In this document: in pieces, positions 1-64,000 of the stretch | Layout of the letters: every line of letters begins with the position of its first letter | Numbering within the stretch: position 1 is the first letter of the stretch | DNA from: a virus | Taxonomy: Duplodnaviria; Caudoviricetes | Direction: 5' to 3' (one strand) | Virus record (IMG/VR): IMGVR_UViG_3300025889_000071 | Length of the DNA stretch: 64,000 nt | Position numbers and translations under genes: made by a program | Notes under the pieces: model-generated | The model's database searches: none | The model's input: only the letters and a program-made list of their open reading frames with translations | What the model was told of the DNA's origin: nothing

Positions 1-2
1 CC

Positions 3-332
3 CAGACCACTCGTTCTGGTTATGGTAGCTCTGATGTTGACCTTACTGACACTTCTGAGTCCTTTGGTCTCCCTGCTACTGCTGATCTTATGTTTGCCCT
101 TATTAGCACTGAGGACCTTGAATCGCTTGGACAGATTATGGTGAAGCAACTTAAGAATCGATACAATGATCCAACAGTAAACAAAAGATTTATTGTCGGT
201 ATTGATCGTGCCAAGATGCGACTCTATGATTGTGAGCAAACTGCACAAGATGACATCCTTGACAGTGGTCAGGATGAGGAGTATAATTATGAGGAGAAAC
301 CTAAAAAGTCATTTGATGGATTTAAATTTTAA
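3..332 (+). CDS. 41: T4 gp41-like replicative DNA helicase, C-terminal part (5' truncated by window)
   Basis: Frame open from window start; QTTRSG...DTSESFGLPATAD...KQLKNRY..RFIVGIDRAKMRLYD motifs of DnaB/gp41. Confidence 0.93.
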   Translation, partial: QTTRSGYGSSDVDLTDTSESFGLPATADLMFALISTEDLESLGQIMVKQLKNRYNDPTVNKRFIVGIDRAKMRLYDCEQTAQDDILDSGQDEEYNYEEKPKKSFDGFKF

Positions 333-557
333 ATGGAGGGGAAACCTGTGATTAAACTTGATATAGATGTGACACAAGCAGTTGCTATTCGTCAAGTATT
401 GTATAAGGAGCAAGAATTTTATACTTACGATCCTACTTGTGTTCCTCCTCGTATTGTTGGTATTCGAGAAGTCATTGTTACATTGGATAAACAGATTGAA
501 GACACATTAAAAGTCCAAGAAATGATTGATGCTTTCGATGAAAACGAATTTGAGTAA
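333..557 (+). CDS. hypothetical protein
   Basis: 74-aa ORF packed directly after gp41. Confidence 0.6.
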   Translation: MEGKPVIKLDIDVTQAVAIRQVLYKEQEFYTYDPTCVPPRIVGIREVIVTLDKQIEDTLKVQEMIDAFDENEFE

Positions 558-831
558 AGTAAAAGATGCTCTGATACAATCAGATGCTCCACATTACTTT
601 GAAATTAAAAATGAAGATAGTGAGAGATACTGTCACTGTGGTAGTATGAGAGATGTAGAGCGAATAATTGCTATGCATCCTACATTCACATATGAAAAAG
701 TATATCTTCCACATCCACCAAAGACAGTGGATGTTCCGCATATAAGCGTTGCTCCTGACTGGGAACTGCCTATGCAACAAATTCTTCCCGAATCTGAACT
801 AGAACCTTTTATTCCTAACTATCATGACTAA
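526..831 (+). CDS. conserved cyanophage hypothetical protein
   Basis: 101-aa ORF overlapping neighbours; start uncertain. Confidence 0.6.
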   Translation: MMLSMKTNLSKVKDALIQSDAPHYFEIKNEDSERYCHCGSMRDVERIIAMHPTFTYEKVYLPHPPKTVDVPHISVAPDWELPMQQILPESELEPFIPNYHD

Positions 832-1231
832 AGTTGACACTGAAAAATATCTTGAATTTGTAAAAGGAGTGACTAGTGCTCCAAGCCTTGATTGGGCAAT
901 TCTTGCTTCTCGTTTAACTGAACTTGAAGTTAATGATGCTAACGTTACTCAACTTCTGACTGCTGCACTTGGATTGACTGCAGAGTCTGGTGAGTTTACT
1001 GAAGTTGTAAAGAAAATTTTCTTGCAAGGTAAACCTTACAATGAAGAAAATGTTTTTCACATGAAACGTGAATTGGGAGATATTTGTTGGTATCTTGCTC
1101 AAGCATGTATGGCTCTTGACACTACCTTTGATGAGGTGATAGAAATGAATGTAGATAAACTCAAAGCACGTTATCCTGGTGGTGAGTTTGACGTTCATTA
1201 TTCCGAAAATCGTAAGGAGGGAGACCTGTGA
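824..1231 (+). CDS. mazG: MazG-like nucleotide pyrophosphohydrolase
   Basis: GLTAESGEFTEVVKK and ELGDICWY acidic motifs. Confidence 0.92.
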   Translation: MTKVDTEKYLEFVKGVTSAPSLDWAILASRLTELEVNDANVTQLLTAALGLTAESGEFTEVVKKIFLQGKPYNEENVFHMKRELGDICWYLAQACMALDTTFDEVIEMNVDKLKARYPGGEFDVHYSENRKEGDL

Positions 1232-1371
1232 CTAAAAGACAACATATTACCAAGTCTGGAGACACCTTTGAGTGGGAAGAGACTGAAGAAACCCGTAAAG
1301 CAGTAGAAGAACTGCATAAAACTATTAGACAACTTGAAGCAAAAGCACCTGATTATGGAGTTGGTAAATGA
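1228..1371 (+). CDS. small hypothetical protein (47 aa)
   Basis: GTG start overlapping mazG stop, AGGAGG upstream, stop overlaps next ATG. Confidence 0.5.
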   Translation: MTKRQHITKSGDTFEWEETEETRKAVEELHKTIRQLEAKAPDYGVGK

Positions 1372-1571
1372 AGAACCTTCATAAAGGAGGACTTGACTTT
1401 GATGATATGGAACTCATGCAATTAGAGTTCTACGTAAATGAAATGGAGAAAAATTGTTCGATGGGTGGAGAAATCCGTCGTCATGAGTCCATCTACCATA
1501 AAATCAAAAAAGAACAATCCCGACGAATTCTTATTAAACTTGAAGAAGAGGCATTAGGTAAATTTAAATGA
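1368..1571 (+). CDS. hypothetical protein
   Basis: 67-aa ORF with ATGA overlaps. Confidence 0.6.
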   Translation: MKNLHKGGLDFDDMELMQLEFYVNEMEKNCSMGGEIRRHESIYHKIKKEQSRRILIKLEEEALGKFK

Positions 1572-1786
1572 AACTACTCACACTTGAAGATTATCAAAAA
1601 GCAGGAGAAACATTCTGGCCAAAGTATTGGTATGTTGCCAAAGAACTGGGTGACAATGCAAAACCAGAAGACATTCTTAAAGTCATGGAAGCAGTTGGTG
1701 GTGTTGCTCTCAAATTGAGACTTGAAGAAGATGATACATCACCTTTCGGATTTAATAAAAAAGAGGTAGGTCCTGATGAGTGTTGA
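1568..1786 (+). CDS. conserved cyanophage hypothetical protein
   Basis: 72 aa, MKLLTLEDYQKAGETFWPKYWY. Confidence 0.7.
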   Translation: MKLLTLEDYQKAGETFWPKYWYVAKELGDNAKPEDILKVMEAVGGVALKLRLEEDDTSPFGFNKKEVGPDEC

Positions 1787-2015
1787 GCACCCTGAAATTG
1801 CCGAAGTAGAATGGATTGATGATGCATTCTATGTTGAAAAGGGTTTTGTTTTGTGGAAGAGTGTTCGTAAAGACACAGGAAAAGATTTTTTATTTGCTCT
1901 CACCAAAGAAGCAGTAATTGATATGACACGATGGCATCTTAAGTGTGAGCAAGATGGAACTTTACATCTTTATACCCGTGTCGTAAATAGTGGTATTGTT
2001 GGAGGAAAACTTTAA
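1776..2015 (+). CDS. hypothetical protein
   Basis: 79-aa ORF with GAGG upstream. Confidence 0.65.
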   Translation: MSVEHPEIAEVEWIDDAFYVEKGFVLWKSVRKDTGKDFLFALTKEAVIDMTRWHLKCEQDGTLHLYTRVVNSGIVGGKL

Positions 2016-2030
2016 TTAAGTTCTATAGAA

Positions 2031-2038
2031 TATAAATA
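2031..2038 (+). promoter_or_regulatory. T4-type late promoter TATAAATA
   Basis: Exact consensus upstream of ORF 2066. Confidence 0.7.
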
Positions 2039-2065
2039 TTCTTATAAGAATATATTTTAGAAACA

Positions 2066-2767
2066 ATGGGCTCTAATAATCTTAAGGACTTAATGGAGGC
2101 ATATAATTCAGTATATGCATCACAACAAGTTGATGAAGGACTTGGTTCTGCTGTAAAGAAGCTTTTTGGTGGGAAGAAAAAAGAAGAAGCACCTAAACCA
2201 ATGAGTAGAGGTGAGCAACTTCGCAAGAAATATAAAGTTGGCCCTGAAAGATCAGATACTTCTGCCAAGAGACAGATTCTTGACCGCACTCGTGCAAAAG
2301 CAGAGAGAGATCAGAAACAGTATGGTGGTTCAGTATATACCAAGAGAGTTGCAGATAAATCAAAAGCAGCACATGATCGTTACTTGAAAGGTGGTTATAG
2401 TAAGTATGGTGCTGATGACCGTCGTGGTAGTGGAAATAAAGCAAGAAAGAGAGCTGCTGCTCTTAATAGAGAAGAGTTTGATATCTTTGATGTAGTTCTT
2501 GAGTTCCTCCAAGTAGAAGGATTTGCCGAAACTCTGGAACAAGCAGAGTGGATGATGGCAAATGTGATTGATGAGGAAGCAATTGAGATCATTTTTGGTG
2601 AAGAATATGTAGATGAAGCACAAGTTGCCAACAGAGACCCTGATAAGTATGAAAGAGAGCAGGCAAAGAAATCTGCTCCTGTTCGTGGAGAAAGAACTCC
2701 TATGCCACCAAGAGGTGATAAGCGTAGAGAGGACTTTGAGAAGTGGTATGCTAAAAATGTCCGCTGA
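2066..2767 (+). CDS. probable virion/head-associated protein, basic with acidic EEFDIFDVVLEFL..EG domain
   Basis: Late promoter; Lys/Arg-rich segments delimited by Glu motifs. Confidence 0.65.
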   Translation: MGSNNLKDLMEAYNSVYASQQVDEGLGSAVKKLFGGKKKEEAPKPMSRGEQLRKKYKVGPERSDTSAKRQILDRTRAKAERDQKQYGGSVYTKRVADKSKAAHDRYLKGGYSKYGADDRRGSGNKARKRAAALNREEFDIFDVVLEFLQVEGFAETLEQAEWMMANVIDEEAIEIIFGEEYVDEAQVANRDPDKYEREQAKKSAPVRGERTPMPPRGDKRREDFEKWYAKNVR

Positions 2768-2791
2768 TAAATAACCACGAAAGGTTACTCT

Positions 2792-2826
2792 AACCCCTCG
2801 ACTTTACAGTTGAGGGGTTTTATAAT
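2792..2826 (+). promoter_or_regulatory. stem-loop with nested sigma70-like promoter (TCGACT-17-TATAAT)
   Basis: AACCCCTCGAC/GTTGAGGGGTT hairpin covers the -35 box. Confidence 0.55.
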
Positions 2827-2857
2827 GCCCATATTTTTTCTAAATACTTAAAAAGTA

Positions 2858-4147
2858 TTGTGTGTTATGAGTAGCACTGCCAAACAAGAAGATTGTTCTA
2901 TTTTATTCTTTAAAGAACATTGTGATAATAGATTTAATCTTACAGATAAACAATATGCTGAACTAGACAAGAAAGCATTTGGTAAGAGTGGAGTTTATCC
3001 TCAAGCAAATGCAGTTTGGAGAAGAAGTTATGATGAACAGGTTCTTGGTCTCCAACAGTATATGATATCGAGAAGTATTTCAACAGCAGGTTGGGTTTGG
3101 TCTAGAGATCAGGCAAATGGTATGATGAATTTTTTGAATAACATTGCACAGAAAAAATGCGGAGTTACTGGATCTCTTGATAGTTGGAATCCAATGGATG
3201 TTGTTGCTGTAAAAAAATCAGAAGAGGGAAAGATAAAAAAAAGAATAACAGAGATGTGTGATACTGGTGATAAACTATTGAATTTGAATACCTTAAATGA
3301 TTTGATGGAAGAATATATTAGAGACAAGAAACTAATGCCAATATCTCTCAAACAAGTTGGTAAAAATGAGAGAGGCACTTTTGAGATGAGTTCTAAATTA
3401 AAAAGTAGAGAAGCAAAAAGAAGGTCTCTTCACGATTTTTCTGCAGATAATTTTATGTGTGATTTAGCATGGGATGCTAATCAAAATGAATGGAAATTTG
3501 CACAGGAAATTTCTTGGGATATGATTGATAAAGGTGGTGGTGGTAGAAGTGCTTTATCTGTTCATGTTCAGGGTAGAACATTTCAGGCAAAACAACCTAG
3601 AGAAAAACCACAACATAGTGGTGCAGCGATTGGGGCAACGGGTGCTATGCTTGGTAAAGCATCTGTGGGAAAGTTAGATGCTTTTGTAAAAAAATGTGGT
3701 TTGGACGTAGTTCCTGCCCCAGCAAAACATCCACACATTCCTAGTGCTGGACAAACTTGGTCTGAGTCAGATAAAAAATATTGGATTGATTTATATAATA
3801 CACTCAAATCCGCAACAATTGATGGGAAGAAGATAGATTTTGGTAGGCCAGGAAAGTATGAAGAGGGAACTAATCCTATAGAAAGTGGATTTGAAGCAGC
3901 ACTTAATGAAGCTTGTCTTGCAGATCAAAGAGATGCTAGAACAAAAACTGGTAGATCTGCTGGGAGTAGATTAACTGCGAAGTTGTGGGGAATGGAATGG
4001 TTACATCGTTACTATATGATGTCTAAAAAGAAAAAGTTTGATGTCTTTATGCATGTACTAGTTGATGCTATGAAGAAGGAGTCTTCAACTGCAGGACCTT
4101 TTATTAAGGTGTTCGGTAAACCAGGACTTACCGCAAGAAGATACTAA
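2858..4147 (+). CDS. hypothetical protein, possible PD-(D/E)XK-like nuclease fold
   Basis: 429-aa ORF; WNPMDVV...PISLKQ spacing resembles PD..(D/E/S)xK. Confidence 0.6.
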   Translation: MCVMSSTAKQEDCSILFFKEHCDNRFNLTDKQYAELDKKAFGKSGVYPQANAVWRRSYDEQVLGLQQYMISRSISTAGWVWSRDQANGMMNFLNNIAQKKCGVTGSLDSWNPMDVVAVKKSEEGKIKKRITEMCDTGDKLLNLNTLNDLMEEYIRDKKLMPISLKQVGKNERGTFEMSSKLKSREAKRRSLHDFSADNFMCDLAWDANQNEWKFAQEISWDMIDKGGGGRSALSVHVQGRTFQAKQPREKPQHSGAAIGATGAMLGKASVGKLDAFVKKCGLDVVPAPAKHPHIPSAGQTWSESDKKYWIDLYNTLKSATIDGKKIDFGRPGKYEEGTNPIESGFEAALNEACLADQRDARTKTGRSAGSRLTAKLWGMEWLHRYYMMSKKKKFDVFMHVLVDAMKKESSTAGPFIKVFGKPGLTARRY

Positions 4148-4173
4148 ATATAATATAAGGACAAACAATATAG

Positions 4174-5427
4174 ATGAAAAGTTTTTTCCAATTTCTAAAT
4201 GAGGCAGGAACTTCTCAAGCTTCAATGCAAGCACAGAAGTTAAATCTCAAGAGTGATGGCCATGGCGGATGGTTAGATACTCGTGGCAATTTTGTGGCAA
4301 CTACAGAAAAAGGAAAATTAGTTTTTAAGGATAAGAAAAAAACAACAACTCAACAACAACCTGTTGAAAAACCTGCTGCAAGACAACAACCTGCAGCAGC
4401 ACAGGAAAAACCAAAGGCAGAACCAACATCACAAGAAAAAACAAAAGCACAGAAACCAGAAGGTGGTGAATCTGATTCTGGCTTAGAGGGAGATACTTTA
4501 ACAGTTGCATTTGGTCGTTTCAATCCACCTACTGTTGGTCATGGAAAACTTTTAAGTGCTGCGAAAAAAGCAGCATCTGGTGGAGACCTTAAAATATATC
4601 CATCCAGAACACAGGATCCAAAGAAGAATCCACTTGATCCTGATATGAAGATTTCGTTTATGAAAAAAATGTTCCCTGAATTTGAAGAGAACATTATTAA
4701 TGACGATCAAATGAAATCAATATTTAATGTTTTAATTGCCGCAGACGAAGAAGAATATACTAACATTAATATTATTGTTGGTTCAGACCGTGTAGCAGAA
4801 TTTGAAAATCTTGCAACAAAGTATAATGGAGACCTTTATAACTTTGAAATGATTCGTGTAATTTCTGCAGGTGTTCGTGATGCCGATGCTGAAGGTGTGG
4901 AAGGAATGTCTGCATCCAAGATGAGAAAGGCTGTAATGGATGATGACTTTGAATCATTCCGTAAAGGAACACCAAAGGCATTAGATGATGGAGAAACACA
5001 ATCTCTTTTTAATGCAGTTCGTCAGGGAATGGGTAAAAAGAAAACGAAAAAAGAAGTGACTGAACTCTGGCAAGTTGCACCAAAGTTTGACACTAATGGA
5101 TTAAGAGAGCATTATGTTGGTAATAGAATTTTTAGAAAAGGAACACTTGTAGAAAATTTAAATACAGGATTGATTGGTGAAGTTATTCGTAGAGGAACAA
5201 ATTATTTAATTTGTGTGACTGAAGGAAATGATATGTTCAAATCTTGGATTCATGATGTAATGGAAGTAAAAGAAAAAATATTCACTAATACTTGTGGAGT
5301 TCCCGCAGATCAAAGAGAAGTCGGAACAGATTCGTTGAGAAAATACACAATGAAAATGACTGACACTGCAAAGATAGATAATTTTAATATAAAGCAATTT
5401 ATAAATAAGTATAAAGCTAAGAAGTAA
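4174..5427 (+). CDS. HIGH-family nucleotidyltransferase (cyanophage cytidyltransferase / NMNAT-like)
   Basis: TVAFGRFNPPTVGH, VGSDRV and GMSASKMR motifs. Confidence 0.85.
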   Translation: MKSFFQFLNEAGTSQASMQAQKLNLKSDGHGGWLDTRGNFVATTEKGKLVFKDKKKTTTQQQPVEKPAARQQPAAAQEKPKAEPTSQEKTKAQKPEGGESDSGLEGDTLTVAFGRFNPPTVGHGKLLSAAKKAASGGDLKIYPSRTQDPKKNPLDPDMKISFMKKMFPEFEENIINDDQMKSIFNVLIAADEEEYTNINIIVGSDRVAEFENLATKYNGDLYNFEMIRVISAGVRDADAEGVEGMSASKMRKAVMDDDFESFRKGTPKALDDGETQSLFNAVRQGMGKKKTKKEVTELWQVAPKFDTNGLREHYVGNRIFRKGTLVENLNTGLIGEVIRRGTNYLICVTEGNDMFKSWIHDVMEVKEKIFTNTCGVPADQREVGTDSLRKYTMKMTDTAKIDNFNIKQFINKYKAKK

Positions 5428-5439
5428 CGTTTTATACTC

Positions 5440-7047
5440 ATGACTCATCTTAACGATATTTCCAAACTCTATTTGGAAAAAGTTGCGGATTCTTCATATC
5501 TTGAAACTGATATGAAAAAGCGCCAGAAGAATAACGAAAAGGCAATCGCAGATATGAAGAAAGTTAAGGATGATACTGTTCCCCGTTGGATGAAGGAAGC
5601 AGTAAAGGGTCAAGATACTGAAATGAGAAAAGCAGCAGCTGCTGATAGAAAGGCAGGAGATAAAAAACTTTCCCCATCAGTAGGAAAAGCAAATGCTGAT
5701 AAAATGCAGAGAGATATTAAATTCTATGATAAACTCACCAAGAAGACTAAACCATCTGTGGTTGGAATGACTCATGAAGCACTTGATCCTGTAGGCAAGG
5801 AAGATGGTGATGTTAATAATGATGGTAAAAAGGATAAGACTGATAATTATTTGATGAAGCGTCGTAAGGCAATTGGTAAAGCAATTGCTACAAGAAAAGA
5901 AGAGATTGAGCAGATTGATGAGATTCATGGTCAGGCACACAAACCTCATGAAGTTCCTGATAAAAATTTAAAAGGAATGGTAAAGAAAGCCGTCAAGAGA
6001 GTTGATGCTGATGTTGATGGTGATGTAGATAGCAAAGATATGAAATCTTCAGAGATGGGAGAGTTTATTCCATCAGTTGATGGTAAGGGAAAAGTCAAAA
6101 CAAAGGCAAGATTTGAAAGTTATTCAAATTGGAAACAAGACCTTTCCGAAGTTATTAGTGATAATGATGAAAAACCAATTAAAGAAAAGAAAGTAAATAA
6201 TAAAATTAAAATCAATCCAGAATTCAAAGAATCATTTGATGAAATTGGTGGAACATTAATTGAAATGATAGAACTTGATGAATTTGAATATGTTGTTGAA
6301 TCTGTGTATGAAGAACTGATTGAAGAAGGATTTACTGAAGATGAAGTTGAGTATGGTATTGAGACTGCACTTACTACTCTTGATGAAGGATATTATGATT
6401 CTGCAGTAGAAACATCCAAATCAAGATCTGGAGAACCTGCACCTAAAAAGAAAACTAAAACTTTAGGGGATAGAGTTAGAGGAGCACTTAAATCTGCTGC
6501 TAAAAAGGCTATCATAGGCACTGCTCGTGCTGCAGGAAAGGCAATGAAAACAAAGGCACAGGTTCAGGGAGCACCTGGAAGAGCAAAAGCAATGGCAAAA
6601 GATTACATGGGCCGTGTAAAAAGAGTTGCTAAAGCAGGATATGAATCTGGTAGAGGACCTGTTGAAAAGAAAACATCTTACAGAGGTAAAGGTGTAGGTC
6701 GTAAGGAAAAAATTGGTGAAGAAGCAGAAACCTCAACTGTAACACCAGACCAAAAAAAGCAGATTGAAATGAAGAAAAAGATGCTTCAGAAGAAATTGAT
6801 GCTTCAGAAGCAGGCAATGCAGATGCAGAAACAGGGAAAACTTGCTCTGAATTATTCTGAATCTGCAGAAGATCGTTTGAGAGATTTTCGTCAAGAACGT
6901 GGTGGTCTTGATGGCAACAAACGTTATGATCGTCCCCCTGCAAGAAAGTCTACCAATAAGGAATTGGGAATTCGTGATTTTACCCCTGCCGAAAAAGAAA
7001 AAAGAGCAAAGGAGATTGCAGCAAATCTTAAAAAAATGAGAGGTTGA
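5440..7047 (+). CDS. large probable virion/head protein with DxDxDG Ca-binding-like loops
   Basis: 535 aa; DVNNDGKKDKTD and DADVDGDVDSKD; late-promoter motif upstream. Confidence 0.65.
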   Translation: MTHLNDISKLYLEKVADSSYLETDMKKRQKNNEKAIADMKKVKDDTVPRWMKEAVKGQDTEMRKAAAADRKAGDKKLSPSVGKANADKMQRDIKFYDKLTKKTKPSVVGMTHEALDPVGKEDGDVNNDGKKDKTDNYLMKRRKAIGKAIATRKEEIEQIDEIHGQAHKPHEVPDKNLKGMVKKAVKRVDADVDGDVDSKDMKSSEMGEFIPSVDGKGKVKTKARFESYSNWKQDLSEVISDNDEKPIKEKKVNNKIKINPEFKESFDEIGGTLIEMIELDEFEYVVESVYEELIEEGFTEDEVEYGIETALTTLDEGYYDSAVETSKSRSGEPAPKKKTKTLGDRVRGALKSAAKKAIIGTARAAGKAMKTKAQVQGAPGRAKAMAKDYMGRVKRVAKAGYESGRGPVEKKTSYRGKGVGRKEKIGEEAETSTVTPDQKKQIEMKKKMLQKKLMLQKQAMQMQKQGKLALNYSESAEDRLRDFRQERGGLDGNKRYDRPPARKSTNKELGIRDFTPAEKEKRAKEIAANLKKMRG

Positions 7048-7048
7048 T

Positions 7049-7408
7049 ATGCCAGCAGTATCTAAATCCCAGCAAAAGTTTTTTGGAATAGTTCGTGCCA
7101 TTCAAAAAGGTGAGATGACACCTACTACTCCTGAAACTGCTGAAGTTGCCGCTTCTATGAAAAAGAAGGATGTAAAGGACTTTGCATCTACAAAACATAA
7201 AGGACTTCCTGATAAGAAAGAGGTCAAGGAAGCACTTCGTTCTTCTTTGTTGACTGATAAGAAGTTTATGAAAAAGGTTGATTCTGAAAAGAATAAAAAG
7301 AAAAACTTCAGTAAGTTTGTGCAAGATGCTGAAGCAGCAAAGAAGAGAACATATGAAGTTGACAAAAAAACTCCATATAATGTTCACAAAAATACTAGAT
7401 ATTATTGA
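7049..7408 (+). CDS. conserved hypothetical protein (MPAVSKSQQKFFG N-terminus)
   Basis: 119-aa ORF with GAGG RBS. Confidence 0.7.
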   Translation: MPAVSKSQQKFFGIVRAIQKGEMTPTTPETAEVAASMKKKDVKDFASTKHKGLPDKKEVKEALRSSLLTDKKFMKKVDSEKNKKKNFSKFVQDAEAAKKRTYEVDKKTPYNVHKNTRYY

Positions 7409-7444
7409 TTGAACTGATATATAGTTTAGATTTTGGATTAAAGT

Positions 7445-7648
7445 ATGTTAGCATTTCTACTCCCATTAGCAGCAAAGGTAATTCAAGATGCAGTTGCCAA
7501 GATTCCAGAAAATGAAGAACTTGGTGAGAAGTTGGTTGAGATCTGTCTTGTTATCTTGGGTAAAGCGGTTAAGCTGACCAAGACTGATATGGATGACCAA
7601 CTTCTCGAAGTCGTCAAGAAGGCGATGGTAGCAAGGGAAGAAGAATAA
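7445..7648 (+). CDS. conserved hypothetical protein
   Basis: 67 aa, amphipathic helices. Confidence 0.65.
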   Translation: MLAFLLPLAAKVIQDAVAKIPENEELGEKLVEICLVILGKAVKLTKTDMDDQLLEVVKKAMVAREEE

Positions 7649-7669
7649 AACATAAATATTATTATTCGG

Positions 7670-7698
7670 AGGAGACCCTTCGCTGGTCTCCTTTTTTT
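7670..7698 (+). terminator. rho-independent terminator
   Basis: AGGAGACC/GGTCTCCT stem followed by T run. Confidence 0.75.
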
Positions 7699-7740
7699 AT
7701 AAATATTATTAGAAAAAAAATCTTATTAGGTAGGAAAGAC

Positions 7741-8310
7741 ATGGCACTCTGGGGAAATAATGATAACAGAGATTCGCAGGGAACTGTTACTCTGGACTAT
7801 GCAACAGGTATTTGCACCGGAAGTAATGAAGAATCACCTGGTTCCGGAACCCTTTTTGGTGAAACCGGCAGCGTTCAAGTAGGTGATGTTATTAGATTTG
7901 GTGATCGTGAAAAAGGTGGTGGGAAAGTATATTTTGGAGAGGCTGTAGTTGTCAGTATTGCTAGCACAACTTCACTAACAATTGGATCTACTGCTAATTT
8001 AAGTGGAGTTGCTATTGCTGCAACATCGTTCTCTGCAGCAAGTTCTCCTAAGTATGTTGTTGGAGATTCTTCATTTAGTGAGGCACAAGCTCAAGGGCAT
8101 GGTTACTCCAAATTACCATATGGAGTTGCTGCTGGTGGTGTTGATGATGCACAGGGAGGAGCGTATGCAACTGCTGCAGGTTGGGTTGGTGTTACCACTT
8201 ATGTTGATGAGTCTGGATCACTCAGAGTTAAGAAAGAAGTTCTTGTTGCTATGTCCGGTATTACTACAGGCAATACACCTTCATATCCAAACATCGAAGA
8301 TGCTGTATGA
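7741..8310 (+). CDS. probable structural protein (MALWG N-terminus)
   Basis: Gly/Ser/Thr-rich 189 aa, TATAAATA upstream. Confidence 0.65.
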   Translation: MALWGNNDNRDSQGTVTLDYATGICTGSNEESPGSGTLFGETGSVQVGDVIRFGDREKGGGKVYFGEAVVVSIASTTSLTIGSTANLSGVAIAATSFSAASSPKYVVGDSSFSEAQAQGHGYSKLPYGVAAGGVDDAQGGAYATAAGWVGVTTYVDESGSLRVKKEVLVAMSGITTGNTPSYPNIEDAV

Positions 8311-8320
8311 TAATTGATTT

Positions 8321-8716
8321 ATGTTATTCAATGATCTGAACGATAATAATTTTCTTTTATTTGCAATAAAAAACTATTGTAATCCTCAAGCAGTTACAAA
8401 AGAAGATTTTGATCGTGATTTGAATCATTTTAAATATATAAAAAGATTATTGAAAAAATATAAAAATGGTGGTGAACTTAAAACTCATTTAATATTAAAT
8501 CATTTTATCGTAATCTATAATATTTTTGATGATGCGGCTACACCAATGCTTTTTTTCAAACTTGATGAAGAATTGTGGTCTTATGTAAAAACTTTTATTG
8601 TTTTTTTGAATCGTCTTCCAGAATATCCACATTGTTATATTCATGATATTCAAGTTGATTTGAATTGTTTAAAGGAACTTAACAAGATCTATGATGAAAA
8701 GAAAGAATCTAGATAG
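8321..8716 (+). CDS. conserved T4-like hypothetical protein
   Basis: 131 aa, FDRDLNHFKYIKRL..ILNHFIVIYNIF. Confidence 0.75.
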   Translation: MLFNDLNDNNFLLFAIKNYCNPQAVTKEDFDRDLNHFKYIKRLLKKYKNGGELKTHLILNHFIVIYNIFDDAATPMLFFKLDEELWSYVKTFIVFLNRLPEYPHCYIHDIQVDLNCLKELNKIYDEKKESR

Positions 8717-8906
8717 AATTATCAATATAATTCGGGAGCAAATGGTAGCAAATGCTCCCGGAGGTTCTGGTGGATTTAGTCAATCATCAGATGCTGCAGG
8801 ACCAACTGCGGGGTATGATCCTGTTATGAAAAAAAGGCAGATTAAAATGCCTCCAGGTTCACGCAAAAAATGGTTAGATCATTTAAGAGGAAAGAAAAGT
8901 GTTTAG
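8691..8906 (+). CDS. hypothetical protein
   Basis: 71-aa ORF overlapping neighbours. Confidence 0.55.
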   Translation: MMKRKNLDRIINIIREQMVANAPGGSGGFSQSSDAAGPTAGYDPVMKKRQIKMPPGSRKKWLDHLRGKKSV

Positions 8907-9312
8907 TCAAGGATCAAAAGTAGCGGTTCTTGAATCGAAACTTGATGTTTATGAAGATCTTTCCCGTGAAATGCTTACTAAATTAGAAGCAGCCGTAGAA
9001 AAGATATCGGAAGGAAATAATCGTATTGCTCAAATTCTGACTAGACATGATGAAAGAATTGAGCAAAGCATGAAGACTGATACTCTTATCATTAAAATGA
9101 TTGATGAATTAAAAGAAGAAAGTGAGAACGATCATAAAGTTATTCATGAAAGAATTGATAGATTACAGGTAGAAATAAAAGCATTCTCAAAGTTTCGTTG
9201 GCAGGTCGGTGGTGTTCTTGCCGTAGCAGCACTCATCATAGGTGCCGGTAGTAGAATCGTCCCTATGTTCTTGACCCCACAACCACAGCAGGTTATAATA
9301 GAGAGACAGTAA
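8899..9312 (+). CDS. coiled-coil protein with C-terminal hydrophobic helix
   Basis: Heptad-like N-part, WQVGGVLAVAALIIG. Confidence 0.65.
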   Translation: MFSQGSKVAVLESKLDVYEDLSREMLTKLEAAVEKISEGNNRIAQILTRHDERIEQSMKTDTLIIKMIDELKEESENDHKVIHERIDRLQVEIKAFSKFRWQVGGVLAVAALIIGAGSRIVPMFLTPQPQQVIIERQ

Positions 9313-9323
9313 AAGTCTTTGTA

Positions 9324-10295
9324 ATGGATCTGGTTGACTCCAAGTATATTGGTCTGGTATCATCACGTCTCCAGAAGTTTAAGAAAGTAAAGAATAATCT
9401 ATATAATTTTCGTTGCCCGATTTGTGGCGACTCACAAAAAAACAAAAATAAGACACGGGGATATCTCTACCAGGTCAAAAATAATACTAACTTCAAGTGT
9501 CACAACTGTGGTGCCAGTATGTCATTTAATAATTTCATTAAGACTCTCGATGGCACACTGCACAAGCAATATACTATGGAGAAGTTTAAGGAAGGCCATA
9601 CTGGTAGAAATTTTGTTGTGGAAGAACCAAAACTTGAATTTAAGAAACCAGTATTCAAGAAGTCTATTGATCTTCCAAAGGCATCAACAAATCCAATTGC
9701 AAAAGAATACCTTGAAAGGAGAAAATTAAACCCAGATAAATTTTACTATGCCGATAGATTTAAGTGGTGGTCGAATACACAGAAACAAACCTTTGACACT
9801 ATTGGTAGAGATGAACCAAGAATCATTATTCCTCTCTATGATGAAGAGAAGAACATGATAGGTTTTCAGGGCAGAGCACTGGATAAGTCACCTAATAAAT
9901 ATATCACCATTATGATTCAAGAGGAGGCACCAAAGATATATGGACTTGAAACAATCGACAAAGAATTACCTATCTACGTGGTCGAAGGACCCTTTGACAG
10001 CACTTTCGTCAGCAATAGTGTGGCTTTGTGTGGCAGTGACGGTGACCTGGGTTATCTTAAAGGAAGCAGTGTTATTTTTGTATATGATAATGAGCCCCGC
10101 AATCGAGAAATTGTCACTAGAATTGGGAAGTGTATTGAAAGAGGTGAGAGAGTCGTCATCTGGCCAAGTCATATCTTAGAGAAAGACATTAACGATATGG
10201 TTCTTGCTGGACATAGCGTTATGGACGTGTTAAAATTAAATACCTACTCTGGATTGGAAGCAAAAATCAAATTTAACAATTGGAAAAAAATATGA
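9324..10295 (+). CDS. 61: DNA primase (T4 gp61)
   Basis: Zn finger CPICGDS...CHNCG, TOPRIM VEGPFD and YDNE. Confidence 0.95.
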   Translation: MDLVDSKYIGLVSSRLQKFKKVKNNLYNFRCPICGDSQKNKNKTRGYLYQVKNNTNFKCHNCGASMSFNNFIKTLDGTLHKQYTMEKFKEGHTGRNFVVEEPKLEFKKPVFKKSIDLPKASTNPIAKEYLERRKLNPDKFYYADRFKWWSNTQKQTFDTIGRDEPRIIIPLYDEEKNMIGFQGRALDKSPNKYITIMIQEEAPKIYGLETIDKELPIYVVEGPFDSTFVSNSVALCGSDGDLGYLKGSSVIFVYDNEPRNREIVTRIGKCIERGERVVIWPSHILEKDINDMVLAGHSVMDVLKLNTYSGLEAKIKFNNWKKI

Positions 10296-12589
10296 GTAAC
10301 GGAATTAAAGTTAAAAAAAGAGATGGAAGAATAGAACCACTTGATCTGGATAAACTCCATGTTATGGTGGAAGAGGCATGTAAAGGTGTTGCAGGTGTTT
10401 CTGCAAGTCAAGTTGAGATGCAATCCGGAATTCAATTTCATGATGGCATCACCACTGACAATATTCAAGAGATTCTGATTCGTAGTGCTTCTGACTTGAT
10501 TAGTTTGGAAAGACCAAACTATCAATTTGTTGCTGCCCGTCTTCTTTTGTTTGCAGTTCGTAAATCTTTATTTGGCAAGTTGAGAACTATGCCAACTTTG
10601 GAAAATCACATTTATGCTTGTGTTTCTAAAGAAGTATATGATTCTGAAATCTACACAAAGTACTCTAAAGAGGAAATTGAAAAGGTAAATAGTTTCATAG
10701 ATCATGATAGAGATTTCTTGTTTACATATGCTGGTCTTCGGCAAGTTGTAGACAAATATCTTGTGCAGGATAGGAGCACTGGAAAAGTCTACGAGACTCC
10801 TCAATTCATGTATATGATGATTGCTCTTACCATATTCCAAGAGTATCCAAAGGAGACCAGGCTCGATTATGTCAAACGATACTACGACGCAATCAGCAAG
10901 CACAAAATCAACATTCCCACACCTATCATGGCAGGAGTGCGAACTCCACTTCGACAATTTGCTAGCTGTGTTCTTGTTGATGTTGATGACTCCCTCGATT
11001 CTATCTTTAGCTCTGATATGGCTATTGGCAGATACGTTGCACAAAGGGCGGGAATCGGTATCAACGCAGGCAGAATCCGTGGCATCAACGCTAAAATCCG
11101 AGGCGGAGAAGTTCAGCACACAGGCGTTGTTCCATTTCTCAAAAAGTTTGAAGCAACTGTCCGATGCTGCACTCAAAATGGCATCCGAGGTGGATCAGCG
11201 ACTGTCCACTTCCCAATCTGGCACCAAGAAATAGAGGATATCATTGTACTCAAAAATAATAAAGGGACAGAAGATAATCGTGTCCGAAAACTGGACTACA
11301 GCATCCAAATTTCTAAACTCTTCTACGAAAGATTCATCAAAAACCAAGAGATTTCTCTCTTCAGTCCTCATGACGTTCCAGGTTTGTATGATGCTTTTGG
11401 CACTGATGCGTTTGATGACCTCTATGTGGGTTATGAACGAGATCTCTCTATTCCAAGAAAGACTATTGGGGCACAGGAACTAATCCTAAATCTGCTGAAG
11501 GAGAGGGCAGAAACTGGTCGTGTTTATATTATGAATATCGATCATTGCAACTCTCATTCATCTTTCAAAGATAAGATTGAGATGAGTAATCTGTGTCAAG
11601 AAATTACGTTGCCAACTTACCCTCTTCAACATATTGACGATACTGTAGGAGAAATTGCACTCTGCATTTTATCTGCAGTTAATGTTGGAAAGGTTAAGTC
11701 TGATGATGAACTTGAGAATCTTTGTGATCTTTCTGTGAGAGCATTAGATGAATTGATTGATTATCAGAAATACCCTGTAGCTGCCGCAGAAATCGCCACC
11801 AAGGCACGTAGATCTCTTGGTGTAGGGTTTATTGGGTTGGCTCACTATTTGGCAAAACTGGGTTTCAAATATGAATCTCAAGAAGCATGGGATGCAGTTC
11901 ATGGACTGTCTGAATCTTTCCAATTCTATCTTTTAAAAGCATCTAATCAACTTGCTAAAGAGAAAGGTCATTGCGAATACTTTGGTCGCACCAAATATTC
12001 TGATGGAATTCTTCCGATTGATACATACAAGAAGGATGTTGATGAAATTTCTTCAATAAATTACCAGCATGATTGGGAAGGTCTTAGAGCATCTATCTTG
12101 GAATATGGTTTACGGAACTCAACACTGTCCGCACAGATGCCTTCGGAGAGCAGTTCCGTTGTGTCAAATGCCACAAATGGAATCGAACCACCTAGAGATT
12201 TCTTGTCCATTAAGAAATCAAAGAAAGGGCCTCTTAAGCAAATTGTTCCACAATATACATCTCTCAAGAATCACTATGACCTTCTTTGGGAGATGAAATC
12301 TAACCGTGGCTACATCAACGTTGTTTCGGTGATGCAAAAATTCTTTGACCAGGCAATTTCTGGTAATTGGAGTTACAATCCAGAGAATTATCCAAACAAC
12401 GAAATTCCTGTGTCAACTATGGCACAAGACTTTTTGACTACATATAAGTACGGTTGGAAGACCAGTTATTATCAAAATACTTATGATATTAAGACTGATG
12501 AAGTGGAAGAAACAAAATCATCACTAGAAAGTATACTATCAGAGATAGAAAATTCAACGGAGGAAGATTGTGAGTCTTGTAAGATTTAA
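10292..12589 (+). CDS. nrdA: ribonucleotide reductase class Ia alpha subunit
   Basis: ATP cone VKKRDG, SNLCQEI, C-terminal CESCKI; no intein or intron. Confidence 0.97.
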   Translation: MSNGIKVKKRDGRIEPLDLDKLHVMVEEACKGVAGVSASQVEMQSGIQFHDGITTDNIQEILIRSASDLISLERPNYQFVAARLLLFAVRKSLFGKLRTMPTLENHIYACVSKEVYDSEIYTKYSKEEIEKVNSFIDHDRDFLFTYAGLRQVVDKYLVQDRSTGKVYETPQFMYMMIALTIFQEYPKETRLDYVKRYYDAISKHKINIPTPIMAGVRTPLRQFASCVLVDVDDSLDSIFSSDMAIGRYVAQRAGIGINAGRIRGINAKIRGGEVQHTGVVPFLKKFEATVRCCTQNGIRGGSATVHFPIWHQEIEDIIVLKNNKGTEDNRVRKLDYSIQISKLFYERFIKNQEISLFSPHDVPGLYDAFGTDAFDDLYVGYERDLSIPRKTIGAQELILNLLKERAETGRVYIMNIDHCNSHSSFKDKIEMSNLCQEITLPTYPLQHIDDTVGEIALCILSAVNVGKVKSDDELENLCDLSVRALDELIDYQKYPVAAAEIATKARRSLGVGFIGLAHYLAKLGFKYESQEAWDAVHGLSESFQFYLLKASNQLAKEKGHCEYFGRTKYSDGILPIDTYKKDVDEISSINYQHDWEGLRASILEYGLRNSTLSAQMPSESSSVVSNATNGIEPPRDFLSIKKSKKGPLKQIVPQYTSLKNHYDLLWEMKSNRGYINVVSVMQKFFDQAISGNWSYNPENYPNNEIPVSTMAQDFLTTYKYGWKTSYYQNTYDIKTDEVEETKSSLESILSEIENSTEEDCESCKI

Positions 12590-13757
12590 AACAAACAAAG
12601 AAGATAATGGTATGATAGTTGATTCGATGACAGTTTTCAATTCTGAAGAAGTTGATACTAAAAAACAACCAATGTTTTTTGGAAAACCTCTTGGAGTTCA
12701 ACGATATGATTCTTACAAGTATCCAGTATTTGATAAACTTACAACACAACAATTAGGATATTTTTGGAGACCTGAAGAGGTCTCTCTTCAAAAAGATCGT
12801 GGAGATTATCATTCTTTACGACCAGAACAAAAACATATTTTTACTTCCAATCTAAAGTATCAGGTGATGCTCGACTCTATTCAGGGTCGGGGTCCTGGTA
12901 TGGCATTTGCTCCATACTGCTCTCTTCCAGAATTGGAAGCCTGTATGAAGGTTTGGGAGTTTATGGAGATGATTCATAGTCGTTCTTATACTTACATCAT
13001 TAAGAATGTGTATTCAGATCCATCAGAGGTCTTTGATACGATTCTGAAAGATGAACGTATTATGGAACGTGCTTATAGTGTGACATCGGGTTATAATGAT
13101 TTCATTAATCATGCACATGAGTATGATAATGGAAATGATTGGAAGCACGCATTAGAGCAAGTTCCCACCGCACTAGAGGGCAGATATGAACTCAAACGCA
13201 AACTCTATCGAGCAGTTGCAAACGTTAATATTCTTGAGGGTATTCGTTTTTACGTTAGTTTTGCATGTAGTTTTGCTTTTGGCGAACTCAAACTCATGGA
13301 AGGAAGTGCAAAAATTATTAGCCTTATCGCAAGAGATGAAAATCAGCATTTAGCAATTACTCAAAATATTTTAAATAAATGGAAAACTGGAGATGATCCA
13401 GACATGAAGAAAATTGCTAAAGAGGAAGAAGAGTGGCTCTATAAGATGTTTGATAATGCTGTAAATGAAGAGAAACGCTGGGCAGAATATCTGTTCAAGG
13501 ATGGTTCTATGATTGGTCTGAACGATAAACTTCTTCAAAAATATGTAGAATGGGTTGCAAACAGAAGGTTGAAAGCAATCGGTATGAGACCTGTGTATGA
13601 CATTGCAGCAAGCAATAACCCACTTCCATGGACTCAACATTGGATTTCTTCTAAAGGTCTTCAGGTAGCACCTCAAGAGACTGAAGTTGAATCTTATGTT
13701 GTTGGTGGAATTAAACAAGATATAACCAAAGACACCTTTGCTGGGTTTAGTCTTTAA
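12570..13757 (+). CDS. nrdB: ribonucleotide reductase class Ia beta subunit
   Basis: FWRPEE, EMIHSRSY, LEGIRFY, DENQH, APQETE. Confidence 0.97.
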   Translation: MSLVRFKTNKEDNGMIVDSMTVFNSEEVDTKKQPMFFGKPLGVQRYDSYKYPVFDKLTTQQLGYFWRPEEVSLQKDRGDYHSLRPEQKHIFTSNLKYQVMLDSIQGRGPGMAFAPYCSLPELEACMKVWEFMEMIHSRSYTYIIKNVYSDPSEVFDTILKDERIMERAYSVTSGYNDFINHAHEYDNGNDWKHALEQVPTALEGRYELKRKLYRAVANVNILEGIRFYVSFACSFAFGELKLMEGSAKIISLIARDENQHLAITQNILNKWKTGDDPDMKKIAKEEEEWLYKMFDNAVNEEKRWAEYLFKDGSMIGLNDKLLQKYVEWVANRRLKAIGMRPVYDIAASNNPLPWTQHWISSKGLQVAPQETEVESYVVGGIKQDITKDTFAGFSL

Positions 13758-13772
13758 TATAATTTTTTATAC

Positions 13773-13796
13773 GAGGGTTTCAAAACCCTCTTTTTT
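13773..13796 (+). terminator. rho-independent terminator
   Basis: GAGGGTTT/AAACCCTC plus T6. Confidence 0.75.
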
Positions 13797-13799
13797 ATT

Positions 13800-13833
13800 G
13801 GGCCTTGACGGGCCCTTTTTTTATGAGTAGACT
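13800..13833 (+). promoter_or_regulatory. stem-loop with nested sigma70 promoter (TTGACG-17-TAGACT)
   Basis: GGGCC-TTGAC-GGGCCC hairpin plus T run. Confidence 0.55.
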
Positions 13834-13881
13834 AGGTTTGTCGCCGTTAAAGATAAATAATAGCTCATTGAATTCTATAAG

Positions 13882-14313
13882 ATGAGTTATGAAAATCCAT
13901 GGATATATGAAGAGAAACCTTTTGAGTCTGATGATATTATGGATTACTTTGGTTTTGTCTATTACATTACCAATAAGTCCAACGGACGATCGTACATTGG
14001 TAGAAAGTATTTCTGGTCGTTTAGAAAACCTCCTGGAAAGAAAAGAAAAGTAAAACAAGAATCAGATTGGAAAAAGTATTATGGTTCTTGTCCAGAATTA
14101 AAAGAAGATATAAAAAAGTATGGTAAAGAGACCTTCAGTAGAGAGATATTGAGTTTACATAAAACTAAAGGTCTTTGTAACTATGAAGAAACCAAACAGT
14201 TGTTCTTAAATAATGTCTTATCCGAGTCACTTGACAATGGAGAACCAGCATATTATAATTCCAACATCCTTGGCAGATATATGCGAAAGGATTATGGCTA
14301 TTTTTCTAAATAA
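13882..14313 (+). CDS. GIY-YIG family endonuclease (Seg-like)
   Basis: GFVYYITN..GRSYIGRK and YYGS motifs. Confidence 0.8.
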   Translation: MSYENPWIYEEKPFESDDIMDYFGFVYYITNKSNGRSYIGRKYFWSFRKPPGKKRKVKQESDWKKYYGSCPELKEDIKKYGKETFSREILSLHKTKGLCNYEETKQLFLNNVLSESLDNGEPAYYNSNILGRYMRKDYGYFSK

Positions 14314-14349
14314 CCAAGTGCCGTGAAGAATATTATATTCTTATGACGG

Positions 14350-14976
14350 ATGTCGTCTTTTATTAATTTAATGATTAACAAAATTCTTTTTGGTCTGCTT
14401 TCAATTTCCATTCCATCAGCATGTGCTTATCCTTCAATCAATCAAATTGATTCTCTTCCCAAGATTGATGTTTCTGTAAATGAAGAAAGGGCAGTACCTA
14501 TTAAGGTAGTAAAGAAAACTTGGAAGTGTCCTGGATGTAATGATAACGAAAAATATGTCCTTGAACAACTTCAAGAAAAAACCCGTATTAGTGATCGTAA
14601 TGCTCTTGCGACTATCATGGGAAACATTAAGTCAGAGAGCAACTTCCATCCCAACATATGCGAGGGAGGGGCTAGAGTTCCTTACAACGCTTGCCATCGT
14701 GGGGGTTATGGTCTTGTTCAGTGGACCACAGTAAATCGTTATAATAACCTTGGTAGGTTTGCTAAAAAATATGGTTATGATCCTTCTACACTTGAGGGTC
14801 AGACTGCATATATGATTAACGAAAATATATTCCAACGATATCTACCTATGTTTGAGGGCAGTGGCCAAACTGTCCGTCAGTACATGGTTCCTGCCTATTA
14901 TTGGTTAGGATGGGGAATCAAAGGATATCGTGAACATTATGCATATGACTACACTAAAAAAATGGTACTAGCATGA
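14350..14976 (+). CDS. phage tail-lysozyme-like cell wall hydrolase with N-terminal signal
   Basis: ATIMGNIKSES...GYGLVQWT motif. Confidence 0.7.
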   Translation: MSSFINLMINKILFGLLSISIPSACAYPSINQIDSLPKIDVSVNEERAVPIKVVKKTWKCPGCNDNEKYVLEQLQEKTRISDRNALATIMGNIKSESNFHPNICEGGARVPYNACHRGGYGLVQWTTVNRYNNLGRFAKKYGYDPSTLEGQTAYMINENIFQRYLPMFEGSGQTVRQYMVPAYYWLGWGIKGYREHYAYDYTKKMVLA

Positions 14977-15437
14977 CAACATTTTTGAACAAAATCAAAA
15001 TCAAAAACGCAATCAAAAACACAATCAAAACAATGAAAGAAAAATTCGAGACACAAACTTCTCTTCTTGAAAAAAAGAATATTCATTGTTCAATTGATAA
15101 AGAAGAAGTTGATTGTGATGAAATGAATGCTCCTTCATACATTGGTGTTCCTGCACCAATGTATCTTGAAGATGACCCTTGGTTTGGTTCTGCCCCTATG
15201 AAAACTGAAAAGCAGATTGATTACATGAAGCAAGAATTTGAAATGAAACGTCAGGAACGAGAAGAGCAATTCTTGGTAACTGGTGAATCAGAAGATATTC
15301 ATCAGAAAATGTATGAGATTGCTACCAAGAATCAGAATACAACTCTAAATTTAAATCCTATTGGTGGTTCTGAAAACTTTCATGAAGGCCCTGGTGGTTG
15401 GAACTCCGGAACTGGTATGGGGCAATTTAAAAAATGA
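14973..15437 (+). CDS. hypothetical protein
   Basis: 154-aa ORF. Confidence 0.6.
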   Translation: MTTFLNKIKIKNAIKNTIKTMKEKFETQTSLLEKKNIHCSIDKEEVDCDEMNAPSYIGVPAPMYLEDDPWFGSAPMKTEKQIDYMKQEFEMKRQEREEQFLVTGESEDIHQKMYEIATKNQNTTLNLNPIGGSENFHEGPGGWNSGTGMGQFKK

Positions 15438-15649
15438 GTGAAAAAGATTGGCGTTATAATGACACTAAAATGTCATTGAGAACCAGTGCCTTAAATGTTC
15501 TTCTCAAAAGATTTGGGTCAGAGATATGTTCTGATGGATCACCTAGATATTCCAACCAAAGTATTTACGAATGTGTTCATGATTGGGTTTCACAGGGCAA
15601 TGTAAATACAAATGGTATTGTCAAATATTATGAGGCTTATTACGCATGA
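15434..15649 (+). CDS. hypothetical protein
   Basis: 71 aa, ATGA overlaps. Confidence 0.6.
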   Translation: MSEKDWRYNDTKMSLRTSALNVLLKRFGSEICSDGSPRYSNQSIYECVHDWVSQGNVNTNGIVKYYEAYYA

Positions 15650-16308
15650 AAAAATTTCTTCTTGCTATGATTCTTGTTGCTTCTCCTGCATTTGCGGGAG
15701 AATCAAAAACTCCTAAAGAATTCTATACTATGGACTCTATGGGTTGTATGCTCCTTCGAGAATGCACTAAAGATGTCCAACAAGTCTTCAGTATCAATGA
15801 TATTGCTAATGCTCATCCCAATAGTGATTACGATTTTGTTGCTGATGAGTTCAACAACATGCTCGTTTCCCTTGATCAAATCGGAGTTAAGGTGTTTCTA
15901 GCAGATGAAAAGTATTTTCCTGTCGGACATCGTGGGGTTTATCATACCGTCGGTAATAACTTTTTTCTGAATAAATCCTTTATGCATCGTCCTGGTGTTC
16001 TTATGTCTGTGATGCGTCATGAAGGATGGCACGCAGCACAAGACTGTATGGCAGGAACGATTGACAATAGTTTGATTGCTATTATCAAACCAGAAGAAGA
16101 TGTTCCTCCACTGTGGCGTGAGATGGTAGAGCGTACCTATCCCAAGTCTGCTGTACCTTGGGAAGCAGAAGCAACATGGGCAGGTAAGACTAAAGGAATG
16201 ACAGCTGATGCACTCTCTGCTTGTGCTACTGGTGCTATGTGGGAAATTTATGAACCAACACCTTTGACCCGTAAATATCTTGTAGAAGAAGGTTTTATGT
16301 CTAAATAG
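15646..16308 (+). CDS. exported zincin-like metallopeptidase
   Basis: Signal peptide MKKFLLAMILVASPAFA; HEGWH motif and downstream WEAE. Confidence 0.65.
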   Translation: MKKFLLAMILVASPAFAGESKTPKEFYTMDSMGCMLLRECTKDVQQVFSINDIANAHPNSDYDFVADEFNNMLVSLDQIGVKVFLADEKYFPVGHRGVYHTVGNNFFLNKSFMHRPGVLMSVMRHEGWHAAQDCMAGTIDNSLIAIIKPEEDVPPLWREMVERTYPKSAVPWEAEATWAGKTKGMTADALSACATGAMWEIYEPTPLTRKYLVEEGFMSK

Positions 16309-16404
16309 TAACATTCCTACAAGGAAAAGACCACCCAAGGAGAATCCTGCGAAACTCTTTAGTGTTATAATGGTGGATTCTCTGTTGGAAAGCAATTTTC
16401 AAAC

Positions 16405-16596
16405 ATGTCTAATTTAACAAGAGATGTGTTAATCAAGACCATCGTTGCCGAAGAAATGAAATCCTGCGACAGTCCTGATTACACTCAACAATTAAAAAAT
16501 ACTTATCATAAATGGAATCATGAATCTAGTGCAAATCTTTGTCAAAAATACAATCAATTAAATCACACTAGTATTACAGTTGATATATTAGATTAA
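16405..16596 (+). CDS. hypothetical protein
   Basis: 63-aa ORF. Confidence 0.55.
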   Translation: MSNLTRDVLIKTIVAEEMKSCDSPDYTQQLKNTYHKWNHESSANLCQKYNQLNHTSITVDILD

Positions 16597-16608
16597 TTAT
16601 GTTGGAGA

Positions 16609-17292
16609 TTGGTAGTGAATAAAGTGCATGAAATTTTTCCCCTTGTAGTTTATCAAGGAACGGTTGATTGCCATAGAGAATTTAAAGAAAAAAATATAGA
16701 TTCTCTTCGTGACTATTGGTTTAATGGATATGAAAATGAAAGCCCGGAATATTCTGGAAAAATATTTGCACATTTAAATCCAGAATATAAGATGTTTTTC
16801 AATTCATTGAAAAAGAATCTTAATGAATATCTTGAACATCTGAATGTTAATCATAATCTGATTAACTATCATATTGTAAAAACTTGGGTTGGTTACCATA
16901 AAGATGATGAAACTCCATCTGTAGGCCCACATTTTCATAATGAATCCAATATTAGTTTTGTTTATTATTTGAAAACAGATTCGACATCTGATAAACTTTG
17001 TATAAGTCAAGCATCTAATCGTAATGAGATATCTGGAGGATTGTTTGAAACTTCTCATGCAAAAAATGTAATTGCAAGATTCAATAGATATAATTGTAAT
17101 TACTATACCATCACTCCAATTGAAGGTACTGTAGTGCTTTTCCCAAGTGATACTCTACATCATATTCAAAAGTTTACTCAAAGAACTGATGAAAGAATTG
17201 TTATTGCTGGTGATATACGCATTACATTGAAGGAAAATAATCCAAGTTATCATCAAGGATGCACTCACCCTTCTCAATGGTTAGAACTATGA
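16609..17292 (+). CDS. 2OG-Fe(II) oxygenase-like protein
   Basis: HFHNESNISFVYY, FPSDTLHH, ERIVIAGD. Confidence 0.75.
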   Translation: MVVNKVHEIFPLVVYQGTVDCHREFKEKNIDSLRDYWFNGYENESPEYSGKIFAHLNPEYKMFFNSLKKNLNEYLEHLNVNHNLINYHIVKTWVGYHKDDETPSVGPHFHNESNISFVYYLKTDSTSDKLCISQASNRNEISGGLFETSHAKNVIARFNRYNCNYYTITPIEGTVVLFPSDTLHHIQKFTQRTDERIVIAGDIRITLKENNPSYHQGCTHPSQWLEL

Positions 17293-17624
17293 CAATGGAA
17301 ACCTCATATAAAATTGTTATAGATGATCGTAAACCTGTAATGATAAAACACTCTCTGATTTGTCATCCTCCAGCAGATCCATATCTTGTAGATAATGTTG
17401 ATACTTCTTATCCTGGTATTGTCATAAAGTATGATAATGGATATCTACTGGAAGATGGTGTACATAGAATGGCTAAACTTCAAAGGCAAGGAGTATATGA
17501 ATCATTGTTTTATGTTGTAACTATAGACGAGTATAAACGAGGACTGGTTCATATGATGTTTATGGGAAAATTTATACCATTGGGTGAATGGAATGCACAA
17601 TCTTTATCTCCATTGGGACATTAA
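17289..17624 (+). CDS. ParB-like domain protein
   Basis: YPGIVI...LLEDGVHRMAK. Confidence 0.55.
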   Translation: MTMETSYKIVIDDRKPVMIKHSLICHPPADPYLVDNVDTSYPGIVIKYDNGYLLEDGVHRMAKLQRQGVYESLFYVVTIDEYKRGLVHMMFMGKFIPLGEWNAQSLSPLGH

Positions 17625-17657
17625 AATCATAAATACAAGAGCCTCACTCTTTTTTAA

Positions 17658-17948
17658 ATGACAGATTCAAAACTGACTAAAAAAGAGGATGCCAAAAAGG
17701 AAAATAAATTTGACTGGGCAGATGAAGGTCTGTCTGCGTTAGTGCGTGTTGTTATTTTATCGTGGTCTGCAGCAATTCTTACACTTAATTATGTAACGAT
17801 TCCTGGTGTCCCACAGAAGAATATTGATCCAACTTTCATTGCCAGTGTGTTTACCGGAACTTTGGCCACTTTCGGAGTTCAACCTGCAAAGAAAAAAGAT
17901 GAAGAATCTTCTAAAAAAGAAGTAGAAAAAAAAGAAAAAGTTGAGTGA
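17658..17948 (+). CDS. small two-TM membrane protein
   Basis: Two hydrophobic segments, charged termini. Confidence 0.65.
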   Translation: MTDSKLTKKEDAKKENKFDWADEGLSALVRVVILSWSAAILTLNYVTIPGVPQKNIDPTFIASVFTGTLATFGVQPAKKKDEESSKKEVEKKEKVE

Positions 17949-18571
17949 TAATGTATAATATATCCAAGGAACCTGAAGAAAAAGATGTAAAGTCTAAATC
18001 GCCAATTAAGATTGCTGCGTTGGCATTAGGTGCCATTGTTGGCATTTCTCATATCGGTCTTCTTGGTTATTTACTTAATGATAATACTCCTAAAGTAAGT
18101 CAAGTTCCTGTTATTAATATTCCTCGTGGCCCATATTCATCTTATAGAATTAGAGCCGGCAAGGATGGGTATGAGATTGAGTATCGTGCAGATGATCCAA
18201 AGATTTTAGAATCTGAAAGATCTCTTGATGTTGATAAGAATAAGAGAGGATTGTTTGGTGGAGGATCTGAAAAACGTAATGAGTATCGTCGGGATCAATA
18301 TACTAGAGAAGGAACACGCAACCTAGGAGGCGGATCAGTAGATGCCGAGGGAAAGACTCTTGCCAAAAGCGAAGAGTGCATACGGGCGGACGCTGGAGCA
18401 CGGTCACAAGGTGCGATGGCAGGTAGTGCGATTGCTGCTGGTGTAGCAGTTCCAGCACTTGTCAACATTCCTTACATTGGATGGTTAGCAGGTGGATGGG
18501 CATTACTTTTAGGCCAGAAAGCAGGATCTGAAATTGGATCTGAAGTTGGAACTGTATTTAATGATTGTTAA
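17945..18571 (+). CDS. membrane protein with glycine-zipper-like C-terminus
   Basis: N-terminal TM; GAMAGSAIAAG..GGWALLLGQKAG. Confidence 0.65.
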   Translation: MIMYNISKEPEEKDVKSKSPIKIAALALGAIVGISHIGLLGYLLNDNTPKVSQVPVINIPRGPYSSYRIRAGKDGYEIEYRADDPKILESERSLDVDKNKRGLFGGGSEKRNEYRRDQYTREGTRNLGGGSVDAEGKTLAKSEECIRADAGARSQGAMAGSAIAAGVAVPALVNIPYIGWLAGGWALLLGQKAGSEIGSEVGTVFNDC

Positions 18572-18574
18572 CTA

Positions 18575-18778
18575 ATGTACACATTTATAAATTATGCGAC
18601 AGCATTTTGGTCTGTCGTGGTGATGAATTGTATTCAACCTGCAAATTGGCAATATTGCTATCGGGTTGATGAATGGCTACTGCCAGAAGTAAGTCAGGGA
18701 ATCAAAATATATTTTGATAAGAATCATAATCATTTGTATCAAGAAGAGAAAAAATACCTAGATAGTGTAGTCGAGTAA
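18575..18778 (+). CDS. hypothetical protein
   Basis: 67-aa ORF. Confidence 0.55.
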   Translation: MYTFINYATAFWSVVVMNCIQPANWQYCYRVDEWLLPEVSQGIKIYFDKNHNHLYQEEKKYLDSVVE

Positions 18779-18784
18779 ACTTTT

Positions 18785-19108
18785 ATGAAGTTCTTTTTTG
18801 CACTTCTAGCTACATTTTTTCTAGCACTTCCGGCATGGGCAGTTGATGTTACTATGGGTTCTAATGGTAACCTTGTTTTTGATCCTGCTGAAGTTACTAT
18901 TAGTGCTGGTGAGTCAGTACATTTTGTTAATGGTATGCTTCCTCCCCATAATGTTGTTGTAGAAAATCATCCAGAATTGGGGCATGAAGGTTTAGTAATG
19001 TTACCAGGTGAAGACTTTGAAGTTGCATTTCCAGAATCTGGTGACTATACTTATTGGTGTGCGCCACATAAAGGTGCTGGTATGATCGGTACTGTACACG
19101 TTGAATGA
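18785..19108 (+). CDS. petE: plastocyanin
   Basis: Signal peptide; PHNVV and YWCAPHKGAGM copper ligands. Confidence 0.95.
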   Translation: MKFFFALLATFFLALPAWAVDVTMGSNGNLVFDPAEVTISAGESVHFVNGMLPPHNVVVENHPELGHEGLVMLPGEDFEVAFPESGDYTYWCAPHKGAGMIGTVHVE

Positions 19109-19616
19109 TATGAAAAAGATTAACAGTTTTGTTCTGAACCTTACTGTTAAAATAATTGATTATCTCTATAGGGGTAGATACTTTCAACGTTTTTGGGTGC
19201 TTGAGGAGATTGCTCGGGCACCCTATTTTGCATTTTTAAGTGTCTTACATTTTAGGGAATCATTAGGACTTCGTGGGTCAGAACACCTTTATCTAATGGA
19301 GGAACATTTTGCTCAAACAATTAATGAAACAGAACATCTGGAATATATGGAAAGTCGGGGCGGTAATTCTTATTGGATTGATCGTTTCTTTGCCAGACAC
19401 CTCGTTCTTGTCTACTATTGGATTAATGTATTTTATTATTGGGTGGCTCCTGTTTCTGCTTACCATCTCTCCTATGAAATAGAAATACATGCAGCAATGA
19501 CATATGCACATTACTTACAGTATCATGATTGGAATGATGAGAACATTTGGCGTATAATGAATGATGAGATACAACATTTTCAGGAACTACATACTTCAAT
19601 GGAGATGATAAAATGA
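19101..19616 (+). CDS. ptox: plastoquinol terminal oxidase (PTOX)
   Basis: LEEIARAPYF, NETEHL, DEIQH di-iron motifs. Confidence 0.92.
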   Translation: MNDMKKINSFVLNLTVKIIDYLYRGRYFQRFWVLEEIARAPYFAFLSVLHFRESLGLRGSEHLYLMEEHFAQTINETEHLEYMESRGGNSYWIDRFFARHLVLVYYWINVFYYWVAPVSAYHLSYEIEIHAAMTYAHYLQYHDWNDENIWRIMNDEIQHFQELHTSMEMIK

Positions 19617-20647
19617 AGGTAGGAATCATCGGTCTGGGACGAATGGGAGAAGGAATGTCCCGTCGTCTCATCAAAGCAGGTCATGAAGTATGGGGGTATA
19701 GAAACAACTATGCAAAAGCTGAAGAACAATATGAAAAGGGTTATATTAGTGGATGTACCACTTCTGTGGAAAGCCTTGTTCAAGTAGTTAGATCTACACC
19801 AAGTGATAGAAGAGCACCTGGTATTTTCATGATGGTAGTACCAGCAGAAACAGTCGAGGGCACAATTAATGAGTTACTACAATTTTGTGTGGAGGGTGAT
19901 ATTATTATTGATCATGGCAATTCCAATTTTAAAGACACTCGCAGGAGAGCAGAAAGGCTTGCTAAATTGGGCATCCAATATATTGACTGTGGTACTAGTG
20001 GTGGTGTTTATGGTTTGGAGCGTGGATACTGTCTTATGGTTGGTGGTGCAAATACTGCAGTATCCGTCTGCGCTCCTCTCTTCCGCGCCCTTGCTCCAGG
20101 AATCGATGCTGCTCCCCGCACAGACCCTTTGAGTCGTAGTACTAGTGCTGAATATGGTTGGTTACATTGTGGAGGACCAGGTGCCGGACACTTTGTGAAG
20201 ATGGTTCATAATGGTATTGAGTATGGAGTGATGCAGGCATATGCTGAAGGATTTAATATTTTAGAGAATGCAAATGCAGGTGCCAAGTATGTCAAAGCAG
20301 GAGATGCAGAAGTTGCTCCAATGGATAATCCAAAAGATTATTGCTATGACATCGATGTTTCTGAAGTGGCTGAGTTATGGCGTCGTGGTTCTGTTGTTGG
20401 TAGTTGGTTACTCGATCTTACCGCTGATGTTTTACGAAACGATCATCACCTTGATAAGTTCGATGGGGGGGTCAGTGATTCTGGGGAGGGTCGTTGGACT
20501 GTCCATGCTGCTGTGGATCTTGGGATACCCGCTCCTGTTATCAGCAGTGCTCTGTATGAGAGATTTAACTCTCGCCGTCTTGGTGCTTTCGCGTCCAAGG
20601 TTCTAAACGGTATGAGATATATGTTCGGTGGTCATCATGTTCGGTGA
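19613..20647 (+). CDS. gnd: 6-phosphogluconate dehydrogenase (short type)
   Basis: GLGRMG, IDCGTSGG, VKMVHNGIEY, DSGEGRW. Confidence 0.96.
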   Translation: MKVGIIGLGRMGEGMSRRLIKAGHEVWGYRNNYAKAEEQYEKGYISGCTTSVESLVQVVRSTPSDRRAPGIFMMVVPAETVEGTINELLQFCVEGDIIIDHGNSNFKDTRRRAERLAKLGIQYIDCGTSGGVYGLERGYCLMVGGANTAVSVCAPLFRALAPGIDAAPRTDPLSRSTSAEYGWLHCGGPGAGHFVKMVHNGIEYGVMQAYAEGFNILENANAGAKYVKAGDAEVAPMDNPKDYCYDIDVSEVAELWRRGSVVGSWLLDLTADVLRNDHHLDKFDGGVSDSGEGRWTVHAAVDLGIPAPVISSALYERFNSRRLGAFASKVLNGMRYMFGGHHVR

Positions 20648-20765
20648 GTTTCTTAAATTCCTCGCAATACCCTTTGTGGTATCCACCATATATTTCGGGA
20701 TACGAAAAGGTGAAAATAACTACTATGAATCAGACGACTATGACGGAAATGGAACTGCCCACTGA
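20637..20765 (+). CDS. small single-TM protein (42 aa) not in ORF track
   Basis: MFGEFLKFLAIPFVVSTIYFGIRKGENNYYESDDYDGNGTAH; overlaps gnd end and zwf start. Confidence 0.6.
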   Translation: MFGEFLKFLAIPFVVSTIYFGIRKGENNYYESDDYDGNGTAH

Positions 20766-22095
20766 TTACCTGTCCAGGAGGATAGTCATCTTCGGTGCTA
20801 CTGGGGATTTATGTAAAAGAAAACTGATTCCTGCATTGTATCAATTGTGGGAGAAAAAACTTTTACCAGAACAACTTTTGATTGTTGGGGTGTCTCGTAG
20901 AGAACATTCTAAAGAGTCATGGATAGAGCATCTTGGTAACTATCCGGAAGAATTTACATATTGGTTGGATTTTGTTTGTGCAGATCTTAATAATCAAGAT
21001 AGTTTGACCAAACTTCATGATGATAGTGTAGATACAACGTATTTTTTATCTGTTCCTCCAGAGAGCTATGAAAATGCAATCATCAACCTCAAAGAAGCAG
21101 GATTTTTGGATGACCCGGATCATTCCAGAGTGGTTATCGAAAAACCCTTTGGACGTGATCTTCAATCTTCTAATCATTTACAGTCTGTGGTTAGCAGACA
21201 TCTACGGGAGAAACAGGTATATCGCATTGACCATTATCTTGGCAAAGATACTGTTAATAACATACTTGCTACTCGGTTTGGTAATATTTTGCTGGAACCA
21301 CTTTGGAATCGTAATTACATAGAAGAGATTCAAATCTTTGCGACGGAGACGATTGGTTGTGAAGGGAGGTCACAATATTATGATACTGCAGGTGTTGTAA
21401 GAGACATGTTGCAGAATCATATGCTTCAGGTTCTTTCACTCATTGCAATGGATGCTCCATGTAGAATGGATGCAAAAGAAATTCGTAGAGAAAAAACAAA
21501 AGTTCTTGCTGCCACAAGACTTGGGAAAAAATTTGTTACTGGTCAGTATGAAGGTTATCGCAAGGAACAAGGTGTTGGCCCAGAGTCAATGACTCAAACC
21601 TTTGTTGCCGGTGATTTGTATGTTGATAATTGGAGATGGGAAGGTGTTCCTTTTTACTTTATGACGGGTAAGAAGATGCCCTATCAGTGTGTGGAGGTCG
21701 TTGTGAAACTCAAAGCACCACCTGTTGGATTATTTGAGGGAGAAACACCTGGTCGTATTGTGATGCGTTTACAACCACATGCACACCTTGATATTCAGAT
21801 TGATGTCAAATCACCTGGACTTGGTGAAGAAGTTGAGAAAGCAACTCTTACACATCGATATCCTGATTGGCTGGGTGTGGATGGTTATGAGAAATTATTC
21901 TTTGATGCAATTAATAATGATCAATCACACTTTGTTCATTCCGATGAGGTGACGGAATCATGGAGAATTGTTGATGATCTTCTTTGTACTGGTGATTCTT
22001 GTCCTGTAAGAACCGCACCTTATATTTACAAAAAAGGTTATTGGGGCCCTTGGAACAAAGTAGAACAAATTACTAAATGGGATTATCCGGCATGA
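20740..22095 (+). CDS. zwf: glucose-6-phosphate 1-dehydrogenase
   Basis: IFGATGDL, EKPFG, RIDHYLGK; start placed at ATG 20740 (uncertain). Confidence 0.95.
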   Translation: MTEMELPTDYLSRRIVIFGATGDLCKRKLIPALYQLWEKKLLPEQLLIVGVSRREHSKESWIEHLGNYPEEFTYWLDFVCADLNNQDSLTKLHDDSVDTTYFLSVPPESYENAIINLKEAGFLDDPDHSRVVIEKPFGRDLQSSNHLQSVVSRHLREKQVYRIDHYLGKDTVNNILATRFGNILLEPLWNRNYIEEIQIFATETIGCEGRSQYYDTAGVVRDMLQNHMLQVLSLIAMDAPCRMDAKEIRREKTKVLAATRLGKKFVTGQYEGYRKEQGVGPESMTQTFVAGDLYVDNWRWEGVPFYFMTGKKMPYQCVEVVVKLKAPPVGLFEGETPGRIVMRLQPHAHLDIQIDVKSPGLGEEVEKATLTHRYPDWLGVDGYEKLFFDAINNDQSHFVHSDEVTESWRIVDDLLCTGDSCPVRTAPYIYKKGYWGPWNKVEQITKWDYPA

Positions 22096-22241
22096 TTGGG
22101 TTAGTCAGAAATGTAATGGAGACACCAGCACTTCTAGGTGTTATGTCATTTTTTCTTATCTTTGTTCCTATTTTAGGTATGTGGGCAGTCCACAAATATG
22201 GTTGGGAACACTGGGAACCTTTTTCTAAAAACCACAAATGA
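22092..22241 (+). CDS. small membrane protein (49 aa)
   Basis: ATGA overlaps at both ends; hydrophobic core. Confidence 0.55.
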   Translation: MIGLVRNVMETPALLGVMSFFLIFVPILGMWAVHKYGWEHWEPFSKNHK

Positions 22242-22468
22242 AAAACTTTTTAAGTAAATGGGGTTCTGATATAGAACCACCACCAGAGTACGTAACTAAA
22301 GAAGAAGTGCAGGAGATGATTGATGATGCCATACGAAAACATAATCGTAATGCTGGAATTATCAGCATGTGTGTTGGTTGGGTTGTTCTTGCACTTTTTG
22401 CTGAGGGTCTTCTTCGACTCATTGGAGTGATTGAACCATTATTTCCATGGCTTAAAATCGCATTGTAG
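22238..22468 (+). CDS. conserved small membrane protein
   Basis: EEVQEMIDDAIRKHNRNA plus TM. Confidence 0.65.
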   Translation: MKNFLSKWGSDIEPPPEYVTKEEVQEMIDDAIRKHNRNAGIISMCVGWVVLALFAEGLLRLIGVIEPLFPWLKIAL

Positions 22469-22475
22469 AATAGAT

Positions 22476-22631
22476 ATGAACTTAATACTTAGACCTTTAA
22501 ATGATATTAATGACGTAACTTGGAGCATCATTGTTTGCATGGTGCTCCTTTTGTTTGGAGTGGCATACTACATATATACTATTATGAAAATGGCTTATTC
22601 GGAGATGGACGATGAGCGACTTGACAAATAA
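22476..22631 (+). CDS. small membrane protein
   Basis: Single TM, 51 aa. Confidence 0.55.
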   Translation: MNLILRPLNDINDVTWSIIVCMVLLLFGVAYYIYTIMKMAYSEMDDERLDK

Positions 22632-22926
22632 AGATGCAGAACAGGATAAACAAATTGCTGTTTTGGAAAATTATTTTGGTAGTATGAGAGAACGAGTCAT
22701 TGGTCTCGAAGAGAGAATGACACGTAAAGATGATTATGAGCGTCTTGAAAAAAATATTGACGAACTTAAAACCAGAGTTCGACAATTGGAAAGATGGGTA
22801 TGGGGTGCGGCAGCTGTAATTGCAGTTGGTGCATTTGTGATTGGTATTGCAGCAAACGCACAGGAGACAAAAAATGGGAGCAATGAAAATTATAAATACT
22901 CTTATCATCGCTCCCATATTATATGA
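22612..22926 (+). CDS. coiled-coil plus TM protein
   Basis: QIAVLE...LERWVWGAAAVIAVG. Confidence 0.6.
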   Translation: MSDLTNKDAEQDKQIAVLENYFGSMRERVIGLEERMTRKDDYERLEKNIDELKTRVRQLERWVWGAAAVIAVGAFVIGIAANAQETKNGSNENYKYSYHRSHII

Positions 22927-23363
22927 AACATATTCATCATATTATTCCAAAACATATGGGTGGAACTGACGACCCTTCTAATCTTGTAGAACTTACAATA
23001 GAAGAACACGCAGAGGCACATAAGAAACTTTATGAAGAATATGGTAGAGAAGAGGATAAAATTGCTTGGATGGGACTATCGGGGCAGATAGGCAAAGAAG
23101 AAATCGTCAAAAGAGTATTGAGTGAAGCAGGTAAAAAATCTGCAAGGATGAATAAAGAAATACAAAAAGAATCTGGTAGAAAAACTGGTCTTGCTAACAA
23201 AGGCAGAGTTCCTTGGAATAAAGGTAAGAAGATGTCTGAAGAGTATAAGAAAACTTTGAGAAATAGTCCTAATGTAAAACCTCCAAGTAGAAAAGGTGTT
23301 AAACTTTCAGAAGAAACTAAAAAGAAAATGAGTGAGGCACATCTAAATAGAAAAAGAAAATGA
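22923..23363 (+). mobile_element. free-standing HNH homing endonuclease with NUMOD3-like repeats
   Basis: HIHHIIPKHMGG.DDPSNL..LT.EEHAEAH; KMSEEYKK and KLSEETKKKMSEAH; late promoter in upstream hairpin. Confidence 0.85.
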
Positions 23364-23372
23364 GGTATTTTT

Positions 23373-23834
23373 ATGGGTGCTATGGTTCCGCCCAGCAGGA
23401 AGTCCTGCTATAATTTTAGGGTAGTTGAAATTAACAGAGTGCTTGATGGAGACACGATTGATGTCACAATTGATTTGGGATTTGATCTCTATAAGAAAGA
23501 AAGAGTTCGAGTCGCAGGAGTGGATACTCCGGAGAAGCGTACTAGGGATGAAGAAGAAAAGGCACTCGGATATGATGCCACAAATTGGCTCAAAGAGAAA
23601 CTGGAGGGTGCTATTTCTGGTGATGATGAGTTGTCTGTTAGGACTGAACTTGTTGGTGGCGTCGGCAAGTATGGCCGTCTTCTTGGGTGGTTATACATTG
23701 GGGATGCAGAATTGTCTCTCAACGAAGCAATGATTGCCGAAGGATATGCCTGGGCATATGATGGTGGAACCAAGCAAAAGAACTTTGAGGAACTTCGTGA
23801 AATTCGTCGTGCTCATGGCACTTTAGTGGAATGA
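23373..23834 (+). CDS. thermonuclease (SNase-like) endonuclease
   Basis: RVLDGDTID, RVAGVDTPE, GKYGRLL. Confidence 0.88.
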   Translation: MGAMVPPSRKSCYNFRVVEINRVLDGDTIDVTIDLGFDLYKKERVRVAGVDTPEKRTRDEEEKALGYDATNWLKEKLEGAISGDDELSVRTELVGGVGKYGRLLGWLYIGDAELSLNEAMIAEGYAWAYDGGTKQKNFEELREIRRAHGTLVE

Positions 23835-23934
23835 TTCCTACATTATATGTTTTTGGATTTATTTTATTATTAACTTCTGGAATGATGGCAGTTGGAAATA
23901 AAAATGCTAGTATTGGACAACCGCAATTACCAAA

Positions 23935-24213
23935 ATGCAAAAAGTAATTAATGTAATCGCACTTCTTTCTGGACTTACATCACTTGCCGTGATTGGTGGT
24001 GGTGTTTATCTGTATAAAAATGCAGATGTCATGATTGAAGATGTAAGAAAGAATGTTGCGAATGCGGCAGTAGAAGCAATTACTGATGCCCTTCCTGGTA
24101 TGTTAGATGCTGCGATGCCAGAACTTCCAGAAGTGACAGGACCAGAAATTCCAATGGCAACTCCTGCACCAGCAGCACCCATGACAACCGGACCTGCAAT
24201 ACCCCTCCCCTAA
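23935..24213 (+). CDS. membrane-anchored Pro-rich protein
   Basis: N-terminal TM, Pro/Ala tail. Confidence 0.6.
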   Translation: MQKVINVIALLSGLTSLAVIGGGVYLYKNADVMIEDVRKNVANAAVEAITDALPGMLDAAMPELPEVTGPEIPMATPAPAAPMTTGPAIPLP

Positions 24214-24240
24214 ATAGGGTTGATGTGTTAATTAATTATT

Positions 24241-24372
24241 ATGGCAACATCAACTCATAGGAAAAAGTCAAGTAGGAACAAGGAAGCAGATCAAAAATTC
24301 TTTTTATATGTTTTCTTCTTTCATATTTTCAATTCCATTGGAAAATTTTTTCATGATTTGTTAGATGATTAA
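24241..24372 (+). CDS. small hypothetical protein
   Basis: 43 codons; stop abuts next ATG. Confidence 0.45.
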   Translation: MATSTHRKKSSRNKEADQKFFLYVFFFHIFNSIGKFFHDLLDD

Positions 24373-25106
24373 TGGAAATTAAGAATATTAACATTTCGGA
24401 AATTTCTATTCCGGATGTGAATACTTGGTTTAGAGAACCACCTCATGCAATTCCACCTGTTGTCCCAGTGACAGTTCAGATTGGAATTCCTATTGTTGAT
24501 ATTCCTGGATGTGTAGAAGCACATAGCACTAATAATCCAAGAAATGATAACTTGGTGAATGATGATCCAAAAGGAACATTGACATTTTGTGATGCGGGTG
24601 TTCCTTCATACAATCCTATGAACTTTGAACCGGAGGATCATTTACAGACACCAGTAGTTAAACCTCCACCATACGAGGAACCAGAAACCCCAGAGATGCC
24701 TCTGGATGCCGTTCCTACGAAGGCTCTGCAAGAAGTCAAATTACCTTGTCCCACAGAAAAACAATCACTCACAGAACCCATAGGAACCGTGAGTGATGGT
24801 GGAAAGAAAAGAATTGTTGATTATAAAACTGTAGGAAAAGAATGTATTGCAGTTAAAGAAGACTTATCACTTCCTGTGCAGGTTCTAGAAGGACTTCCAG
24901 GAGCAGGTTCAGTCACAATGACAACATCAGTGGCAGTGATTGCAACGACCTCTGCAATTCTTGCAAAACCCGTTGCTGATGTATTATTGAAGACTATTAA
25001 ACCAGCAGTTAAAAAGGTCATCAAGAAAGTTCAAAAAATTACTGGGAAGAAACAGAAGATTCTTTCCTTAAAGGAACGCCGAGATCTTCAGCGCGGTTTG
25101 AAGTAA
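24372..25106 (+). CDS. conserved cyanophage hypothetical protein
   Basis: 244 aa; Pro-rich with Cys pairs and C-terminal hydrophobic/basic tail. Confidence 0.7.
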   Translation: MEIKNINISEISIPDVNTWFREPPHAIPPVVPVTVQIGIPIVDIPGCVEAHSTNNPRNDNLVNDDPKGTLTFCDAGVPSYNPMNFEPEDHLQTPVVKPPPYEEPETPEMPLDAVPTKALQEVKLPCPTEKQSLTEPIGTVSDGGKKRIVDYKTVGKECIAVKEDLSLPVQVLEGLPGAGSVTMTTSVAVIATTSAILAKPVADVLLKTIKPAVKKVIKKVQKITGKKQKILSLKERRDLQRGLK

Positions 25107-25790
25107 CTGTTGGAATAGAATGACGATGTGGATGATTGTGTCCAGGAGGGTTATTAACTATTACATCTGCACATATTTTATGCATTGGACTTTTGGGATG
25201 GAAAGTAATTCCTTTTAACATCAAATCCCCACAATTCTTGAGTCTGGCTAATTCAAAATCTAATCTCTTATTGGCAGTTAGTTGTTGCTGCATTTTAATT
25301 TGAGTCGTCGCAGCATCCTTACATAGATTTTGTAAATCTTTATCTAATGGTTCTGACCATGTGATTGAGAATCCAACACCTAAACTGTAATTATCTTTCT
25401 GACCTGTTCTAGTTTTTTTACGAAATAATATATCACCAGGATTATCTAAAACACCATCTCCTATCGGATTGCCATCATCATCAAAGGCACCAAAATTATC
25501 GGTGACATCATATACTGGATCCATATAATATGGTTCATAAGGTTTTGCTGCAGAAATACTTCCTGTAACATACGGAGTAAAATTGCGAGTGGGTCCTTGA
25601 CACTGAATTCCGTTTCCGTATGTGTTAGTGATATATGGGCCTTGTAAAACCTGAATTGCCTGATTGGTCACCGAGCCTGAACTATTTGCCACAGGACTTG
25701 CGGTTGCCGATACACCACCAACGGTTTCAGCATTGACTGGTGAGGCAAATAATAATGCAATTATTGGGAAAAAATGGAGGTGGTTTCTGT
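25039..25790 (-). CDS. exported hypothetical protein; start codon unclear
   Basis: Signal-like FFPIIALLFASPVNA then ETVGGVSATASPVANSSG. Confidence 0.65.
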
Positions 25791-26210
25791 TACGCTTTCT
25801 ATGACCGTCTCTCTTTGAATAATCGTCTGATTGCTTAAACCCGGACCAGAGTAAGTTTCTGTAAATTGAAATGCTGCTCCCGGTGTTGTTTGTTTCCAGT
25901 TTGGTTTTGAATTTGATAAACCAGTCCATCTCGAAGTCACTCCATTTATTGTTGTCGAAACAGTTGATTGATTAGGAACAATAGTTTCTCCCGAATGTTC
26001 CACACCAGATCCTGTTACAGAATATTGATATCCAGTGTTATAATCCATCGAATTGATGGTTTCTGTTATTGTTGATGTTGTCTCTGTTCGGCTTGTCATT
26101 GAGCCTTGCGTGAAGTTGGGAACAACCGGCACACTATATACCGGTTGTGCCATCCCATGAATCACTCCAAGAACCAATCCGAAACCGATTGCTTCTTGTA
26201 ATTTAGTCAC
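25761..26210 (-). CDS. exported Thr/Ser-rich hypothetical protein
   Basis: Hydrophobic N-terminus, VPVVPNFTQGSMTS. Confidence 0.7.
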   Translation of the reverse strand: MTKLQEAIGFGLVLGVIHGMAQPVYSVPVVPNFTQGSMTSRTETTSTITETINSMDYNTGYQYSVTGSGVEHSGETIVPNQSTVSTTINGVTSRWTGLSNSKPNWKQTTPGAAFQFTETYSGPGLSNQTIIQRETVIESVTETTSIFSQ

Positions 26211-26222
26211 TGTTATTTAACC

Positions 26223-26717
26223 TCAATCAATTACAGTGATTTCACTTACAAATTGTCCGATCGCACTAGAACCAGCTGAACCTGCAGTTACTGTAAGAGC
26301 ACCTGATGAAGTTACAGTACCGGCAAGACTAGTATTATCACCAGCAGCATAAGAGGTTTGTGTAGACAGATTCCCAACAGTGCCTACAGTGGGAGCAGAT
26401 GTTGGAACGGCATCACCTTGTGTATATGATTGGCTGAAGGAAAATGCAGAACCGGGTGTATCTTGTGTTGCGGCAATTGTTCCTGGATTATAGATACCCG
26501 AAGTAATTGTTCCTGCAGAAACTGTATTGGCAGTTGATCCGTCAGTAGTATCGATATTGCTTCCAGAAATACTGAATGAGGAACCAATTCTTGATGCGGT
26601 AGTTCTTGCAGCGTCCACAGTCAACTGAACACTAGTTGCATGTTTAGTAACAAGTCCACCCGCATAAACTGGTGAGGTCATCAACAACATTCCAAGTAAC
26701 ATTAATGTCTGTTTCAT
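26223..26717 (-). CDS. exported beta-rich hypothetical protein
   Basis: MKQTLMLLGMLLMTSPVYA signal; Gly/Ser/Thr-rich. Confidence 0.7.
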   Translation of the reverse strand: MKQTLMLLGMLLMTSPVYAGGLVTKHATSVQLTVDAARTTASRIGSSFSISGSNIDTTDGSTANTVSAGTITSGIYNPGTIAATQDTPGSAFSFSQSYTQGDAVPTSAPTVGTVGNLSTQTSYAAGDNTSLAGTVTSSGALTVTAGSAGSSAIGQFVSEITVID

Positions 26718-26799
26718 TTATCTGGAATTACAGGTTTTCTGGAAATATTTATCCTTTTTGGTTTTTTATAAATAATGTGTCAAAGTTAAATGAATTGAA

Positions 26800-27021
26800 A
26801 TGACAGATCAACAACAACATCTTTCCGAACTTATTGAGCAAAGAAATATGATTGCCAAACAACTTGAAAGTCTTCAAGAAGAAGGTTCAAGAATCAGAGA
26901 ATTGTTTTTAAAAACACAAGGTGCTATCGAGTATTTGGAAGCCACTGGAGTAGAACTTCCAGAACCAGAACCCACCGAAGAAGAAGCACCAGCAGAAGAA
27001 GAAGCACCAGCAGAAGGTTGA
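26800..27021 (+). CDS. small acidic coiled-coil protein
   Basis: TATAAATA at 26768; EEEAPA tandem tail. Confidence 0.65.
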   Translation: MTDQQQHLSELIEQRNMIAKQLESLQEEGSRIRELFLKTQGAIEYLEATGVELPEPEPTEEEAPAEEEAPAEG

Positions 27022-27046
27022 CATCCTGATCAAGAGAGTCTATAAT
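27018..27046 (+). promoter_or_regulatory. sigma70 promoter for tRNA cluster
   Basis: TTGACA-17-TATAAT. Confidence 0.8.
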
Positions 27047-27092
27047 ATTTGAGTTGAGAGGGGGAGGCACTGCTGCCTCTCTTAACTTGTAA

Positions 27093-27167
27093 GGGCAAGT
27101 AGCTCAGTTGGATTAGAGCCACGCACTTCTAATGCGTTGGTCGGGGGTTCGAGTCCCTCCTTGCCTG
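27093..27167 (+). tRNA. tRNA-Arg(TCT)
   Basis: Acceptor GGGCAAG/CTTGCCT, anticodon loop CTTCTAA, GGTTCGAGTCC; no encoded CCA. Confidence 0.93.
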
Positions 27168-27184
27168 TTGTCCTTTTACTTCTT

Positions 27185-27379
27185 ATGGACAATTACACCT
27201 TTGGTGGAAGACCCGTAACGGGAATCAATCTTCTTTTACTCATAAGTGAGATGGAAGGTACTTATCAACATCTCAAGTATATGGGATTTGAAGAGGACAT
27301 GAAGTTCATTGATGAGATGAAGAAGAGGTATTATAAACTCTACTTCAAAACAAAGAAAGGAGAAAACAATCCTCTGTAG
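27185..27379 (+). CDS. hypothetical protein (64 aa) ending inside tRNA-Asn
   Basis: MDNYTFGGRPVTG...; TAG is tRNA nt 8-10. Confidence 0.6.
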   Translation: MDNYTFGGRPVTGINLLLLISEMEGTYQHLKYMGFEEDMKFIDEMKKRYYKLYFKTKKGENNPL

Positions 27380-27441
27380 CTCAGCGGTAGAGCCATCGAC
27401 TGTTAATCGATTGGTCGCAGGTTCGAATCCTGCCGGGGGAG
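27370..27441 (+). tRNA. tRNA-Asn(GTT)
   Basis: ATCGA-CTGTTAA-TCGAT arm, GGTTCGAATCC. Confidence 0.93.
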
Positions 27442-27443
27442 TT

Positions 27444-27515
27444 GCCTCTGTAGCACAGTGGTAGTGCAGTGCTTTTGTAAAGCAAAGGTCGCAAGTTCAA
27501 ATCTTGTCGGAGGCT
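27444..27515 (+). tRNA. tRNA-Thr(TGT)
   Basis: Acceptor GCCTCTG/CGGAGGC, loop TTTGTAA, AGTTCAAATCT. Confidence 0.88.
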
Positions 27516-27589
27516 TGACAAAATTTCGGTTTTGTCTTATATTAACATCCTTAACCTTACTCTAAATATTATTACAGGCGAGAACTAAT

Positions 27590-28060
27590 ATGGAAATTGT
27601 AGAACCTCATTCGACAATTTTAGTTCTTAATAGTTCTTATGAACCTCTTCACTTTACAAATTGGAAAAGAGCAATTATACTATTGTTCAAAGAAAAAGCA
27701 AAGTTAATATCAAAACGAGTGATTCGATTGGTAAACTATGTTATTATTCCATTTAGTAGAATGAACAATATGTATCCAACTAAAAACTTGATTTACAAGA
27801 GAGATAAAAATAAATGTCAGTATTGTGGATCGACAAAAAGTTTAACCATTGATCATGTTATTCCGCGTAGCCGTGGTGGTAAAGATACCTGGGAAAATTT
27901 AGTGGTTGCATGTTCACCTTGTAATATTAAAAAGGGTGATAAGATGCTGGAACACACTGGAATGAAGTTATCTTCAACTCCAAAAGCACCGATTAGTAAA
28001 GTCCTTATAGATTTGACTGATTCAAAAGTTCCAGAATGGCAAGAGTTTATCTTTGAATAA
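27590..28060 (+). CDS. HNH endonuclease (McrA-like, cyanobacterial type)
   Basis: LVLNSSYEPL, CQYCG..LTIDHVIPRSRGG..WENLVVACSPCN. Confidence 0.88.
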   Translation: MEIVEPHSTILVLNSSYEPLHFTNWKRAIILLFKEKAKLISKRVIRLVNYVIIPFSRMNNMYPTKNLIYKRDKNKCQYCGSTKSLTIDHVIPRSRGGKDTWENLVVACSPCNIKKGDKMLEHTGMKLSSTPKAPISKVLIDLTDSKVPEWQEFIFE

Positions 28061-28065
28061 ACACT

Positions 28066-28094
28066 TGACAAGATAATCCAAACAGGTTATACTT
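28066..28094 (+). promoter_or_regulatory. sigma70 promoter
   Basis: TTGACA-17-TATACT. Confidence 0.65.
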
Positions 28095-28149
28095 GTCTCA
28101 TGGTTAAAGGGTTTAGTTAACTAAATAATGTTACTACACCCCGTGATAC

Positions 28150-28503
28150 ATGCCATACGCAAACAAAGAAGACCGACAACGTTATCAAACTGCTTATAAA
28201 AAGGAGTATGATAAACGGTCAGATGTCAAGCAAAAACGTAAAGAATTACGTGAAGCACGTTCTAAACGAAACAAAGAGTTTGTTTTAGAACAAATGACAC
28301 CTTGTATTGTTTGTGGTGAAAATGATCCTGTGGTGATAGATTTTCATCATTTGGATCATACAGAGAAAGAGCATGGTATTAGTAAACTAATACATAATAA
28401 CTCTTCTTTAGAAAAGATTAAAACAGAGATTGACAAATGTGTTTGTCTGTGTTCTAATTGTCATCGTAGAGTCCATGCCGGAACTCTACAACTGCGGGAT
28501 TAG
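28150..28503 (+). mobile_element. HNH homing-endonuclease-like ORF overlapping tRNA-Gly
   Basis: CIVCGE..IDFHH..KCVCLCSNCHRRVH. Confidence 0.8.
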
Positions 28504-28566
28504 TTCAGTTGGTAGAACGTCAGCCTTCCAAGCTGAATGTCGTCGGTTCGAATCCGATATCCCGCT
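28494..28566 (+). tRNA. tRNA-Gly(TCC)
   Basis: Acceptor GCGGGAT/ATCCCGC, loop CTTCCAA. Confidence 0.93.
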
Positions 28567-28599
28567 TCGGTAAACCCTAAAAAGTTTTCCGTATAAATA

Positions 28600-28765
28600 C
28601 TTGTTCGTAACTTTAATGTTACGAATTACAACAAACAGAAGATGCCTCAAGTACTCGCATCAGTTTTGTTGACCGGACCACAGTAGTGTGGTATACTAAA
28701 TCTGCGATCGGGAAGTCGAGTCCGATCCATCATCTGCGGGTAACCATTCCGCAAGTAAATTTAAC
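28600..28765 (+). ncRNA. structured leader, likely manA RNA motif
   Basis: Hairpins TTCGTAAC/GTTACGAA, GATGC/GCATC, ACCACA/TGTGGT, GATCGG/CCGATC, TGCGG/CCGCA; tRNA-adjacent; resembles recalled manA core AAGTCGAGTC..CATCTGCGGGTAACCATTCCGCAAGTAA. Confidence 0.6.
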
Positions 28766-28777
28766 GAGGTATCTAAA

Positions 28778-29149
28778 ATGATCAAATCTGTATTCGCAGC
28801 AACTGCTGCTCTCTCCATGTCCGCTGGTGCTGCTTTTGCAGGTCCCTACGTGAATGTGGAAACCAATGCTGGTTGGGTTGGAGATGACTACTCCGGAGCC
28901 GTCACCGATCTGCACGTAGGTTATGAAGCTGGTCTTGGTGATTCTGCTGCATGGTATATTCAAGGTGGCCCTTCGATCGTCTCCCCTGACGGTGCAGAGT
29001 CTTCCACCGAATTCTCTGGTAAAGTCGGAGTTTCTGCTGGTCTGACCGATCAACTGTCTGCTTATGGTGAACTCTCTGCTGCTACTACTGATCAAGAGTT
29101 CGAAGATCTGAACGTTGGTGGTAAACTGGGTCTGAAGTACGCTTTCTGA
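28778..29149 (+). CDS. small outer-membrane beta-barrel-like protein
   Basis: Signal peptide to AFA, alternating beta pattern, C-terminal LGLKYAF. Confidence 0.7.
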   Translation: MIKSVFAATAALSMSAGAAFAGPYVNVETNAGWVGDDYSGAVTDLHVGYEAGLGDSAAWYIQGGPSIVSPDGAESSTEFSGKVGVSAGLTDQLSAYGELSAATTDQEFEDLNVGGKLGLKYAF

Positions 29150-29173
29150 TTTTCAGAATAAGTGCTATAATAT

Positions 29174-29198
29174 GAGGGTCTTCGGGCCCTCTTTTTTT
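29174..29198 (+). terminator. rho-independent terminator
   Basis: GAGGGTC-TTCG-GGCCCTC plus T7. Confidence 0.8.
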
Positions 29199-29381
29199 AT
29201 GAAAAAAATTTTACTATCTCCAGTCACTCACTTCAATCTTTTGATTGTAGGAACTTTAATCCTTATAGGTGTAATGCATAATCGGGCACATCATAAAATG
29301 GAAGTGGATGTTGATGGATATGCAAGACAGTTTTGTAAAAAGAATGTGGAAAAATGTAAATCTTTTATTGGTGAATATTAA
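29199..29381 (+). CDS. small membrane protein
   Basis: MKKILLSPVTHFNLLIVG. Confidence 0.55.
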   Translation: MKKILLSPVTHFNLLIVGTLILIGVMHNRAHHKMEVDVDGYARQFCKKNVEKCKSFIGEY

Positions 29382-29599
29382 TGACCGTTCCTTTTTATAT
29401 TGATATTGAGTATCAAAAGGTAGAAGTTCCTCAAGAAATTTTATCTTATTGCGATGCATTTACTACGGATGCCACTCGTGAGGAACTTCGATATCTTGAT
29501 TGTGTTTATATGAATATGGGCCTTTATGGAAATGATCCTGAACAAATGAAAGAGATGAGGAGACGTTATAACTATAATGTGCGACCTGTTTTTGATTGA
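29381..29599 (+). CDS. conserved hypothetical protein
   Basis: 72 aa. Confidence 0.6.
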   Translation: MTVPFYIDIEYQKVEVPQEILSYCDAFTTDATREELRYLDCVYMNMGLYGNDPEQMKEMRRRYNYNVRPVFD

Positions 29600-29793
29600 T
29601 GAAAAAGAAACTTAAAAGGACAATCAAAGAATTTTTCAAACCATCTGAAAAACTAAATCATGAAAGTCTATATGAAATGATTGAAAATCTTCAATATAGG
29701 ATTAGTGATATGGAAAGTGAACACATGATTATGATGTGTGAACTTCGAAAATTATATACTTTGGTCGGCAAGGAGCACACAAATGAAAATTAA
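29596..29793 (+). CDS. hypothetical protein
   Basis: 65 aa. Confidence 0.5.
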   Translation: MMKKKLKRTIKEFFKPSEKLNHESLYEMIENLQYRISDMESEHMIMMCELRKLYTLVGKEHTNEN

Positions 29794-29953
29794 TTTGTGG
29801 TACTCTAAAAGTATGAAGCAGTGGAGATGGACTCTCTGCGAAGAAACTAAAAAAGGTGCGGTATCAGAGTGTCATTCTGGCCAACAACCACTTTTAAGAG
29901 ATGCGATGGATGATGTTGCTAATACTGTTGAATACATTATTAAATCAAAATAA
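29783..29953 (+). CDS. conserved hypothetical protein
   Basis: MKINLWYSKSMKQWRWTL; AGGAG RBS. Confidence 0.6.
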   Translation: MKINLWYSKSMKQWRWTLCEETKKGAVSECHSGQQPLLRDAMDDVANTVEYIIKSK

Positions 29954-29970
29954 ATTTTATATTTTTATTC

Positions 29971-30924
29971 ATGGAAATTCCAATTTTTAATAAATCTGGC
30001 AATCAGGTAAATTCTATTCATATCTCTGACACTATTGAATATATTGATGGTAGAGTATGTAAGGGAGAAAAAAATTATTATAAGGGTATAGGGGTGCCTT
30101 ATTCTATGCATTATATACATCCAGATGATATGAATGATGAGTATGAGTATATTGATCGTCACTCTGTATTCTATATGGGCAATATAGTATCAAAAAAATG
30201 TTTTAAAGATAAATTTGGAATATTTCAAGAAAGATATCAACCTCATTTTACTGATTGGTTGGGTGCATGTGGGATTAAAGAATTGAATATTTTTGAGAAT
30301 CTTTATGATGAAGGTGGTTTTGAAATGAATTCTATTGAAATTTTAGATAGAGAAGTTATAGATAAAGATAATGAACAATATTATCTCAAAGTAAATTATC
30401 TAGATGGTAGGGGAAATTATTTAAGTAATCCACAACCAAAAAACTTAAGGATATTGCTTGATTATATGATTCAAAGTGATTGGAATTTTCCATGGGATAA
30501 AAATTCAATAACAGATATTTCAACAAAATCCAAAGTGTCTGATGTTGCAGACATTTTTAAATCAAAAGAATTGAAACATAAAATAGGTAGCATTTATTCT
30601 GTTCTCTATAGTTTGTATCATTCTGACAAGAAAGAATATCATAAATTCTGTGATGTGAATGGATTGCAACATGTGAATCAAATGAGCTTTGTTTTCAATA
30701 CAATATCATTATTGGTTTTTAATAAAGTTGACATTTCAGAAATTACTTTCAAAAATCCTGTGGAATCATATAAGCACATTGTTTTGAATTATTTGATTGA
30801 CGGCAAAAATTGTGGATTTTGTGGAGTTGGTAGTTGTAAAGGTAGGAAAGATAGTAATCAATCTTATGGAGAAGAGATTAGAGATGAATATGTTAGAATG
30901 ACAAGACAGCAATTGAAAGTATAA
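29971..30924 (+). CDS. AT-rich hypothetical protein
   Basis: 317-aa ORF, C-terminal CGFCGVGSC. Confidence 0.65.
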   Translation: MEIPIFNKSGNQVNSIHISDTIEYIDGRVCKGEKNYYKGIGVPYSMHYIHPDDMNDEYEYIDRHSVFYMGNIVSKKCFKDKFGIFQERYQPHFTDWLGACGIKELNIFENLYDEGGFEMNSIEILDREVIDKDNEQYYLKVNYLDGRGNYLSNPQPKNLRILLDYMIQSDWNFPWDKNSITDISTKSKVSDVADIFKSKELKHKIGSIYSVLYSLYHSDKKEYHKFCDVNGLQHVNQMSFVFNTISLLVFNKVDISEITFKNPVESYKHIVLNYLIDGKNCGFCGVGSCKGRKDSNQSYGEEIRDEYVRMTRQQLKV

Positions 30925-30959
30925 ATAAATTTAAAATTGAAGAAGTTCAGAACAATACA

Positions 30960-31217
30960 ATGGAAAATATAAAAATTAGATGTCGCTCCTGTGGTAGGGA
31001 GTTGGAGGGACATCAGAATAAGACGGTTTCTTGTGGATGTCCAAACATGGCAACTATTCGTGGTGATAGAGTTTCAGCAGTTGACTTATCTGAAGTTGTT
31101 ATGCTAAACTCTTATCAATCCCAAAATAAAAAGGGAGTTCTGTCACAACAAGATATTCAGTGGCAGGAGCAAAGACGACAACGTAAAGTTCGTAAATTGG
31201 ACTTTGAGGTTCGTTGA
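30960..31217 (+). CDS. conserved zinc-ribbon-like hypothetical protein
   Basis: CRSC..CGC motif; TATAAATA at 30921. Confidence 0.7.
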   Translation: MENIKIRCRSCGRELEGHQNKTVSCGCPNMATIRGDRVSAVDLSEVVMLNSYQSQNKKGVLSQQDIQWQEQRRQRKVRKLDFEVR

Positions 31218-31220
31218 ATT

Positions 31221-31303
31221 GGAGAGAGTCCGGTTGGTCGAGGACACCGCCTTGAAAGCGGCTGGGGGTAACACCTTCGCAGGTTCGATTCCTGTTCTCT
31301 CCG
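31221..31303 (+). tRNA. tRNA-Ser(TGA)
   Basis: Acceptor GGAGAGA/TCTCTCC, loop CTTGAAA, long variable arm. Confidence 0.9.
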
Positions 31304-31306
31304 TTT

Positions 31307-31380
31307 CGGGCATTAGCGCAGTTTGGTAGCGCGTTCCGTTTGGGGCGGAAAGGTCATAGGTTCAAATCCTATATGCCCGA
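31307..31380 (+). tRNA. tRNA-Pro(TGG)
   Basis: TTCCG-TTTGGGG-CGGAA arm; acceptor CGGGCAT/ATGCCCG. Confidence 0.92.
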
Positions 31381-31407
31381 TTAGTAAATTTACTAAACTA
31401 AAAATCA

Positions 31408-32052
31408 ATGAAAATTTTTCTGGACACAGCTGACACTGAAGTTATTCGCAAGCATTTTTCAACTGGTCTTATTGACGGAATTACAACTAATCCAACACTC
31501 ATTATGAAGAGTGGTAGAAATCCAGAAGATGTCTATCAAGAATTGAAAGACATGGGAATTAAAGACATTAGTATGGAGGTTATGGGAAGTGCTGATGAAA
31601 TGTATGAAGAAGGATTTCGTCTTGCTGAAAAGTTTGGTGAAGTAGCAACAATTAAAGTTCCTTGCACTCCCGAAGGACTGATTGCTTGTAGAAAACTTTC
31701 TCTCAAAGGAATCAAAACTAACGTAACTTTGATTTTTAGTATCGCACAAGCGGTGTTAGCATCAAAAGCTGGTGCTACTTATGTGTCTCCTTTTGTGGGT
31801 AGACTTGATGATCAATCTGTTGCTGGTCTTGAAGTAGTCCGTGGCATTTCTGATATGTATCGTATTCAAGGACGCCGTACACAGGTTCTTTCAGCATCTA
31901 TTCGTAGTGTTCACCGTGCTGTTCGTTCTTGGTATAATGGTGCTTCTATTGTTACCATGCCACCAAAAGTTTTTGAACAGATGTATAATCATATTTTAAC
32001 AGATAAGGGAATGGAAATTTTTGATCATGATGCGTCCATGATTAAGAATTGA
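31408..32052 (+). CDS. talC: transaldolase (TalC type)
   Basis: MKIFLDTAD, GITTNPT, IKVP, YVSPFVGRLDD. Confidence 0.96.
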   Translation: MKIFLDTADTEVIRKHFSTGLIDGITTNPTLIMKSGRNPEDVYQELKDMGIKDISMEVMGSADEMYEEGFRLAEKFGEVATIKVPCTPEGLIACRKLSLKGIKTNVTLIFSIAQAVLASKAGATYVSPFVGRLDDQSVAGLEVVRGISDMYRIQGRRTQVLSASIRSVHRAVRSWYNGASIVTMPPKVFEQMYNHILTDKGMEIFDHDASMIKN

Positions 32053-32145
32053 TAAGTAATTGTGTGTTGATACTAAAACACAATTGAAATTCTTAAAATC
32101 CTGATTATAATAAGTAGTGATAAGACTCACTACGGAGAACTAAAA

Positions 32146-32298
32146 ATGGATCAACACACCTATGATAATTGGGTGAAAGTAAAAGAAACATTTGAAGCAT
32201 CGGGAAATACTAATAACTTCTTCTACAAAAGAGCTCTTCAAATTGTTGCTACAGGAAAAGATCCACTAAAAGATTATCTAGAGTGTAAACAAACATAA
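32146..32298 (+). CDS. conserved small hypothetical protein
   Basis: MDQHTYDNWVKVKETFEASG; GGAG RBS. Confidence 0.6.
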   Translation: MDQHTYDNWVKVKETFEASGNTNNFFYKRALQIVATGKDPLKDYLECKQT

Positions 32299-32350
32299 AT
32301 TGACATTTACTTTTGTTTATGGGATAATTAATATGCGTAAAAAATAATTT

Positions 32351-32524
32351 ATGGACATTTTTACGGTACATGAGTGGGAAAAAAATTTTGATGAACTCTT
32401 TGCGAGAGTTGAAAATGGTGAGACTATAGGAATAATTAATGATAAAGGAGAGGCAGCTATAATGGCACCAGCAGATGACTTTCCTTTTCATCTATATACA
32501 GAGAACAATAATGAAGCCCCTTGA
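32351..32524 (+). CDS. Phd/YefM antitoxin-like small protein
   Basis: IFTVHEWEKNFDELFARVENGETIGI pattern. Confidence 0.5.
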   Translation: MDIFTVHEWEKNFDELFARVENGETIGIINDKGEAAIMAPADDFPFHLYTENNNEAP

Positions 32525-32572
32525 CAAGTTGCTCCATTATCGTCTATACTAACATCAATAACACTCACAACA

Positions 32573-32788
32573 ATGGCACTGACTGAAAAATTTAAGACCA
32601 AAGATATCAGCGTTTTACGTGCTGCATCTAATGGAGATTTTTTTCTTGACGTAAAGAATCCAAAACTTTACAAAAAAGTCCGTCGATATTATGAATCTGA
32701 AGGAGTAGTATTCTCTGGAGATCCTCTCGATGATTATGAGATCCTCATGGAATACATCTATCAAGATCTGCTTGTTGAGGTTGCCTGA
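32573..32788 (+). CDS. conserved cyanophage hypothetical protein
   Basis: 71 aa; TTGACA..TATACT promoter upstream. Confidence 0.7.
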   Translation: MALTEKFKTKDISVLRAASNGDFFLDVKNPKLYKKVRRYYESEGVVFSGDPLDDYEILMEYIYQDLLVEVA

Positions 32789-33033
32789 TGAAAATCATTC
32801 TGGAACGTTTTCCATATCGATATATTGAATGTGGAATTTTAGAAAATGGATTTCCAGACTACAGAATTCAAAAAGCAGATTCTTGGACTAAACGATATCA
32901 TGATATGTATCTTTTAGATAATCAAATGCAACTTCTGACAGCAATGGAAGATTTTGATTATACTCTCTGGTTAGATGGACAACCATGTTACAGAGAAATA
33001 AGGGGTGATAGAGTAGTATCTCGGTATAAATAA
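32788..33033 (+). CDS. conserved cyanophage hypothetical protein
   Basis: LERFPYRYIECG.LENGFPDYRIQK. Confidence 0.7.
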   Translation: MKIILERFPYRYIECGILENGFPDYRIQKADSWTKRYHDMYLLDNQMQLLTAMEDFDYTLWLDGQPCYREIRGDRVVSRYK

Positions 33034-33052
33034 CCAGAGATACTCCAATAAA

Positions 33053-33505
33053 ATGCCATATAAAAACAAAGAAGATGCTGCGGCTCAAAAGAGACGATGG
33101 AGATTGGTTAATCCTGAAAAAGTAGCTGAAACTCAACGAAGATATAGGGAAAACAACCCATACAAATATGCTGATAAAAGAACAAAAGAACAGCATAAAA
33201 TAAAAAATAATCTTCAAAGAGAATCTAGAAGAAAGTTTTTATATGAGCAAAAAGGAGAAAAATGTTGTCAGTGTGGTTCAACTGAAAATCTTGAGTTTGA
33301 CCATATCAATCCCTCTTTAAAGACATCTAGACAGTCATTTCTTTCAATGGGGCTTGAAACTATTAAAGAACAACTTGATAATATTCAAGTTCTTTGTCAT
33401 GATTGTCACAAGAGTAGAAGTACATTTCAAAAAAATGCTGCTTGGAAACTCTTCACTTCTCTTCCCCTTGAAGAACAGGAAAGACTTATATCGGAGCAGA
33501 TATAG
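33053..33505 (+). mobile_element. HNH homing endonuclease
   Basis: CCQCGSTENLEFDHINP..QVLCHDCH; late promoter in upstream hairpin. Confidence 0.82.
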
Positions 33506-33545
33506 ATTCTTGAATAAATAATAAAGGATTTCAATTATTAATAAT

Positions 33546-33749
33546 ATGGCAACAAGAGGAACAGCAGCAAAATCTGCAAGTGGTGCAGCAATGTCAAAGT
33601 ATGATGTAGAAGTTGAAGCAAGACTTAAAGCACTTGAGTCTAAAGCACATACACCTTGTGGTAGTGGTGGAGATTCTGAAAGAATTGCGGCACTTGAAGC
33701 AAAGGTTGATGATTTAATTTTTAAACTTTCTAAAAAAATGTCTCTCTGA
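33546..33749 (+). CDS. conserved small coiled-coil protein
   Basis: MATRGTAAKSASGAAMSKYD. Confidence 0.65.
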   Translation: MATRGTAAKSASGAAMSKYDVEVEARLKALESKAHTPCGSGGDSERIAALEAKVDDLIFKLSKKMSL

Positions 33750-33809
33750 TATTTGATGGGTTGCAATACCCATCTTTTTTTGTATAATATATTATAAATC
33801 ATTGTTAAA

Positions 33810-34319
33810 ATGAAAATAGGATTTAATTGTAGTTCATTTGATTTGTTTCATGCTGGTCATGTGACAATGTTAAAGATGGAAAAGCGAATATGTGATTACT
33901 TAATCGTTGCACTTCAGGTTGATCCTACAGTAGATAGGCCTGGGATTAAAAATAAACCCATACAATCTGTATATGAACGGTATGTTCAATTGCAGAGTTG
34001 TAAATATGTCGATGAAATTCTTGTGTATGAAACGGAAGAAGACTTATTGAATCTCATTCAAACACAAAATATAGATGTTAGATTCCTTAGTGAAGAATAT
34101 AAGGATAGGGATTTCACTGGGAAGCAATATTGTATTGACAATGGCATAGAAATTCATTATCATTTGAGGAGGCACAAGTATGCTTCTTCTGAACTTCGTA
34201 ATCGAGTTTATTTTCTTGAAAAGAAAAAAAGAGAACAAACTGTACAAGGAGCAGAGACAAATATTGATGAGTTGGAACAATACTCTCCTAAACTTTTGGA
34301 AAAATATAATCAAAAATGA
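33810..34319 (+). CDS. TagD-like cytidylyltransferase
   Basis: SFDLFHAGHV, YVDEI. Confidence 0.85.
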   Translation: MKIGFNCSSFDLFHAGHVTMLKMEKRICDYLIVALQVDPTVDRPGIKNKPIQSVYERYVQLQSCKYVDEILVYETEEDLLNLIQTQNIDVRFLSEEYKDRDFTGKQYCIDNGIEIHYHLRRHKYASSELRNRVYFLEKKKREQTVQGAETNIDELEQYSPKLLEKYNQK

Positions 34320-35242
34320 CAATTTTAGTTACAGGTGGTGCAGGATTTATTGGAAGTAATTTTCTTCATCATATAATTGAAAATACTGATGATGAAATTA
34401 TTTGCATTGATAAACTTACATATGCTGCAAATACTAACAATCTCCCTAAAAATATATCTTTGTATCCATGTGACATTGCAGAAGATGGATGGTATGATAA
34501 TGTCTTCACTAAACATGATGTCAAAACAATTTTTCATTTTGCAGCCGAAAGTCATGTAGATAATTCTATTGAAGATTGTTCAGAATTCATCAAGACAAAT
34601 ATCACTGGAACTGTAAATCTATTGAATGCATCTTTGAAGTACGATGTAGAAAAATTTATTCATGTCTCTACTGATGAGGTTTATGGTTCAATAGAAGAAG
34701 GTTCATTTACAGAACAATCTAATTACTCTCCTAAAAATCCATACTCTGCATCAAAAGCAGCAAGTGATCATTTTGTGATGGCATATCATAATACTTATGA
34801 TCTCCCTGCAATTATTACAAACTGTTCAAATAATTATGGCCCAAGACAATATAAAGAGAAATTAATTCCACAAACAATTTGTAATATTCTTGACAATAAA
34901 AAAATTCCAGTTTATGGTAATGGATTGCAAGTTCGTGATTGGTTGTATGTAAAGGATCATTGTGCAGCACTCACTCAAGTATGGAAGTATGGTGAAGTTG
35001 GTGAAAAATATAATATTGGTGGAGAGTGTGAGATTAGAAATATTGATCTTGTAAAGAAAATACTAAAGTATATGGGTAGAGACGAAAGTATGATAGAATA
35101 TGTCAAGGATAGGCCTGGTCATGACCGACGTTATTCCACTGACATTAAAAAGATCCAAAACCACATTGGATGGGAACCATTATATTCCCTTGACTATGGA
35201 CTTCAACAAACAATTGAATGGTATGAAAATCACAGAAACTAA
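34316..35242 (+). CDS. rfbB: dTDP-glucose 4,6-dehydratase
   Basis: GGAGFIG, DKLTYA, HVSTDEVYG, YSASK, DRPGHDRRY. Confidence 0.93.
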   Translation: MTILVTGGAGFIGSNFLHHIIENTDDEIICIDKLTYAANTNNLPKNISLYPCDIAEDGWYDNVFTKHDVKTIFHFAAESHVDNSIEDCSEFIKTNITGTVNLLNASLKYDVEKFIHVSTDEVYGSIEEGSFTEQSNYSPKNPYSASKAASDHFVMAYHNTYDLPAIITNCSNNYGPRQYKEKLIPQTICNILDNKKIPVYGNGLQVRDWLYVKDHCAALTQVWKYGEVGEKYNIGGECEIRNIDLVKKILKYMGRDESMIEYVKDRPGHDRRYSTDIKKIQNHIGWEPLYSLDYGLQQTIEWYENHRN

Positions 35243-35771
35243 TCTAAAAGATGCATTTGTAATCACCTCAAAAAAATATGAGGATGATAGAGGATTTTTT
35301 ATGGAGTCTTTTAATTCCAAAGAATTTAGAGAAAATGTAAGTAGAACAGAATTTTTTGTTCAAGATAATCATTCCAAATCTAGTAAAGGTGTATTGAGAG
35401 GACTGCATTATCAGATTGAACATCCTCAAGCAAAGTTGGTAAGATGCATTTCTGGTGTTGTGTATGATGTAATTGTAGATCTTCGTAAAACATCAGAAAC
35501 ATTTGGAAAATGGTTTGGAATTACACTTGATAGGCCTGAATTACAATTGTGGGTTCCGCCTGGATTTGCTCATGGTTTTTATGTAGTCAGTGATTTGGCA
35601 GAGATAGTATATAAAACTACTGATTATTATTACCCAGAACATGATAGAACTCTTTTATGGAATGATTCGGAACTGAATATTGATTGGGGATTTGAAGGAA
35701 ATCCAGTTCTTTCTCTAAAAGATTCGCAAGGAAAAACTTTTGAAGAGTGTGATAAGTACGAATATGAGTGA
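35223..35771 (+). CDS. rfbC: dTDP-4-dehydrorhamnose 3,5-epimerase
   Basis: DDRGFF, QDNHSKS, LRGLHYQ, GFAHGF. Confidence 0.93.
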   Translation: MKITETNLKDAFVITSKKYEDDRGFFMESFNSKEFRENVSRTEFFVQDNHSKSSKGVLRGLHYQIEHPQAKLVRCISGVVYDVIVDLRKTSETFGKWFGITLDRPELQLWVPPGFAHGFYVVSDLAEIVYKTTDYYYPEHDRTLLWNDSELNIDWGFEGNPVLSLKDSQGKTFEECDKYEYE

Positions 35772-36585
35772 TAAGATTTCCGTTTATGGTTCCACCGGTT
35801 TTATTGGTGGAACTTTTTGTCGTCTTTTTCCTGACCAAATTACACAAATACCTAGGAATGAGAGAGAACCTCAATCAAATAACATATTGTATTTGATCAG
35901 TACAACAACAAATCACAATGTCTTTGATAATCTTCAGATTGATGTTGATACTAATCTTAAAATCTTGCTGGAAACATTAGAAAAATGTAAAAACGAAAAT
36001 ATTGTATTTAATTATGTGAGCACTGGTTTTGTTTATGGTTTGAATATAAATGATGCATTAGAAACTGATCCTTGTGATCCCAGAGGATTTTATTCGATTA
36101 CAAAGAGAGCTGCAGAGCAATTGATTATTTCATTCTGTCAAACATTTAATGTCAAGTATCGAATCATTCGTCTTGCTAATTTGTATGGGGATGATAAGAC
36201 AGTATCACCAAAGAAAAATGTTCTTGGGTTTCTTATTAATTTGATGAAAGAGGATAAGACAATTACTCTTCATGATGGTGGCAGTCATATTCGGGATTAT
36301 ACTCACGCTGATGATGTGTGTAGGGGTATAAAACTTGTTATGGACAAGGGAGAGATGAACTCTATTTACAATGTAGCTAGTGGAGAATCAATGCCTTTTA
36401 GAAACATTATGGAAAAGGCAAGAGAACTATTGAATAGTAAAAGTCAATTTGTTTCTGTTGAAACTCCAGATTTTAACAAGGCAGTGTTACCATCAAATTT
36501 TTACATCAATACTAATAAATTAAAAACTTTGGGGTTTGTTCCCAGTATTTCTCTTGAGCAAGGATTGAAAAATCTCTGTTCTTGA
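35764..36585 (+). CDS. NAD-dependent epimerase/dehydratase (extended SDR)
   Basis: GSTGFIG, YSITK. Confidence 0.85.
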   Translation: MSDKISVYGSTGFIGGTFCRLFPDQITQIPRNEREPQSNNILYLISTTTNHNVFDNLQIDVDTNLKILLETLEKCKNENIVFNYVSTGFVYGLNINDALETDPCDPRGFYSITKRAAEQLIISFCQTFNVKYRIIRLANLYGDDKTVSPKKNVLGFLINLMKEDKTITLHDGGSHIRDYTHADDVCRGIKLVMDKGEMNSIYNVASGESMPFRNIMEKARELLNSKSQFVSVETPDFNKAVLPSNFYINTNKLKTLGFVPSISLEQGLKNLCS

Positions 36586-36617
36586 TGTATGATATATAAT
36601 AGGAGTTTTATTGAATT

Positions 36618-37664
36618 ATGAGTGAATATAAGAAAACAGCACTGGTGCTTGGTGCTGGTGGCTTTATTGGAAGTCATATGGTAAAGCGTCTTCGTTCAGA
36701 AGGATACTGGGTAAGAGGTGTAGATCTTAAACGACCAGAGTTTTCTGAAACTGAAGCAAATGAATTTATTCAAGGCGATCTTCGTGATGTAGATTTTGTT
36801 CGTCGATGTATTCGTTTCTCTGGATATCTTGGAAACTTTTATCAGCAGATTGCTGAAAAGTTTGTACTACCATTTGATGAGATCTATCAGTTCGCTGCTG
36901 ATATGGGTGGTGCAGGTTTTGTTTTCACTGGTGAGAACGATGCAGACATCATGCATAATTCTGTTACAATTAATCTCAATGTTCTTGATGAACAACGTAA
37001 GTTCAATGAGACAGTAGGAAATAGAACTAAAATATTTTATTCTGGATCAGCATGTATGTATCCAGAGCACAATCAATTAGACCCTGATAATCCCGATTGT
37101 CGTGAAGAATCTGCATATCCCGCTAACCCCGACTCTGAATATGGATGGGAAAAACTTTTCTCGGAACGTTTATACTTTGCTTATAATCGCAATTACGGGA
37201 TCCCTGTTAGAGTTGCTCGCTATCACAATATTTTTGGGCCCGAAGGAACCTGGGAAGGTGGAAGAGAAAAAGCACCAGCTGCAATCTGCCGTAAAGTCGC
37301 TTACCTCCCAGAGGAAGGTGGAGCAATCGAAGTGTGGGGAGATGGCCTACAAACTCGTTCCTTCTTGTTCGTTGACGAATGCATTGAAGCAACTCGAAGA
37401 CTGATGGACAGTGACTTCATGGGTCCTGTGAATATTGGTTCCGAAGAGATGGTTACTATCAATCAACTTGTAGAAACTGCTGCTAGGGTTGCTAATAAAG
37501 AAGTAAGAAAGGTACACAAACTGGATGCTCCTCTTGGTGTTCGTGGACGCAACTCTAACAACGATGTCATTCGTAGGGAACTTGATTGGGACTATTCTCA
37601 AACTCTTGAAGAGGGCATTGCCAAAACTTACAATTGGATTTTGGAGCAGATTGATAAAAAATGA
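36618..37664 (+). CDS. GDP-mannose 3,5-epimerase-like extended SDR
   Basis: GAGGFIG, AADMGG, SSAC-like SGSACMY, YGWEK. Confidence 0.85.
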   Translation: MSEYKKTALVLGAGGFIGSHMVKRLRSEGYWVRGVDLKRPEFSETEANEFIQGDLRDVDFVRRCIRFSGYLGNFYQQIAEKFVLPFDEIYQFAADMGGAGFVFTGENDADIMHNSVTINLNVLDEQRKFNETVGNRTKIFYSGSACMYPEHNQLDPDNPDCREESAYPANPDSEYGWEKLFSERLYFAYNRNYGIPVRVARYHNIFGPEGTWEGGREKAPAAICRKVAYLPEEGGAIEVWGDGLQTRSFLFVDECIEATRRLMDSDFMGPVNIGSEEMVTINQLVETAARVANKEVRKVHKLDAPLGVRGRNSNNDVIRRELDWDYSQTLEEGIAKTYNWILEQIDKK

Positions 37665-38512
37665 AAGTAACTATTTTAGGATCTTCAGGCCAAATCGGTG
37701 CATATCTCACAGAGTATCTTCGTGATAAAAATCATGAAGTTACGGAGTTTGATGTTGCCCGTCATCATGGTGAAGACCTTACCCAGATTCCAAATCATAA
37801 TCTAGATCGTGCAATCAAGAATGCTGACTTTGTATTCTTCCTTGCATTTGATGTTGGTGGGTCGAGATATCTGAAAAAGTATCAACATACTTTTGATTTT
37901 ATCAATAACAATACCCGTATAATGGCTCAAACTTTTGATTTACTCAAAAAGCACAATAAAAGGTTTGTGTTTGCATCATCTCAAATGAGTAATATGAGTT
38001 ACTCTCCTTATGGTGCTTGTAAGAAACTTGGAGAACTCTATACTACCGCACTCAAAGGACTGACTGTTAAGTTCTGGAATGTTTATGGTATAGAAAAAGA
38101 TCTAGACAAAGCTCATGTCATCACAGACTTCATTCGGAAAGGATTTGAAGAAAAAGAATTTGAGATGATGACTGATGGTACTGAAGAACGTCAGTTTTTG
38201 TATGCAGAGGATTGTTGTGAAGCTCTTGAAACCGTAATGGAAAACTTTACTGATTTCAAACCAGAAGATCCTCTTCACATTACCTCATTTCATTCCAATA
38301 CTATTAGAGAAGTTGCTAATATCATTCAAGGTTGCTTCTCAATTGAAGGAATGCATGATGTAAAAATTAAGTCTGGACTTGCTAAAGACAATGTTCAGAT
38401 GGATAAAAGGAACACCGCAGATACATTTATTCTTGATTGGTGGGTTCCTAAAACCACTATTGATGTGGGTATTCGAAAAGTATTCAACGAAATGAAAAAG
38501 GACTATATGTGA
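37661..38512 (+). CDS. NAD-dependent epimerase/dehydratase
   Basis: GSSGQIG, YGACK. Confidence 0.8.
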   Translation: MKVTILGSSGQIGAYLTEYLRDKNHEVTEFDVARHHGEDLTQIPNHNLDRAIKNADFVFFLAFDVGGSRYLKKYQHTFDFINNNTRIMAQTFDLLKKHNKRFVFASSQMSNMSYSPYGACKKLGELYTTALKGLTVKFWNVYGIEKDLDKAHVITDFIRKGFEEKEFEMMTDGTEERQFLYAEDCCEALETVMENFTDFKPEDPLHITSFHSNTIREVANIIQGCFSIEGMHDVKIKSGLAKDNVQMDKRNTADTFILDWWVPKTTIDVGIRKVFNEMKKDYM

Positions 38513-39327
38513 TGAGATATTCTGTATCACATTGGAGTGGTAGATTGGGAAATAATATTCAGCAAGTTGCCAACTCAATTATGGCTGCTGAATATTACTC
38601 ATCTTCTGTTAGCCAAAATTTAGATCATTCGATTATACAAAAATTTAATATTGTTTTTGGAGAAAATGATTTTGGAGGATCTGGAAGATTTTATTCTTGG
38701 GAACCTTTAGTTCATTGTGAAAAAGGTATATATGAAGGTGGTAATGAAATAGGTATACCTAAAGAATATGTGTATGGTAACATTAGAAGAATATGTAAAA
38801 GTATTGTATCTGATAAATTAGATCTTCCTAAAAAAGATGTTATAGGTGATGATACTATTGTTATGCATTTAAGAAGTGGAGATAATTATCATAGAATATT
38901 TGATCCGCCAACTAACTATATTCCAAATCCTCTTATTTTTTATTTAAATTTGATAGAATCTTTCGACAAATGTATTTTGATAACAGAGCCTGATACTGAA
39001 AATCCAATCATTCATGAACTAAAGAAAATAAATAAAGTTGAAATTCAATCATCAAGTGTTGCAGACGATTTTGCAACACTCATGTCAGCAAAAAATGTTG
39101 CATTATCTGGGGTAGGAACTTTTGCTATGGCAGCAGTTTTATGCTCTAAAAGTATAAAAAATTTATATACGACAGATCTTTTATTGACAGAACATTTAAA
39201 TTATAGTATGGTTTTCAATACAGATATAAATGTTCATTTGATGGAATTGGATAATTATCTTCCTGTTTTTCCATGTAGTTGGAAAAATACAGAAGAGCAA
39301 AGAAAATTTATTTTAGAGTATCGATGA
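38509..39327 (+). CDS. GT11-like glycosyltransferase
   Basis: GRLGNNIQQ and MHLRSGD motifs. Confidence 0.6.
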   Translation: MMRYSVSHWSGRLGNNIQQVANSIMAAEYYSSSVSQNLDHSIIQKFNIVFGENDFGGSGRFYSWEPLVHCEKGIYEGGNEIGIPKEYVYGNIRRICKSIVSDKLDLPKKDVIGDDTIVMHLRSGDNYHRIFDPPTNYIPNPLIFYLNLIESFDKCILITEPDTENPIIHELKKINKVEIQSSSVADDFATLMSAKNVALSGVGTFAMAAVLCSKSIKNLYTTDLLLTEHLNYSMVFNTDINVHLMELDNYLPVFPCSWKNTEEQRKFILEYR

Positions 39328-40316
39328 AAATATTTGTTACTGGATGTGCCGGATTATTAGGTGCAAATTATGCAAGACATCTTCTTACCAATGGTCATAC
39401 TGTTATTGGTATTGATGACTTATCTGGTGGACATAAAGCATTTCTTCCAAAGGGTGAGAACTTTCAGTTTGTGAAACTCAATCTGGAGAGGCGCAAGAAA
39501 GTAGAGGCACTCTTTGAGGAGCATCGTCCAGATGTCTTACTTCACTTTGCCGCATATGCTGCAGAGGGACTGTCTCCCTTTATTCGTAATTACAACTATC
39601 GGAATAATCTTATTTGCTCTGCTAACTTGATCAATCCTTGCATTACTTACAATACAAAGATGATCTTTACATCTAGTATGGCAGTCTATGGAGAACAGGA
39701 ACCCCCCTTCACTGAAGATAAGAAACCACAACCAATCGATCCCTATGGTATGGCAAAGTATGCTGTAGAGTGTGATTTAAAGATGGCTAATCAACAGTTT
39801 GGACTGCGATATAATATTGTCCGTCCTCATAATGTTCTGGGTATCTATCAGAATATCTGGGATCGTTATCGTAATGTGATTGGTATCTTTATTCGTAAGA
39901 CTCTGAATGGTCAACCCATTCTTGTCTATGGTGATGGAGAACAGACTCGTGCTTTCTCTGATATCAGATATTACATGGAACCGTTTGATATTCTCTTGTC
40001 AGAGTTTGATGGGGAGACCTTTAATATCGGTGCAGACAAATACTTTACTTTGAATCAAGTTGCTGAAACAGTTCAATCTATTGGTAAGAAGTATGGGTAT
40101 GATGTTCCCATTGAACATGGCCCACCACGACACGAAGCAAAGCACGCATATTGTAATCATGATAAGGCAAAAAACTTGCTTAAATTCAAAGATAATACTA
40201 AACTGGAAGAGTTAATTGAAGATATGTTTGTATGGGCAATGAAACAACCTAATAGAAAAGTGAAAAATATGGAATATGAAGTCACTGAAGGAATCTACGA
40301 TTATTGGAAGAACTGA
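39324..40316 (+). CDS. NAD-dependent epimerase (UDP-glucose 4-epimerase-like)
   Basis: GCAGLLG, YGMAK. Confidence 0.85.
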   Translation: MKIFVTGCAGLLGANYARHLLTNGHTVIGIDDLSGGHKAFLPKGENFQFVKLNLERRKKVEALFEEHRPDVLLHFAAYAAEGLSPFIRNYNYRNNLICSANLINPCITYNTKMIFTSSMAVYGEQEPPFTEDKKPQPIDPYGMAKYAVECDLKMANQQFGLRYNIVRPHNVLGIYQNIWDRYRNVIGIFIRKTLNGQPILVYGDGEQTRAFSDIRYYMEPFDILLSEFDGETFNIGADKYFTLNQVAETVQSIGKKYGYDVPIEHGPPRHEAKHAYCNHDKAKNLLKFKDNTKLEELIEDMFVWAMKQPNRKVKNMEYEVTEGIYDYWKN

Positions 40317-40999
40317 CTATGCAAGAAGCTAATTGGCCTAAGTGTCCTAGGTATTTTAATTCTGACTTTGATAATCTCAAATATCAGTTTCCTGGATCCG
40401 AAAATATTACAAACAATTATGCACAATCGATGCAAGATATGTTTGTTCTTTCCATGCTTGATGGTAAAAAGAATGGAGTATATGTTGAGATCGGTGCAGA
40501 TCAACCACGAGTTATCAGCAATACCTATCTTCTAGAAACTGAGTTTGATTGGATGGGCGTGTCTTTTGAAGTGGATGGTGATAAAGTTCAGTTCTTCAAT
40601 ACGATGCGAAGGAATCAATGTATCTGTGCAGACGCAACAAAATTTGATTACAAGTTTTTATTTGAAGAGAGAAACTATCCTAAACAAATTGACTATCTTC
40701 AACTTGACATTGAACCTGCAGAGCAAACTCTAAATGCTCTTAAGGCACTCCCTTTAGATGAATATAGATACTCTGTCATCACATATGAAACTGATGTCTA
40801 TTGTGATGGGCCTGACAGTCAAGACGAACAAGCACGTATCCTAAAGTCGCATGGATATCAGTTGGTTGCTAAAAATGTGATGAACGAGGGAAATCCTTAT
40901 GAGGACTGGTGGGTTGATCCTGCAGTTGTCCCAGAGGAAAGATGGAAACCATGTAAGACTATGTTGGGTATTGATTGTAAGGAGGTTATTTGTAAATGA
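40304..40999 (+). CDS. FkbM-like methyltransferase
   Basis: QSMQD, YVEIGA..SNT, IDYLQLDIE. Confidence 0.7.
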   Translation: MEELTMQEANWPKCPRYFNSDFDNLKYQFPGSENITNNYAQSMQDMFVLSMLDGKKNGVYVEIGADQPRVISNTYLLETEFDWMGVSFEVDGDKVQFFNTMRRNQCICADATKFDYKFLFEERNYPKQIDYLQLDIEPAEQTLNALKALPLDEYRYSVITYETDVYCDGPDSQDEQARILKSHGYQLVAKNVMNEGNPYEDWWVDPAVVPEERWKPCKTMLGIDCKEVICK

Positions 41000-41751
41000 G
41001 TTGGACTCTACAAGATTCTGCAGTGAAGCCATATCTGCAGGTGTGTCATTATGCAGCAGTTAATTCAGATTATTTCAACACTTTCAAGAGTATTGGAGCG
41101 TATCGTCATGTTCTAGAGCATGTTTCTCAAGAAGAGGGTCAACTCTATCTTGATGAGATTGAAATTGACTACAAAGACAAACTAGATGAAATCAAACAGA
41201 ATGACACGATTGGTAATCCAGTAATGTTTGATTATCCTGATGTAGGTATGATGTCACCTACAACCATTCGTTATATCAAGAATGTTTCTGATATTATTAA
41301 TGCATTTGGCACGGGAATGAAATCTATTGTCGAAGTTGGTGGTGGTTATGGTGGTTTGTGTAAAGTCATGAGTTCTTTCATTGACTTTGATAATTATCTT
41401 CTGATTGATCTTGAAGAATGTAATGAACTCTCTCGTAAATATCTTTCCGAGTTTGATCTACCCACTTTGTCCCATCGGGGAGAAGAGATTGAGATAGAGG
41501 AAAACTTTGATCTGTTCATTAGCAACTATGCTTTGTCTGAATGTGATCGGGAAACGCAGATGGAATATATTAATAAGTTTGTGAAAAAGTCGGACAGATT
41601 TTATCTGATGCACAATGACTTCCATGTTGATCATGGAAATATGTCTCACCAGGAGTTTGTAGAAATCATGTCAGATACTCATGAAGTTAATTTTTATGGA
41701 GAACATGGTGTAGAATCTAATCCAAAAGTAATGTATGGTACTATCAAATGA
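40996..41751 (+). CDS. putative sugar O-methyltransferase
   Basis: IVEVGGGYG, LIDL, ISNYALSE. Confidence 0.75.
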   Translation: MSWTLQDSAVKPYLQVCHYAAVNSDYFNTFKSIGAYRHVLEHVSQEEGQLYLDEIEIDYKDKLDEIKQNDTIGNPVMFDYPDVGMMSPTTIRYIKNVSDIINAFGTGMKSIVEVGGGYGGLCKVMSSFIDFDNYLLIDLEECNELSRKYLSEFDLPTLSHRGEEIEIEENFDLFISNYALSECDRETQMEYINKFVKKSDRFYLMHNDFHVDHGNMSHQEFVEIMSDTHEVNFYGEHGVESNPKVMYGTIK

Positions 41752-42605
41752 AAGTTTTCGATTCCTTTATCTTCTTCAACGAACTAGAATTGTTGGAGAT
41801 GCGGTTGAATATTCTTAAGGATGTTGTTGATTATTTTGTTCTTACGGAATCTCCATTCACTGTAAGTGGTAATGAAAAACCTCTCTACTATCAAGAGAAC
41901 AAAGATCGTTTTGGTAAGTTGAACGATAAGATTATTCATCATGTGACTGAAGAGATTCCTAATGATTTTAGTCACATGCTTGAAAAGACCAAGTATCATG
42001 TGGCCTATAATGATAAAGATCCATATGGAACCAGGTTTATTGATATTCCTATTCGTTTCCAACGTGCTATCTACAACAGAAACAATAGTGCTTTTGGTAT
42101 TGAGAAAGCAGGAGTATCTGATGAGGACGTGGTGATCACTAGTGATGCTGATGAAATTATTAACCCATATGTCCTAGAAGACCTTTCCTGGTTTGATCCT
42201 AACAATCACTATGTGACTCTCTGCAATGCCTACTACTACAAACTGAACTTCCTGTATCAAGATGATTGGATGGGATCAAGAATTTGTACTTGGAAACATT
42301 TAAAATCAACAACAATTGATCAGCATCGTCAAGATCACAAAAATGCATATAGGATTGAGGATGGTGGTTGGCATTTTAGCTTTTTGGGCAATGCTGAAAA
42401 CTTTAAATTAAAATTAGCATCTTATGAGCATACTGAAAACAACACTGATGTTAATGTTTCTAATGCTGAAGAAAAAGTAGAACAAGGTCTCGATCCTTTG
42501 AATCGTGGCATGACATATAAAGCTGTACCGATTGATGATTCATACCCCGAATATATTGTAGAGAATCAGGACAAGTATGCAGAATTTATTAAACCATGGA
42601 ACTAA
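41748..42605 (+). CDS. GT17-like glycosyltransferase
   Basis: FDSFIFFNELELLEMRL, SDADE, GGWHFS. Confidence 0.8.
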   Translation: MKVFDSFIFFNELELLEMRLNILKDVVDYFVLTESPFTVSGNEKPLYYQENKDRFGKLNDKIIHHVTEEIPNDFSHMLEKTKYHVAYNDKDPYGTRFIDIPIRFQRAIYNRNNSAFGIEKAGVSDEDVVITSDADEIINPYVLEDLSWFDPNNHYVTLCNAYYYKLNFLYQDDWMGSRICTWKHLKSTTIDQHRQDHKNAYRIEDGGWHFSFLGNAENFKLKLASYEHTENNTDVNVSNAEEKVEQGLDPLNRGMTYKAVPIDDSYPEYIVENQDKYAEFIKPWN

Positions 42606-43525
42606 TTGAAGGTGTAGCATTATCTGAACTGTGTGATTATTCTTTTGGTGATCAGTCAGGACAATGGGGGAACATTTATACCTCTTTTATGAAAGATGCA
42701 AATCTTATGAATGTGGAGTTTGTGTCAAAGTTATTTGAAATAAAGAAGAGTCGTAATTATATGACTTTGTTTATTGACAATATACGACTGTATAAAAGAG
42801 ATATTGTTGAAGTCAAACCTGAAGACCGGCCATATATTGAATCTCTTCATAGAAGGAGTGATCTTCTTAAATTATGTGGCAATTTTCCTGATATGAGATT
42901 TGTCATTTTTACTAATCTGGAAGACACACCTACTGATGAATTTATATTTGGTTCTATTCCTGACAATGTGATTAGAATTGTTGCAGTCAATGCAGTATCT
43001 TTTGGTGAAAAGGTAATTCCTGCTCCTTATGGAGTTCAAAGAAGAATGTCTATGAGTGATAATAGAATTGAACTTCTTCAGGAGGAGATGGAAAAAAGTA
43101 ATCCAAACTCATACAAACTTCTTTATATTAATCATAATGAAAATAATCATTCAGAAAGATCTGGATTGAAAGAAAAGTTTCAAAATGAATCCTGGACCTT
43201 TGTTGAACAAAATCGAGTTGGTTATTCAACTTTTCTTGAGGGGATTAAATCGTGCAAATTTGTTCTTTGTCCTCGTGGTAATGCTATTGACTGTCACCGC
43301 AACTGGGAAGTTCTGTATATGAGAAGGGTTCCTATTATGAAAAGGCACTCTTATCTAGAGGAACTGTTTAAAGATTATCCAGTTCTTTTTGTTGATGAGT
43401 ATAGTGAAATAACAAAAGAACTTTTGGTACAAAATAACGACCTGTTCTTACAGGCACAGAAAATGGAATTATATAATTTAGATTTAAATAATTTTTTTCA
43501 AAAATATATTGAGGATGTAAAATGA
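42596..43525 (+). CDS. exostosin (GT47)-like protein
   Basis: SCKFVLCPRGN..DCHRNWE. Confidence 0.7.
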   Translation: MELIEGVALSELCDYSFGDQSGQWGNIYTSFMKDANLMNVEFVSKLFEIKKSRNYMTLFIDNIRLYKRDIVEVKPEDRPYIESLHRRSDLLKLCGNFPDMRFVIFTNLEDTPTDEFIFGSIPDNVIRIVAVNAVSFGEKVIPAPYGVQRRMSMSDNRIELLQEEMEKSNPNSYKLLYINHNENNHSERSGLKEKFQNESWTFVEQNRVGYSTFLEGIKSCKFVLCPRGNAIDCHRNWEVLYMRRVPIMKRHSYLEELFKDYPVLFVDEYSEITKELLVQNNDLFLQAQKMELYNLDLNNFFQKYIEDVK

Positions 43526-44220
43526 CAACAAAAACATTAGTAGTATCAAATCATAATTCTGATCTTGAGTGGCTAAGCACTACTTATGATTATGGGTTTT
43601 CACCAGAAAATACCATCATTTATGATAGAAGTGATGTTGAAAAGGATTGGAGTCATCTTGGTGAAAGTATTCGTTCTCCCAATGTTGGTGAAAACATCTA
43701 TGATATAATGAGATATATTGTGGAACATTATGAGAAACTTCCCGATGTTTGTATTTTCATAAAAGGAAATATGTTTCAAAGACCTGAAGATAAAGGTGGG
43801 GCAGAGTATTATACAACTCGTGAAAGATTTTATCGTGCTTTGACTGCCGAGTATTTTCTTCCTATTGAAAGATTTCATGACAGTACGGCTTTTGTTTGTA
43901 ATGGTGGAGGATTTATTCAACCGACATGGGAAGCAGTGTCTAATCAAACAATCTATACAAGACACTTTTCAACTTTTCCACAAATGCTTGGTAAACTATT
44001 TCAAAATCCTCCTAATTTTCCTTTTAATAGATTTGCTCCTGGCGGAAACTATGTTGTTCCTAAAGCAAATATTTTAAAATTTAGTAAAGAGTTTTATGAA
44101 AAACTAAAGTTTTTTGTTTCATATGAACCACCTGAAGAATTTCAAAGCACTTCTGGTGAGTCATATTTGATAGAAAGATTGTTATATATGATGTGGACTG
44201 AAGACCTTCAGGAAATCTAA
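43522..44220 (+). CDS. DUF3431-like protein
   Basis: DLEWL, PNVGEN, IVEHYEKLPD, ERL. Confidence 0.55.
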   Translation: MTTKTLVVSNHNSDLEWLSTTYDYGFSPENTIIYDRSDVEKDWSHLGESIRSPNVGENIYDIMRYIVEHYEKLPDVCIFIKGNMFQRPEDKGGAEYYTTRERFYRALTAEYFLPIERFHDSTAFVCNGGGFIQPTWEAVSNQTIYTRHFSTFPQMLGKLFQNPPNFPFNRFAPGGNYVVPKANILKFSKEFYEKLKFFVSYEPPEEFQSTSGESYLIERLLYMMWTEDLQEI

Positions 44221-44285
44221 TAAATATTGGAAATTGACAACTTAATGGGTGTCTTGTAGAATATGTATTGGTGGAGATAAAGAAT

Positions 44286-45575
44286 ATGTATCAGTTGATT
44301 GAAAATTTTATTGACTCTGCCAAAGAGATGGATGATGATATCTTTCCATTTATGGCAAATAAGAATTGGAAAGAAGGTAAACCTGTTTTTTATTCTGGTC
44401 CTTATTGGGATGACCTTGAAGCCAGAGAACTTATTTACTCTGTTATGAAAGGTAAGTGGTTATCATCTGGAGAAAAGGTTAATAAATTTGAGCATGAATT
44501 TTCACAAAAGTTTGGATTTAAACATTCTGTAATGGTAAATTCTGGGAGTTCTGCAAATCTTGTAATGTTTGCTGCTCTTAAAAAATATTTTGGATGGAAA
44601 GATGGTGACGAAATTATTGTCTGTGCATGTGGATTTGCGACTACTGTAGCTCCTATTGCACAATGTGGATTGAAACCAGTATTTGTTGATATTGTTTGGG
44701 AGGATTTGAATTGGAATCTTGATCAGGTTGCAGATAAAATCACACCAAATACAAGAGCAGTTATATCTTCACCTGTTCTTGGTAATGCATACGATATGGA
44801 TAAACTGGTTGATATATGCAAAACAAATGATGTACATTTAATCGCAGACAATTGTGATAGTCTTGGTAGCACTTGGAAGGGTGACTATTTGACAAAACAT
44901 GCTATTGCAGCATCTTGCTCATTTTATCCAGCACATCACATTTGCACAATTGAAGGTGGAATGGTTTCTTCAAATGAGAAGGCTATAGTAGATCTTGCTA
45001 GAAGTTTTGCATGGTGGGGACGAGGATGTTATTGTGTTGGACAGCAAAATCTTCTTTCGAATGGTGTTTGTGGGAGGAGATTTGACACTTGGTTGCAGGA
45101 TTATCCTGATATTGTTGATCACAAATATGTGTTTGGTAATATGGGATATAATCTTAAACCTTTAGATATGCAAGGTGCAGTTGGTTCAATTCAACTTCTC
45201 AAGTTTGAAGAGATACATAAGATTCGTAGAAGTAATAAGAAAAAAATACAAAAGATTATTGAGAGTATTCCTGGTACTGGAGTTGTAAATGAGCGAGAAG
45301 AATCTGAAACAAGTTGGTTTGGAGTTCCTATTGTTTGTGATGATAAAAATCTGAAAAGATCTTTAGTTTCGCATTTTGAAAAAAATAAAATTCAAACTCG
45401 CAATTATTTTGCTGGTAATATCTTATTGCATCCTGGATATAGTCATTTAGATGATGCTAGAAAATATCCAGAAGCAAATCAAGTTCTTGATAAAGTATTT
45501 TTCTTGGGATGCTCTCCTACAATTACACAAGATATGATTGATTACATTGCAAAAGTTGTTTCTGAATTCAAATGA
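44286..45575 (+). CDS. RfbH/DdhC (E1)-like 4-keto-6-deoxy-sugar 3-dehydrase, DegT fold
   Basis: NSGSSAN, SFYPAHH (His replaces Lys), CYC..C..DHKY. Confidence 0.85.
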   Translation: MYQLIENFIDSAKEMDDDIFPFMANKNWKEGKPVFYSGPYWDDLEARELIYSVMKGKWLSSGEKVNKFEHEFSQKFGFKHSVMVNSGSSANLVMFAALKKYFGWKDGDEIIVCACGFATTVAPIAQCGLKPVFVDIVWEDLNWNLDQVADKITPNTRAVISSPVLGNAYDMDKLVDICKTNDVHLIADNCDSLGSTWKGDYLTKHAIAASCSFYPAHHICTIEGGMVSSNEKAIVDLARSFAWWGRGCYCVGQQNLLSNGVCGRRFDTWLQDYPDIVDHKYVFGNMGYNLKPLDMQGAVGSIQLLKFEEIHKIRRSNKKKIQKIIESIPGTGVVNEREESETSWFGVPIVCDDKNLKRSLVSHFEKNKIQTRNYFAGNILLHPGYSHLDDARKYPEANQVLDKVFFLGCSPTITQDMIDYIAKVVSEFK

Positions 45576-46507
45576 TTGTTTCTGAATTTTATTATGGTCA
45601 AGGTTTTGGTAACCAGTTATTTGTTTACGTAGCTACTAGAATGCTCGCCCGTAAGAGGGGATTTGATTATGGGTTCACTGGACTGGAAAATTTTGGCGAT
45701 AGAAGATTCAATGATAATGGAATTCATTTTATGGATCTTGATCTTGGTAAACCAGTTTATGGTGGTTCCAGTCCTCCTGGCGGCCCACCAGATAAACTTC
45801 CTGATGGGATAGAGAACTATTATGTAGAACATAGGCACGGGTTATATACTGACCCTATGCTAAAAACAGATATTAGACTCACTGATAAAAAACTTTTTGA
45901 AATAAAAGATAATACAAAGATTGATGGATCTTTTCAATCGGAAGATTATTTTTATGATGAAATGGATTTGGTTCGTAGTTGGTTAAAAGTAAAACCAGAA
46001 TTTGAACACAATGAAACTTGTGGTGATGATATTTGTGTCATCAATTTTCGTGGTAGTGATATGATTGGGAATGCTGGTTGTTGGTTTCCAAGATCATATT
46101 ATGACAATGCAATACAAAATATGTTGAAGTTTAATCCGAACATGAGATTTTGTATTGTTACTGAAGATGTTAAAACTGCAAATATAGTTTTACCAGAGTT
46201 TCCTGCTTATCATGATAGTGTTGCTTGGGATTTTGTTGCACTTAAAAATGCAAAAAATATTATTTGTGGAGCATCAACATTTGCTTGCTGGCCATTGTGG
46301 TTGAATAAAAACATACAAAATTGCATTGCTCCAAAGTATTGGTTTGATCACAATAGATCTCAAGGATGGTGGTCTCTTGGATGTAGCATATATAGTTACC
46401 CAACTTATTATATGGACAGAGTAGGTAAACTCTTTACACCTGATGAATGTAGGTTAGAATGGGAAGAGTATAAGCAAAGAACAAATATCTATAGAGATGA
46501 AGTATGA
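45572..46507 (+). CDS. GT11 glycosyltransferase
   Basis: GQGFGNQLF, GSFQSE, NFRG. Confidence 0.75.
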   Translation: MIVSEFYYGQGFGNQLFVYVATRMLARKRGFDYGFTGLENFGDRRFNDNGIHFMDLDLGKPVYGGSSPPGGPPDKLPDGIENYYVEHRHGLYTDPMLKTDIRLTDKKLFEIKDNTKIDGSFQSEDYFYDEMDLVRSWLKVKPEFEHNETCGDDICVINFRGSDMIGNAGCWFPRSYYDNAIQNMLKFNPNMRFCIVTEDVKTANIVLPEFPAYHDSVAWDFVALKNAKNIICGASTFACWPLWLNKNIQNCIAPKYWFDHNRSQGWWSLGCSIYSYPTYYMDRVGKLFTPDECRLEWEEYKQRTNIYRDEV

Positions 46508-47193
46508 TTGATCTATCTGATGTTACATTGGTCAGTATTGATACTACAGACCGAATAAATGAAACTCTAACTGCGGTTTATACCAGCATGAATGGTATAA
46601 AATATGGGTCCGTGAAATTAGTAACAGATAAGGATCCTCCAAATTTAGATTCAAATATCACCATAGAACGACCAGTAACTGATATTAAAAACTATAATGA
46701 TTATAATCATTATGTCGTGTACCATCTTCATAATCATATAGACACATCACACTGCTTACTTGTTCAGCAAGATGGTTTTGTTTTGTTCCCAGATAAATGG
46801 GATCCACAATGGTTGAATTATGATTATATTGGAGCTCCATGGGCAGTAGTTGAGGATGCATACATTGATCCTTTTGGTAATCACCATCGTGTTGGTAATG
46901 GTGGATTTTCTTTAAGGAGTAAAAAGTTTCTTGAGGTTCCGACTAAAGTTGAAGTTCCTTGGGAAACTAACAATAGTGACTTTTATTGGATGCCAGAAGG
47001 AGTTGTGAATTATCATGAGGATGGAAATGTTTGTGTTCATAATAGGCATATTTTTATAGAGCAGGGGTGTAAGTATGCACCTGTTGATGTTGCTGTAAGA
47101 TTTTCACAGGAAACAAGAGTTCCGGAATGTGAGGGGGTGACACCATTTGGATTTCATTATAGACTACCACCAGGAGTTAAATTAGAAAGATGA
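46504..47193 (+). CDS. DUF5672-like putative glycosyltransferase
   Basis: LLVQQDG, YDYIGAPW, VGNGGFSLRS. Confidence 0.7.
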   Translation: MIDLSDVTLVSIDTTDRINETLTAVYTSMNGIKYGSVKLVTDKDPPNLDSNITIERPVTDIKNYNDYNHYVVYHLHNHIDTSHCLLVQQDGFVLFPDKWDPQWLNYDYIGAPWAVVEDAYIDPFGNHHRVGNGGFSLRSKKFLEVPTKVEVPWETNNSDFYWMPEGVVNYHEDGNVCVHNRHIFIEQGCKYAPVDVAVRFSQETRVPECEGVTPFGFHYRLPPGVKLER

Positions 47194-47999
47194 TAGGACA
47201 TAACCATCTAGGAAAGAATGGCCGATTTGGAAATCAAATGTTCCAATATGCAGCAACTAAAGGAATTGCAAAAGCAAGAGGATATGACTTTTGTATTCCG
47301 AATGGACCGAGGAATGATGATGAGTTTAATGATGAAGAAAATCAACATAAACTCTTCATGGCTTTTAAATTGCCATCACTTAATAATGTTGGTCTTTTAA
47401 ATGGACAATATAAACAGGAATCATCTTTTAGGTATGATAAAGAACTTGTAAAAACTTGTCCTGATAATGTAAATCTATATGGTTACTTTCAGTCTGAAAG
47501 ATATTTCTTTCATGTAGAAGAAGAACTTCGTAAAGACTTTGAGTTTCGTGATGATGTAAAGAAACTCTGTGATGAAATTTGGAAAGAAATTGTCATTGAT
47601 GAGGGACATACAGAAGCAATTTCTCTGCACGTTCGTCGCACAGATCATTTGATCAAACCAACATATCATCCTGTGCTTCCTATCAGTTACTATGAAGAAG
47701 CACTGTCTAAACTTCCCGAAGACATTCCAGTTTTTGTCTTTACTGATGACCCTCAATGGGCTTTTGGACATGAGTTTTTCTCTTCAGATAGATTCTTTAT
47801 CTCTGAAAGTGATAACATACATGATATGTGTTTGATGTCTATGTGTAATTACAACATCATTGCCAACTCTACCTTCTCATGGTGGGGAGCATGGTTGGCA
47901 GGACATAATAGGGTGATTGGTCCTAAACTGTGGTTTGGACCTGATGGGGAGGATCCTACGGATATTTACCAGAAGGAATGGGAGTATCTTGATGTCTGA
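47190..47999 (+). CDS. GT11 alpha-1,2-fucosyltransferase-like
   Basis: GRFGNQMFQY, GYFQSE, HVRRTD, NSTFSWWGA. Confidence 0.88.
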   Translation: MIGHNHLGKNGRFGNQMFQYAATKGIAKARGYDFCIPNGPRNDDEFNDEENQHKLFMAFKLPSLNNVGLLNGQYKQESSFRYDKELVKTCPDNVNLYGYFQSERYFFHVEEELRKDFEFRDDVKKLCDEIWKEIVIDEGHTEAISLHVRRTDHLIKPTYHPVLPISYYEEALSKLPEDIPVFVFTDDPQWAFGHEFFSSDRFFISESDNIHDMCLMSMCNYNIIANSTFSWWGAWLAGHNRVIGPKLWFGPDGEDPTDIYQKEWEYLDV

Positions 48000-48747
48000 A
48001 ATCAGCATTGCTATCCCGTGCCATGATCGTGGTGAGAATGGCCCTAAGTGGTTGAGAGAACTCTTCGATTCAATTAAGAGTCAAACTTTTCAAGATATTG
48101 ATATTGTCATTTCTGATCAAAGTAAGAATGATGGTATCTTGGATGTCTGTAAGGAATATTCAGATGATTTTGAATTCACATATGTTAGATATGAGGGTGA
48201 TGTCCCTTGTGAAAATATAAACGTTGCTCTTGATAACTGTGAAGGTAGAATTATTAAAATCATGTTCTCTGATGATGTGTTTGTAGATAACACTGCTCTT
48301 CAAAACATATATGATCAGTATCAAGACCCTGAGTGTAAGTGGGTATTCAGTGGATTTTGTGAACTGAGAGATGGTAGATATGCAAGTGAAAAGATGCCTA
48401 TATGGTCAGACTACACTTTAGAAGGTAGAAATTTACTCAGCAGCCCTTCTGCAGTTTCTTTTCTAAATGATTGTAAGGTGAAATTTGATATTAATCTCAA
48501 ACTCTTGCTTGACACTGATTTTTATCATAGAATGAGATGGAATAATGGTATGCCTAAATTCATTCATAGTGTATTGATTGCAAATCGTGAGCATGATAAT
48601 AGAGTAAGCAGTCAGGCAACATCACAGTATGACTGTGTAATTGAACATCCAGAGGGAAACTGGATGATGAACAGAGGAGAGTATCGCTATGTTCAAGAAA
48701 AATATCCAGAGTTCATGAAAAACAGAAAGTATCCAGATGAGAATTGA
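47992..48747 (+). CDS. GT2 glycosyltransferase
   Basis: ISIAIP, IVISDQS, FSDD. Confidence 0.8.
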   Translation: MSEISIAIPCHDRGENGPKWLRELFDSIKSQTFQDIDIVISDQSKNDGILDVCKEYSDDFEFTYVRYEGDVPCENINVALDNCEGRIIKIMFSDDVFVDNTALQNIYDQYQDPECKWVFSGFCELRDGRYASEKMPIWSDYTLEGRNLLSSPSAVSFLNDCKVKFDINLKLLLDTDFYHRMRWNNGMPKFIHSVLIANREHDNRVSSQATSQYDCVIEHPEGNWMMNRGEYRYVQEKYPEFMKNRKYPDEN

Positions 48748-49558
48748 TTTAACGAAAGCTACATTCATAATTCCAATACGAATAGAGTCAGAAGATCGGC
48801 TTAGAAATATCATAACGGTAGTTGCATTTCTTTTAGAAACTTTTGATACTAATATTCTCATCAAAGAGGTAGATACTCATTCAGTGTTTGAAGAGAAGGC
48901 AATGCCAATTCTTCATAATATTGTGGATGTAGATATCAATATTAACCACATCTTTGAGAAAAGTGATGATAAGTTATTTCATCGACAAAGAATTATTAAT
49001 GAAATGTTGATGGAAGCAAAGACTGAAGTTATTTTCAATTATGATAGTGATGTAATTCTTCCTCTAGAATCTTATGTAAAATCATATCAAAGTATACTTG
49101 ATAAAACTTTTGATGTGGTCTATCCTTATGAGAGAGGAAACTTTCAAAAACGAGTGTATGCTGACGATGAGGTCGTCTCCAAGTTTTTAATGACAAAGGA
49201 CTATACCGATTTGGATAAGCATACAAATATTTCAACTGCTGATGCTGGATGGGTGCAAGTTTTCAATAGGGATGTTTATATAGAGGGAGGAATGGAGAAT
49301 GAAAACTTTAAAGCCTATGCTCCAGAAGATGTTGAGAGATTGCACAGATTCACCACTTTAGGATATAAGGTTGGTAGAATTGTTGATTTTGTTTATCATT
49401 TGGAGCATGGGAGAAGTGAAAATTCTTGGTTTTCCAATCCACACATGGCAAGTAATGTTGCTGAATGGGAAAAAATAAAAGTCTTAAATAAGAAACAATT
49501 AAAACATTATTATTCACGTCAAAAATATCTGAAAAAATATAATCACTTTCAAATTTGA
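48737..49558 (+). CDS. GT7-C-like galactosyltransferase
   Basis: YDSDV, GGMENENF..YAPEDVE. Confidence 0.72.
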   Translation: MRIDLTKATFIIPIRIESEDRLRNIITVVAFLLETFDTNILIKEVDTHSVFEEKAMPILHNIVDVDININHIFEKSDDKLFHRQRIINEMLMEAKTEVIFNYDSDVILPLESYVKSYQSILDKTFDVVYPYERGNFQKRVYADDEVVSKFLMTKDYTDLDKHTNISTADAGWVQVFNRDVYIEGGMENENFKAYAPEDVERLHRFTTLGYKVGRIVDFVYHLEHGRSENSWFSNPHMASNVAEWEKIKVLNKKQLKHYYSRQKYLKKYNHFQI

Positions 49559-49608
49559 TGTAGTGATTCAATCATGTGTAAACTGTAATTTTTTAAAGGA
49601 GAAATAAA

Positions 49609-50208
49609 ATGAATAAGTTAAAAATTGATTCTGAAGATCTTCTTGCAAACTATAATCAGTATGAATATCTTACTGATTATATGTGGGCCGGTCAAAAAGG
49701 TAACTGGAACAAACCAGGAGTGAGTGATTATCCACTATATGCATATCTTTCTACATTATTTAATGATATAACGATTCTTGAGATTGGAACATGCTTGGGT
49801 GGATCTGCACTTATGATGTCTCATAATGAATCTAATAATATTATCAGTTATGATATTGCCAAACATTCTAATGATGTTCCTGAAAAATTTAGAAACATTG
49901 AATTTAGAATTGGTAATTTTATGAATGATAATATTGATTACACTAATATTAGATTTTTAACAATTGATGCAGCACATACTGGTAGAGAAGAAGTTGAAAT
50001 GGTTAAACATTTGGAGAGTGTTTGGGAAGGTGGATTGTTATTTTTGGATGATATCCATAATAATGCCGGTGGAAGTATGCAAGAATTTTGGGATGGAATT
50101 GATCGTGATAGGCATGATTGTTATGACTTTTCTGAACTTGGTCATGGTTCCCGATTAGGTACGGGAATTGTTAACTTCAACAAATACTATGATTTAGAAA
50201 TTATTTGA
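49609..50208 (+). CDS. class I SAM-dependent methyltransferase
   Basis: ILEIGTCLGGS, IDAAH, LFLDD. Confidence 0.78.
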   Translation: MNKLKIDSEDLLANYNQYEYLTDYMWAGQKGNWNKPGVSDYPLYAYLSTLFNDITILEIGTCLGGSALMMSHNESNNIISYDIAKHSNDVPEKFRNIEFRIGNFMNDNIDYTNIRFLTIDAAHTGREEVEMVKHLESVWEGGLLFLDDIHNNAGGSMQEFWDGIDRDRHDCYDFSELGHGSRLGTGIVNFNKYYDLEII

Positions 50209-50212
50209 GATT

Positions 50213-51061
50213 ATGTTATTTTTTAATCACATAGGAAGTCTGGGGAGACTTGGAAATCAAATGTTCGAATATGCTGCTCTTCGTGGAATAGCAGCTAAAC
50301 ATGGTTATCAATTTTGTATTCCTCCATCACATATGAAAGGGATAGAAAATTATAGTCTTCATGATTGCTTTAAACTCTCATCAAATAGACATGAGGGAAT
50401 TGGTGAGGATGTTAAATACGTTCAGGAACCACACTTTCATTTCTCTCAAGAACTCTTTGACAAATGTCCAGACAATACAAGTCTCCATGGGTTCTTTCAA
50501 TCTGAAAAATACTTTCAACACATTTCAGATCAAATAAGAGAGGACTACACATTTCATGATGAACATCTTCTTCCGTGTAAGGAGATGATGTCTACAGTTG
50601 AAGGTGAACCTATTATGCTTCATGTTCGACGTGGAGATCCAAATCTCACTGACCCTCGTGGATTCAAATGGAGTTATACTCAATGTGGTGATCAACACCC
50701 TGTTCAACCACTTGAATATTATGAGCGAGCCCTTGCAGAGTTTGATGATGATCAACCAGTAATTGTATTTTCAGATTCTCCTGAATGGGTCAAAGAACAA
50801 GAATTTTTCTCTGGAGATAGATTTTTAATTTCTGAACCTCAACAGAAATATTCTGATGGTTCTTATACACCATATGCTGACTTGTGCTTGATGTCATTGT
50901 GTTCACATGCTATAATTGCTAACAGTAGTATGAGTTGGTGGGGAGCATGGTTGATTGCAAACCCTAACAAAAAAGTGATTGCACCAAAGATGTGGTTTGG
51001 TCCTGCTTATGCAGATAAAAACATCAAAGACCTTTATTGTTCCGATTGGATTGTGCTATGA
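50213..51061 (+). CDS. GT11 alpha-1,2-fucosyltransferase-like
   Basis: GRLGNQMF, GFFQSE, HVRRGD, NSSMSWWGA. Confidence 0.88.
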   Translation: MLFFNHIGSLGRLGNQMFEYAALRGIAAKHGYQFCIPPSHMKGIENYSLHDCFKLSSNRHEGIGEDVKYVQEPHFHFSQELFDKCPDNTSLHGFFQSEKYFQHISDQIREDYTFHDEHLLPCKEMMSTVEGEPIMLHVRRGDPNLTDPRGFKWSYTQCGDQHPVQPLEYYERALAEFDDDQPVIVFSDSPEWVKEQEFFSGDRFLISEPQQKYSDGSYTPYADLCLMSLCSHAIIANSSMSWWGAWLIANPNKKVIAPKMWFGPAYADKNIKDLYCSDWIVL

Positions 51062-51879
51062 ATAGAATTACAGACTATCAACATCTCAAAGAAAATATTG
51101 TTAAATGGTTAAATCAATATGTTTCAGATAATCCTAGTATCAAAGCATTTGTTGTAGGGGTATCTGGTGGAATCGATTCTGCTGTTACAGCTACTCTTTG
51201 TGCTGAAACTGGGTTTCCAACTTATGTTCTTTCAATGCCATTGTATTCTTCTCATGATAGTGATTCTCTTTCAAGAGATTATGTTAATGAGTTGGAAAAG
51301 AAATATGATAATGTGACTAAAGTTCGAGTTGAACTTTCTGGAGTTTATGATAAATTCTTGCAATCATTTGGATGGTGGACTGGTGATGAGTTTACTAAAA
51401 ATGAACTTGCAAATGCGAATACAAAATCACGACTTCGTATGGTAACTTTATATCAAGTTGCTGGTTCTAAAAATGGTATTGTTGTTGGAACTGGTAATAA
51501 GGTTGAGGATTATGGTGTTGGGTTTTATACTAAATATGGTGACGGTGGTGTTGATATTGCACCAATTGCAGATCTTTATAAAACAGAAGTATGGGAACTT
51601 GGAAAATATCTTGGTGTAGATCAACGTATTATTGATGCTCCTCCAACCGATGGGCTTTGGGGAGATAGTAGAACGGATGAGCAACAACTTGGTGTTTCCT
51701 ATGAACTTCTCGAATGGGTAATGGAAAGTGGAATAATGGATTGGAAAGATCCATCTTCACTTGATATGTGGAAAGGTAATCCTTTATCTGATGAACAGAA
51801 ACATGCAGTTAAGCAATATCAAAAGTTTAACACCCAGAATCAACATAAAATGTCATCAATTCCTACGTTTAAACTATGA
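51058..51879 (+). CDS. nadE: NH3-dependent NAD+ synthetase
   Basis: GVSGGIDSA, NTKSRLRM, GTGNKVE, FYTKYGDG, IADLYKTEV, PTDGLW. Confidence 0.9.
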   Translation: MNRITDYQHLKENIVKWLNQYVSDNPSIKAFVVGVSGGIDSAVTATLCAETGFPTYVLSMPLYSSHDSDSLSRDYVNELEKKYDNVTKVRVELSGVYDKFLQSFGWWTGDEFTKNELANANTKSRLRMVTLYQVAGSKNGIVVGTGNKVEDYGVGFYTKYGDGGVDIAPIADLYKTEVWELGKYLGVDQRIIDAPPTDGLWGDSRTDEQQLGVSYELLEWVMESGIMDWKDPSSLDMWKGNPLSDEQKHAVKQYQKFNTQNQHKMSSIPTFKL

Positions 51880-53012
51880 AAATTGGAGTTATCGGAGCTG
51901 GTAGATTAGGTATTTGCTTTGCTCTTCTTTGCGAACAAGCTGGATATGAAGTTATTGTTTCTGATTGCAGAGAAGACTATGTAAATGGTCTTCAAAACAA
52001 ATTTATTAATACCAATGAACCTGAAGTACAGAAGATGCTACTTGAGGCAACAAACTTTACTGCTACGATAAGTAATCAGAAAGTAATTGATGAGTGTGAT
52101 ATAATTTACACTCTTGTTGCAACACCTTCACGTTCGGATGGAAGTTATAACGTTGAAGCTGTATGGGAGGTAGTGGAAGATATTAAAAAATCTTCTAAAT
52201 CTGCTGGTAAATCTTTTGTTGTTGGGTGTACAACAAATCCTGGAGATTGTGCAGAGATTCAAGAAGAGTTGAAAGAATGCGGTGTAGAAGTATTTTACAA
52301 TCCAGAATTTATTGCTCAAGGATCCATTGTACGTGATTTGAGACGTGCAGATATGGTTCTCATTGGTGGTGATAATAGTTTAGTATATGCAGATCTTTGT
52401 GAACTTTATCACAAGATTCAGGAAACTGAACCAAAGATTCACTTTATGTCAACTACTTCTGCAGAACTTGTCAAACTTGCAGTTAATTGTTTTCTAACAA
52501 CAAAAATTAGTTATGCAAACATGGTTGGACAAGTGATGACTCTCTATGGTTTGGAGAATGAAATATCAACTGTTCTTGAAGCAATTGGTGATGATACGAG
52601 AGTTGGTCGTAAATATTTGAAGTATGGATATGGTTTTGGTGGCCCATGTCTTCCTAGAGATAATCGTTCTTTTGGAGCATTTGCAAAAAAACTTGGTCTC
52701 AAATTTGATCTAGGAAACACCACTGATAACTTTAATAATGAACATGCAAAATTCTTATGTGATTATTTTATTTCTAAAAATGTAAATAAACTTCCTTTTT
52801 ACTTTGATTATGTTTCTTATAAAAAAGGAACTGATATTCTCACAGAGAGTCAGCAGTATAGACTTTGTTTAGACCTTCTTTATGCTGGTTATACTGTTTA
52901 TATTGACGATATTGAAACTATTATGACACAGATTAGAGACGATCTTGATGGATATGGTGAACGGGTTAAGTTTGGCAAACCATCTGAAGAAGTTTATAAG
53001 ATTGACTTTTAA
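51876..53012 (+). CDS. ugd: UDP-glucose 6-dehydrogenase-like
   Basis: GAGRLG, NPEF, KISYAN, GFGGPCL. Confidence 0.88.
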   Translation: MKIGVIGAGRLGICFALLCEQAGYEVIVSDCREDYVNGLQNKFINTNEPEVQKMLLEATNFTATISNQKVIDECDIIYTLVATPSRSDGSYNVEAVWEVVEDIKKSSKSAGKSFVVGCTTNPGDCAEIQEELKECGVEVFYNPEFIAQGSIVRDLRRADMVLIGGDNSLVYADLCELYHKIQETEPKIHFMSTTSAELVKLAVNCFLTTKISYANMVGQVMTLYGLENEISTVLEAIGDDTRVGRKYLKYGYGFGGPCLPRDNRSFGAFAKKLGLKFDLGNTTDNFNNEHAKFLCDYFISKNVNKLPFYFDYVSYKKGTDILTESQQYRLCLDLLYAGYTVYIDDIETIMTQIRDDLDGYGERVKFGKPSEEVYKIDF

Positions 53013-53015
53013 AAA

Positions 53016-53822
53016 ATGACAGAAGCACTTTTAGATAAAAATAAATCTGCCTTTAAACTTAAGGGTATGGGTCCGATATATTGTATCAATCTGGATGATC
53101 AACCAGAAAGATGGAAGTATATGGAAGATCAATTTAAGTATTGGGAAATTGAAAACTATACTCGCATCTCTGGATATGATGGCCGTGATGATGACTTGAG
53201 TGATATACTCACAGGAAAATATCCTGATAGAGTTTCTTCTGGAGAAATTGGATGTTCTACAAGTCATCTTAAAGCCATCAAGCATTGGTTAGAAACTTCT
53301 GATTCTCCTTATGCGATTATGATGGAAGATGACTGTAGTTTAGAAACGGTAAGGTTTTGGAATTTTACTTGGAATGACTTTTATGCACATGTTCCATATG
53401 ATTGGGATGTAGTTCAAATTGCTATTATCTGTACTGGGGATATTCATGTTCGTCTTCACAAAAGATTTGTAAATGATTTTTCAACAGCATGTTATATTAT
53501 CAATCGTCATCATGCAGAAAAACTTTTAAGATTTCATGTTCGTGGTGAAAAGTATAAATTGGACAATGGATGTAAACCAAGACCAGTTGCTGATGATTTG
53601 ATTTATAATTCCGGTAACACTTATTCCATGCCCCTATTAGTCTATAGAACAGAACTTGGGTCTTCTATACACCCAGAGCACGTTGACATCTATCACAAGG
53701 GCAATTACCAGGCTCTCACTAACTTTTGGCAACAGAATGGTGCTAATATTGATATTGTTGATTATATGAACTACGATCCATATCTTGGAAGAATTACGGA
53801 ACCAACACAAAGAGATGCTTGA
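53016..53822 (+). CDS. GT25 glycosyltransferase
   Basis: YCINLD, GEIGC..SH, IMEDD. Confidence 0.82.
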   Translation: MTEALLDKNKSAFKLKGMGPIYCINLDDQPERWKYMEDQFKYWEIENYTRISGYDGRDDDLSDILTGKYPDRVSSGEIGCSTSHLKAIKHWLETSDSPYAIMMEDDCSLETVRFWNFTWNDFYAHVPYDWDVVQIAIICTGDIHVRLHKRFVNDFSTACYIINRHHAEKLLRFHVRGEKYKLDNGCKPRPVADDLIYNSGNTYSMPLLVYRTELGSSIHPEHVDIYHKGNYQALTNFWQQNGANIDIVDYMNYDPYLGRITEPTQRDA

Positions 53823-53847
53823 CAGAACTTTACATTTCCTATATAAT
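53819..53847 (+). promoter_or_regulatory. sigma70 promoter of hli operon
   Basis: TTGACA-17-TATAAT. Confidence 0.8.
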
Positions 53848-53872
53848 TATGTAACAGTTCTTTACAAAGACA

Positions 53873-54091
53873 ATGACCGTAACAACTAATGAGCGTGGAC
53901 AACAGAATATGTGGGCAACTGAACCCACCATGTACATGACTAAAGAAGATCTTGATCGTTATGGTATCGAAACACATGCTGAAAAAGCAGAGAAACTGAA
54001 CGGTCGTGTTGCCATGCTGGGATTCGTCGCAGCAGTCGTTTCCTATGCAACTACTGGTAGCCTGTTCTTCTTCGGTGCATTCGGTATTTGA
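53873..54091 (+). CDS. hli: high-light-inducible protein
   Basis: AEKLNGRVAMLGF. Confidence 0.92.
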   Translation: MTVTTNERGQQNMWATEPTMYMTKEDLDRYGIETHAEKAEKLNGRVAMLGFVAAVVSYATTGSLFFFGAFGI

Positions 54092-54285
54092 TTATGGAAC
54101 ACAGCATCGTTGAACTTTTCACATATTATGTGATTGCTGGAGCACTCATCATCGGAGCACCTGCCGTCTTTTTCCTTGTTGCTTTCATGCCTGCTCTTCA
54201 GAATACGAAGGGTCGTATGGTAGGATATAAGGACCACAAGACTTATGGTGATTCATCTATTTACGAAGTAAACAGGAGCACTTGA
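54088..54285 (+). CDS. small membrane protein
   Basis: Single TM, 65 aa. Confidence 0.6.
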   Translation: MIMEHSIVELFTYYVIAGALIIGAPAVFFLVAFMPALQNTKGRMVGYKDHKTYGDSSIYEVNRST

Positions 54286-54287
54286 CA

Positions 54288-54671
<384 letters not shown>

Positions 54672-54672
<1 letters not shown>

Positions 54673-54965
54673 TGAACAAGTTTCTTCTTTTCTCCAAGGA
54701 CTCTTGTGGCCCTTGTATGTTGGTAGAAAAATACTTTCGTTCTATCAAAGATGAAAGAACCAGCATCATTGAAAAGGTAGATCTTGAAGATTTTGGGTCA
54801 ACTCCATCTCAAGAAGCACTAGATCTTGCTAAAAAGTATGGTGTGACTGCAACACCTGTTCTTGTTGTTACAGATTCTGAAGGAAACAAGTTAGAAGAAT
54901 ACATAGGTGGTATGGGAATTACCCAAAACATCAGAAAGTTATTTGATCAGTATGCCAAATCCTAA
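54672..54965 (+). CDS. thioredoxin-like protein
   Basis: CGPC, GVTATP. Confidence 0.8.
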
Positions 54966-55101
54966 TCAACTTCAAGAAGACATAGTTAAATTAAATGCCC
55001 TATACGAAGAACTCTGCTGGGGGCACGATGACGAATTAGTATTCAGTCACGAAAATGGCAGAGTCGTTATTTACAACAAAACTCAGGAGCAAAAACAATG
55101 A
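54952..55101 (+). CDS. small hypothetical protein
   Basis: MPNPNQLQEDI. Confidence 0.5.
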   Translation: MPNPNQLQEDIVKLNALYEELCWGHDDELVFSHENGRVVIYNKTQEQKQ

Positions 55102-55205
55102 ACGAAAAAGCAGAACGCATTAATGGTTGGGCAGCAATGATTGGAGTCATTGCCGCAATGGGATCTTATGCCGTTAGTGGCCAGATCATTCCAGGTGTAT
55201 GGTGA
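55098..55205 (+). CDS. hli: short high-light-inducible protein (35 aa)
   Basis: AERINGWAAMIG..SGQIIPG. Confidence 0.9.
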   Translation: MNEKAERINGWAAMIGVIAAMGSYAVSGQIIPGVW

Positions 55206-55210
55206 ATGAT

Positions 55211-55336
55211 ATGTTACTTCTAGGTTCTATAATGCTGGGCACATTTATTTTTTATGCCGCCCTGTTTAGTGAGGACGTAGATGATGATGATGACATGGAC
55301 GGCGGTATGATGGTTCCCGCATATAACCCAATTTAA
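55211..55336 (+). CDS. small TM protein with acidic tail
   Basis: ..DDDDDMDGGMMVP. Confidence 0.55.
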   Translation: MLLLGSIMLGTFIFYAALFSEDVDDDDDMDGGMMVPAYNPI

Positions 55337-55381
55337 TTCTCAAACTCTGTTCTAAATAAAGGACAGAGTTTTTTTTGTATT

Positions 55382-55543
55382 ATGTCACATAACCAATTGA
55401 CAAGAGATGAAATCAAGTGTCATGTTCTTAAGTTAAAACATCAAGTTGATCAAGAGCCAAAAACTGTATGGCAAGGAGAAAAGGATCTTGCTCATAAGTA
55501 TCTTAATTTGGTCTTGGACAAGATAGAGGAATATCGATTTTAG
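55382..55543 (+). CDS. conserved small hypothetical protein
   Basis: 53 aa, LAHKYLNLVLDKIEEYR. Confidence 0.6.
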   Translation: MSHNQLTRDEIKCHVLKLKHQVDQEPKTVWQGEKDLAHKYLNLVLDKIEEYRF

Positions 55544-55546
55544 GGG

Positions 55547-55664
55547 TTGACACCCCTTTTTTTGTGCCTTATAATAGACAGGTCTTCGGGAGACACCGCT
55601 TCAACACCTCCAAATGGGTACTACCAAATGGGGACTTGACAAGTAGTGGAGACCGTAGTATACT
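55547..55664 (+). promoter_or_regulatory. two tandem sigma70 promoters upstream of psbA
   Basis: TTGACA(55547)-17-TATAAT and TTGACA(55636)-17-TATACT. Confidence 0.75.
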
Positions 55665-55699
55665 AAATAAATCAACGACAAAGAAGTTTACATTTCTTA

Positions 55700-55825
55700 A
55701 CCGTTGGAACACACCCCGCAAACCGAGACCTCTAGGGTGTCTAAATCACGTCTCTTATATCCCAAGGCGAGGGGTCTTGGGAAATAGTAACTCCACCATG
55801 TCCCTGATGGTCTTACTTAAATTTC
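55700..55825 (+). ncRNA. structured psbA 5' leader, likely PhotoRC-II motif
   Basis: GAGAC/GTCTC, CCCAAG/CTTGGG, CCAT/ATGG stems in front of psbA. Confidence 0.5.
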
Positions 55826-55831
55826 AAAACA

Positions 55832-56911
55832 ATGTCTTCTACAACACTTTCAAAACAACAATCGAATACTTGGGACCAGTTCACTGAGTGGGTCACTTCC
55901 ACCAACAATCGTCTTTATGTTGGTTGGTTCGGAACTCTTATGATTCCAACCCTGCTTGCTGCTACACTCTGCTTCATCGTTGCCTTCATCGCTGCTCCTC
56001 CTGTGGACATCGATGGCATCCGTGAACCAGTCGCTGGTTCTCTCCTTTATGGAAACAACATCATCTCTGGTGCTGTTGTTCCTTCTTCTAACGCAATTGG
56101 ACTCCACTTCTATCCCATCTGGGAAGCTGCATCACTTGATGAATGGCTTTACAACGGTGGTCCTTATCAATTGGTCGTCTTCCACTTCCTGATTGGCATC
56201 TTCTGCTACATGGGTCGTGAGTGGGAACTTTCTTATCGTCTGGGTATGCGTCCCTGGATCTGCGTTGCATATTCCGCACCTGTTGCTGCTGCATCTGCTG
56301 TATTCCTGGTCTATCCTTTCGGTCAAGGTTCTTTCTCTGATGGTATGCCCCTTGGTATTAGTGGCACGTTCAACTTCATGCTTGTCTTCCAAGCAGAGCA
56401 CAACATCCTGATGCACCCCTTCCACATGCTTGGTGTGGCTGGTGTCTTCGGTGGTTCACTGTTCTCCGCAATGCACGGTTCTCTGGTTACTTCTTCACTG
56501 GTTCGTGAAACCACAGAAAACGAGTCCCAGAACTATGGTTACAAGTTCGGTCAAGAAGAAGAGACCTACAACATTGTTGCTGCTCATGGATACTTTGGTC
56601 GTCTAATCTTCCAATATGCATCCTTCAACAACTCCCGTTCACTTCACTTTTTCCTTGCAGCATGGCCTGTCGTAGGAATCTGGTTCACTGCACTTGGTGT
56701 TAGCACCATGGCATTCAATCTCAACGGTTTCAACTTCAACCAGTCCATCATCGACGGTCAAGGTCGTGTGCTCAACACCTGGGCAGATGTGCTGAACCGT
56801 GCCAACCTCGGGATGGAAGTGATGCACGAGAGGAACGCACACAATTTCCCTCTGGATCTTGCTGCTGCTGAGTCCACTCCTGTTGCACTTACTGCTCCAA
56901 CCATCGGTTGA
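55832..56911 (+). CDS. psbA: photosystem II D1 protein
   Basis: Full 359-aa D1, no intron. Confidence 0.99.
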
Positions 56912-56932
56912 GTTTCCTGAAAACTGAATAAT

Positions 56933-56963
56933 AAAAAGGGGGTCTCATTGAGATCCTTTTTTT
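56933..56963 (+). terminator. rho-independent terminator after psbA
   Basis: A-run, GGGGGTCTC/GAGATCCTT, T-run. Confidence 0.7.
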
Positions 56964-56997
56964 GTATAAATAGGTATTGAGAATACGCATTACAATA

Positions 56998-57363
56998 ATG
57001 AAAACTTGTAGCATCTGTAAGCAAGAGTTGCCTCTTTCAAACTTTCATAAAAGAACTTATGCTTCTGGAAATATTGGATATCAAAATAAATGTAGAAAAT
57101 GCACCACTACTGTTAGGAGAGAGTATTATAAGCCCCACGAAAAAACTAGACAAAAACTAAAAATTAGTGAGGAGCAGTATAATGATCTAATGAAGAATGA
57201 GAACTGTCAAATATGTGATGCAGAACTAACCAAGAAGTGTATTGACCACTGCCACTCCACAAACAAGATACGGGGTGTCCTCTGCAACAACTGCAACACC
57301 GCACTGGGTCTTGTAGGAGACAACACCCATATCCTCCAAAAGATGATTGAGTATCTCGGTTGA
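56998..57363 (+). mobile_element. F-CphI-like endonuclease VII family homing endonuclease
   Basis: CSIC..C, CQIC..IDHCH..IRGVLCNNCN.ALG; TATAAATA at 56965; directly downstream of psbA. Confidence 0.85.
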
Positions 57364-57389
57364 TATAAAAACTAAATACTGATATAATA

Positions 57390-57415
57390 AGAGGGTCACA
57401 CAGACCCTCTTTTTT
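57390..57415 (+). terminator. rho-independent terminator
   Basis: AGAGGGTC/GACCCTCT plus T run. Confidence 0.78.
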
Positions 57416-57416
57416 A

Positions 57417-57593
57417 ATGGCAAAAGTTAGAGACCCACTCAAGTATGGATACTATGGAGTTGATTATGTGCTCTGGGGTAAAGATAGAGTTGCTGTTTAC
57501 TTTGATATGATTACTGCACAACAATCAATGATGTCTATGCTGAAACGTGGAGTTGAAGTCAAAGGAATGAGAGAGATTAAAGTAAATGGGTAA
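57417..57593 (+). CDS. small hypothetical protein
   Basis: 58 codons, overlaps next start. Confidence 0.45.
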   Translation: MAKVRDPLKYGYYGVDYVLWGKDRVAVYFDMITAQQSMMSMLKRGVEVKGMREIKVNG

Positions 57594-57837
57594 GAGGAAA
57601 AGTGCCTGGAGAATTTGGGCAAAAGCATTAGGACAAAAAGATGGAAAAGATGATCGAGAGGCAGATATTATTGCTGGCATACGCACCCTTATTTTTATTT
57701 CTTACTTGGTTACCAATGTGGCTATCGTGGCCAATGCAGTAAGACACTGGAATGATGGGGTAAATAGAAATGTAGTCACGGGCACACAACCCACACAGAG
57801 GGTTTCCAATGTATCGGGAACCGCATCTCAACGATAA
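57586..57837 (+). CDS. conserved hypothetical membrane protein
   Basis: WRIWAKALG.K..D. Confidence 0.6.
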   Translation: MGKRKSAWRIWAKALGQKDGKDDREADIIAGIRTLIFISYLVTNVAIVANAVRHWNDGVNRNVVTGTQPTQRVSNVSGTASQR

Positions 57838-58018
57838 GTCAAAGGAATGTGCGGATATATGGAATGAATGGTATGAAATATTTCAAGATTCGGAAAAAAG
57901 AAACACGCCAAAACGTAAAGAATTGAGAGATGAATGGTGTAAGTGTTGTGATGAATTGAGTGAAATGGTTCGTCAAGAATATCTAACAAACCCTAGGTAC
58001 AATAATTTAAAAATGTAA
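57809..58018 (+). CDS. conserved hypothetical protein
   Basis: MYREPHLNDKSKEC. Confidence 0.6.
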   Translation: MYREPHLNDKSKECADIWNEWYEIFQDSEKRNTPKRKELRDEWCKCCDELSEMVRQEYLTNPRYNNLKM

Positions 58019-58118
58019 TAAAGATGATAACGACAGAAACTCCTGATAAGTTGAGGCAAATTATTATGGATACATGGCCTCAACTTTATCGAAGACAAAG
58101 AGTAGGTATTACTTCTTA

Positions 58119-58147
58119 TTGACTAATACTGTAAAGTTATGTAAACT
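58119..58147 (+). promoter_or_regulatory. psbD promoter overlapped by HLR1-like direct repeat
   Basis: TTGACT-17-TAAACT; minus strand TTTACATA-AC-TTTACAGT. Confidence 0.6.
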
Positions 58148-58178
58148 AAATATGAGAAGTAATTAAGAGGTAATTTTT

Positions 58179-59240
58179 TTGGCTTCATCTACTCTATCAA
58201 TTCCACAACAAAAAGGAGGTTGGTTCGATGTCCTCGATGATTGGCTTAAGCGTGATCGGTTTGTTTTTGTCGGTTGGTCTGGCATTCTCCTTTTCCCTAC
58301 AGCTTATCTCGCTCTTGGCGGTTGGCTTACAGGAACCACCTTTGCTACCAGTTGGTACACCCATGGCTTGGCGAGTTCATACCTTGAGGGTGCTAACTTT
58401 CTCACTGCTGCTGTTTCTACTCCTGCTGATGCTCTCGGACATAGCCTCCTTCTTCTTTGGGGTCCAGAAGCTCAGGGAGATTTCGTCCGCTGGGTCCAAC
58501 TTGGGGGACTCTGGCCTTTTGTGGCGCTCCACGGAGCTTTCGCTCTAATTGGTTTCATGCTTCGACAGTTTGAAATTGCACGTTTAGTGGGGATTAGACC
58601 GTACAATGCAATTGCTTTTTCGGGTCCTATTGCCGTATTCGTTAGCGTTTTTCTCATGTACCCACTTGGACAGTCCAGTTGGTTCTTTGCACCGTCCTTT
58701 GGCGTTGCGGCAATCTTCAGATTCTTACTTTTTCTACAAGGATTTCATAACTGGACACTCAACCCCTTCCATATGATGGGAGTTGCTGGTATACTGGGAG
58801 GAGCACTCTTATGTGCTATTCATGGTGCTACTGTAGAAAACACACTTTATGAAGATGGCGAACAATCAAATACTTTCAAGGCATTTGAGCCGACTCAAGA
58901 AGAAGAGACTTATTCAATGGTTACCGCTAATCGTTTTTGGTCGCAGATTTTCGGTATTGCGTTTAGCAATAAGCGTTGGTTGCATTTTTTCATGCTGTTT
59001 GTTCCTGTTATGGGTCTCTGGACATCTTCAATCGGGATCATCGGTCTTGCACTCAACCTTCGTGCATACGATTTTGTATCCCAAGAATTGAGAGCAGCAG
59101 AGGATCCAGAATTCGAAACATTTTACACAAAAAATATACTTTTGAATGAGGGGTTAAGGGCTTGGATGGCTCCAGTAGACCAGCCGCACGAGCAGTTTGT
59201 ATTTCCAGAGGAAGTGCTTCCCAGGGGAAATGCACTGTGA
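58179..59240 (+). CDS. psbD: photosystem II D2 protein
   Basis: Full-length D2 ending [10 protein letters not shown]; TTG start; no intron. Confidence 0.98.
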
Positions 59241-59449
59241 ATCACTATCTGGTTCTTGTATATGGCATATGCTTTTCTCTTATCGCAGGAGGTGCTTTTG
59301 CTTTGATGTGGAGCAATGTTCAATCTATTAATAAGATAATGGATAAACCTCCTAAACCACGTCATCCAGAAGCACCTGAACCAGGAGAACAAGTAATGTA
59401 TGTTGATTTATCTAGAGAAAAACTAGAGAATTTATATGGTGACAAATGA
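59237..59449 (+). CDS. small membrane protein
   Basis: TM plus RHPEAP..VMYVDL. Confidence 0.6.
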
Positions 59450-59577
59450 ACCTATACCAAAGTGGGTATATTGGATGGGCATTGGACTAATGTTATTCAC
59501 AGTCTTTTGTTTTGGTATTATGCTTGCAGGTATGATCTATGTGTGATATAGTAAGAGGGTTAATTCCCTCTTTTTTT

Positions 59578-59886
59578 ATGATCGGAAATCTTGATCCTGA
59601 AGAACGTATTATGGCTAAACCGACTGTGTATGAACAAGTTGCATCCCTAGTCCGAAAATATGGATGGGAAGAAGATGATGAGATTACTGTTGAAATGGCA
59701 GGAACTCAAGTCTCTGGTATTGATGTGGGTGAAGAGTACAATAAAAGGTGGCAATCTCCTATTGGCACTCGTAAGTATAACAAAGATGCCTTTATTGTTA
59801 TTAAGAATCAGTCTCGCAGGGACCTGACCAAATCTCAACCTTTCTCTGAAGGTGAATTTAATCCACGACATCCTCACGAAGGTTAA
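59578..59886 (+). CDS. conserved cyanophage hypothetical protein
   Basis: VEMAGTQVSGIDVGE..KWQSPIGTRKYNKD. Confidence 0.7.
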   Translation: MIGNLDPEERIMAKPTVYEQVASLVRKYGWEEDDEITVEMAGTQVSGIDVGEEYNKRWQSPIGTRKYNKDAFIVIKNQSRRDLTKSQPFSEGEFNPRHPHEG

Positions 59887-59918
59887 ACAACCTCTTGCTA
59901 GAGACCTTTTTTGATGGT

Positions 59919-60269
59919 ATGATGACTTCAAACAAAACTAAATTCATGACTAATAGAGACTGGGAAGCAATGAATAGTCTTGAAGAAGCATTCAATCAAA
60001 TTACTACATTTGAGTTTCTTCTTGAGCAACTACAAGAAGCAGTAAATACCAATAACACTCAACGCATCGTTGATACTACTGCTGCATTGACGGCTTTTTA
60101 TACTCCTTATTGTAATAACTGGGATGATAAATTTACATCTGCATGGAATAAAATAATTCGAAATGAACCTAATTCATCTCATGACACTTCTTCAGCAGAT
60201 GAAAATACAACTGATAGGGATTGGGAAGACTTTTGGAATAGTTTCTGTGAAGAAAAATGCCAACCATGA
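59919..60269 (+). CDS. hypothetical protein
   Basis: ORF behind TTGCTA-17-TATGAT. Confidence 0.55.
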   Translation: MMTSNKTKFMTNRDWEAMNSLEEAFNQITTFEFLLEQLQEAVNTNNTQRIVDTTAALTAFYTPYCNNWDDKFTSAWNKIIRNEPNSSHDTSSADENTTDRDWEDFWNSFCEEKCQP

Positions 60270-60305
60270 AATTTGGTAATTAAATATATACTATTAAATT
60301 ATAAA

Positions 60306-60566
60306 ATGACTATGAATTTTTTAATTTATTCAAAGTTTGGTTGTCCATTCTGTGTAAAACTTAAAAGAGCAATGGAAATTGCAAATCTTCAACATAAAGT
60401 TTATATGCTAGATGAAAATTTTGACCGAAATGAATTCTATGCTAAATTTGGCCATGGTTCAACATTTCCACAAGTTGTATTGAATGTTGAAGGTCCTGAT
60501 GATGGAACTCGTTTAGGTGGATGTACAGAAACTATTCAGTATTTGAGAGAAAATAAACTAGTTTAA
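60306..60566 (+). CDS. glutaredoxin
   Basis: CPFC, TFPQV, GGCTE. Confidence 0.9.
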   Translation: MTMNFLIYSKFGCPFCVKLKRAMEIANLQHKVYMLDENFDRNEFYAKFGHGSTFPQVVLNVEGPDDGTRLGGCTETIQYLRENKLV

Positions 60567-60571
60567 GATCA

Positions 60572-60919
60572 ATGGAAGAAGTTTACGATATCGTAGAAAA
60601 AGCAATTGATCATGCATTTAATGGTAAATTCTTACTTAAATTTTACGAGTATCTTAAAGAGAGAAAAACCAAAAGAGTGGAGGTAGTTGAATTTATTCAC
60701 AGTTCTACCGCACAAGAAATTACATCTCTTATATGTGAACTTGAAGAATATCTTGAAGGTGGTAGTGATTATAATCATAAATTCCTTCGTGAAGCATATG
60801 GACACATTCCAAAACCACAAGCAAGAAAGATAAAAGTTTATTTAAATGATATTATTGATGATGCAAAGAGGTATGACTATGATAGAAAGCCAGGAAGGAG
60901 AAAAAAGCAATCTAAATAA
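60572..60919 (+). CDS. conserved T4-like cyanophage hypothetical protein
   Basis: LREAYGHIPKPQARKI. Confidence 0.75.
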   Translation: MEEVYDIVEKAIDHAFNGKFLLKFYEYLKERKTKRVEVVEFIHSSTAQEITSLICELEEYLEGGSDYNHKFLREAYGHIPKPQARKIKVYLNDIIDDAKRYDYDRKPGRRKKQSK

Positions 60920-61106
60920 TGATGAACTCGGGATTAACCGAGGAGTTGAGCTACTATTAAGAAAAAGGAGAAGAAAGGAATCTGAACCCAAAACTTTTGA
61001 AGTAAAGTTTGGTAAAATGATTGCTCTCTTCCGCAGAGAGTTTCATTTTTATTTTGAATTCAGTTTTGATTATAAGAAAAAATTCTCTGGAGAAAGGCAA
61101 TGTTAG
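60846..61106 (+). CDS. conserved hypothetical protein
   Basis: INRGVELLLRKRR; start uncertain. Confidence 0.6.
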   Translation: MILLMMQRGMTMIESQEGEKSNLNNDELGINRGVELLLRKRRRKESEPKTFEVKFGKMIALFRREFHFYFEFSFDYKKKFSGERQC

Positions 61107-61318
61107 CAGTAACTCTTACCATTAGTACTCTTGTTAGTATAATGTTCTTTTTTGTTGGTGGTATGCTAGGATGGCTAGCAAGAGAACATTTCTATCAGAC
61201 TCAACCAATTGTCACTCATCCAGAAATGTTTGATGAAAATGGCAATGTATTACCAGATGAAATTTTAGCAGTACGATTTGAAAACAGTTATGACAACTAC
61301 GAAGAAGAAGACGAGTAA
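61100..61318 (+). CDS. conserved membrane protein
   Basis: TM then HPEMFDENG. Confidence 0.7.
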   Translation: MLAVTLTISTLVSIMFFFVGGMLGWLAREHFYQTQPIVTHPEMFDENGNVLPDEILAVRFENSYDNYEEEDE

Positions 61319-61862
61319 GACAACTCAACCAATTGGAGCAATATTGCCTCCCAATCCATTTGTATATGAAGTTTTAGAACTGGCATCTAAACAAAGGTCA
61401 AGTGCTAAAAAAGTGGAGGTTCTTAAAACATATGAACACATTTCATTAAAGTCTATTTTTATTTGGAATTTTGATGAGACTGTAATTTCTGAACTTCCTG
61501 AAGGCGATGTTCCTTATGGTGATGCAGAAGACCAATCAGTGTATTCTGGATCTCTCTCTGAAAATTTGGCAAGAGAGGCCCGTGGTGGTGAATCTGCCAC
61601 TGGTCAAGACCTTGATGGAAGAGGTAAAACATCTCTTCGTAGAGAGTATCGAAATCTCTATCACTTTGTCAAAGGTGGTAATGGTGGGTTGAATCATATT
61701 CGTAGAGAGATGATGTTCATCAATCTTCTTCGTGGTCTTCATCCTAAAGAGGCTGAAGTTTTGATTTTGACCAAAGATAAAAGACTCTCCACAAAGTATA
61801 AAATTACAAAGGACATTGTTTCACAAGCATATCCTGATATTCAATGGGGAAACCGTTCTTGA
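61278..61862 (+). CDS. conserved T4-like hypothetical protein
   Basis: LPEGDVPY, RREMMFINLLRGLHPKEAE. Confidence 0.78.
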   Translation: MKTVMTTTKKKTSKTTQPIGAILPPNPFVYEVLELASKQRSSAKKVEVLKTYEHISLKSIFIWNFDETVISELPEGDVPYGDAEDQSVYSGSLSENLAREARGGESATGQDLDGRGKTSLRREYRNLYHFVKGGNGGLNHIRREMMFINLLRGLHPKEAEVLILTKDKRLSTKYKITKDIVSQAYPDIQWGNRS

Positions 61863-61869
61863 TAATATT

Positions 61870-62220
61870 ATGACTGAACAAGTTGCAGAAAAGACAGAAG
61901 TTACTCAAGAATCTAAAATGGAGTCATGGACATCATCTGAAAAGGAAAATTCTAAAAAAGTATATGGTTGTGAAATTATGATTGAAAATGGAACTTGGGA
62001 ACAAGTTACCACTAAAGAATGTCCTAATGATGCCCATATTATAAAGTATGAAGTTGATGGTGAGACTCGATATGATTTAACTCGTAGTCAAAAAGTAGTC
62101 AATATCTTTAACATGTATTGGGATAAATTCCGTGATGGATTAAAGAGTATTGAATATGGTAAGGGTGCATATAACCCTAAACTATGGGGAGCCAAACCTC
62201 CCAAGGAGAAAAAGAAATGA
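61870..62220 (+). CDS. conserved hypothetical protein
   Basis: YGCEIMIEN..YGKGAYNPKLWG. Confidence 0.7.
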   Translation: MTEQVAEKTEVTQESKMESWTSSEKENSKKVYGCEIMIENGTWEQVTTKECPNDAHIIKYEVDGETRYDLTRSQKVVNIFNMYWDKFRDGLKSIEYGKGAYNPKLWGAKPPKEKKK

Positions 62221-62429
62221 GTGCTGGATTTGGTGGAAACCCTGGAGAGGGTAGAACAGGAAAGGATGCAAAAATTACAATTGATTTAGATGCAATTGAT
62301 GGTGTGGTTAAGAAGTATAAGAAAGTTAAAAAATACATGAAGTCAAATATGTATGCCGTGATGTCAATGGATGGAACTGAACAGATTGTTAAAGAGTTGA
62401 TTGAAGAAGCAGAGCAAAACGAAATTTAG
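62217..62429 (+). CDS. hypothetical protein
   Basis: 70 aa, ATGA overlap. Confidence 0.6.
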   Translation: MSAGFGGNPGEGRTGKDAKITIDLDAIDGVVKKYKKVKKYMKSNMYAVMSMDGTEQIVKELIEEAEQNEI

Positions 62430-62495
62430 CTTTTAAATCCATTTTAGGGGGCAAAAAAATCTGGGGCTTTTTTGCTCCTATAAGGTTTTTAAACA

Positions 62496-62537
62496 GTATC
62501 AAATGATACACAACAAAAGTACTTGACTAAATAAGGT
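62496..62537 (+). promoter_or_regulatory. NtcA-consensus box with class II spacing
   Basis: GTA-TCAAATGA-TAC, then exactly 22 nt, then TAAGGT (TAN3T). Confidence 0.6.
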
Positions 62538-62551
62538 ATAAGGTCTATAAT
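62523..62551 (+). promoter_or_regulatory. sigma70 promoter
   Basis: TTGACT-17-TATAAT. Confidence 0.8.
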
Positions 62552-62559
62552 AGACCTGT

Positions 62560-62843
62560 CGTTCATCCAAGAGGCAGTCGCTGTGCACATAGCATAGAAA
62601 GACACATCTGGACGCAAGTAAGTCGCGGAACGGAGCGTTCATCCTATGATTGAGTTACTACTATTAGCTAATTTACATAGTCCTCCAAACATGACTTGTC
62701 AGCAAGTTAGAGAGGTGGCAGAAACCGTACTGGATTCTGATATGTCTCAACAAGATAAGCAAAGATTCTTATCTCGTTTGTTTGGACAGCATATGATGCT
62801 AAAGTGTCTTAAGAAATAGGACGCACACGACTGAAGGAACGGG
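62560..62843 (+). ncRNA. glutamine-riboswitch-like RNA (glnA/Downstream-peptide class) with ORF in P3 loop
   Basis: CGTTC/GAACG P1, TCC/GGA P2, CGCAAGTA, AGTCG/CGACT P3, GAAG. Confidence 0.65.
62646..62819 (+). CDS. 57-aa ORF nested in riboswitch-like RNA
   Basis: MIELLLLANLHSPPNMTCQQ...MLKCLKK; GGAG RBS at 62632. Confidence 0.6.
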   Translation: MIELLLLANLHSPPNMTCQQVREVAETVLDSDMSQQDKQRFLSRLFGQHMMLKCLKK

Positions 62844-62879
62844 AGATTAAATTCACCCTAGTATTTCAGGAGAAACACA

Positions 62880-63047
62880 ATGAATACACTTCTCATGATC
62901 AAGAAGCAGATCGACAAAGCATCTGCACTTCACGACGCTCAAATTGCTCATACTGCATATCGTGGTGTTGAGTATAACGTATGTGGTCATGAACCACATG
63001 AGACTCACGGTACATTCTGCTATCGTGGTCATACTTATAACAAGTGA
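62880..63047 (+). CDS. DUF4278-like small protein (55 aa)
   Basis: Two YRG motifs (AYRGVEY, CYRGHTY); AGGAG RBS. Confidence 0.7.
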   Translation: MNTLLMIKKQIDKASALHDAQIAHTAYRGVEYNVCGHEPHETHGTFCYRGHTYNK

Positions 63048-63070
63048 ATTACTTGTATTAGAATGCATAG

Positions 63071-63105
63071 GAGAGGTTGACTACCTCTCTTTTTTTGTCT
63101 ATAAT
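63071..63105 (+). terminator. terminator with nested sigma70 promoter
   Basis: GAGAGGT/ACCTCTC plus T run; TTGACT-17-TATAAT. Confidence 0.7.
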
Positions 63106-63126
63106 TGTAGTAGTTGACTCCATTTC

Positions 63127-63300
63127 ATGGATAGAGATAAATTAAAACTCATCATCAAAAACATGGAACTCCTTCTCGATTCTTTGAAAGCAGAAGTGCT
63201 TTCTGAACCTGAATCGTACTTACAGGGAGAATACTTAAATTATCCACAAATTACTGACTATGATGAGGTATTTGATGATGACGATGGATACCCCGATTAA
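63127..63300 (+). CDS. conserved small cyanophage protein
   Basis: MDRDKLKLIIKNMELLLDSLKAEV..DDDDGYPD. Confidence 0.65.
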   Translation: MDRDKLKLIIKNMELLLDSLKAEVLSEPESYLQGEYLNYPQITDYDEVFDDDDGYPD

Positions 63301-63304
63301 AAGT

Positions 63305-63484
63305 ATGTACGAAGAATTAAATTGCTTCGAAGAAGCCCTTAAACATTTCGGAACTAGAGTAGAGTTTGCTATTGCTATGGAGATGGGTAGAAAACTGACT
63401 CCAGAAGAAGCATATCAAATTATCAAAACTGAACTAAAAGCATTAAAATCCTGTCGTAAGAAATTTAAAAAAGATGAATGTTAG
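63305..63484 (+). CDS. conserved hypothetical protein
   Basis: MYEELNCFEEALKHFGTRVE. Confidence 0.7.
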   Translation: MYEELNCFEEALKHFGTRVEFAIAMEMGRKLTPEEAYQIIKTELKALKSCRKKFKKDEC

Positions 63485-64000
63485 ATTGATTAGTGTGACT
63501 CCTGATGCGGAGAAAACAATGGGTTATGTTGCTCGTGTGAGCAATCCCTCTAACCAAGAGAATCCTAAAGTTGCAGGACTTCTCAAATATTGTGTGAATC
63601 ACCAACACTGGTCTGTGTTTGAGCAGGCATTCATGACGCTTGAAATTGAGACTACCAGGGGACTGGCGGCCCAAATTTTGAGGCATCGTAGTTTCACATA
63701 TCAAGAGTTTTCCCAACGATATGCTGATTCTTCTCTGTTAGGTGGTACAATTCCTCTCCCAGAACTCCGTCGTCAAGACACCAAGAATCGTCAGAATTCT
63801 ATTGATGATGTTGACCCATTTATCGTGCAAAAATATGAGATGTTGATGCAAGACCATTTTAAAGAAGCAATGGACTTGTATCAAAAAATGCTTGATGAAG
63901 GTATTGCAAAGGAATGTGCTCGTTTCGTGTTACCCCTCGCAGTGCCCACAAAACTCTACATGTCAGGTTCATGCAGGTCATGGATCCATTATATCTCTTT
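63474..64000 (+). CDS. thyX: FAD-dependent thymidylate synthase (3' truncated by window)
   Basis: HWSVFE, QILRHRSFTYQEFSQRY. Confidence 0.95.
   Translation, partial: MNVRLISVTPDAEKTMGYVARVSNPSNQENPKVAGLLKYCVNHQHWSVFEQAFMTLEIETTRGLAAQILRHRSFTYQEFSQRYADSSLLGGTIPLPELRRQDTKNRQNSIDDVDPFIVQKYEMLMQDHFKEAMDLYQKMLDEGIAKECARFVLPLAVPTKLYMSGSCRSWIHYIS

Follow-up and report, generated by a model that had tools for sequence, protein, structure and literature searches.

NtcA, the nitrogen regulator of the cyanobacterial host, is a CRP-family protein that responds to 2-oxoglutarate. Canonical class-II promoters activated by NtcA, such as those of glnA, amt1 and urtA, have a box centred at -41.5 followed by a TAN3T -10 element, and have no -35. 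In the passages of Klaehn et al. 2018 (PMC6212724) on which we draw, the NtcA site is given as a palindromic GTA-N8-TAC, and the gifB and IF17-like genes (see also Garcia-Dominguez et al. 2000, cited therein) are described as a module in which an NtcA-repressed promoter is combined with a glutamine riboswitch of the ON type. In Synechocystis, 71% of the NtcA sites at induced genes are found at -41 to -44, while those at repressed genes range from -69 to +83 (PMC5714215). Anabaena gifA has two NtcA sites, at -28.5 and -77.5, and the meaning of this dual-site arrangement is described in a review as not understood (PMC6316151).

In phages, NtcA sites have been predicted in the genomes of T4-like cyanophages, at 1-16 per genome (Sullivan et al. 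2010, PMC3037559), and NtcA sites followed by sigma70 promoters were described on a viral contig carrying nirA and focA (Gazitua et al. 2020, PMC8115048). Both studies interpret the sites as a means by which the phage exploits the 2-oxoglutarate/NtcA signal of the host. Glutamine riboswitches in T4-like cyanophages are also already known from the literature. In the searchable literature we found no paper that connects the glutamine-riboswitch cassette of phages with an NtcA box, or that gives conservation statistics for such a box, and no regulatory feature is annotated at the cassette locus in the GenBank records of S-ShM2, Syn19 and Syn9. What is new in the locus described here is the arrangement, in which the box precedes a complete consensus promoter and its distances from that promoter are fixed but non-canonical; the parts themselves are familiar.

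The window, which is the whole stretch of 64,000 nucleotides that was analysed, comes from a T4-like cyanomyovirus, with psbD at 58179-59240 and a thyX-like ORF starting at 63474. No close cultured phage relative was found over 59400-62450. The photosystem genes are preceded by a PhotoRC-II RNA (73.7 bits) at 55698-55795, and six tRNA genes are clustered at 27093-31380. The features of the locus are listed in Table 1.

Table 1 Features of the box, the promoter and the cassette, with positions in the window
Feature	Position	Strand	Remark
Terminator-like A/U-rich hairpin, then GGUUUUU	62441..62489	+	ends the upstream operon
NtcA-type box GTA-N8-TAC	62496..62509	.	extended AGTA-N8-TACA at 62495-62510
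-35 hexamer TTGACT, sigma70-type promoter	62523..62528	+	high information content across loci
TAAGGT, candidate NtcA-type -10	62532..62537	+	within the sigma70 spacer, 22 nt after the box
Palindrome AGGTCTAT-A-ATAGACCT around the -10 hexamer	62541..62557	.	DNA fold -4.9 kcal/mol, z -5.45
-10 hexamer TATAAT	62546..62551	+	17-nt spacer from TTGACT
Glutamine-riboswitch-like leader	62558..62639	+	type-1-like core, 39-nt insertion
57-aa ORF, Syn9 gp197-like	62646..62819	+	no Pfam family match
55-aa ORF, two YRG motifs, IF17-like	62880..63047	+	weakly DUF4278
Intrinsic terminator at the cassette end	63069..63091	+	overlaps the -35 of the next promoter (63077-63105)

The box, GTATCAAATGATAC, is a palindromic GTA-N8-TAC that fits the quoted site definition, and its coordinates were checked on the window. 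Its 5' flank is A, where the extended consensus TGTA-N8-TACA has T. The initial annotation had described this palindrome as being followed by exactly 22 nt and TAAGGT, and as lying 13 nt upstream of the -35 of a consensus sigma70 promoter. Both distances are borne out, with 62510-62531 forming the 22-nt interval, and the promoter, TTGACT-17-TATAAT (62523-62551), agrees with the consensus at 11 of 12 positions. The predicted start, at about 62558 (some 7 nt after the -10), is two bases before the aptamer sequence CGUUCA at 62560, which corresponds to the first strand of the glutamine-aptamer core. In the box-bearing loci listed, CGTTCA follows the -10 at 7-10 nt.

The leader resembles a glutamine riboswitch with sub-threshold scores, obtained in a local scan: 15 bits for RF01739 (cut-off 35) and 13.7 bits for RF01704 (cut-off 33). 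At the gathering threshold, Rfam reports no riboswitch in the window. Similar leaders or aptamer core strands were found in 426 cyanophage records. The 57-aa ORF lies between a second copy of CGUUCAUCC (62636-62644) and a second 3' half of the aptamer (62820-62845), and the 55-aa ORF matches Pfam PF14105 with an E-value of 5.9e-4 and 20.6 bits, below the cut-off of 25.3. The order of parts is that of the gifB/IF17-like module, with an NtcA-type box followed by a candidate glutamine aptamer in the leader and then by a small, putatively DUF4278-type ORF; the aptamer and DUF4278 matches of the window are both below the curated thresholds.

Some further observations concern the organisation of the cassette. 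The aptamer halves enclose whole small ORFs, in the order CGUUCAUCC, ATG to stop codon, GGACGCA...GGAACGG (62636-62845 in the window and 290-710 of the Syn9 locus), a layout present in Syn9, Syn19 and S-ShM2 as well. An ORF of about 66 aa (gp196) is likewise enclosed by the first aptamer in Syn9 and in some 30 IMG/VR loci. The upstream NtcA box is commoner in loci where the first aptamer encloses an ORF (24/31) than in those with a short hairpin (33/76). At the other end of the cassette, the terminator hairpin holds the TTGACT -35 of the next promoter (63069-63105), which again matches 11 of 12 consensus positions and drives the small ORFs that follow.

Within the window, the motif by itself is not enriched, with 12 GTA-N8-TAC sites compared with 8.1 ± 2.8 in shuffled sequences. 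Of these 12, the box at the cassette alone has TAN3T at exactly 22 nt, and no other adjoins the strong promoter. One site inside a coding region has TAN3T at 24 nt. Two other intergenic sites, at 28683-28696 and 35607-35620, have no TAN3T at 20-24 nt. The absence of enrichment over the roughly eight sites expected is in line with a chance match in A+T-rich intergenic DNA. Since the motif is unremarkable within the window alone, the significance of the box has to come from a comparison across loci.

For this comparison, 120 IMG/VR contigs were gathered with a 23-nt word from the 3' half of the aptamer alone, which makes the collection independent of the promoter. They gave 104 non-redundant loci, defined by less than 90% identity over 119 nt (the initial 9 nt of the aptamer and the 110 nt preceding it). 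In BLAST comparisons with other phages, similarity begins just 3' of the box, which suggested that the box is not conserved. This was rejected, as direct inspection does find the box, which is too short and variable to be aligned by BLAST, and (T/A)GTA-N8-TACA is present 5' of the same promoter in four of the first five relatives inspected.

An exact GTA-N8-TAC, usually as TGTA-N8-TACA, is found just 5' of the -35 in 57 of the 104 orthologous loci, a count that is not fully independent, like others of its kind, the loci compared being homologous. The background rate of the box in the same contigs is 0.34 per kb. In each of 92 sigma70-type loci, the closest match lying no more than 14 nt from the -35 was scored: 54 were exact, 9 had one mismatch and 29 were at background level, against 0.7% exact boxes at random places in the same contigs. 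The state of the box is thus bimodal, intact or replaced and rarely decayed. Conservation in orthologous loci, which the initial annotation had proposed as a check, is therefore observed, together with a sizeable group of loci (42/107) that have no box, which indicates that it is dispensable. A chance match, to which we assign a negligible probability, is effectively refuted by the recurrence of the motif at one position in dozens of divergent loci.

The box is also specific to the cassette. Across cyanophage contigs totalling about 1 Mb, 35 of 66 strong promoters linked to the riboswitch have it on their 5' side, compared with 1 of 316 other promoter-like sites, and the possibility that it is a generic feature of early cyanophage promoters was rejected on this basis. 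In the largest spacing class, the flanks, which were not selected for, are T in 35/39 loci and A in 35/39, giving TGTA-N8-TACA. Position 5 is C in 38/39 loci, while G at position 10, with which it would pair, is present in only 19/39. Extended flanks combined with non-complementary inner positions indicate the site of a dimeric DNA-binding protein and not an RNA stem. A hairpin in RNA or DNA was considered separately, as the window copy can form a 5-bp stem, and was discarded because positions 4-5 do not pair with positions 10-11 when the loci are compared.

The gap between the box and the -35 is quantised: 42 loci have 8-9 nt and 14 have 2-4 nt, and a gap of 13 nt is confined to the lineage of the window. 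Relative to the conserved promoter, the box is centred at -50.5/-51.5 in the main class, at -44.5/-45.5 in the third class and at about -55.5 in the window. The 35 loci of the 8-nt class have 29 distinct spacer sequences and a single length, so that the distance from box to -35 is constrained despite the turnover of sequence. A dedicated scan for the 13-nt layout returned three viral contigs, two of which are identical to the window at this locus. In the third, which is slightly diverged, the box is intact and TAAGGT is changed to TAAGAT, with TAN3T kept in place.

These spacings bear on the textbook geometry of an NtcA-activated promoter that the initial annotation had recognised here. In a model built on this interpretation, the box and TAAGGT would form a canonical class-II promoter with a start near 62544, from which the cassette would be transcribed specifically under nitrogen starvation of the host, beside or instead of the sigma70 promoter. 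The geometry is exact in the window, and the diverged relative preserves it; NtcA-driven phage promoters have also been proposed (Sullivan et al. 2010, PMC3037559). Among the orthologues, however, the geometry does not hold: Box-N22-TAN3T occurs in only 2 of the 57 that carry the box, which is about the chance rate, and the 13-nt spacing on which it depends is limited to this narrow lineage. Moreover, the word TTGACTAAATAAGGT, which contains TAAGGT, is also found in three loci without a box and in one with an 8-nt gap, which identifies TAAGGT as an inherited promoter spacer. The 22-nt coincidence comes from a 5-nt difference peculiar to the window lineage. A function might have been acquired there, but the comparison of loci offers no support for it.

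The locus resembles class-II NtcA promoters in the sequence of the box and, in the window only, in the 22 nt to TAN3T. In contrast to them, it has a consensus -35, so that the box does not take the place of this element, and the centres of the phage boxes (about -45, -50.5 and -55.5) differ from the canonical one. The consensus promoter that overlaps the candidate -10 should dominate over it, and induction by starvation would oppose a glutamine-ON riboswitch. The match of the promoter to the consensus is equal with and without the box (10.7 and 10.76 of 12, respectively), which reveals no visible dependence on an activator. The conserved partner of the box is the consensus -35/-10 promoter, which needs no activator.

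To compare the phage loci with those of the hosts, RF01704 was searched in 61 host-family genomes, with matches in 40, and 37 distinct Cyanobiaceae aptamers were examined. A perfect TGTAGC-N4-GCTACA is located 4-6 nt before CGTTCA in 32 of the 37 host loci, as a proximal, start-site box. In 20 of the 37 there is, in addition, a distal box of the form GTA-N8-(A/T)AC, which lies 52-54 nt upstream and precedes a CATAAT-like -10 by about 22-23 nt. This distal box is imperfect (TTTTGTATC-N5-TGAAC) and is separated by 34-35 nt from the proximal one. In Klaehn et al. (PMC6212724), the passages used here name the start-site box alone, with no second distal box, and infer for Prochlorococcus MED4 that the position overlapping the start site is a repressing one. 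A repressing-position site with a further upstream site recalls Anabaena gifA, to which the pair of proximal and distal boxes in picocyanobacteria and host-like phage loci can be compared, although the site positions and the organism are different.

A host-like proximal box is kept in six phage loci, including those of S-ShM2 and Syn19, and three IMG/VR loci among the six (L020, L079 and L088) keep the distal box too. Most host-like phage loci have a TATAAATA-type -10, and some have a GTA-N8-AAC box 22-23 nt before the -10, as at the IF17-like promoters of the hosts. A minority of cassettes has TATAAATA in place of TTGACT-17-TATAAT, namely S-ShM2 (440-495 of L126), Syn19 (230-290 of L127), L020, L079, L088, L097 and L107. 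The TATAAATA motif resembles a T4 late promoter or a host-like -10, and a host-like proximal NtcA box is retained in most of these loci as well, which raises the possibility that the cassette may be expressed at different stages of infection in different phages.

The amt1 promoters of the hosts show the canonical layout, with TGTAT-N6-NTAC, about 23 nt and then a -10-like hexamer in three of five genomes, and the flavour of their box is similar to that of the phage. This layout, like that of the IF17-like promoters and of the host-like phage loci that share it, favours a class-II promoter. Weighed against the orthologues, it still leaves activation from TAAGGT a rather improbable explanation for the window.

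Unlike the gifB/IF17-like module, where the strong host box is 4-6 nt before the aptamer and over the start site, the window has its box 5' of a full consensus -35, and the position of the host start-site NtcA box is taken by the palindrome in which the -10 is embedded. A hairpin of at least 5 bp is possible at the same place in 101 of 107 non-redundant loci, with 52 different arm sequences and a mean of -6.6 kcal/mol, compared with -1.45 kcal/mol for shuffled sequences, so that the structure is kept and the sequence is not. A transcript starting after the -10 would hold only the 3' arm. The upstream phage box resembles the distal box of the host in its left half and its T-rich flank. The simplest history would be that the cassette was taken from a host together with its NtcA-controlled promoter, and that most cyanomyoviruses then rebuilt the promoter to the consensus early type, with the upstream box kept and sharpened.

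The DNA upstream of the box has features of its own. The RNA fold of 62430-62512, which takes in the terminator-like hairpin, gives -20.5 kcal/mol (z -3.25), and many IMG/VR loci have an A/T-rich hairpin of this kind, followed by (C/T)TAAGGTTTTT, immediately 5' of the box or the -35. The gene upstream of the cassette changes in almost every phage (HNH endonuclease, thioredoxin, JmjC protein, nrdB neighbours). The recurring hairpin and the varying upstream gene suggest a mobile terminator-promoter unit.

It is conceivable that the palindrome is conserved as part of such a unit and does not respond to NtcA in the phage; it could also be an inherited host relic that has little effect on a strong early promoter, or a site for another CRP-family protein of the host or a phage protein. 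The variable upstream gene and the hairpin and T-run that often accompany the box would agree with this, as would the absence of the box from about 40% of the loci with promoter quality undiminished, and spacing classes that are about half a turn apart. Against it, the distribution is intact-or-absent with few decayed copies, the unselected flanks fit the NtcA consensus, and the spacing is fixed within classes despite the turnover of sequence. Furthermore, the linkage of the box is to a nitrogen-sensing cassette rather than to promoters in general, and NtcA boxes are present in the host homologues. We regard a palindrome without response to NtcA as unlikely, and the box as quite probably an NtcA site.

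The interpretation that we favour, with moderate confidence, is that the 14-mer is a selected NtcA site that tunes the sigma70 promoter of a nitrogen-status cassette, more likely by damping it than by activation. The cassette would be host-derived, with one or more glutamine riboswitch cores, the 57-aa ORF and the IF17-like DUF4278 ORF, and transcription would proceed from TTGACT-17-TATAAT, starting at about 62558, directly at the aptamer. NtcA bound 5' of the -35 (centre at about -55.5 here, and at about -50.5 or -45 elsewhere) would adjust the promoter to the level of 2-oxoglutarate, and under nitrogen starvation it would damp an already strong promoter, as at gifB in the host. Both the binding of NtcA and the sign of its effect are what we infer; the motif, its conservation and cassette specificity, the constrained spacing and the host parallels are observations.

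If the palindrome is an NtcA site, damping would be the somewhat favoured outcome, activation would be a serious second, and little effect would be improbable. Damping is preferred because the two levels of control would then agree, with transcription at low 2-oxoglutarate and translation at high glutamine. A dimer centred at -45 to -55 would, to judge from the general architecture of bacterial promoters, cover the DNA where the C-terminal domains of the RNA polymerase alpha subunits normally sit. As the host circuit is NtcA-repressed and glutamine-ON, repression would also give the phage cassette a coherent logic. In addition, centres at -50.5 and -55.5 are outside the peak of activating sites at -41 to -44 (PMC5714215).

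Some features speak against damping. The window box ends 13 nt 5' of the -35 and is clear of the core promoter, in contrast to well-characterised NtcA repression sites, which lie over the -35, the -10 or the start site. The distal box of the host, which seems homologous, occupies an activator position, 22-23 nt before the -10, and the class centred at -44.5/-45.5 is near the activating range. Three spacing classes about half a helical turn apart would also be odd for a single, face-specific mechanism.

A more specific version, which we hold only tentatively, is that the phages rebuilt a two-box host promoter into a hybrid early promoter, so that one transcript integrates 2-oxoglutarate and glutamine. 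The start-site operator would have been dropped, a consensus -35/-10 added, and the upstream box sharpened to a perfect TGTA-N8-TACA at fixed non-canonical distances (about -45, -50.5 and -55.5). 2-oxoglutarate would then be read by NtcA at transcription, and glutamine by the riboswitch at translation. If this hybrid promoter exists, NtcA would act from positions that are uncharacterised in cyanobacteria.

The use of the NtcA/2-oxoglutarate signal by phages has been proposed since 2010, resting on motif counts that are near chance per genome. The locus resembles the NtcA promoters predicted in cyanomyoviruses, in which an intergenic GTA-N8-TAC is followed by a sigma70-type promoter; those are genome-wide motif predictions presented without conservation statistics, which the box described here has. 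It offers a concrete and well-supported test case, in which a cassette-specific box, conserved in divergent phages, comes together with an IF17-like gene and a glutamine sensor, in parallel with a characterised host circuit. With gaps of 2-3, 8 and 13 nt, the natural variants provide a ready series for relating the placement of an NtcA site to whether it raises or lowers expression. Should NtcA bind here, both arms of the carbon/nitrogen balance of the host would be read by the phage on one transcript.

What the first reader, a model, noticed from the sequence alone, without database searches (positions are those of the whole stretch)
62560..62843. Glutamine-riboswitch-like aptamer with an entire ORF nested inside it and duplicated switch elements
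The RNA starts right at the predicted TSS and matches the glnA-class layout: P1 CGTTC(62560)/GAACG(62837), P2 TCC/GGA(62610), CGCAAGTA, P3 AGTCG(62621)/CGACT(62828), GAAG. The 202-nt P3 loop contains a 57-codon ORF (62646-62819) closed by its own TCCTA/TAGGA stem at the start and stop codons. CGTTCATCC, GGACGCA and GGAACGG each occur twice, so the inner GAACG-GAG-CGTTC can form a hairpin over the ORF's GGAG RBS or swap partners with the outer P1. Ligand binding and translation of the nested ORF could therefore be mutually coupled, controlling both small proteins. I know no description of this architecture.
Basis: partly seen in the sequence, partly recalled or inferred. Interest (0 to 1): 0.88.

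Follow-up and report, generated by a model that had tools for sequence, protein, structure and literature searches.

The report
Gene-carrying nested double glutamine riboswitch
A cyanophage mRNA leader folds as one split glutamine-riboswitch-type structure: a second, similar junction sits inside its third helix and a real small protein gene sits inside a helix loop. This layout recurs in hundreds of phage contigs, and published work files such elements as plain tandem riboswitches.

Summary
The long-range structure is supported by compensatory changes in about 300 related cyanophage elements.

- **Architecture.** Two glnA-type half-units, A and B, form one nested fold.
  - The outer P1 pairs CGUUC (62560) with GAACG (62837).
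  - P3 pairs AGUCG (62621) with CGACU (62828).
  - An inner GAACG/CGUUC hairpin, P2b and J2/3b form a second junction inside P3.
- **E-loop.** Unit A carries AAGUA but no GAAG. Unit B carries GAAG but no AGUA. The E-loop therefore exists only across the two units.
- **Covariation.** It fits the nested fold and rules out independent local folds:
  - P3 strands change together.
  - The inner closing pair is G-C or C-G, and no true element has a mixed combination.
  - The outer closing pair is C-G or U-A.
  - Both "linchpin" tertiary pairs also follow the nested partners.
- **Nested ORF.** ORF 62646-62819 is a real gene (median dN/dS 0.19, two invariant Cys, 391 clusters). It is closed by a covarying P2b stem. 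90% of 221 distinct elements carry such a gene in P2a, P2b or both.
- **Expression platform.** CUGAAG (62831-62836) can instead pair with UUUCAG (62864-62869), which overlaps the Shine-Dalgarno sequence of the downstream DUF4278-like gene.

Glutamine binding and the regulatory logic are inferred, not shown. P1 strand swapping as a required mechanism is not supported. I rate this a new variant of the glutamine-I riboswitch.

The parts
62523..62551 (+). Sigma-70-type promoter (TTGACT-17-TATAAT); the start of transcription falls about 62558, 2 nt before the outer P1
   Evidence: 11 of 12 matches; the same promoter position is seen in relatives
62560..62564 (+). Outer P1, 5' strand CGUUC (unit A); pairs with 62837-62841
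   Evidence: RNAalifold predicts this pairing in ORF-free relatives. The closing pair C-G changes to U-A in strict step: CGTTT always goes with AAACG.
62566..62612 (+). P2a hairpin (UCCA/UGGA stem, 39-nt loop). In other phages this loop is a tetraloop or holds a gene.
   Evidence: Covariation of P2a pairs. The same 47-nt version occurs in L002 and L041.
62613..62620 (+). J2/3a CGCAAGUA. C62615 is the outer linchpin base (partner G62842). AAGUA is the 5' half of the E-loop.
   Evidence: Match to the Rfam RF01739 consensus. Linchpin covariation: C-G 219, G-C 81, other 2.
62621..62625 (+). P3, 5' strand AGUCG; pairs with 62828-62832 across 202 nt
   Evidence: Compensatory changes between the A and B strands: AGUCA/UGACU; in the 8-bp form, pair 8 is U-A, A-U or G-C; GGACGACG/CGCCGCCC
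62628..62640 (+). Inner hairpin P1': GAACG (62628-62632), loop GAG (62633-62635), CGUUC (62636-62640). G62633 is the inner linchpin partner of C62824.
   Evidence: At least 120 loci have GGAACGG..CGTTCA and at least 120 have GCAACGG..CGTTGA. The 6 mixed hits are all unrelated DNA. RNAalifold predicts this hairpin.
62642..62646 (+). P2b, 5' strand UCCUA; its last base is the A of the nested ORF's AUG
   Evidence: Pairs 3-5 covary with the 3' strand across about 150-170 nt
62646..62819 (+). Nested gene: 57 aa, two invariant Cys (C18, C54), predicted three helices, function unknown
   Evidence: ORF; median dN/dS 0.19 and other frames closed in 184 of 185; 391 clusters found with the family profile; AF2 pLDDT 79; no Pfam, PDB or Atlas name
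62817..62821 (+). P2b, 3' strand UAGGA; contains the nested ORF's UAG stop
62822..62827 (+). J2/3b CGCACA of the inner junction (no AGUA); C62824 is the inner linchpin base
   Evidence: inner linchpin C-G 290, G-C 3, other 9
62828..62832 (+). P3, 3' strand CGACU
62833..62836 (+). GAAG, the 3' half of the E-loop; present only in unit B
   Evidence: GAAG or AAAG in all elements
62837..62842 (+). Outer P1, 3' strand GAACG, plus G62842 (linchpin partner of C62615)
62864..62872 (+). UUUCAG (62864-62869), an alternative partner of CUGAAG (62831-62836). It overlaps the Shine-Dalgarno AGGAG (62868-62872) of the downstream gene.
   Evidence: The variable pair is G-U 79, G-C 73, A-U 59, A.C 2, G.A 2; Fisher p = 1e-11. 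The helix appears in the single-sequence MFE fold.
62880..63047 (+). Downstream regulated gene: 55 aa, DUF4278-like (IF17-like), two YRG motifs
   Evidence: Pfam PF14105, E = 5.9e-4, 20.6 bits, below the 25.3 cut-off. Relatives begin MAQVTYRGV.
63069..63091 (+). Intrinsic terminator that closes the transcription unit

Best explanation
The 5' part of this phage transcript (about 62558-62880) is one composite riboswitch of the glutamine-I (glnA RNA) type, built from two half-units.

**Outer junction.** Unit A supplies the P1 5' strand, P2a, J2/3 with AAGUA, and the P3 5' strand. Unit B supplies the P3 3' strand, GAAG and the P1 3' strand. Together they form a complete canonical aptamer: P1, P2, E-loop, P3 and a C-G linchpin.

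**Inner junction.** The far end of P3 opens into a second three-way junction with the same cyclic order: the hairpin GAACG/CGUUC acts as P1', followed by A, P2b and CGCACA. It has its own linchpin pair but no E-loop.

**Nested gene.** The loop of P2b holds a real 57-aa gene. Its AUG lies in the P2b 5' strand and its stop in the P2b 3' strand.

**Inferred mechanism.** L-glutamine stabilises the outer junction, and possibly the inner one. That holds CUGAAG in P3 and the E-loop. It cannot then pair with UUUCAG, so the Shine-Dalgarno sequence of the DUF4278-like gene is free and the gene is translated (an ON switch, as shown for gifB by Klaehn et al. 2018, PMC6212724). The same fold buries the start region of the nested gene, so that gene is translated mainly from unfolded or nascent RNA. 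A ribosome on it would in turn melt P2b, P3 and the E-loop.

**Shown versus inferred.** Shown here: the nested secondary structure, the alternative anti-SD helix (both by covariation), and the coding status of the ORF. Inferred: the ligand, the direction of the switch, and the opposite control of the two genes.
For: 1. **P3 between units.** In 16 ORF-free relatives, 4 of the 8 P3 pairs show compensatory changes and 0 of 500 shuffles reach the observed score. Among 221 elements, AGUCG/CGACU changes to AGUCA/UGACU, and pair 8 of the 8-bp form is U-A, A-U or G-C. The local mini-hairpin AG-CCGA-CU that Rfam's model draws is broken in these variants.
2. **Inner hairpin.** GGAACGG..CGTTCA occurs in at least 120 loci and GCAACGG..CGTTGA in at least 120. 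The mixed forms give 4 and 2 hits, all unrelated GC-rich DNA.
3. **Outer P1.** All 13 distinct true elements with CGTTT in unit A have AAACG in unit B, and the reverse holds.
4. **Linchpin pairs** (the G23-C60 role is taken from PMC11477058).
   - Outer: C-G 219, G-C 81, other 2.
   - Inner: C-G 290, G-C 3, other 9.
   - Local partners would give G.G in 69 and C.C in 77.
5. RNAalifold alone predicts the outer P1, the inner hairpin, P2a and P2b.
6. Every B-type unit with upstream sequence has an A-type unit. The linker between them is 2-5 nt.
7. P2b pairs 3-5 covary across the ORF.
8. The anti-SD helix covaries and appears in the MFE fold.
9. The ORF is coding.
10. The downstream gene is DUF4278-like, the usual cargo of glutamine riboswitches (PMC6212724).
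Against:
- Rfam's glutamine models do not reach threshold on the window: 15 and 13.7 bits against 35 and 33.
- The CGUUC/GAACG cores are nearly invariant, so P1 support rests on one pair per helix plus the linchpins.
- The shuffle and Fisher statistics are not corrected for phylogeny. The outer U-A variant may be a single lineage.
- If ribosomes on the nested ORF melt the anti-SD helix, the downstream gene could be translated whatever the glutamine level. That would blur a simple ON switch.
- With a 2-nt linker, the inner hairpin loop may be too short for the inner linchpin to form (my steric reasoning, not computed).
Confidence: 0.7

Rival explanations
1. Two ordinary, independent glutamine riboswitches in tandem ('pseudo-cooperative' doublet). 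Each folds locally (CGUUC-a with GAACG-a, CGUUC-b with GAACG-b). The first controls the nested ORF and the second controls the DUF4278-like gene.
For: - Rfam's model aligns each unit locally. Unit A scores 15-32 bits. Unit B scores 34-38 bits in relatives with a short P2b, about the gathering score.
- The literature lists glutamine doublets this way (PMC9481103; PMC2864571).
- In the window itself both pairings are possible, because the duplicated strands are identical.
Against: - Neither unit is complete: A lacks GAAG and B lacks AGUA.
- The P3 strands covary between units, not within them.
- Local P1 pairing would be mismatched in 80 of 221 elements.
- Local linchpins would be G.G or C.C in about 70-77 of 302 elements.
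- 36 of 221 elements have no ORF in P2b, so unit A would have nothing of its own to control.
Confidence: 0.06
2. The nested structure is real but does not sense glutamine. It senses another ligand, binds a protein, or is simply a stability or processing element for the two small genes.
For: - No binding data exist.
- The inner junction lacks the E-loop.
- P3 is not a hairpin as in validated aptamers.
- Scores lie below the Rfam thresholds.
Against: - Nearly all conserved positions of the glutamine-I core are kept in the outer junction: CGUUCA, GGACG, AAGUA, GAAGGAACG. The single change in the window, J2/3 C62615 in place of the consensus G, is matched by G62842.
- The linchpin covaries as in the solved aptamer (PMC11477058; PMC7657543).
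- The C-G linchpin form is that of the Rfam glutamine-II consensus.
- The cargo gene is DUF4278-like, as for validated glutamine riboswitches (PMC6212724).
Confidence: 0.15
3. The nested ORF is only a regulatory leader peptide (as mgtL is in the Salmonella mgtA leader). Its act of translation matters and its product does not.
For: - Start and stop codons sit in structural strands.
- In most relatives the stop (UGA or UAA) lies exactly at the P3/E-loop boundary (GAC UGA AGG), and ORFs in P2a often stop at the UAA of AAGUAA.
- Ribosomes and the aptamer fold therefore exclude each other.
Against: - Median dN/dS is 0.19 over 1355 pairs.
- There are two invariant Cys, a conserved helix pattern and a confident three-helix model.
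- The family has 391 clusters of 50-90 aa.
- 23 of 221 elements work without any ORF.

A dual role, protein plus coupling, remains possible.
Confidence: 0.07

Closest known systems
Glutamine-I riboswitch / glnA RNA (Rfam RF01739; Weinberg 2010 PMC2864571; Klaehn 2018 PMC6212724; structure by Ren 2015 as reviewed in PMC11477058)
   Same: - P1 CGUUC/GAACG, a single A, then P2
- J2/3 CG(G/C)AAGUA with GAAG, forming the E-loop
- P3 stacked beyond the E-loop
- A linchpin pair between J2/3 and the base after P1
- Sits upstream of a DUF4278 / IF17-like gene
- A probable anti-SD expression platform
   Different: - P3 is not a hairpin. It is a helix between two half-units about 200 nt apart (up to about 800 nt in relatives with an HNH gene inserted).
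- P3 encloses a second junction.
- P2 loops carry protein genes.
- The window form has the C-G rather than the G-C linchpin.
- The Rfam model scores it at 15 bits against a gathering score of 35.
Tandem ('doublet') glutamine riboswitches as catalogued by Sherlock et al. 2022 (PMC9481103) and noted by Weinberg et al. 2010
   Same: Two glnA-like units lie head to tail behind one promoter. These phage elements are very probably among the catalogued doublets, and L108 is a triplet.
   Different: - The catalogue treats the units as separate riboswitches and, in Table 1, lists them under multiple expression platforms.
- Here the units are incomplete on their own, share P3 and the E-loop, pair P1 strands crosswise (outer and inner), and have one expression platform.
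Glutamine-II riboswitch / Downstream-peptide motif (RF01704), the type found in marine Synechococcus and Prochlorococcus hosts
   Same: CGUUCA, CGCA and GGAACGG, with a C-G linchpin form and DUF4278 cargo. The inner junction, like glutamine-II, has no E-loop.
   Different: Glutamine-II is an H-type pseudoknot with GGAACG in a hairpin loop. Here both junctions are three-way junctions. The window scores 13.7 bits against 33.
Tandem glycine riboswitch (two aptamers, one expression platform)
   Same: Two homologous ligand-type junctions in one fold act on a single expression platform.
   Different: The glycine aptamers are each complete and touch through tertiary contacts. Here the two junctions share a helix and are nested, and genes sit inside them.
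ORFs inside structured RNAs: mgtL in the Salmonella mgtA Mg2+ leader; homing-endonuclease ORFs in loops of group I introns (from general knowledge)
   Same: A reading frame lies inside a functional RNA fold, so translation and folding can interfere. Peripheral loops tolerate large insertions; in the S-H68-type phages an HNH gene sits in the inner hairpin loop.
   Different: The nested ORF is a conserved 45-67 aa protein family. It is neither a short leader peptide nor a mobility enzyme, and it occupies a core aptamer helix (P2).

Membership tests
Glutamine-I riboswitch (glnA RNA, RF01739) | P1 helix CGUUC/GAACG closing a three-way junction | tested here: met
   62560-62564 with 62837-41. The partners are established by C-G to U-A covariation and by exclusion of local partners.
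Glutamine-I riboswitch (glnA RNA, RF01739) | P2 hairpin one A after P1, followed by CG(G/C) | tested here: met
   62566-62612. P2a covaries.
Glutamine-I riboswitch (glnA RNA, RF01739) | E-loop formed by AAGUA (J2/3) and GAAG (J3/1) | tested here: met
   Both halves are present (62616-62620 and 62833-62836) but on different half-units. This split is conserved in all elements parsed. Formation of the E-loop itself was not tested.
Glutamine-I riboswitch (glnA RNA, RF01739) | Short local P3 hairpin (about 10 nt in the Rfam model) | tested here: not met
   P3 is a long-range helix (62621-25 with 62828-32) that encloses 202 nt. The local mini-hairpin reading is broken in covarying variants.
Glutamine-I riboswitch (glnA RNA, RF01739) | Linchpin Watson-Crick pair between J2/3 and the base 3' of P1 | tested here: met
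   C62615 with G62842. Family-wide: C-G 219, G-C 81, other 2.
Glutamine-I riboswitch (glnA RNA, RF01739) | Score at or above Rfam's gathering threshold | tested here: not met
   No match at gathering score. 15 bits against 35 on 62558-62636 only. Relatives with a short P2b reach 34-38 bits for unit B.
Glutamine-I riboswitch (glnA RNA, RF01739) | Selective binding of L-glutamine | not testable with these tools
   Needs in-line probing or ITC.
Glutamine-I riboswitch (glnA RNA, RF01739) | Lies in the 5' UTR of a nitrogen-related or DUF4278 gene | tested here: met
   ORF 62880-63047 matches PF14105 with E = 5.9e-4, 20.6 bits, below the 25.3 cut-off. Relatives encode MAQVTYRGV... proteins.
Glutamine-II riboswitch (RF01704) | H-type pseudoknot with GGAACG in the loop of a 3' hairpin; score at or above 33 bits | tested here: not met
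   13.7 bits with a forced 3-bp hairpin. Covariation supports three-way junctions instead.
Independent tandem riboswitches | Each aptamer is complete and folds on its own, with its own expression platform | tested here: not met
   Half-units are incomplete. P3, P1 and linchpin partners are crosswise. There is one anti-SD platform.
Leader-peptide (uORF) attenuator | A short ORF whose translation, not its product, controls the structure | tested here: inconclusive
   The product is under purifying selection, so it is more than a leader. The positions of its start and stop in structural strands leave coupling possible.

The most novel reading that the evidence does not exclude
The element is a single-fold glutamine sensor with two binding sites. 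The outer (glutamine-I-like) and inner (E-loop-less) junctions each bind glutamine and are coupled through the shared P3. One ligand signal then sets two genes in opposite directions: the DUF4278-like gene on and the nested two-Cys gene off. Ribosomes on the nested gene, which in most relatives stop exactly at the P3/E-loop boundary, feed translation status back into the sensor.
Probability: 0.25. Interest if true: 0.92.

Novelty: new variant of a known kind. Interest (0 to 1): 0.78.

Why it matters
- **Reinterpretation.** An abundant set of phage elements, probably among the 'tandem' glutamine riboswitches in published catalogues, appears to be one interlocked fold and not two sensors in series. 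That changes how their dose-response should be modelled.
- **Detection.** Models that expect a local P3 miss these elements or score them at or below threshold: below in the window, about the gathering score for unit B in relatives with a short P2b.
- **RNA architecture.** An aptamer can be split by hundreds of nucleotides, and can carry protein genes (or an HNH gene) inside core helices, yet keep its pairing. This gives a natural system for studying how co-transcriptional folding, translation and ligand sensing compete.
- **Biology.** The element places a nitrogen-status sensor, an IF17-like protein and an unknown two-Cys protein family in one cyanophage transcription unit. This bears on how phages read or reset host nitrogen metabolism.

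Tried and rejected
- **Rfam, gathering threshold, whole window.** No glutamine hit. The permissive search finds only unit A, locally, at 15 and 13.7 bits.
- **Own covariance model.** R1 was built from 16 ORF-free relatives with the nested structure. It cannot bridge the 170-nt ORF and returns two half-matches of about 19 bits in the window, so it gave no 'with and without loop' comparison. Spliced sequences cannot be passed to the Infernal tools.
- **Single-sequence MFE of 62558-62885**. z = -3.8, but it pairs the 5' strand with the 3' tail. It shows only the inner hairpin and the anti-SD helix.
- **Local P3 mini-hairpin (AG-CCGA-CU), as drawn by Rfam's alignment.** Rejected by AGCCGACA/UGCCGACU and GGACGACG/CGCCGCCC variants.
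- **Local (tandem) P1 pairing.** Rejected as the conserved fold.
- **Strand swapping as a required switch.** Not supported, for the same reason.
- **GGAG as the ribosome-binding site of the nested ORF.** Present in only 51% of ORF-bearing relatives.
- **Function of the nested protein.** No Pfam hit. The PHROGs call failed on a bad coordinate and was not repeated. No PDB fold match, and only unnamed viral clusters in the Atlas.
- **Word-indexed homology search.** Only 4 close relatives; the profile search was needed.
- **Literature.** Ames & Breaker 2011 and Ren et al. 2015 are not held. An earlier description in those papers cannot be excluded.
- **Bacterial genomes.** The 10 hits are all MAG, SAG or draft contigs, at least some likely phage DNA. 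Their origin was not checked.

Full report
**Context**

The window is from a T4-like cyanomyovirus. It carries a PhotoRC-II RNA, six tRNA genes and a ThyX gene at its end. The region of the finding is one small transcription unit:
- a near-consensus promoter at 62523-62551
- a structured leader with an embedded 57-codon ORF (62646-62819)
- a 55-codon ORF (62880-63047)
- a terminator at 63069-63091

**Observation**

Rfam does not call the element at its gathering scores. A permissive scan aligns only 62557-62639, as a local aptamer without P3. It scores 15 bits for Glutamine (gathering score 35) and 13.7 bits for Glutamine-II (gathering score 33).

**Relatives**

The region matches 419 phage records, all cyanophages. 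Seven annotated relatives show the same order of motifs. Pattern scans of IMG/VR gave several hundred more loci. The general element has two glnA-like units, A then B, behind one promoter. It lies upstream of a DUF4278-like gene (relatives begin MAQVTYRGV).

Unit A always has AAGUA but no GAAG. Unit B has GAAG (or AAAG) but no AGUA. Every B-type unit with upstream sequence is preceded by an A-type unit. The two are 2-5 nt apart, except where an HNH gene is inserted.

**The fold is nested, not two local aptamers**

Four independent sets of compensatory changes show this.

1. *P3 forms between the units.*
   - AGUCG/CGACU changes to AGUCA/UGACU.
   - In the 8-bp form (AGCCGACU with AGCCGACU, two A.C mismatches), pair 8 is U-A, A-U or G-C.
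   - GGACGACG pairs with CGCCGCCC.
   - On 16 ORF-free relatives, the nested structure is 95% paired, 4 of the 8 P3 pairs change on both sides, and no shuffle of 500 reaches the observed score.
   - The local mini-hairpin that Rfam's model draws is broken in these variants.
2. *The inner hairpin.* GGAACGG..CGTTCA and GCAACGG..CGTTGA each occur in at least 120 loci. The two mixed forms gave 4 and 2 hits, all unrelated GC-rich coding DNA.
3. *The outer P1.* All 13 distinct true elements with CGTTT in unit A have AAACG in unit B, and the reverse holds, across 280-900 nt.
4. *The linchpin tertiary pair.* In the solved aptamer, J2/3 G23 pairs with C60 just after P1 (PMC11477058, reviewing Ren 2015).
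   - Here J2/3a pairs with the base after GAACG-b: C-G 219, G-C 81, other 2.
   - J2/3b pairs with the base after GAACG-a: C-G 290, G-C 3, other 9.
   - Local partners would give G.G in 69 elements and C.C in 77.

RNAalifold on its own also predicts the outer P1, the inner hairpin and both P2 stems.

The outer junction therefore has every canonical glutamine-I part. The inner junction has the same cyclic order (P1', A, P2b, CGCA.., P3) but no E-loop.

**The nested ORF**

Among 221 distinct elements, the distribution of ORFs in P2 loops is:

| Location of ORF | Elements |
|---|---|
| P2b only | 158 |
| Both P2 loops | 27 |
| P2a only | 13 |
| Neither | 23 |

- The start codon lies 3-5 nt after CGUUCA, inside the P2 5' strand.
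- P2b pairs 3-5 covary across the ORF: pair 4 is C-G 127, U-A 40, U-G 11, A-U 6.
- In most relatives the frame reads through UGG GAC GCA AAC GAC UGA, giving a C-terminal WDAND. It therefore stops exactly at the P3/E-loop boundary.
- In the window it stops earlier, at the UAG in the P2b 3' strand.
- The interior of the ORF has a median dN/dS of 0.19 over 1355 pairs, and the other frames are closed in 184 of 185.
- Two Cys are invariant.
- A profile of the family finds 391 clusters, nearly all 50-90 aa.
- AlphaFold predicts three helices at pLDDT 79.
- No named family or fold matches.

It is a real gene of unknown function.

**Expression platform**

The hexamer CU(G/A)AAG is the last two P3 bases plus the E-loop strand. 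It is complementary to a hexamer that ends 9-11 nt before the downstream AUG and overlaps the Shine-Dalgarno sequence. The variable pair is G-U 79, G-C 73, A-U 59, A.C 2 and G.A 2 (Fisher p = 1e-11, uncorrected for phylogeny).

In the window this is 62831-62836 with 62864-62869, and it appears in the MFE fold. Aptamer folding and SD sequestration are thus mutually exclusive. This predicts a glutamine ON switch like that shown for gifB (PMC6212724). It is inference, and no binding or expression data could be had.

**What is not supported**

- Swapping of P1 partners cannot be a conserved requirement. Many elements carry changes that would mismatch the local pairing.
- The GGAG ahead of the nested ORF is present in only half of the ORF-bearing relatives.

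**Comparison with the literature**

- Glutamine riboswitch hits in cyanophages are known as Rfam annotations (PMC9964418).
- Tandem glnA RNAs were noted in 2010 (PMC2864571).
- They were counted in 2022 as 157 doublets and 4 triplets, described as pseudo-cooperative and, in Table 1, listed under multiple expression platforms (PMC9481103).
- I found no description of a shared P3, crosswise P1 or genes inside P2.

**Verdict**

The regulatory reading remains a hypothesis. I class it as a new variant of the glutamine-I riboswitch and rate its interest as high for RNA biology.

Noticed in passing
window 62496-62509: GTATCAAATGATAC, an NtcA-type GTA-N8-TAC palindrome, lies upstream of the promoter. 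A GTA-N8-(T/A)AC box lies 53-61 nt before CGTTCA in about 40% of 212 related loci, against 5% of random 100-nt windows. This suggests transcriptional nitrogen control on top of the riboswitch.
   Followed up: partly
L005:696-1268 (S-H68); also RN05-S, RB11-B, S-B43, L163, L294, L295, L312, L314, L315: A gene of about 570 nt sits exactly in the loop of the inner GAACG/CGUUC hairpin, between the two half-units. It is annotated as an HNH endonuclease in RN05-S and RB11-B but as a hypothetical protein in S-H68. It stretches the outer helices to about 800-900 nt apart, and outer P1 covariation still holds in these loci.
   Followed up: partly
L001, L003, L004 and the CGTTT/AAACG lineage: about 45 nt after GAACG-b: An extra module of the type AACGGAUCC-[GNRA-capped hairpin]-GAGAAGGUUAA is inserted between the riboswitch and the Shine-Dalgarno region. 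It looks like the P3 hairpin plus GAAGG strand of a canonical glnA aptamer, possibly a remnant or a third partial unit.
   Followed up: no
L108:6440-6880: A triplet arrangement: an A-type unit with the 8-nt P3 strand and no partner, then an A-type unit with an ORF, then a B-type unit. The last two pair AGUCA with UGACU. It looks like a recombinant between the two P3 classes.
   Followed up: no
window 62566-62612 (P2a loop); same in L002, L041: The 39-nt P2a loop contains a small internal hairpin (GCUGUGCACAUAGC) followed by AUAG. It may be a relic of a deleted ORF; in Sf-FS3 (L004) the same loop holds a full 66-codon ORF of the family.
   Followed up: no
L338-L457: A second large clade, whose source was not checked, has the same nested architecture but the canonical CGGAAGUA...GAACGC (G-C) outer linchpin. 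It also has a longer DUF4278-type cargo with several YRG repeats.
   Followed up: partly
window 55698-55795 and 27093-31380: A PhotoRC-II RNA (73.7 bits) and six tRNA genes reach Rfam gathering scores. This is ordinary cyanomyovirus content.
   Followed up: no
L128-L137: The motif occurs in 10 contigs of 'bacterial' MAGs, SAGs or draft genomes. The labels include Verrucomicrobiota, Euryarchaeota, Nonlabens, and Prochlorococcus and Synechococcus bins with contigs of about 190 kb. At least some are probably cyanophage DNA binned or co-sequenced with cells.
   Followed up: no

Follow-up and report, generated by a model that had tools for sequence, protein, structure and literature searches.

The window analyzed here, a 64,000-nt stretch of DNA, is a piece of a T4-like cyanomyovirus that carries tRNA genes, a PhotoRC-II element, and thyX. 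Within it lies a two-gene unit in which two small open reading frames, ORF1 and ORF2, are interlaced with an RNA leader and bounded by a promoter and an intrinsic terminator. The region around ORF2 matches 419 cyanophage records, nearly all of which are Synechococcus phages, and the layout of the regulatory unit was derived from 83 loci. The features of the unit and its surroundings are the following:

62496..62509, plus strand: NtcA-type box, the GTA-N8-TAC palindrome GTATCAAATGATAC, 13 nt upstream of the -35 hexamer
62523..62551, plus strand: sigma-70 promoter TTGACT-17-TATAAT, with 11/12 consensus matches
62560..62633, plus strand: candidate aptamer core 1, composed of CGUUCA, a variable hairpin UCC...GGA, CGCAAGUAAGUCGC, and GGAACGG
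62636..62647, plus strand: 5' half of candidate aptamer core 2, composed of CGUUCA and UCCUAU, which overlaps the ORF1 start codon
62646..62819, plus strand: ORF1, a two-cysteine protein of 57 aa encoded inside the long-range stem of aptamer core 2
62816..62869, plus strand: 3' half of candidate aptamer core 2, composed of AUAGGA, CGCACACGA, CUGAA, GGAACGG, an inner hairpin, and UUCAG abutting the Shine-Dalgarno sequence
62868..62872, plus strand: Shine-Dalgarno sequence AGGAG of ORF2, 7 nt before the ATG and conserved in the alignment
62880..63047, plus strand: ORF2, a phage short DUF4278 peptide of 55 aa (phrog_545)
63069..63098, plus strand: intrinsic terminator that closes the two-gene unit, with a 9-bp stem (hairpin 63069-63091) and then a T run
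63077..63105: second sigma-70 promoter, TTGACT-17-TATAAT, matching the consensus
63127..63300 and 63260..63484: two small ORFs between ORF2 and thyX, assigned to phrog_878 and to DUF7219/phrog_765, respectively

The earlier note had described a 55-aa product with two YRG motifs at 62880-63047, and the translation agrees with that description, with the motifs at residues 27-29 and 48-50. Each motif belongs to a YRG-x-x-Y repeat (Y27-R28-G29..Y32 and Y48-R49-G50..Y53), which is invariant in an alignment of 30 homologs. The repeats are spaced about 20 residues apart and are preceded by an N-terminal helix with the pattern MNTL..I..QI.KA.ALHDAQI. Using tblastn, we found a full-length ORF2 homolog with 60-90% identity in 371 phage records, where the annotation is always hypothetical, and a protein search returned 530 protein clusters as homologs. 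ORF2 matches phrog_545 (E 1e-32), whose entries state no function and make no mention of DUF4278 or nitrogen, and corresponds to the same gene as Syn9 gp198 and S-RIM2 SWRG_00173. An AlphaFold2 model of low to moderate confidence (pLDDT 67.7) features a helix at residues 3-27 and a beta-hairpin at residues 45-54, joined by a poorly defined linker, and a sequence search of the PDB with the ORF2 family profile returned no match.

ORF2 is a real gene that is under purifying selection. Among 52 distinct coding sequences taken from the 83 loci, the median dN/dS is 0.13, and the variable columns comprise 35 first, 25 second, and all 55 third codon positions. Across the 30 diverse homologs, 17 residues are invariant, including both YRG motifs, H18, D19, H43, and G44, and C47 is near-invariant in the phage clade. 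This pattern contradicts the idea that ORF2 is a chance frame or a translated leader with an irrelevant product, as do its own Shine-Dalgarno sequence, the terminator directly behind it, and its homologs in cellular genomes. The very short length of the frame, the lack of a Pfam match above threshold, and the missing annotation of the homolog in Syn19 would each be compatible with a non-functional frame, which we nevertheless consider extremely improbable. In Syn19 the homolog (L001:1501-1668; GU071106.1 161800-161964) was passed over in favor of an overlapping 54-codon frame, Syn19_188 ('T4-LIKE GC: 984'), which is probably a mis-call.

The earlier note had also called the product DUF4278-like and named a search with Pfam PF14105 as one way to check it. 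That search aligned ORF2 residues 25-53 with profile positions 26-57 at E = 5.9e-4, but the score of 20.6 bits is under the curated gathering score of 25.3, so the assignment does not stand at the Pfam threshold. It does hold by homology: PF14105 is matched at E < 0.01 by 29 of the 30 phage homologs (best 4.9e-6), and the phage family extends by profile search to host peptides. For this extension, a profile of the 30 phage homologs was searched against 1.84 billion protein representatives, which yielded 143 proteins. Beyond the phage clade, the profile finds peptides of 54-68 aa at E 1e-9 to 1e-4, which share the pattern MN.L.LI....K...L..AQ....KAYRGV.Y...(~14)...L.YRG..Y. One cluster of these is named 'DUF4278 domain-containing protein [Cyanobium sp.]', resides on cellular contigs of up to 365 kb, and adjoins phoX. 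All 18 host-like members match PF14105, and an hhalign comparison of the phage set with the host-like set gave 99.6% probability and 39% identity over the whole length (56 columns). Because the host-like set was drawn from matches to the phage profile and includes at least one member (P0244) that is itself phage-borne, the E-values of the library search are the independent statistic.

Among 61 genomes of the picocyanobacterial family, 23 were matched by the profile at E <= 0.01, and the full-length matches sit in the larger genomes, which are Synechococcus- or Cyanobium-sized. A Glutamine-II riboswitch scoring 34-58 bits lies directly upstream of the gene in 7 of the 10 best host matches and also at loci L088 and L090. 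Together, the homology to the host peptides and their riboswitch setting suggest that ORF2 is the phage counterpart of the genes called IF17-like by Klahn et al. 2018 (PMC6212724). Like ORF2, the short DUF4278 peptides of marine Synechococcus, Prochlorococcus, and Cyanobium (e.g., MED4 PMM1846/yfr6; PMC6212724) are 54-63 aa long, begin with the helix MN.L.LI....K...L..AQ, contain two YRG..Y motifs in collinear full-length homology, and have an NtcA-type box at the promoter. They are encoded just downstream of a type 2 glutamine riboswitch (Glutamine-II, RF01704, formerly called Downstream-peptide), where the phage gene has candidate aptamer cores. In Prochlorococcus, the increase in expression of a DUF4278 gene that follows the addition of ammonium is brought about by a DP/type-2 riboswitch (PMC6212724). 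In Synechococcus WH7803, only a few host genes are up-regulated very early in cyanopodovirus infection, and these include the DUF4278 gene SYNWH7803_RS10040 together with its hypothetical neighbor RS10045 (PMC7885011).

The phage clade also departs from the host forms in several respects. Its members share at most about 40% identity with the short host peptides, are less basic, and have their own invariant H18, D19, H43, and G44 and near-invariant C47. Furthermore, the candidate phage aptamers are divergent relative to those of the host, score below the Rfam cut-offs, and consist of two cores, the second of which closes around an extra ORF, and the phage promoter has the full sigma-70 consensus, unlike the promoters of host loci. 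The low identity and the clade-specific residues suggest that the phage DUF4278 clade is old and distinct and that its target may have diverged from that of the host peptides. Marine picocyanobacteria encode up to nine glutamine-riboswitch-controlled DUF4278 peptides per genome.

We also evaluated the proposal of the earlier note that ORF2 is a glutamine synthetase (GS) regulator, which was based on the GS-inactivating factor IF17. Spelled out as a mechanism, ORF2 would be a phage GS inactivating factor that at high glutamine binds host GS type I in the manner of IF17 and lowers its activity, which would save ATP and glutamate and raise 2-oxoglutarate so that NtcA-driven phage promoters stay active. 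The proposal draws on real similarities. IF17 (GifB) of Synechocystis sp. PCC 6803 and its homologs share the DUF4278 YRG..Y repeats with ORF2, and the control of gifB by NtcA and a glutamine riboswitch parallels the regulatory logic of the phage cassette (PMC6212724). In addition, Klahn et al. put forward, as a conjecture, that the short peptides may inhibit a co-evolved GS (PMC6212724, PMC6316151), and a GS inactivator would fit the proposal that cyanophages gain from high 2-oxoglutarate (PMC3037559).

The architecture of the proteins points the other way. DUF4278 genes were taken for comparison from 20 of 81 cyanobacterial genomes, and the long DUF4278 forms in this sample are about 115-160 aa, start with MKL.YRG, contain three YRG motifs within about 60 residues, and end in either an IF7-like part (L140, L141, L142, L144, L147, L164) or a different helical part. 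Both the phage profile and the profile of the short host peptides align to the YRG repeats of the long forms (residues about 3-65) only. In these 20 genomes, the IF7-like C-terminal part of the IF17-type proteins gave no alignment to either short-peptide profile, and the N-terminal helix of the short peptides found no counterpart in the long forms. Thus, IF17-type proteins (L142, L144, L147) have three YRG motifs followed by an IF7-like region, whereas all 55 aa of ORF2 are taken up by an unrelated helix followed by two YRG motifs, and the IF7-like region is absent. The missing region is the one in which GS binding by IF17 mainly resides: inactivation of GS depends on arginines and on K102 of the C-terminal IF7-like moiety, and the N-terminal DUF4278 moiety is dispensable for inactivation and mainly gives stability (Bolay et al., PMC6316151). 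Earlier physiological work also argued against IF-type control of GS in marine picocyanobacteria (PMC6316151, PMC6212724). Because the GS-acting part of IF17 is absent from ORF2, the published conjecture of GS control is not strengthened by the sequence of this locus, and we consider it doubtful that ORF2 inactivates GS.

The inactivating factors are strongly basic, in contrast to ORF2, which is weakly basic with a net charge of +1 and a pI of 7.9; the medians are +3 for the phage family and +7 for the host-like set. However, strong basic charge was not decisive as a mark of an IF-like protein, as the sets overlap and one confirmed cellular cluster also has a net charge of +1. The second type of tail in the long forms (L143, L146, L148, L149, L160-L163, L165) follows the pattern ..H..NL...LE.R...A...GD..L...LE.E.., and these helical-tail DUF4278 proteins of larger cyanobacteria represent a second, apparently uncharacterized architecture.

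The sigma-70 promoter of the unit recurs at the identical position in many related loci, and the predicted transcript start at about 62558 falls right at the first aptamer. Of 35 distinct promoter regions, 18 have a perfect GTA-N8-TAC no more than 90 nt before aptamer 1, compared with about 0.6 expected from the background density, which corresponds to an enrichment of about 30-fold at this position. Across the whole 64,000-nt window, by contrast, the motif is not enriched (12 versus 8.1 expected). The inner 8 nt of the box vary between lineages. Taken together, these patterns suggest that NtcA input to the cassette is likely, and NtcA sites have been described in cyanomyovirus genomes (Sullivan et al. 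2010, PMC3037559).

The direction of this input is harder to read from the layout. NtcA boxes are centered at about -41.5 for activation and lie over the -10 element or the start site for repression. The box in the window is centered at about -55 from the predicted start, the gap between box and -35 hexamer ranges from 2 to 13 nt across loci, and the box follows the -10 hexamer in some loci (L002 and L061, for instance), with a position between the -10 hexamer and the aptamer in three. Because the position of the box varies relative to the -35 and -10 hexamers, we assign no sign to NtcA control. The sequence TAAGGT (62532-62537), a TAN3T element, lies 22 nt downstream of the box, and an overlapping NtcA-type promoter at this element is possible. 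Published accounts of the sign in host genes disagree: Klahn et al. inferred repression of the MED4 gene by NtcA (PMC6212724), Weinberg et al. 2010 cite down-regulation on nitrogen starvation, and PMM1846 has been placed in the MED4 NtcA iModulon, which is activated by nitrogen deprivation (2026 preprint, bioRxiv 10.64898/2026.04.15.718746).

Downstream of the promoter, the leader contains two divergent glutamine-aptamer cores, which are candidates by their sequence and covarying stems. The cores were recognized by hand and through relatives with shorter hairpins, and both carry the CGUUC:GAACG pairing, CGCA, and GGAACGG (at 62627 in core 1 and 62836 in core 2). The CGUUC:GAACG pairing, which is formed in the MFE fold of core 1, is invariant and therefore uninformative as covariation evidence; covariation is seen instead in the core 1 hairpin and the core 2 long-range stem. 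In core 1, the 3' block is invariant in 4 phages and the hairpin, which has a 41-nt extension in the window, covaries across loci. In core 2, UCCUAU pairs with AUAGGA at 62816-62821, and compensatory variants of this long-range stem are present elsewhere (UCCCAUG/CAUGGGA, GAUUAUG/CAUAAUC, UCUA/UAGA). In register, 86% of cells in the alignment are paired, compared with 36-61% for a partner displaced by 1-3 nt. The block GGACGCAmACGACUGAAGGAACGGG of core 2 is invariant, its fold has a z of -2.46, and its layout is that of the Glutamine-II consensus of host loci, CGCA..CGA-stem-GGAACGG-stem. The ORF1 stop codon falls within the 3' half of core 2. The stem adjoining the Shine-Dalgarno sequence is CUGAA/UUCAG in the window and CUAAA/UUUAG in other phages.

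Rfam searches returned no glutamine riboswitch in the window, either around the locus at E <= 1 or across all 64 kb at gathering thresholds. In relatives with a short hairpin, the core 1 site scored up to 33.6 bits with RF01739 (E 5e-4) and up to 27.3 bits with RF01704. The aptamer scores of the relatives range from 22 to 33.6 bits, always at the same place and all below the cut-offs of 33 and 35, compared with 34-58 bits for host loci. Glutamine riboswitches have been listed as Rfam matches for T4-like cyanophages (PMC9602691, PMC9964418).

The earlier note had placed an NtcA box, an aptamer, a DUF4278-like gene, and a terminator together at this locus, and the box at 62496-62509, two candidate aptamer cores, and the hairpin at 63069-63091 bear this out. 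The combination of NtcA-type box, candidate glutamine aptamers, and terminator is moreover conserved across hundreds of cyanomyoviruses, which is consistent with the nitrogen-sensing cassette that the note proposed. Two bases of the ORF2 Shine-Dalgarno sequence also belong to the 3' strand of the aptamer-2 stem, and because of this partial overlap an OFF switch is conceivable. We also observed that GAACG-GAG-CGUUC (62627-62641) can form a local 5-bp hairpin over the ribosome-binding site of ORF1; this hairpin would compete with both aptamer pairings and is a candidate for a switch that couples the two cores. Loci of the Syn19/Syn9 type (L001:1100-1270, L051, L067, L072, L073, L076, L081) lack a promoter and an obvious CGUUCA immediately ahead of the first GACGCAAGUAAGUCGCGGAACGG block, which is where a further small ORF (Syn19_186, Syn9 gp196) terminates. 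In these loci, core 1 may have its 5' half upstream of Syn19_186/gp196, which would constitute a second gene-in-stem arrangement.

ORF1 is conserved in its own right. Its homologs correspond to phrog_504 and phrog_13397, and the median dN/dS of its 53-aa subfamily is 0.22. In most phages, ORF1 ends in ...PEC.WDAND-stop, and the codons UGG GAC GCA AAC GAC UGA are the invariant aptamer core, which means that a single stretch encodes the end of the protein and its stop codon and also forms the ligand-sensor core. The ORF1 of the window stops instead at UAG (62817-62819), inside the stem. In two IMG/VR contigs (L004:1050-1200 and L008), the ORF2 protein is 98-100% identical to that of the window and is preceded by a different, compact leader, in which two GGAACGG cores are 56 nt apart without ORF1 between them. 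The retention of ORF2 without ORF1 in L004 and L008 indicates that ORF2 can dispense with ORF1, and comparison of these loci suggests that the leader recombines independently of the ORF2 gene.

The relationship between the two genes bears on whether ORF2 acts on the host at all. It could instead have a phage-internal role with ORF1, e.g., as a pair acting on a phage process, with only the leader borrowed from the host; nitrogen would then set the timing, and the peptide would not act on host nitrogen metabolism. Such a role would account for the co-conservation of ORF1 and ORF2 and their interlocking on the mRNA in most loci, for the purifying selection on both, and for the invariant His, Asp, and Cys of the phage clade that are missing from host forms. 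However, the leader is not the sole likeness to the host, as ORF2 is homologous to host peptides along its whole length, and the L004 and L008 lineages keep the ORF2 protein without ORF1. Furthermore, host-like DUF4278 genes are found in two siphoviruses, S-CBS2 and P-SS2, and such a gene on the phage-like contig L090 has no ORF1-like gene called beside it. We regard a phage-internal role as improbable.

We consider it reasonably probable that ORF2 is a phage mimic of the host's glutamine-gated regulatory peptides that acts on a host target. This reading draws on homology and shared regulation; weighing against it are the age and distinctness of the phage clade, the variable position of the NtcA-type box, and the scores of the peptide and the candidate aptamers, which fall short of the Pfam and Rfam cut-offs. 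Under the mimic reading, host RNA polymerase would transcribe the ORF1-ORF2 unit from the consensus sigma-70 promoter, presumably early in infection given the match to the consensus, and the NtcA-type box would let the 2-oxoglutarate status of the host modulate transcription. The two candidate aptamer cores in the mRNA would gate translation, with the second abutting the ribosome-binding site of ORF2, and, by analogy with the host elements, the peptide would be made at high glutamine. The peptide, with its predicted helix and its beta-hairpin bearing the second YRG, would then act in trans by binding the same host protein as the host's own peptides, for which GS is one candidate among several. 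The phage would thereby impose or amplify a 'glutamine-sufficient' response. If so, the virus probably both reads and tampers with the nitrogen status of its host.

Phages are known to have copied a small host regulator in another case, that of phage CP12 (PMC7760959). ORF2 resembles cyanophage CP12 and similar phage-borne small host regulators in that it could redirect host metabolism during infection (PMC7760959). The targets and effect of CP12 are known, and ORF2, unlike CP12, brings a putative metabolite-sensing leader along.

A more specific version of the mimic reading would make ORF2 an effector that takes over the glutamine-sensing output of the host. Here the peptide would be made only at high glutamine and would block assimilation through binding to GS or to a different node of the PII/PipX/NtcA network, such that 2-oxoglutarate stays high and NtcA-dependent phage promoters stay on. 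We consider this full chain of events unlikely. Were it true, ORF2 would be the first case of a phage-encoded, metabolite-gated regulator acting on host nitrogen signaling, and the role of the many host 'IF17-like' peptides would be revealed as well.

As a protein, ORF2 adds one more ordinary member to a family that is known but uncharacterized. Among the papers searched, none ties a cyanophage gene to DUF4278, IF17, or gifB. Its significance lies in the fact that hundreds of T4-like cyanophages (371 records) keep a conserved copy under like control, which suggests that the target of the peptide is worth manipulating for the virus. The phage version (e.g., Syn9 gp198), being compact and genetically tractable, would also help to find the target of the host peptides. 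If GS or the PII/NtcA network turned out to be that target, there would be a direct tie between the supply of nitrogen and how viral infection proceeds in the main primary producers of the ocean.

The earlier note had placed ORF2 just upstream of thyX, which overlooks the terminator, the promoter, and the two small ORFs that intervene before thyX starts at 63474. Because the downstream neighbor is not conserved (talC is the next gene after the cassette in Syn9, Syn19, and S-RIM2), we rejected a functional link to thyX, which is positional only. Hairpin-plus-T-run terminators of different sequence occur at the same place in S-RIM2 and S-SCSM1. In the window, the terminator of the cassette and the second promoter overlap, with the -35 hexamer in the terminator loop, and the same overlap is seen in S-SCSM1.

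Related genes were also observed elsewhere. Host-like DUF4278 genes are present in the siphoviruses S-CBS2 (GU936714.1 70874-71047) and P-SS2 (GQ334450.1 25557-25727), and in L090 (2419-2671), a phage-like contig with a DenV-like gene, a host-like DUF4278 gene lies behind a canonical Glutamine-II riboswitch (50.2 bits). These three cases suggest that cyanophages took up such cassettes more than once. A scan of genome contigs gave only three matches, namely L084 and L086 (NHGE01000043.1, NHGE01000071.1) and L085 (NYWG01000192.1). These contigs belong to MAGs labelled 'Euryarchaeota archaeon TMED129' and 'Verrucomicrobiales bacterium' and contain the ORF1-ORF2 cassette of cyanophages in full, most likely because cyanophage DNA was mis-binned into the MAGs.
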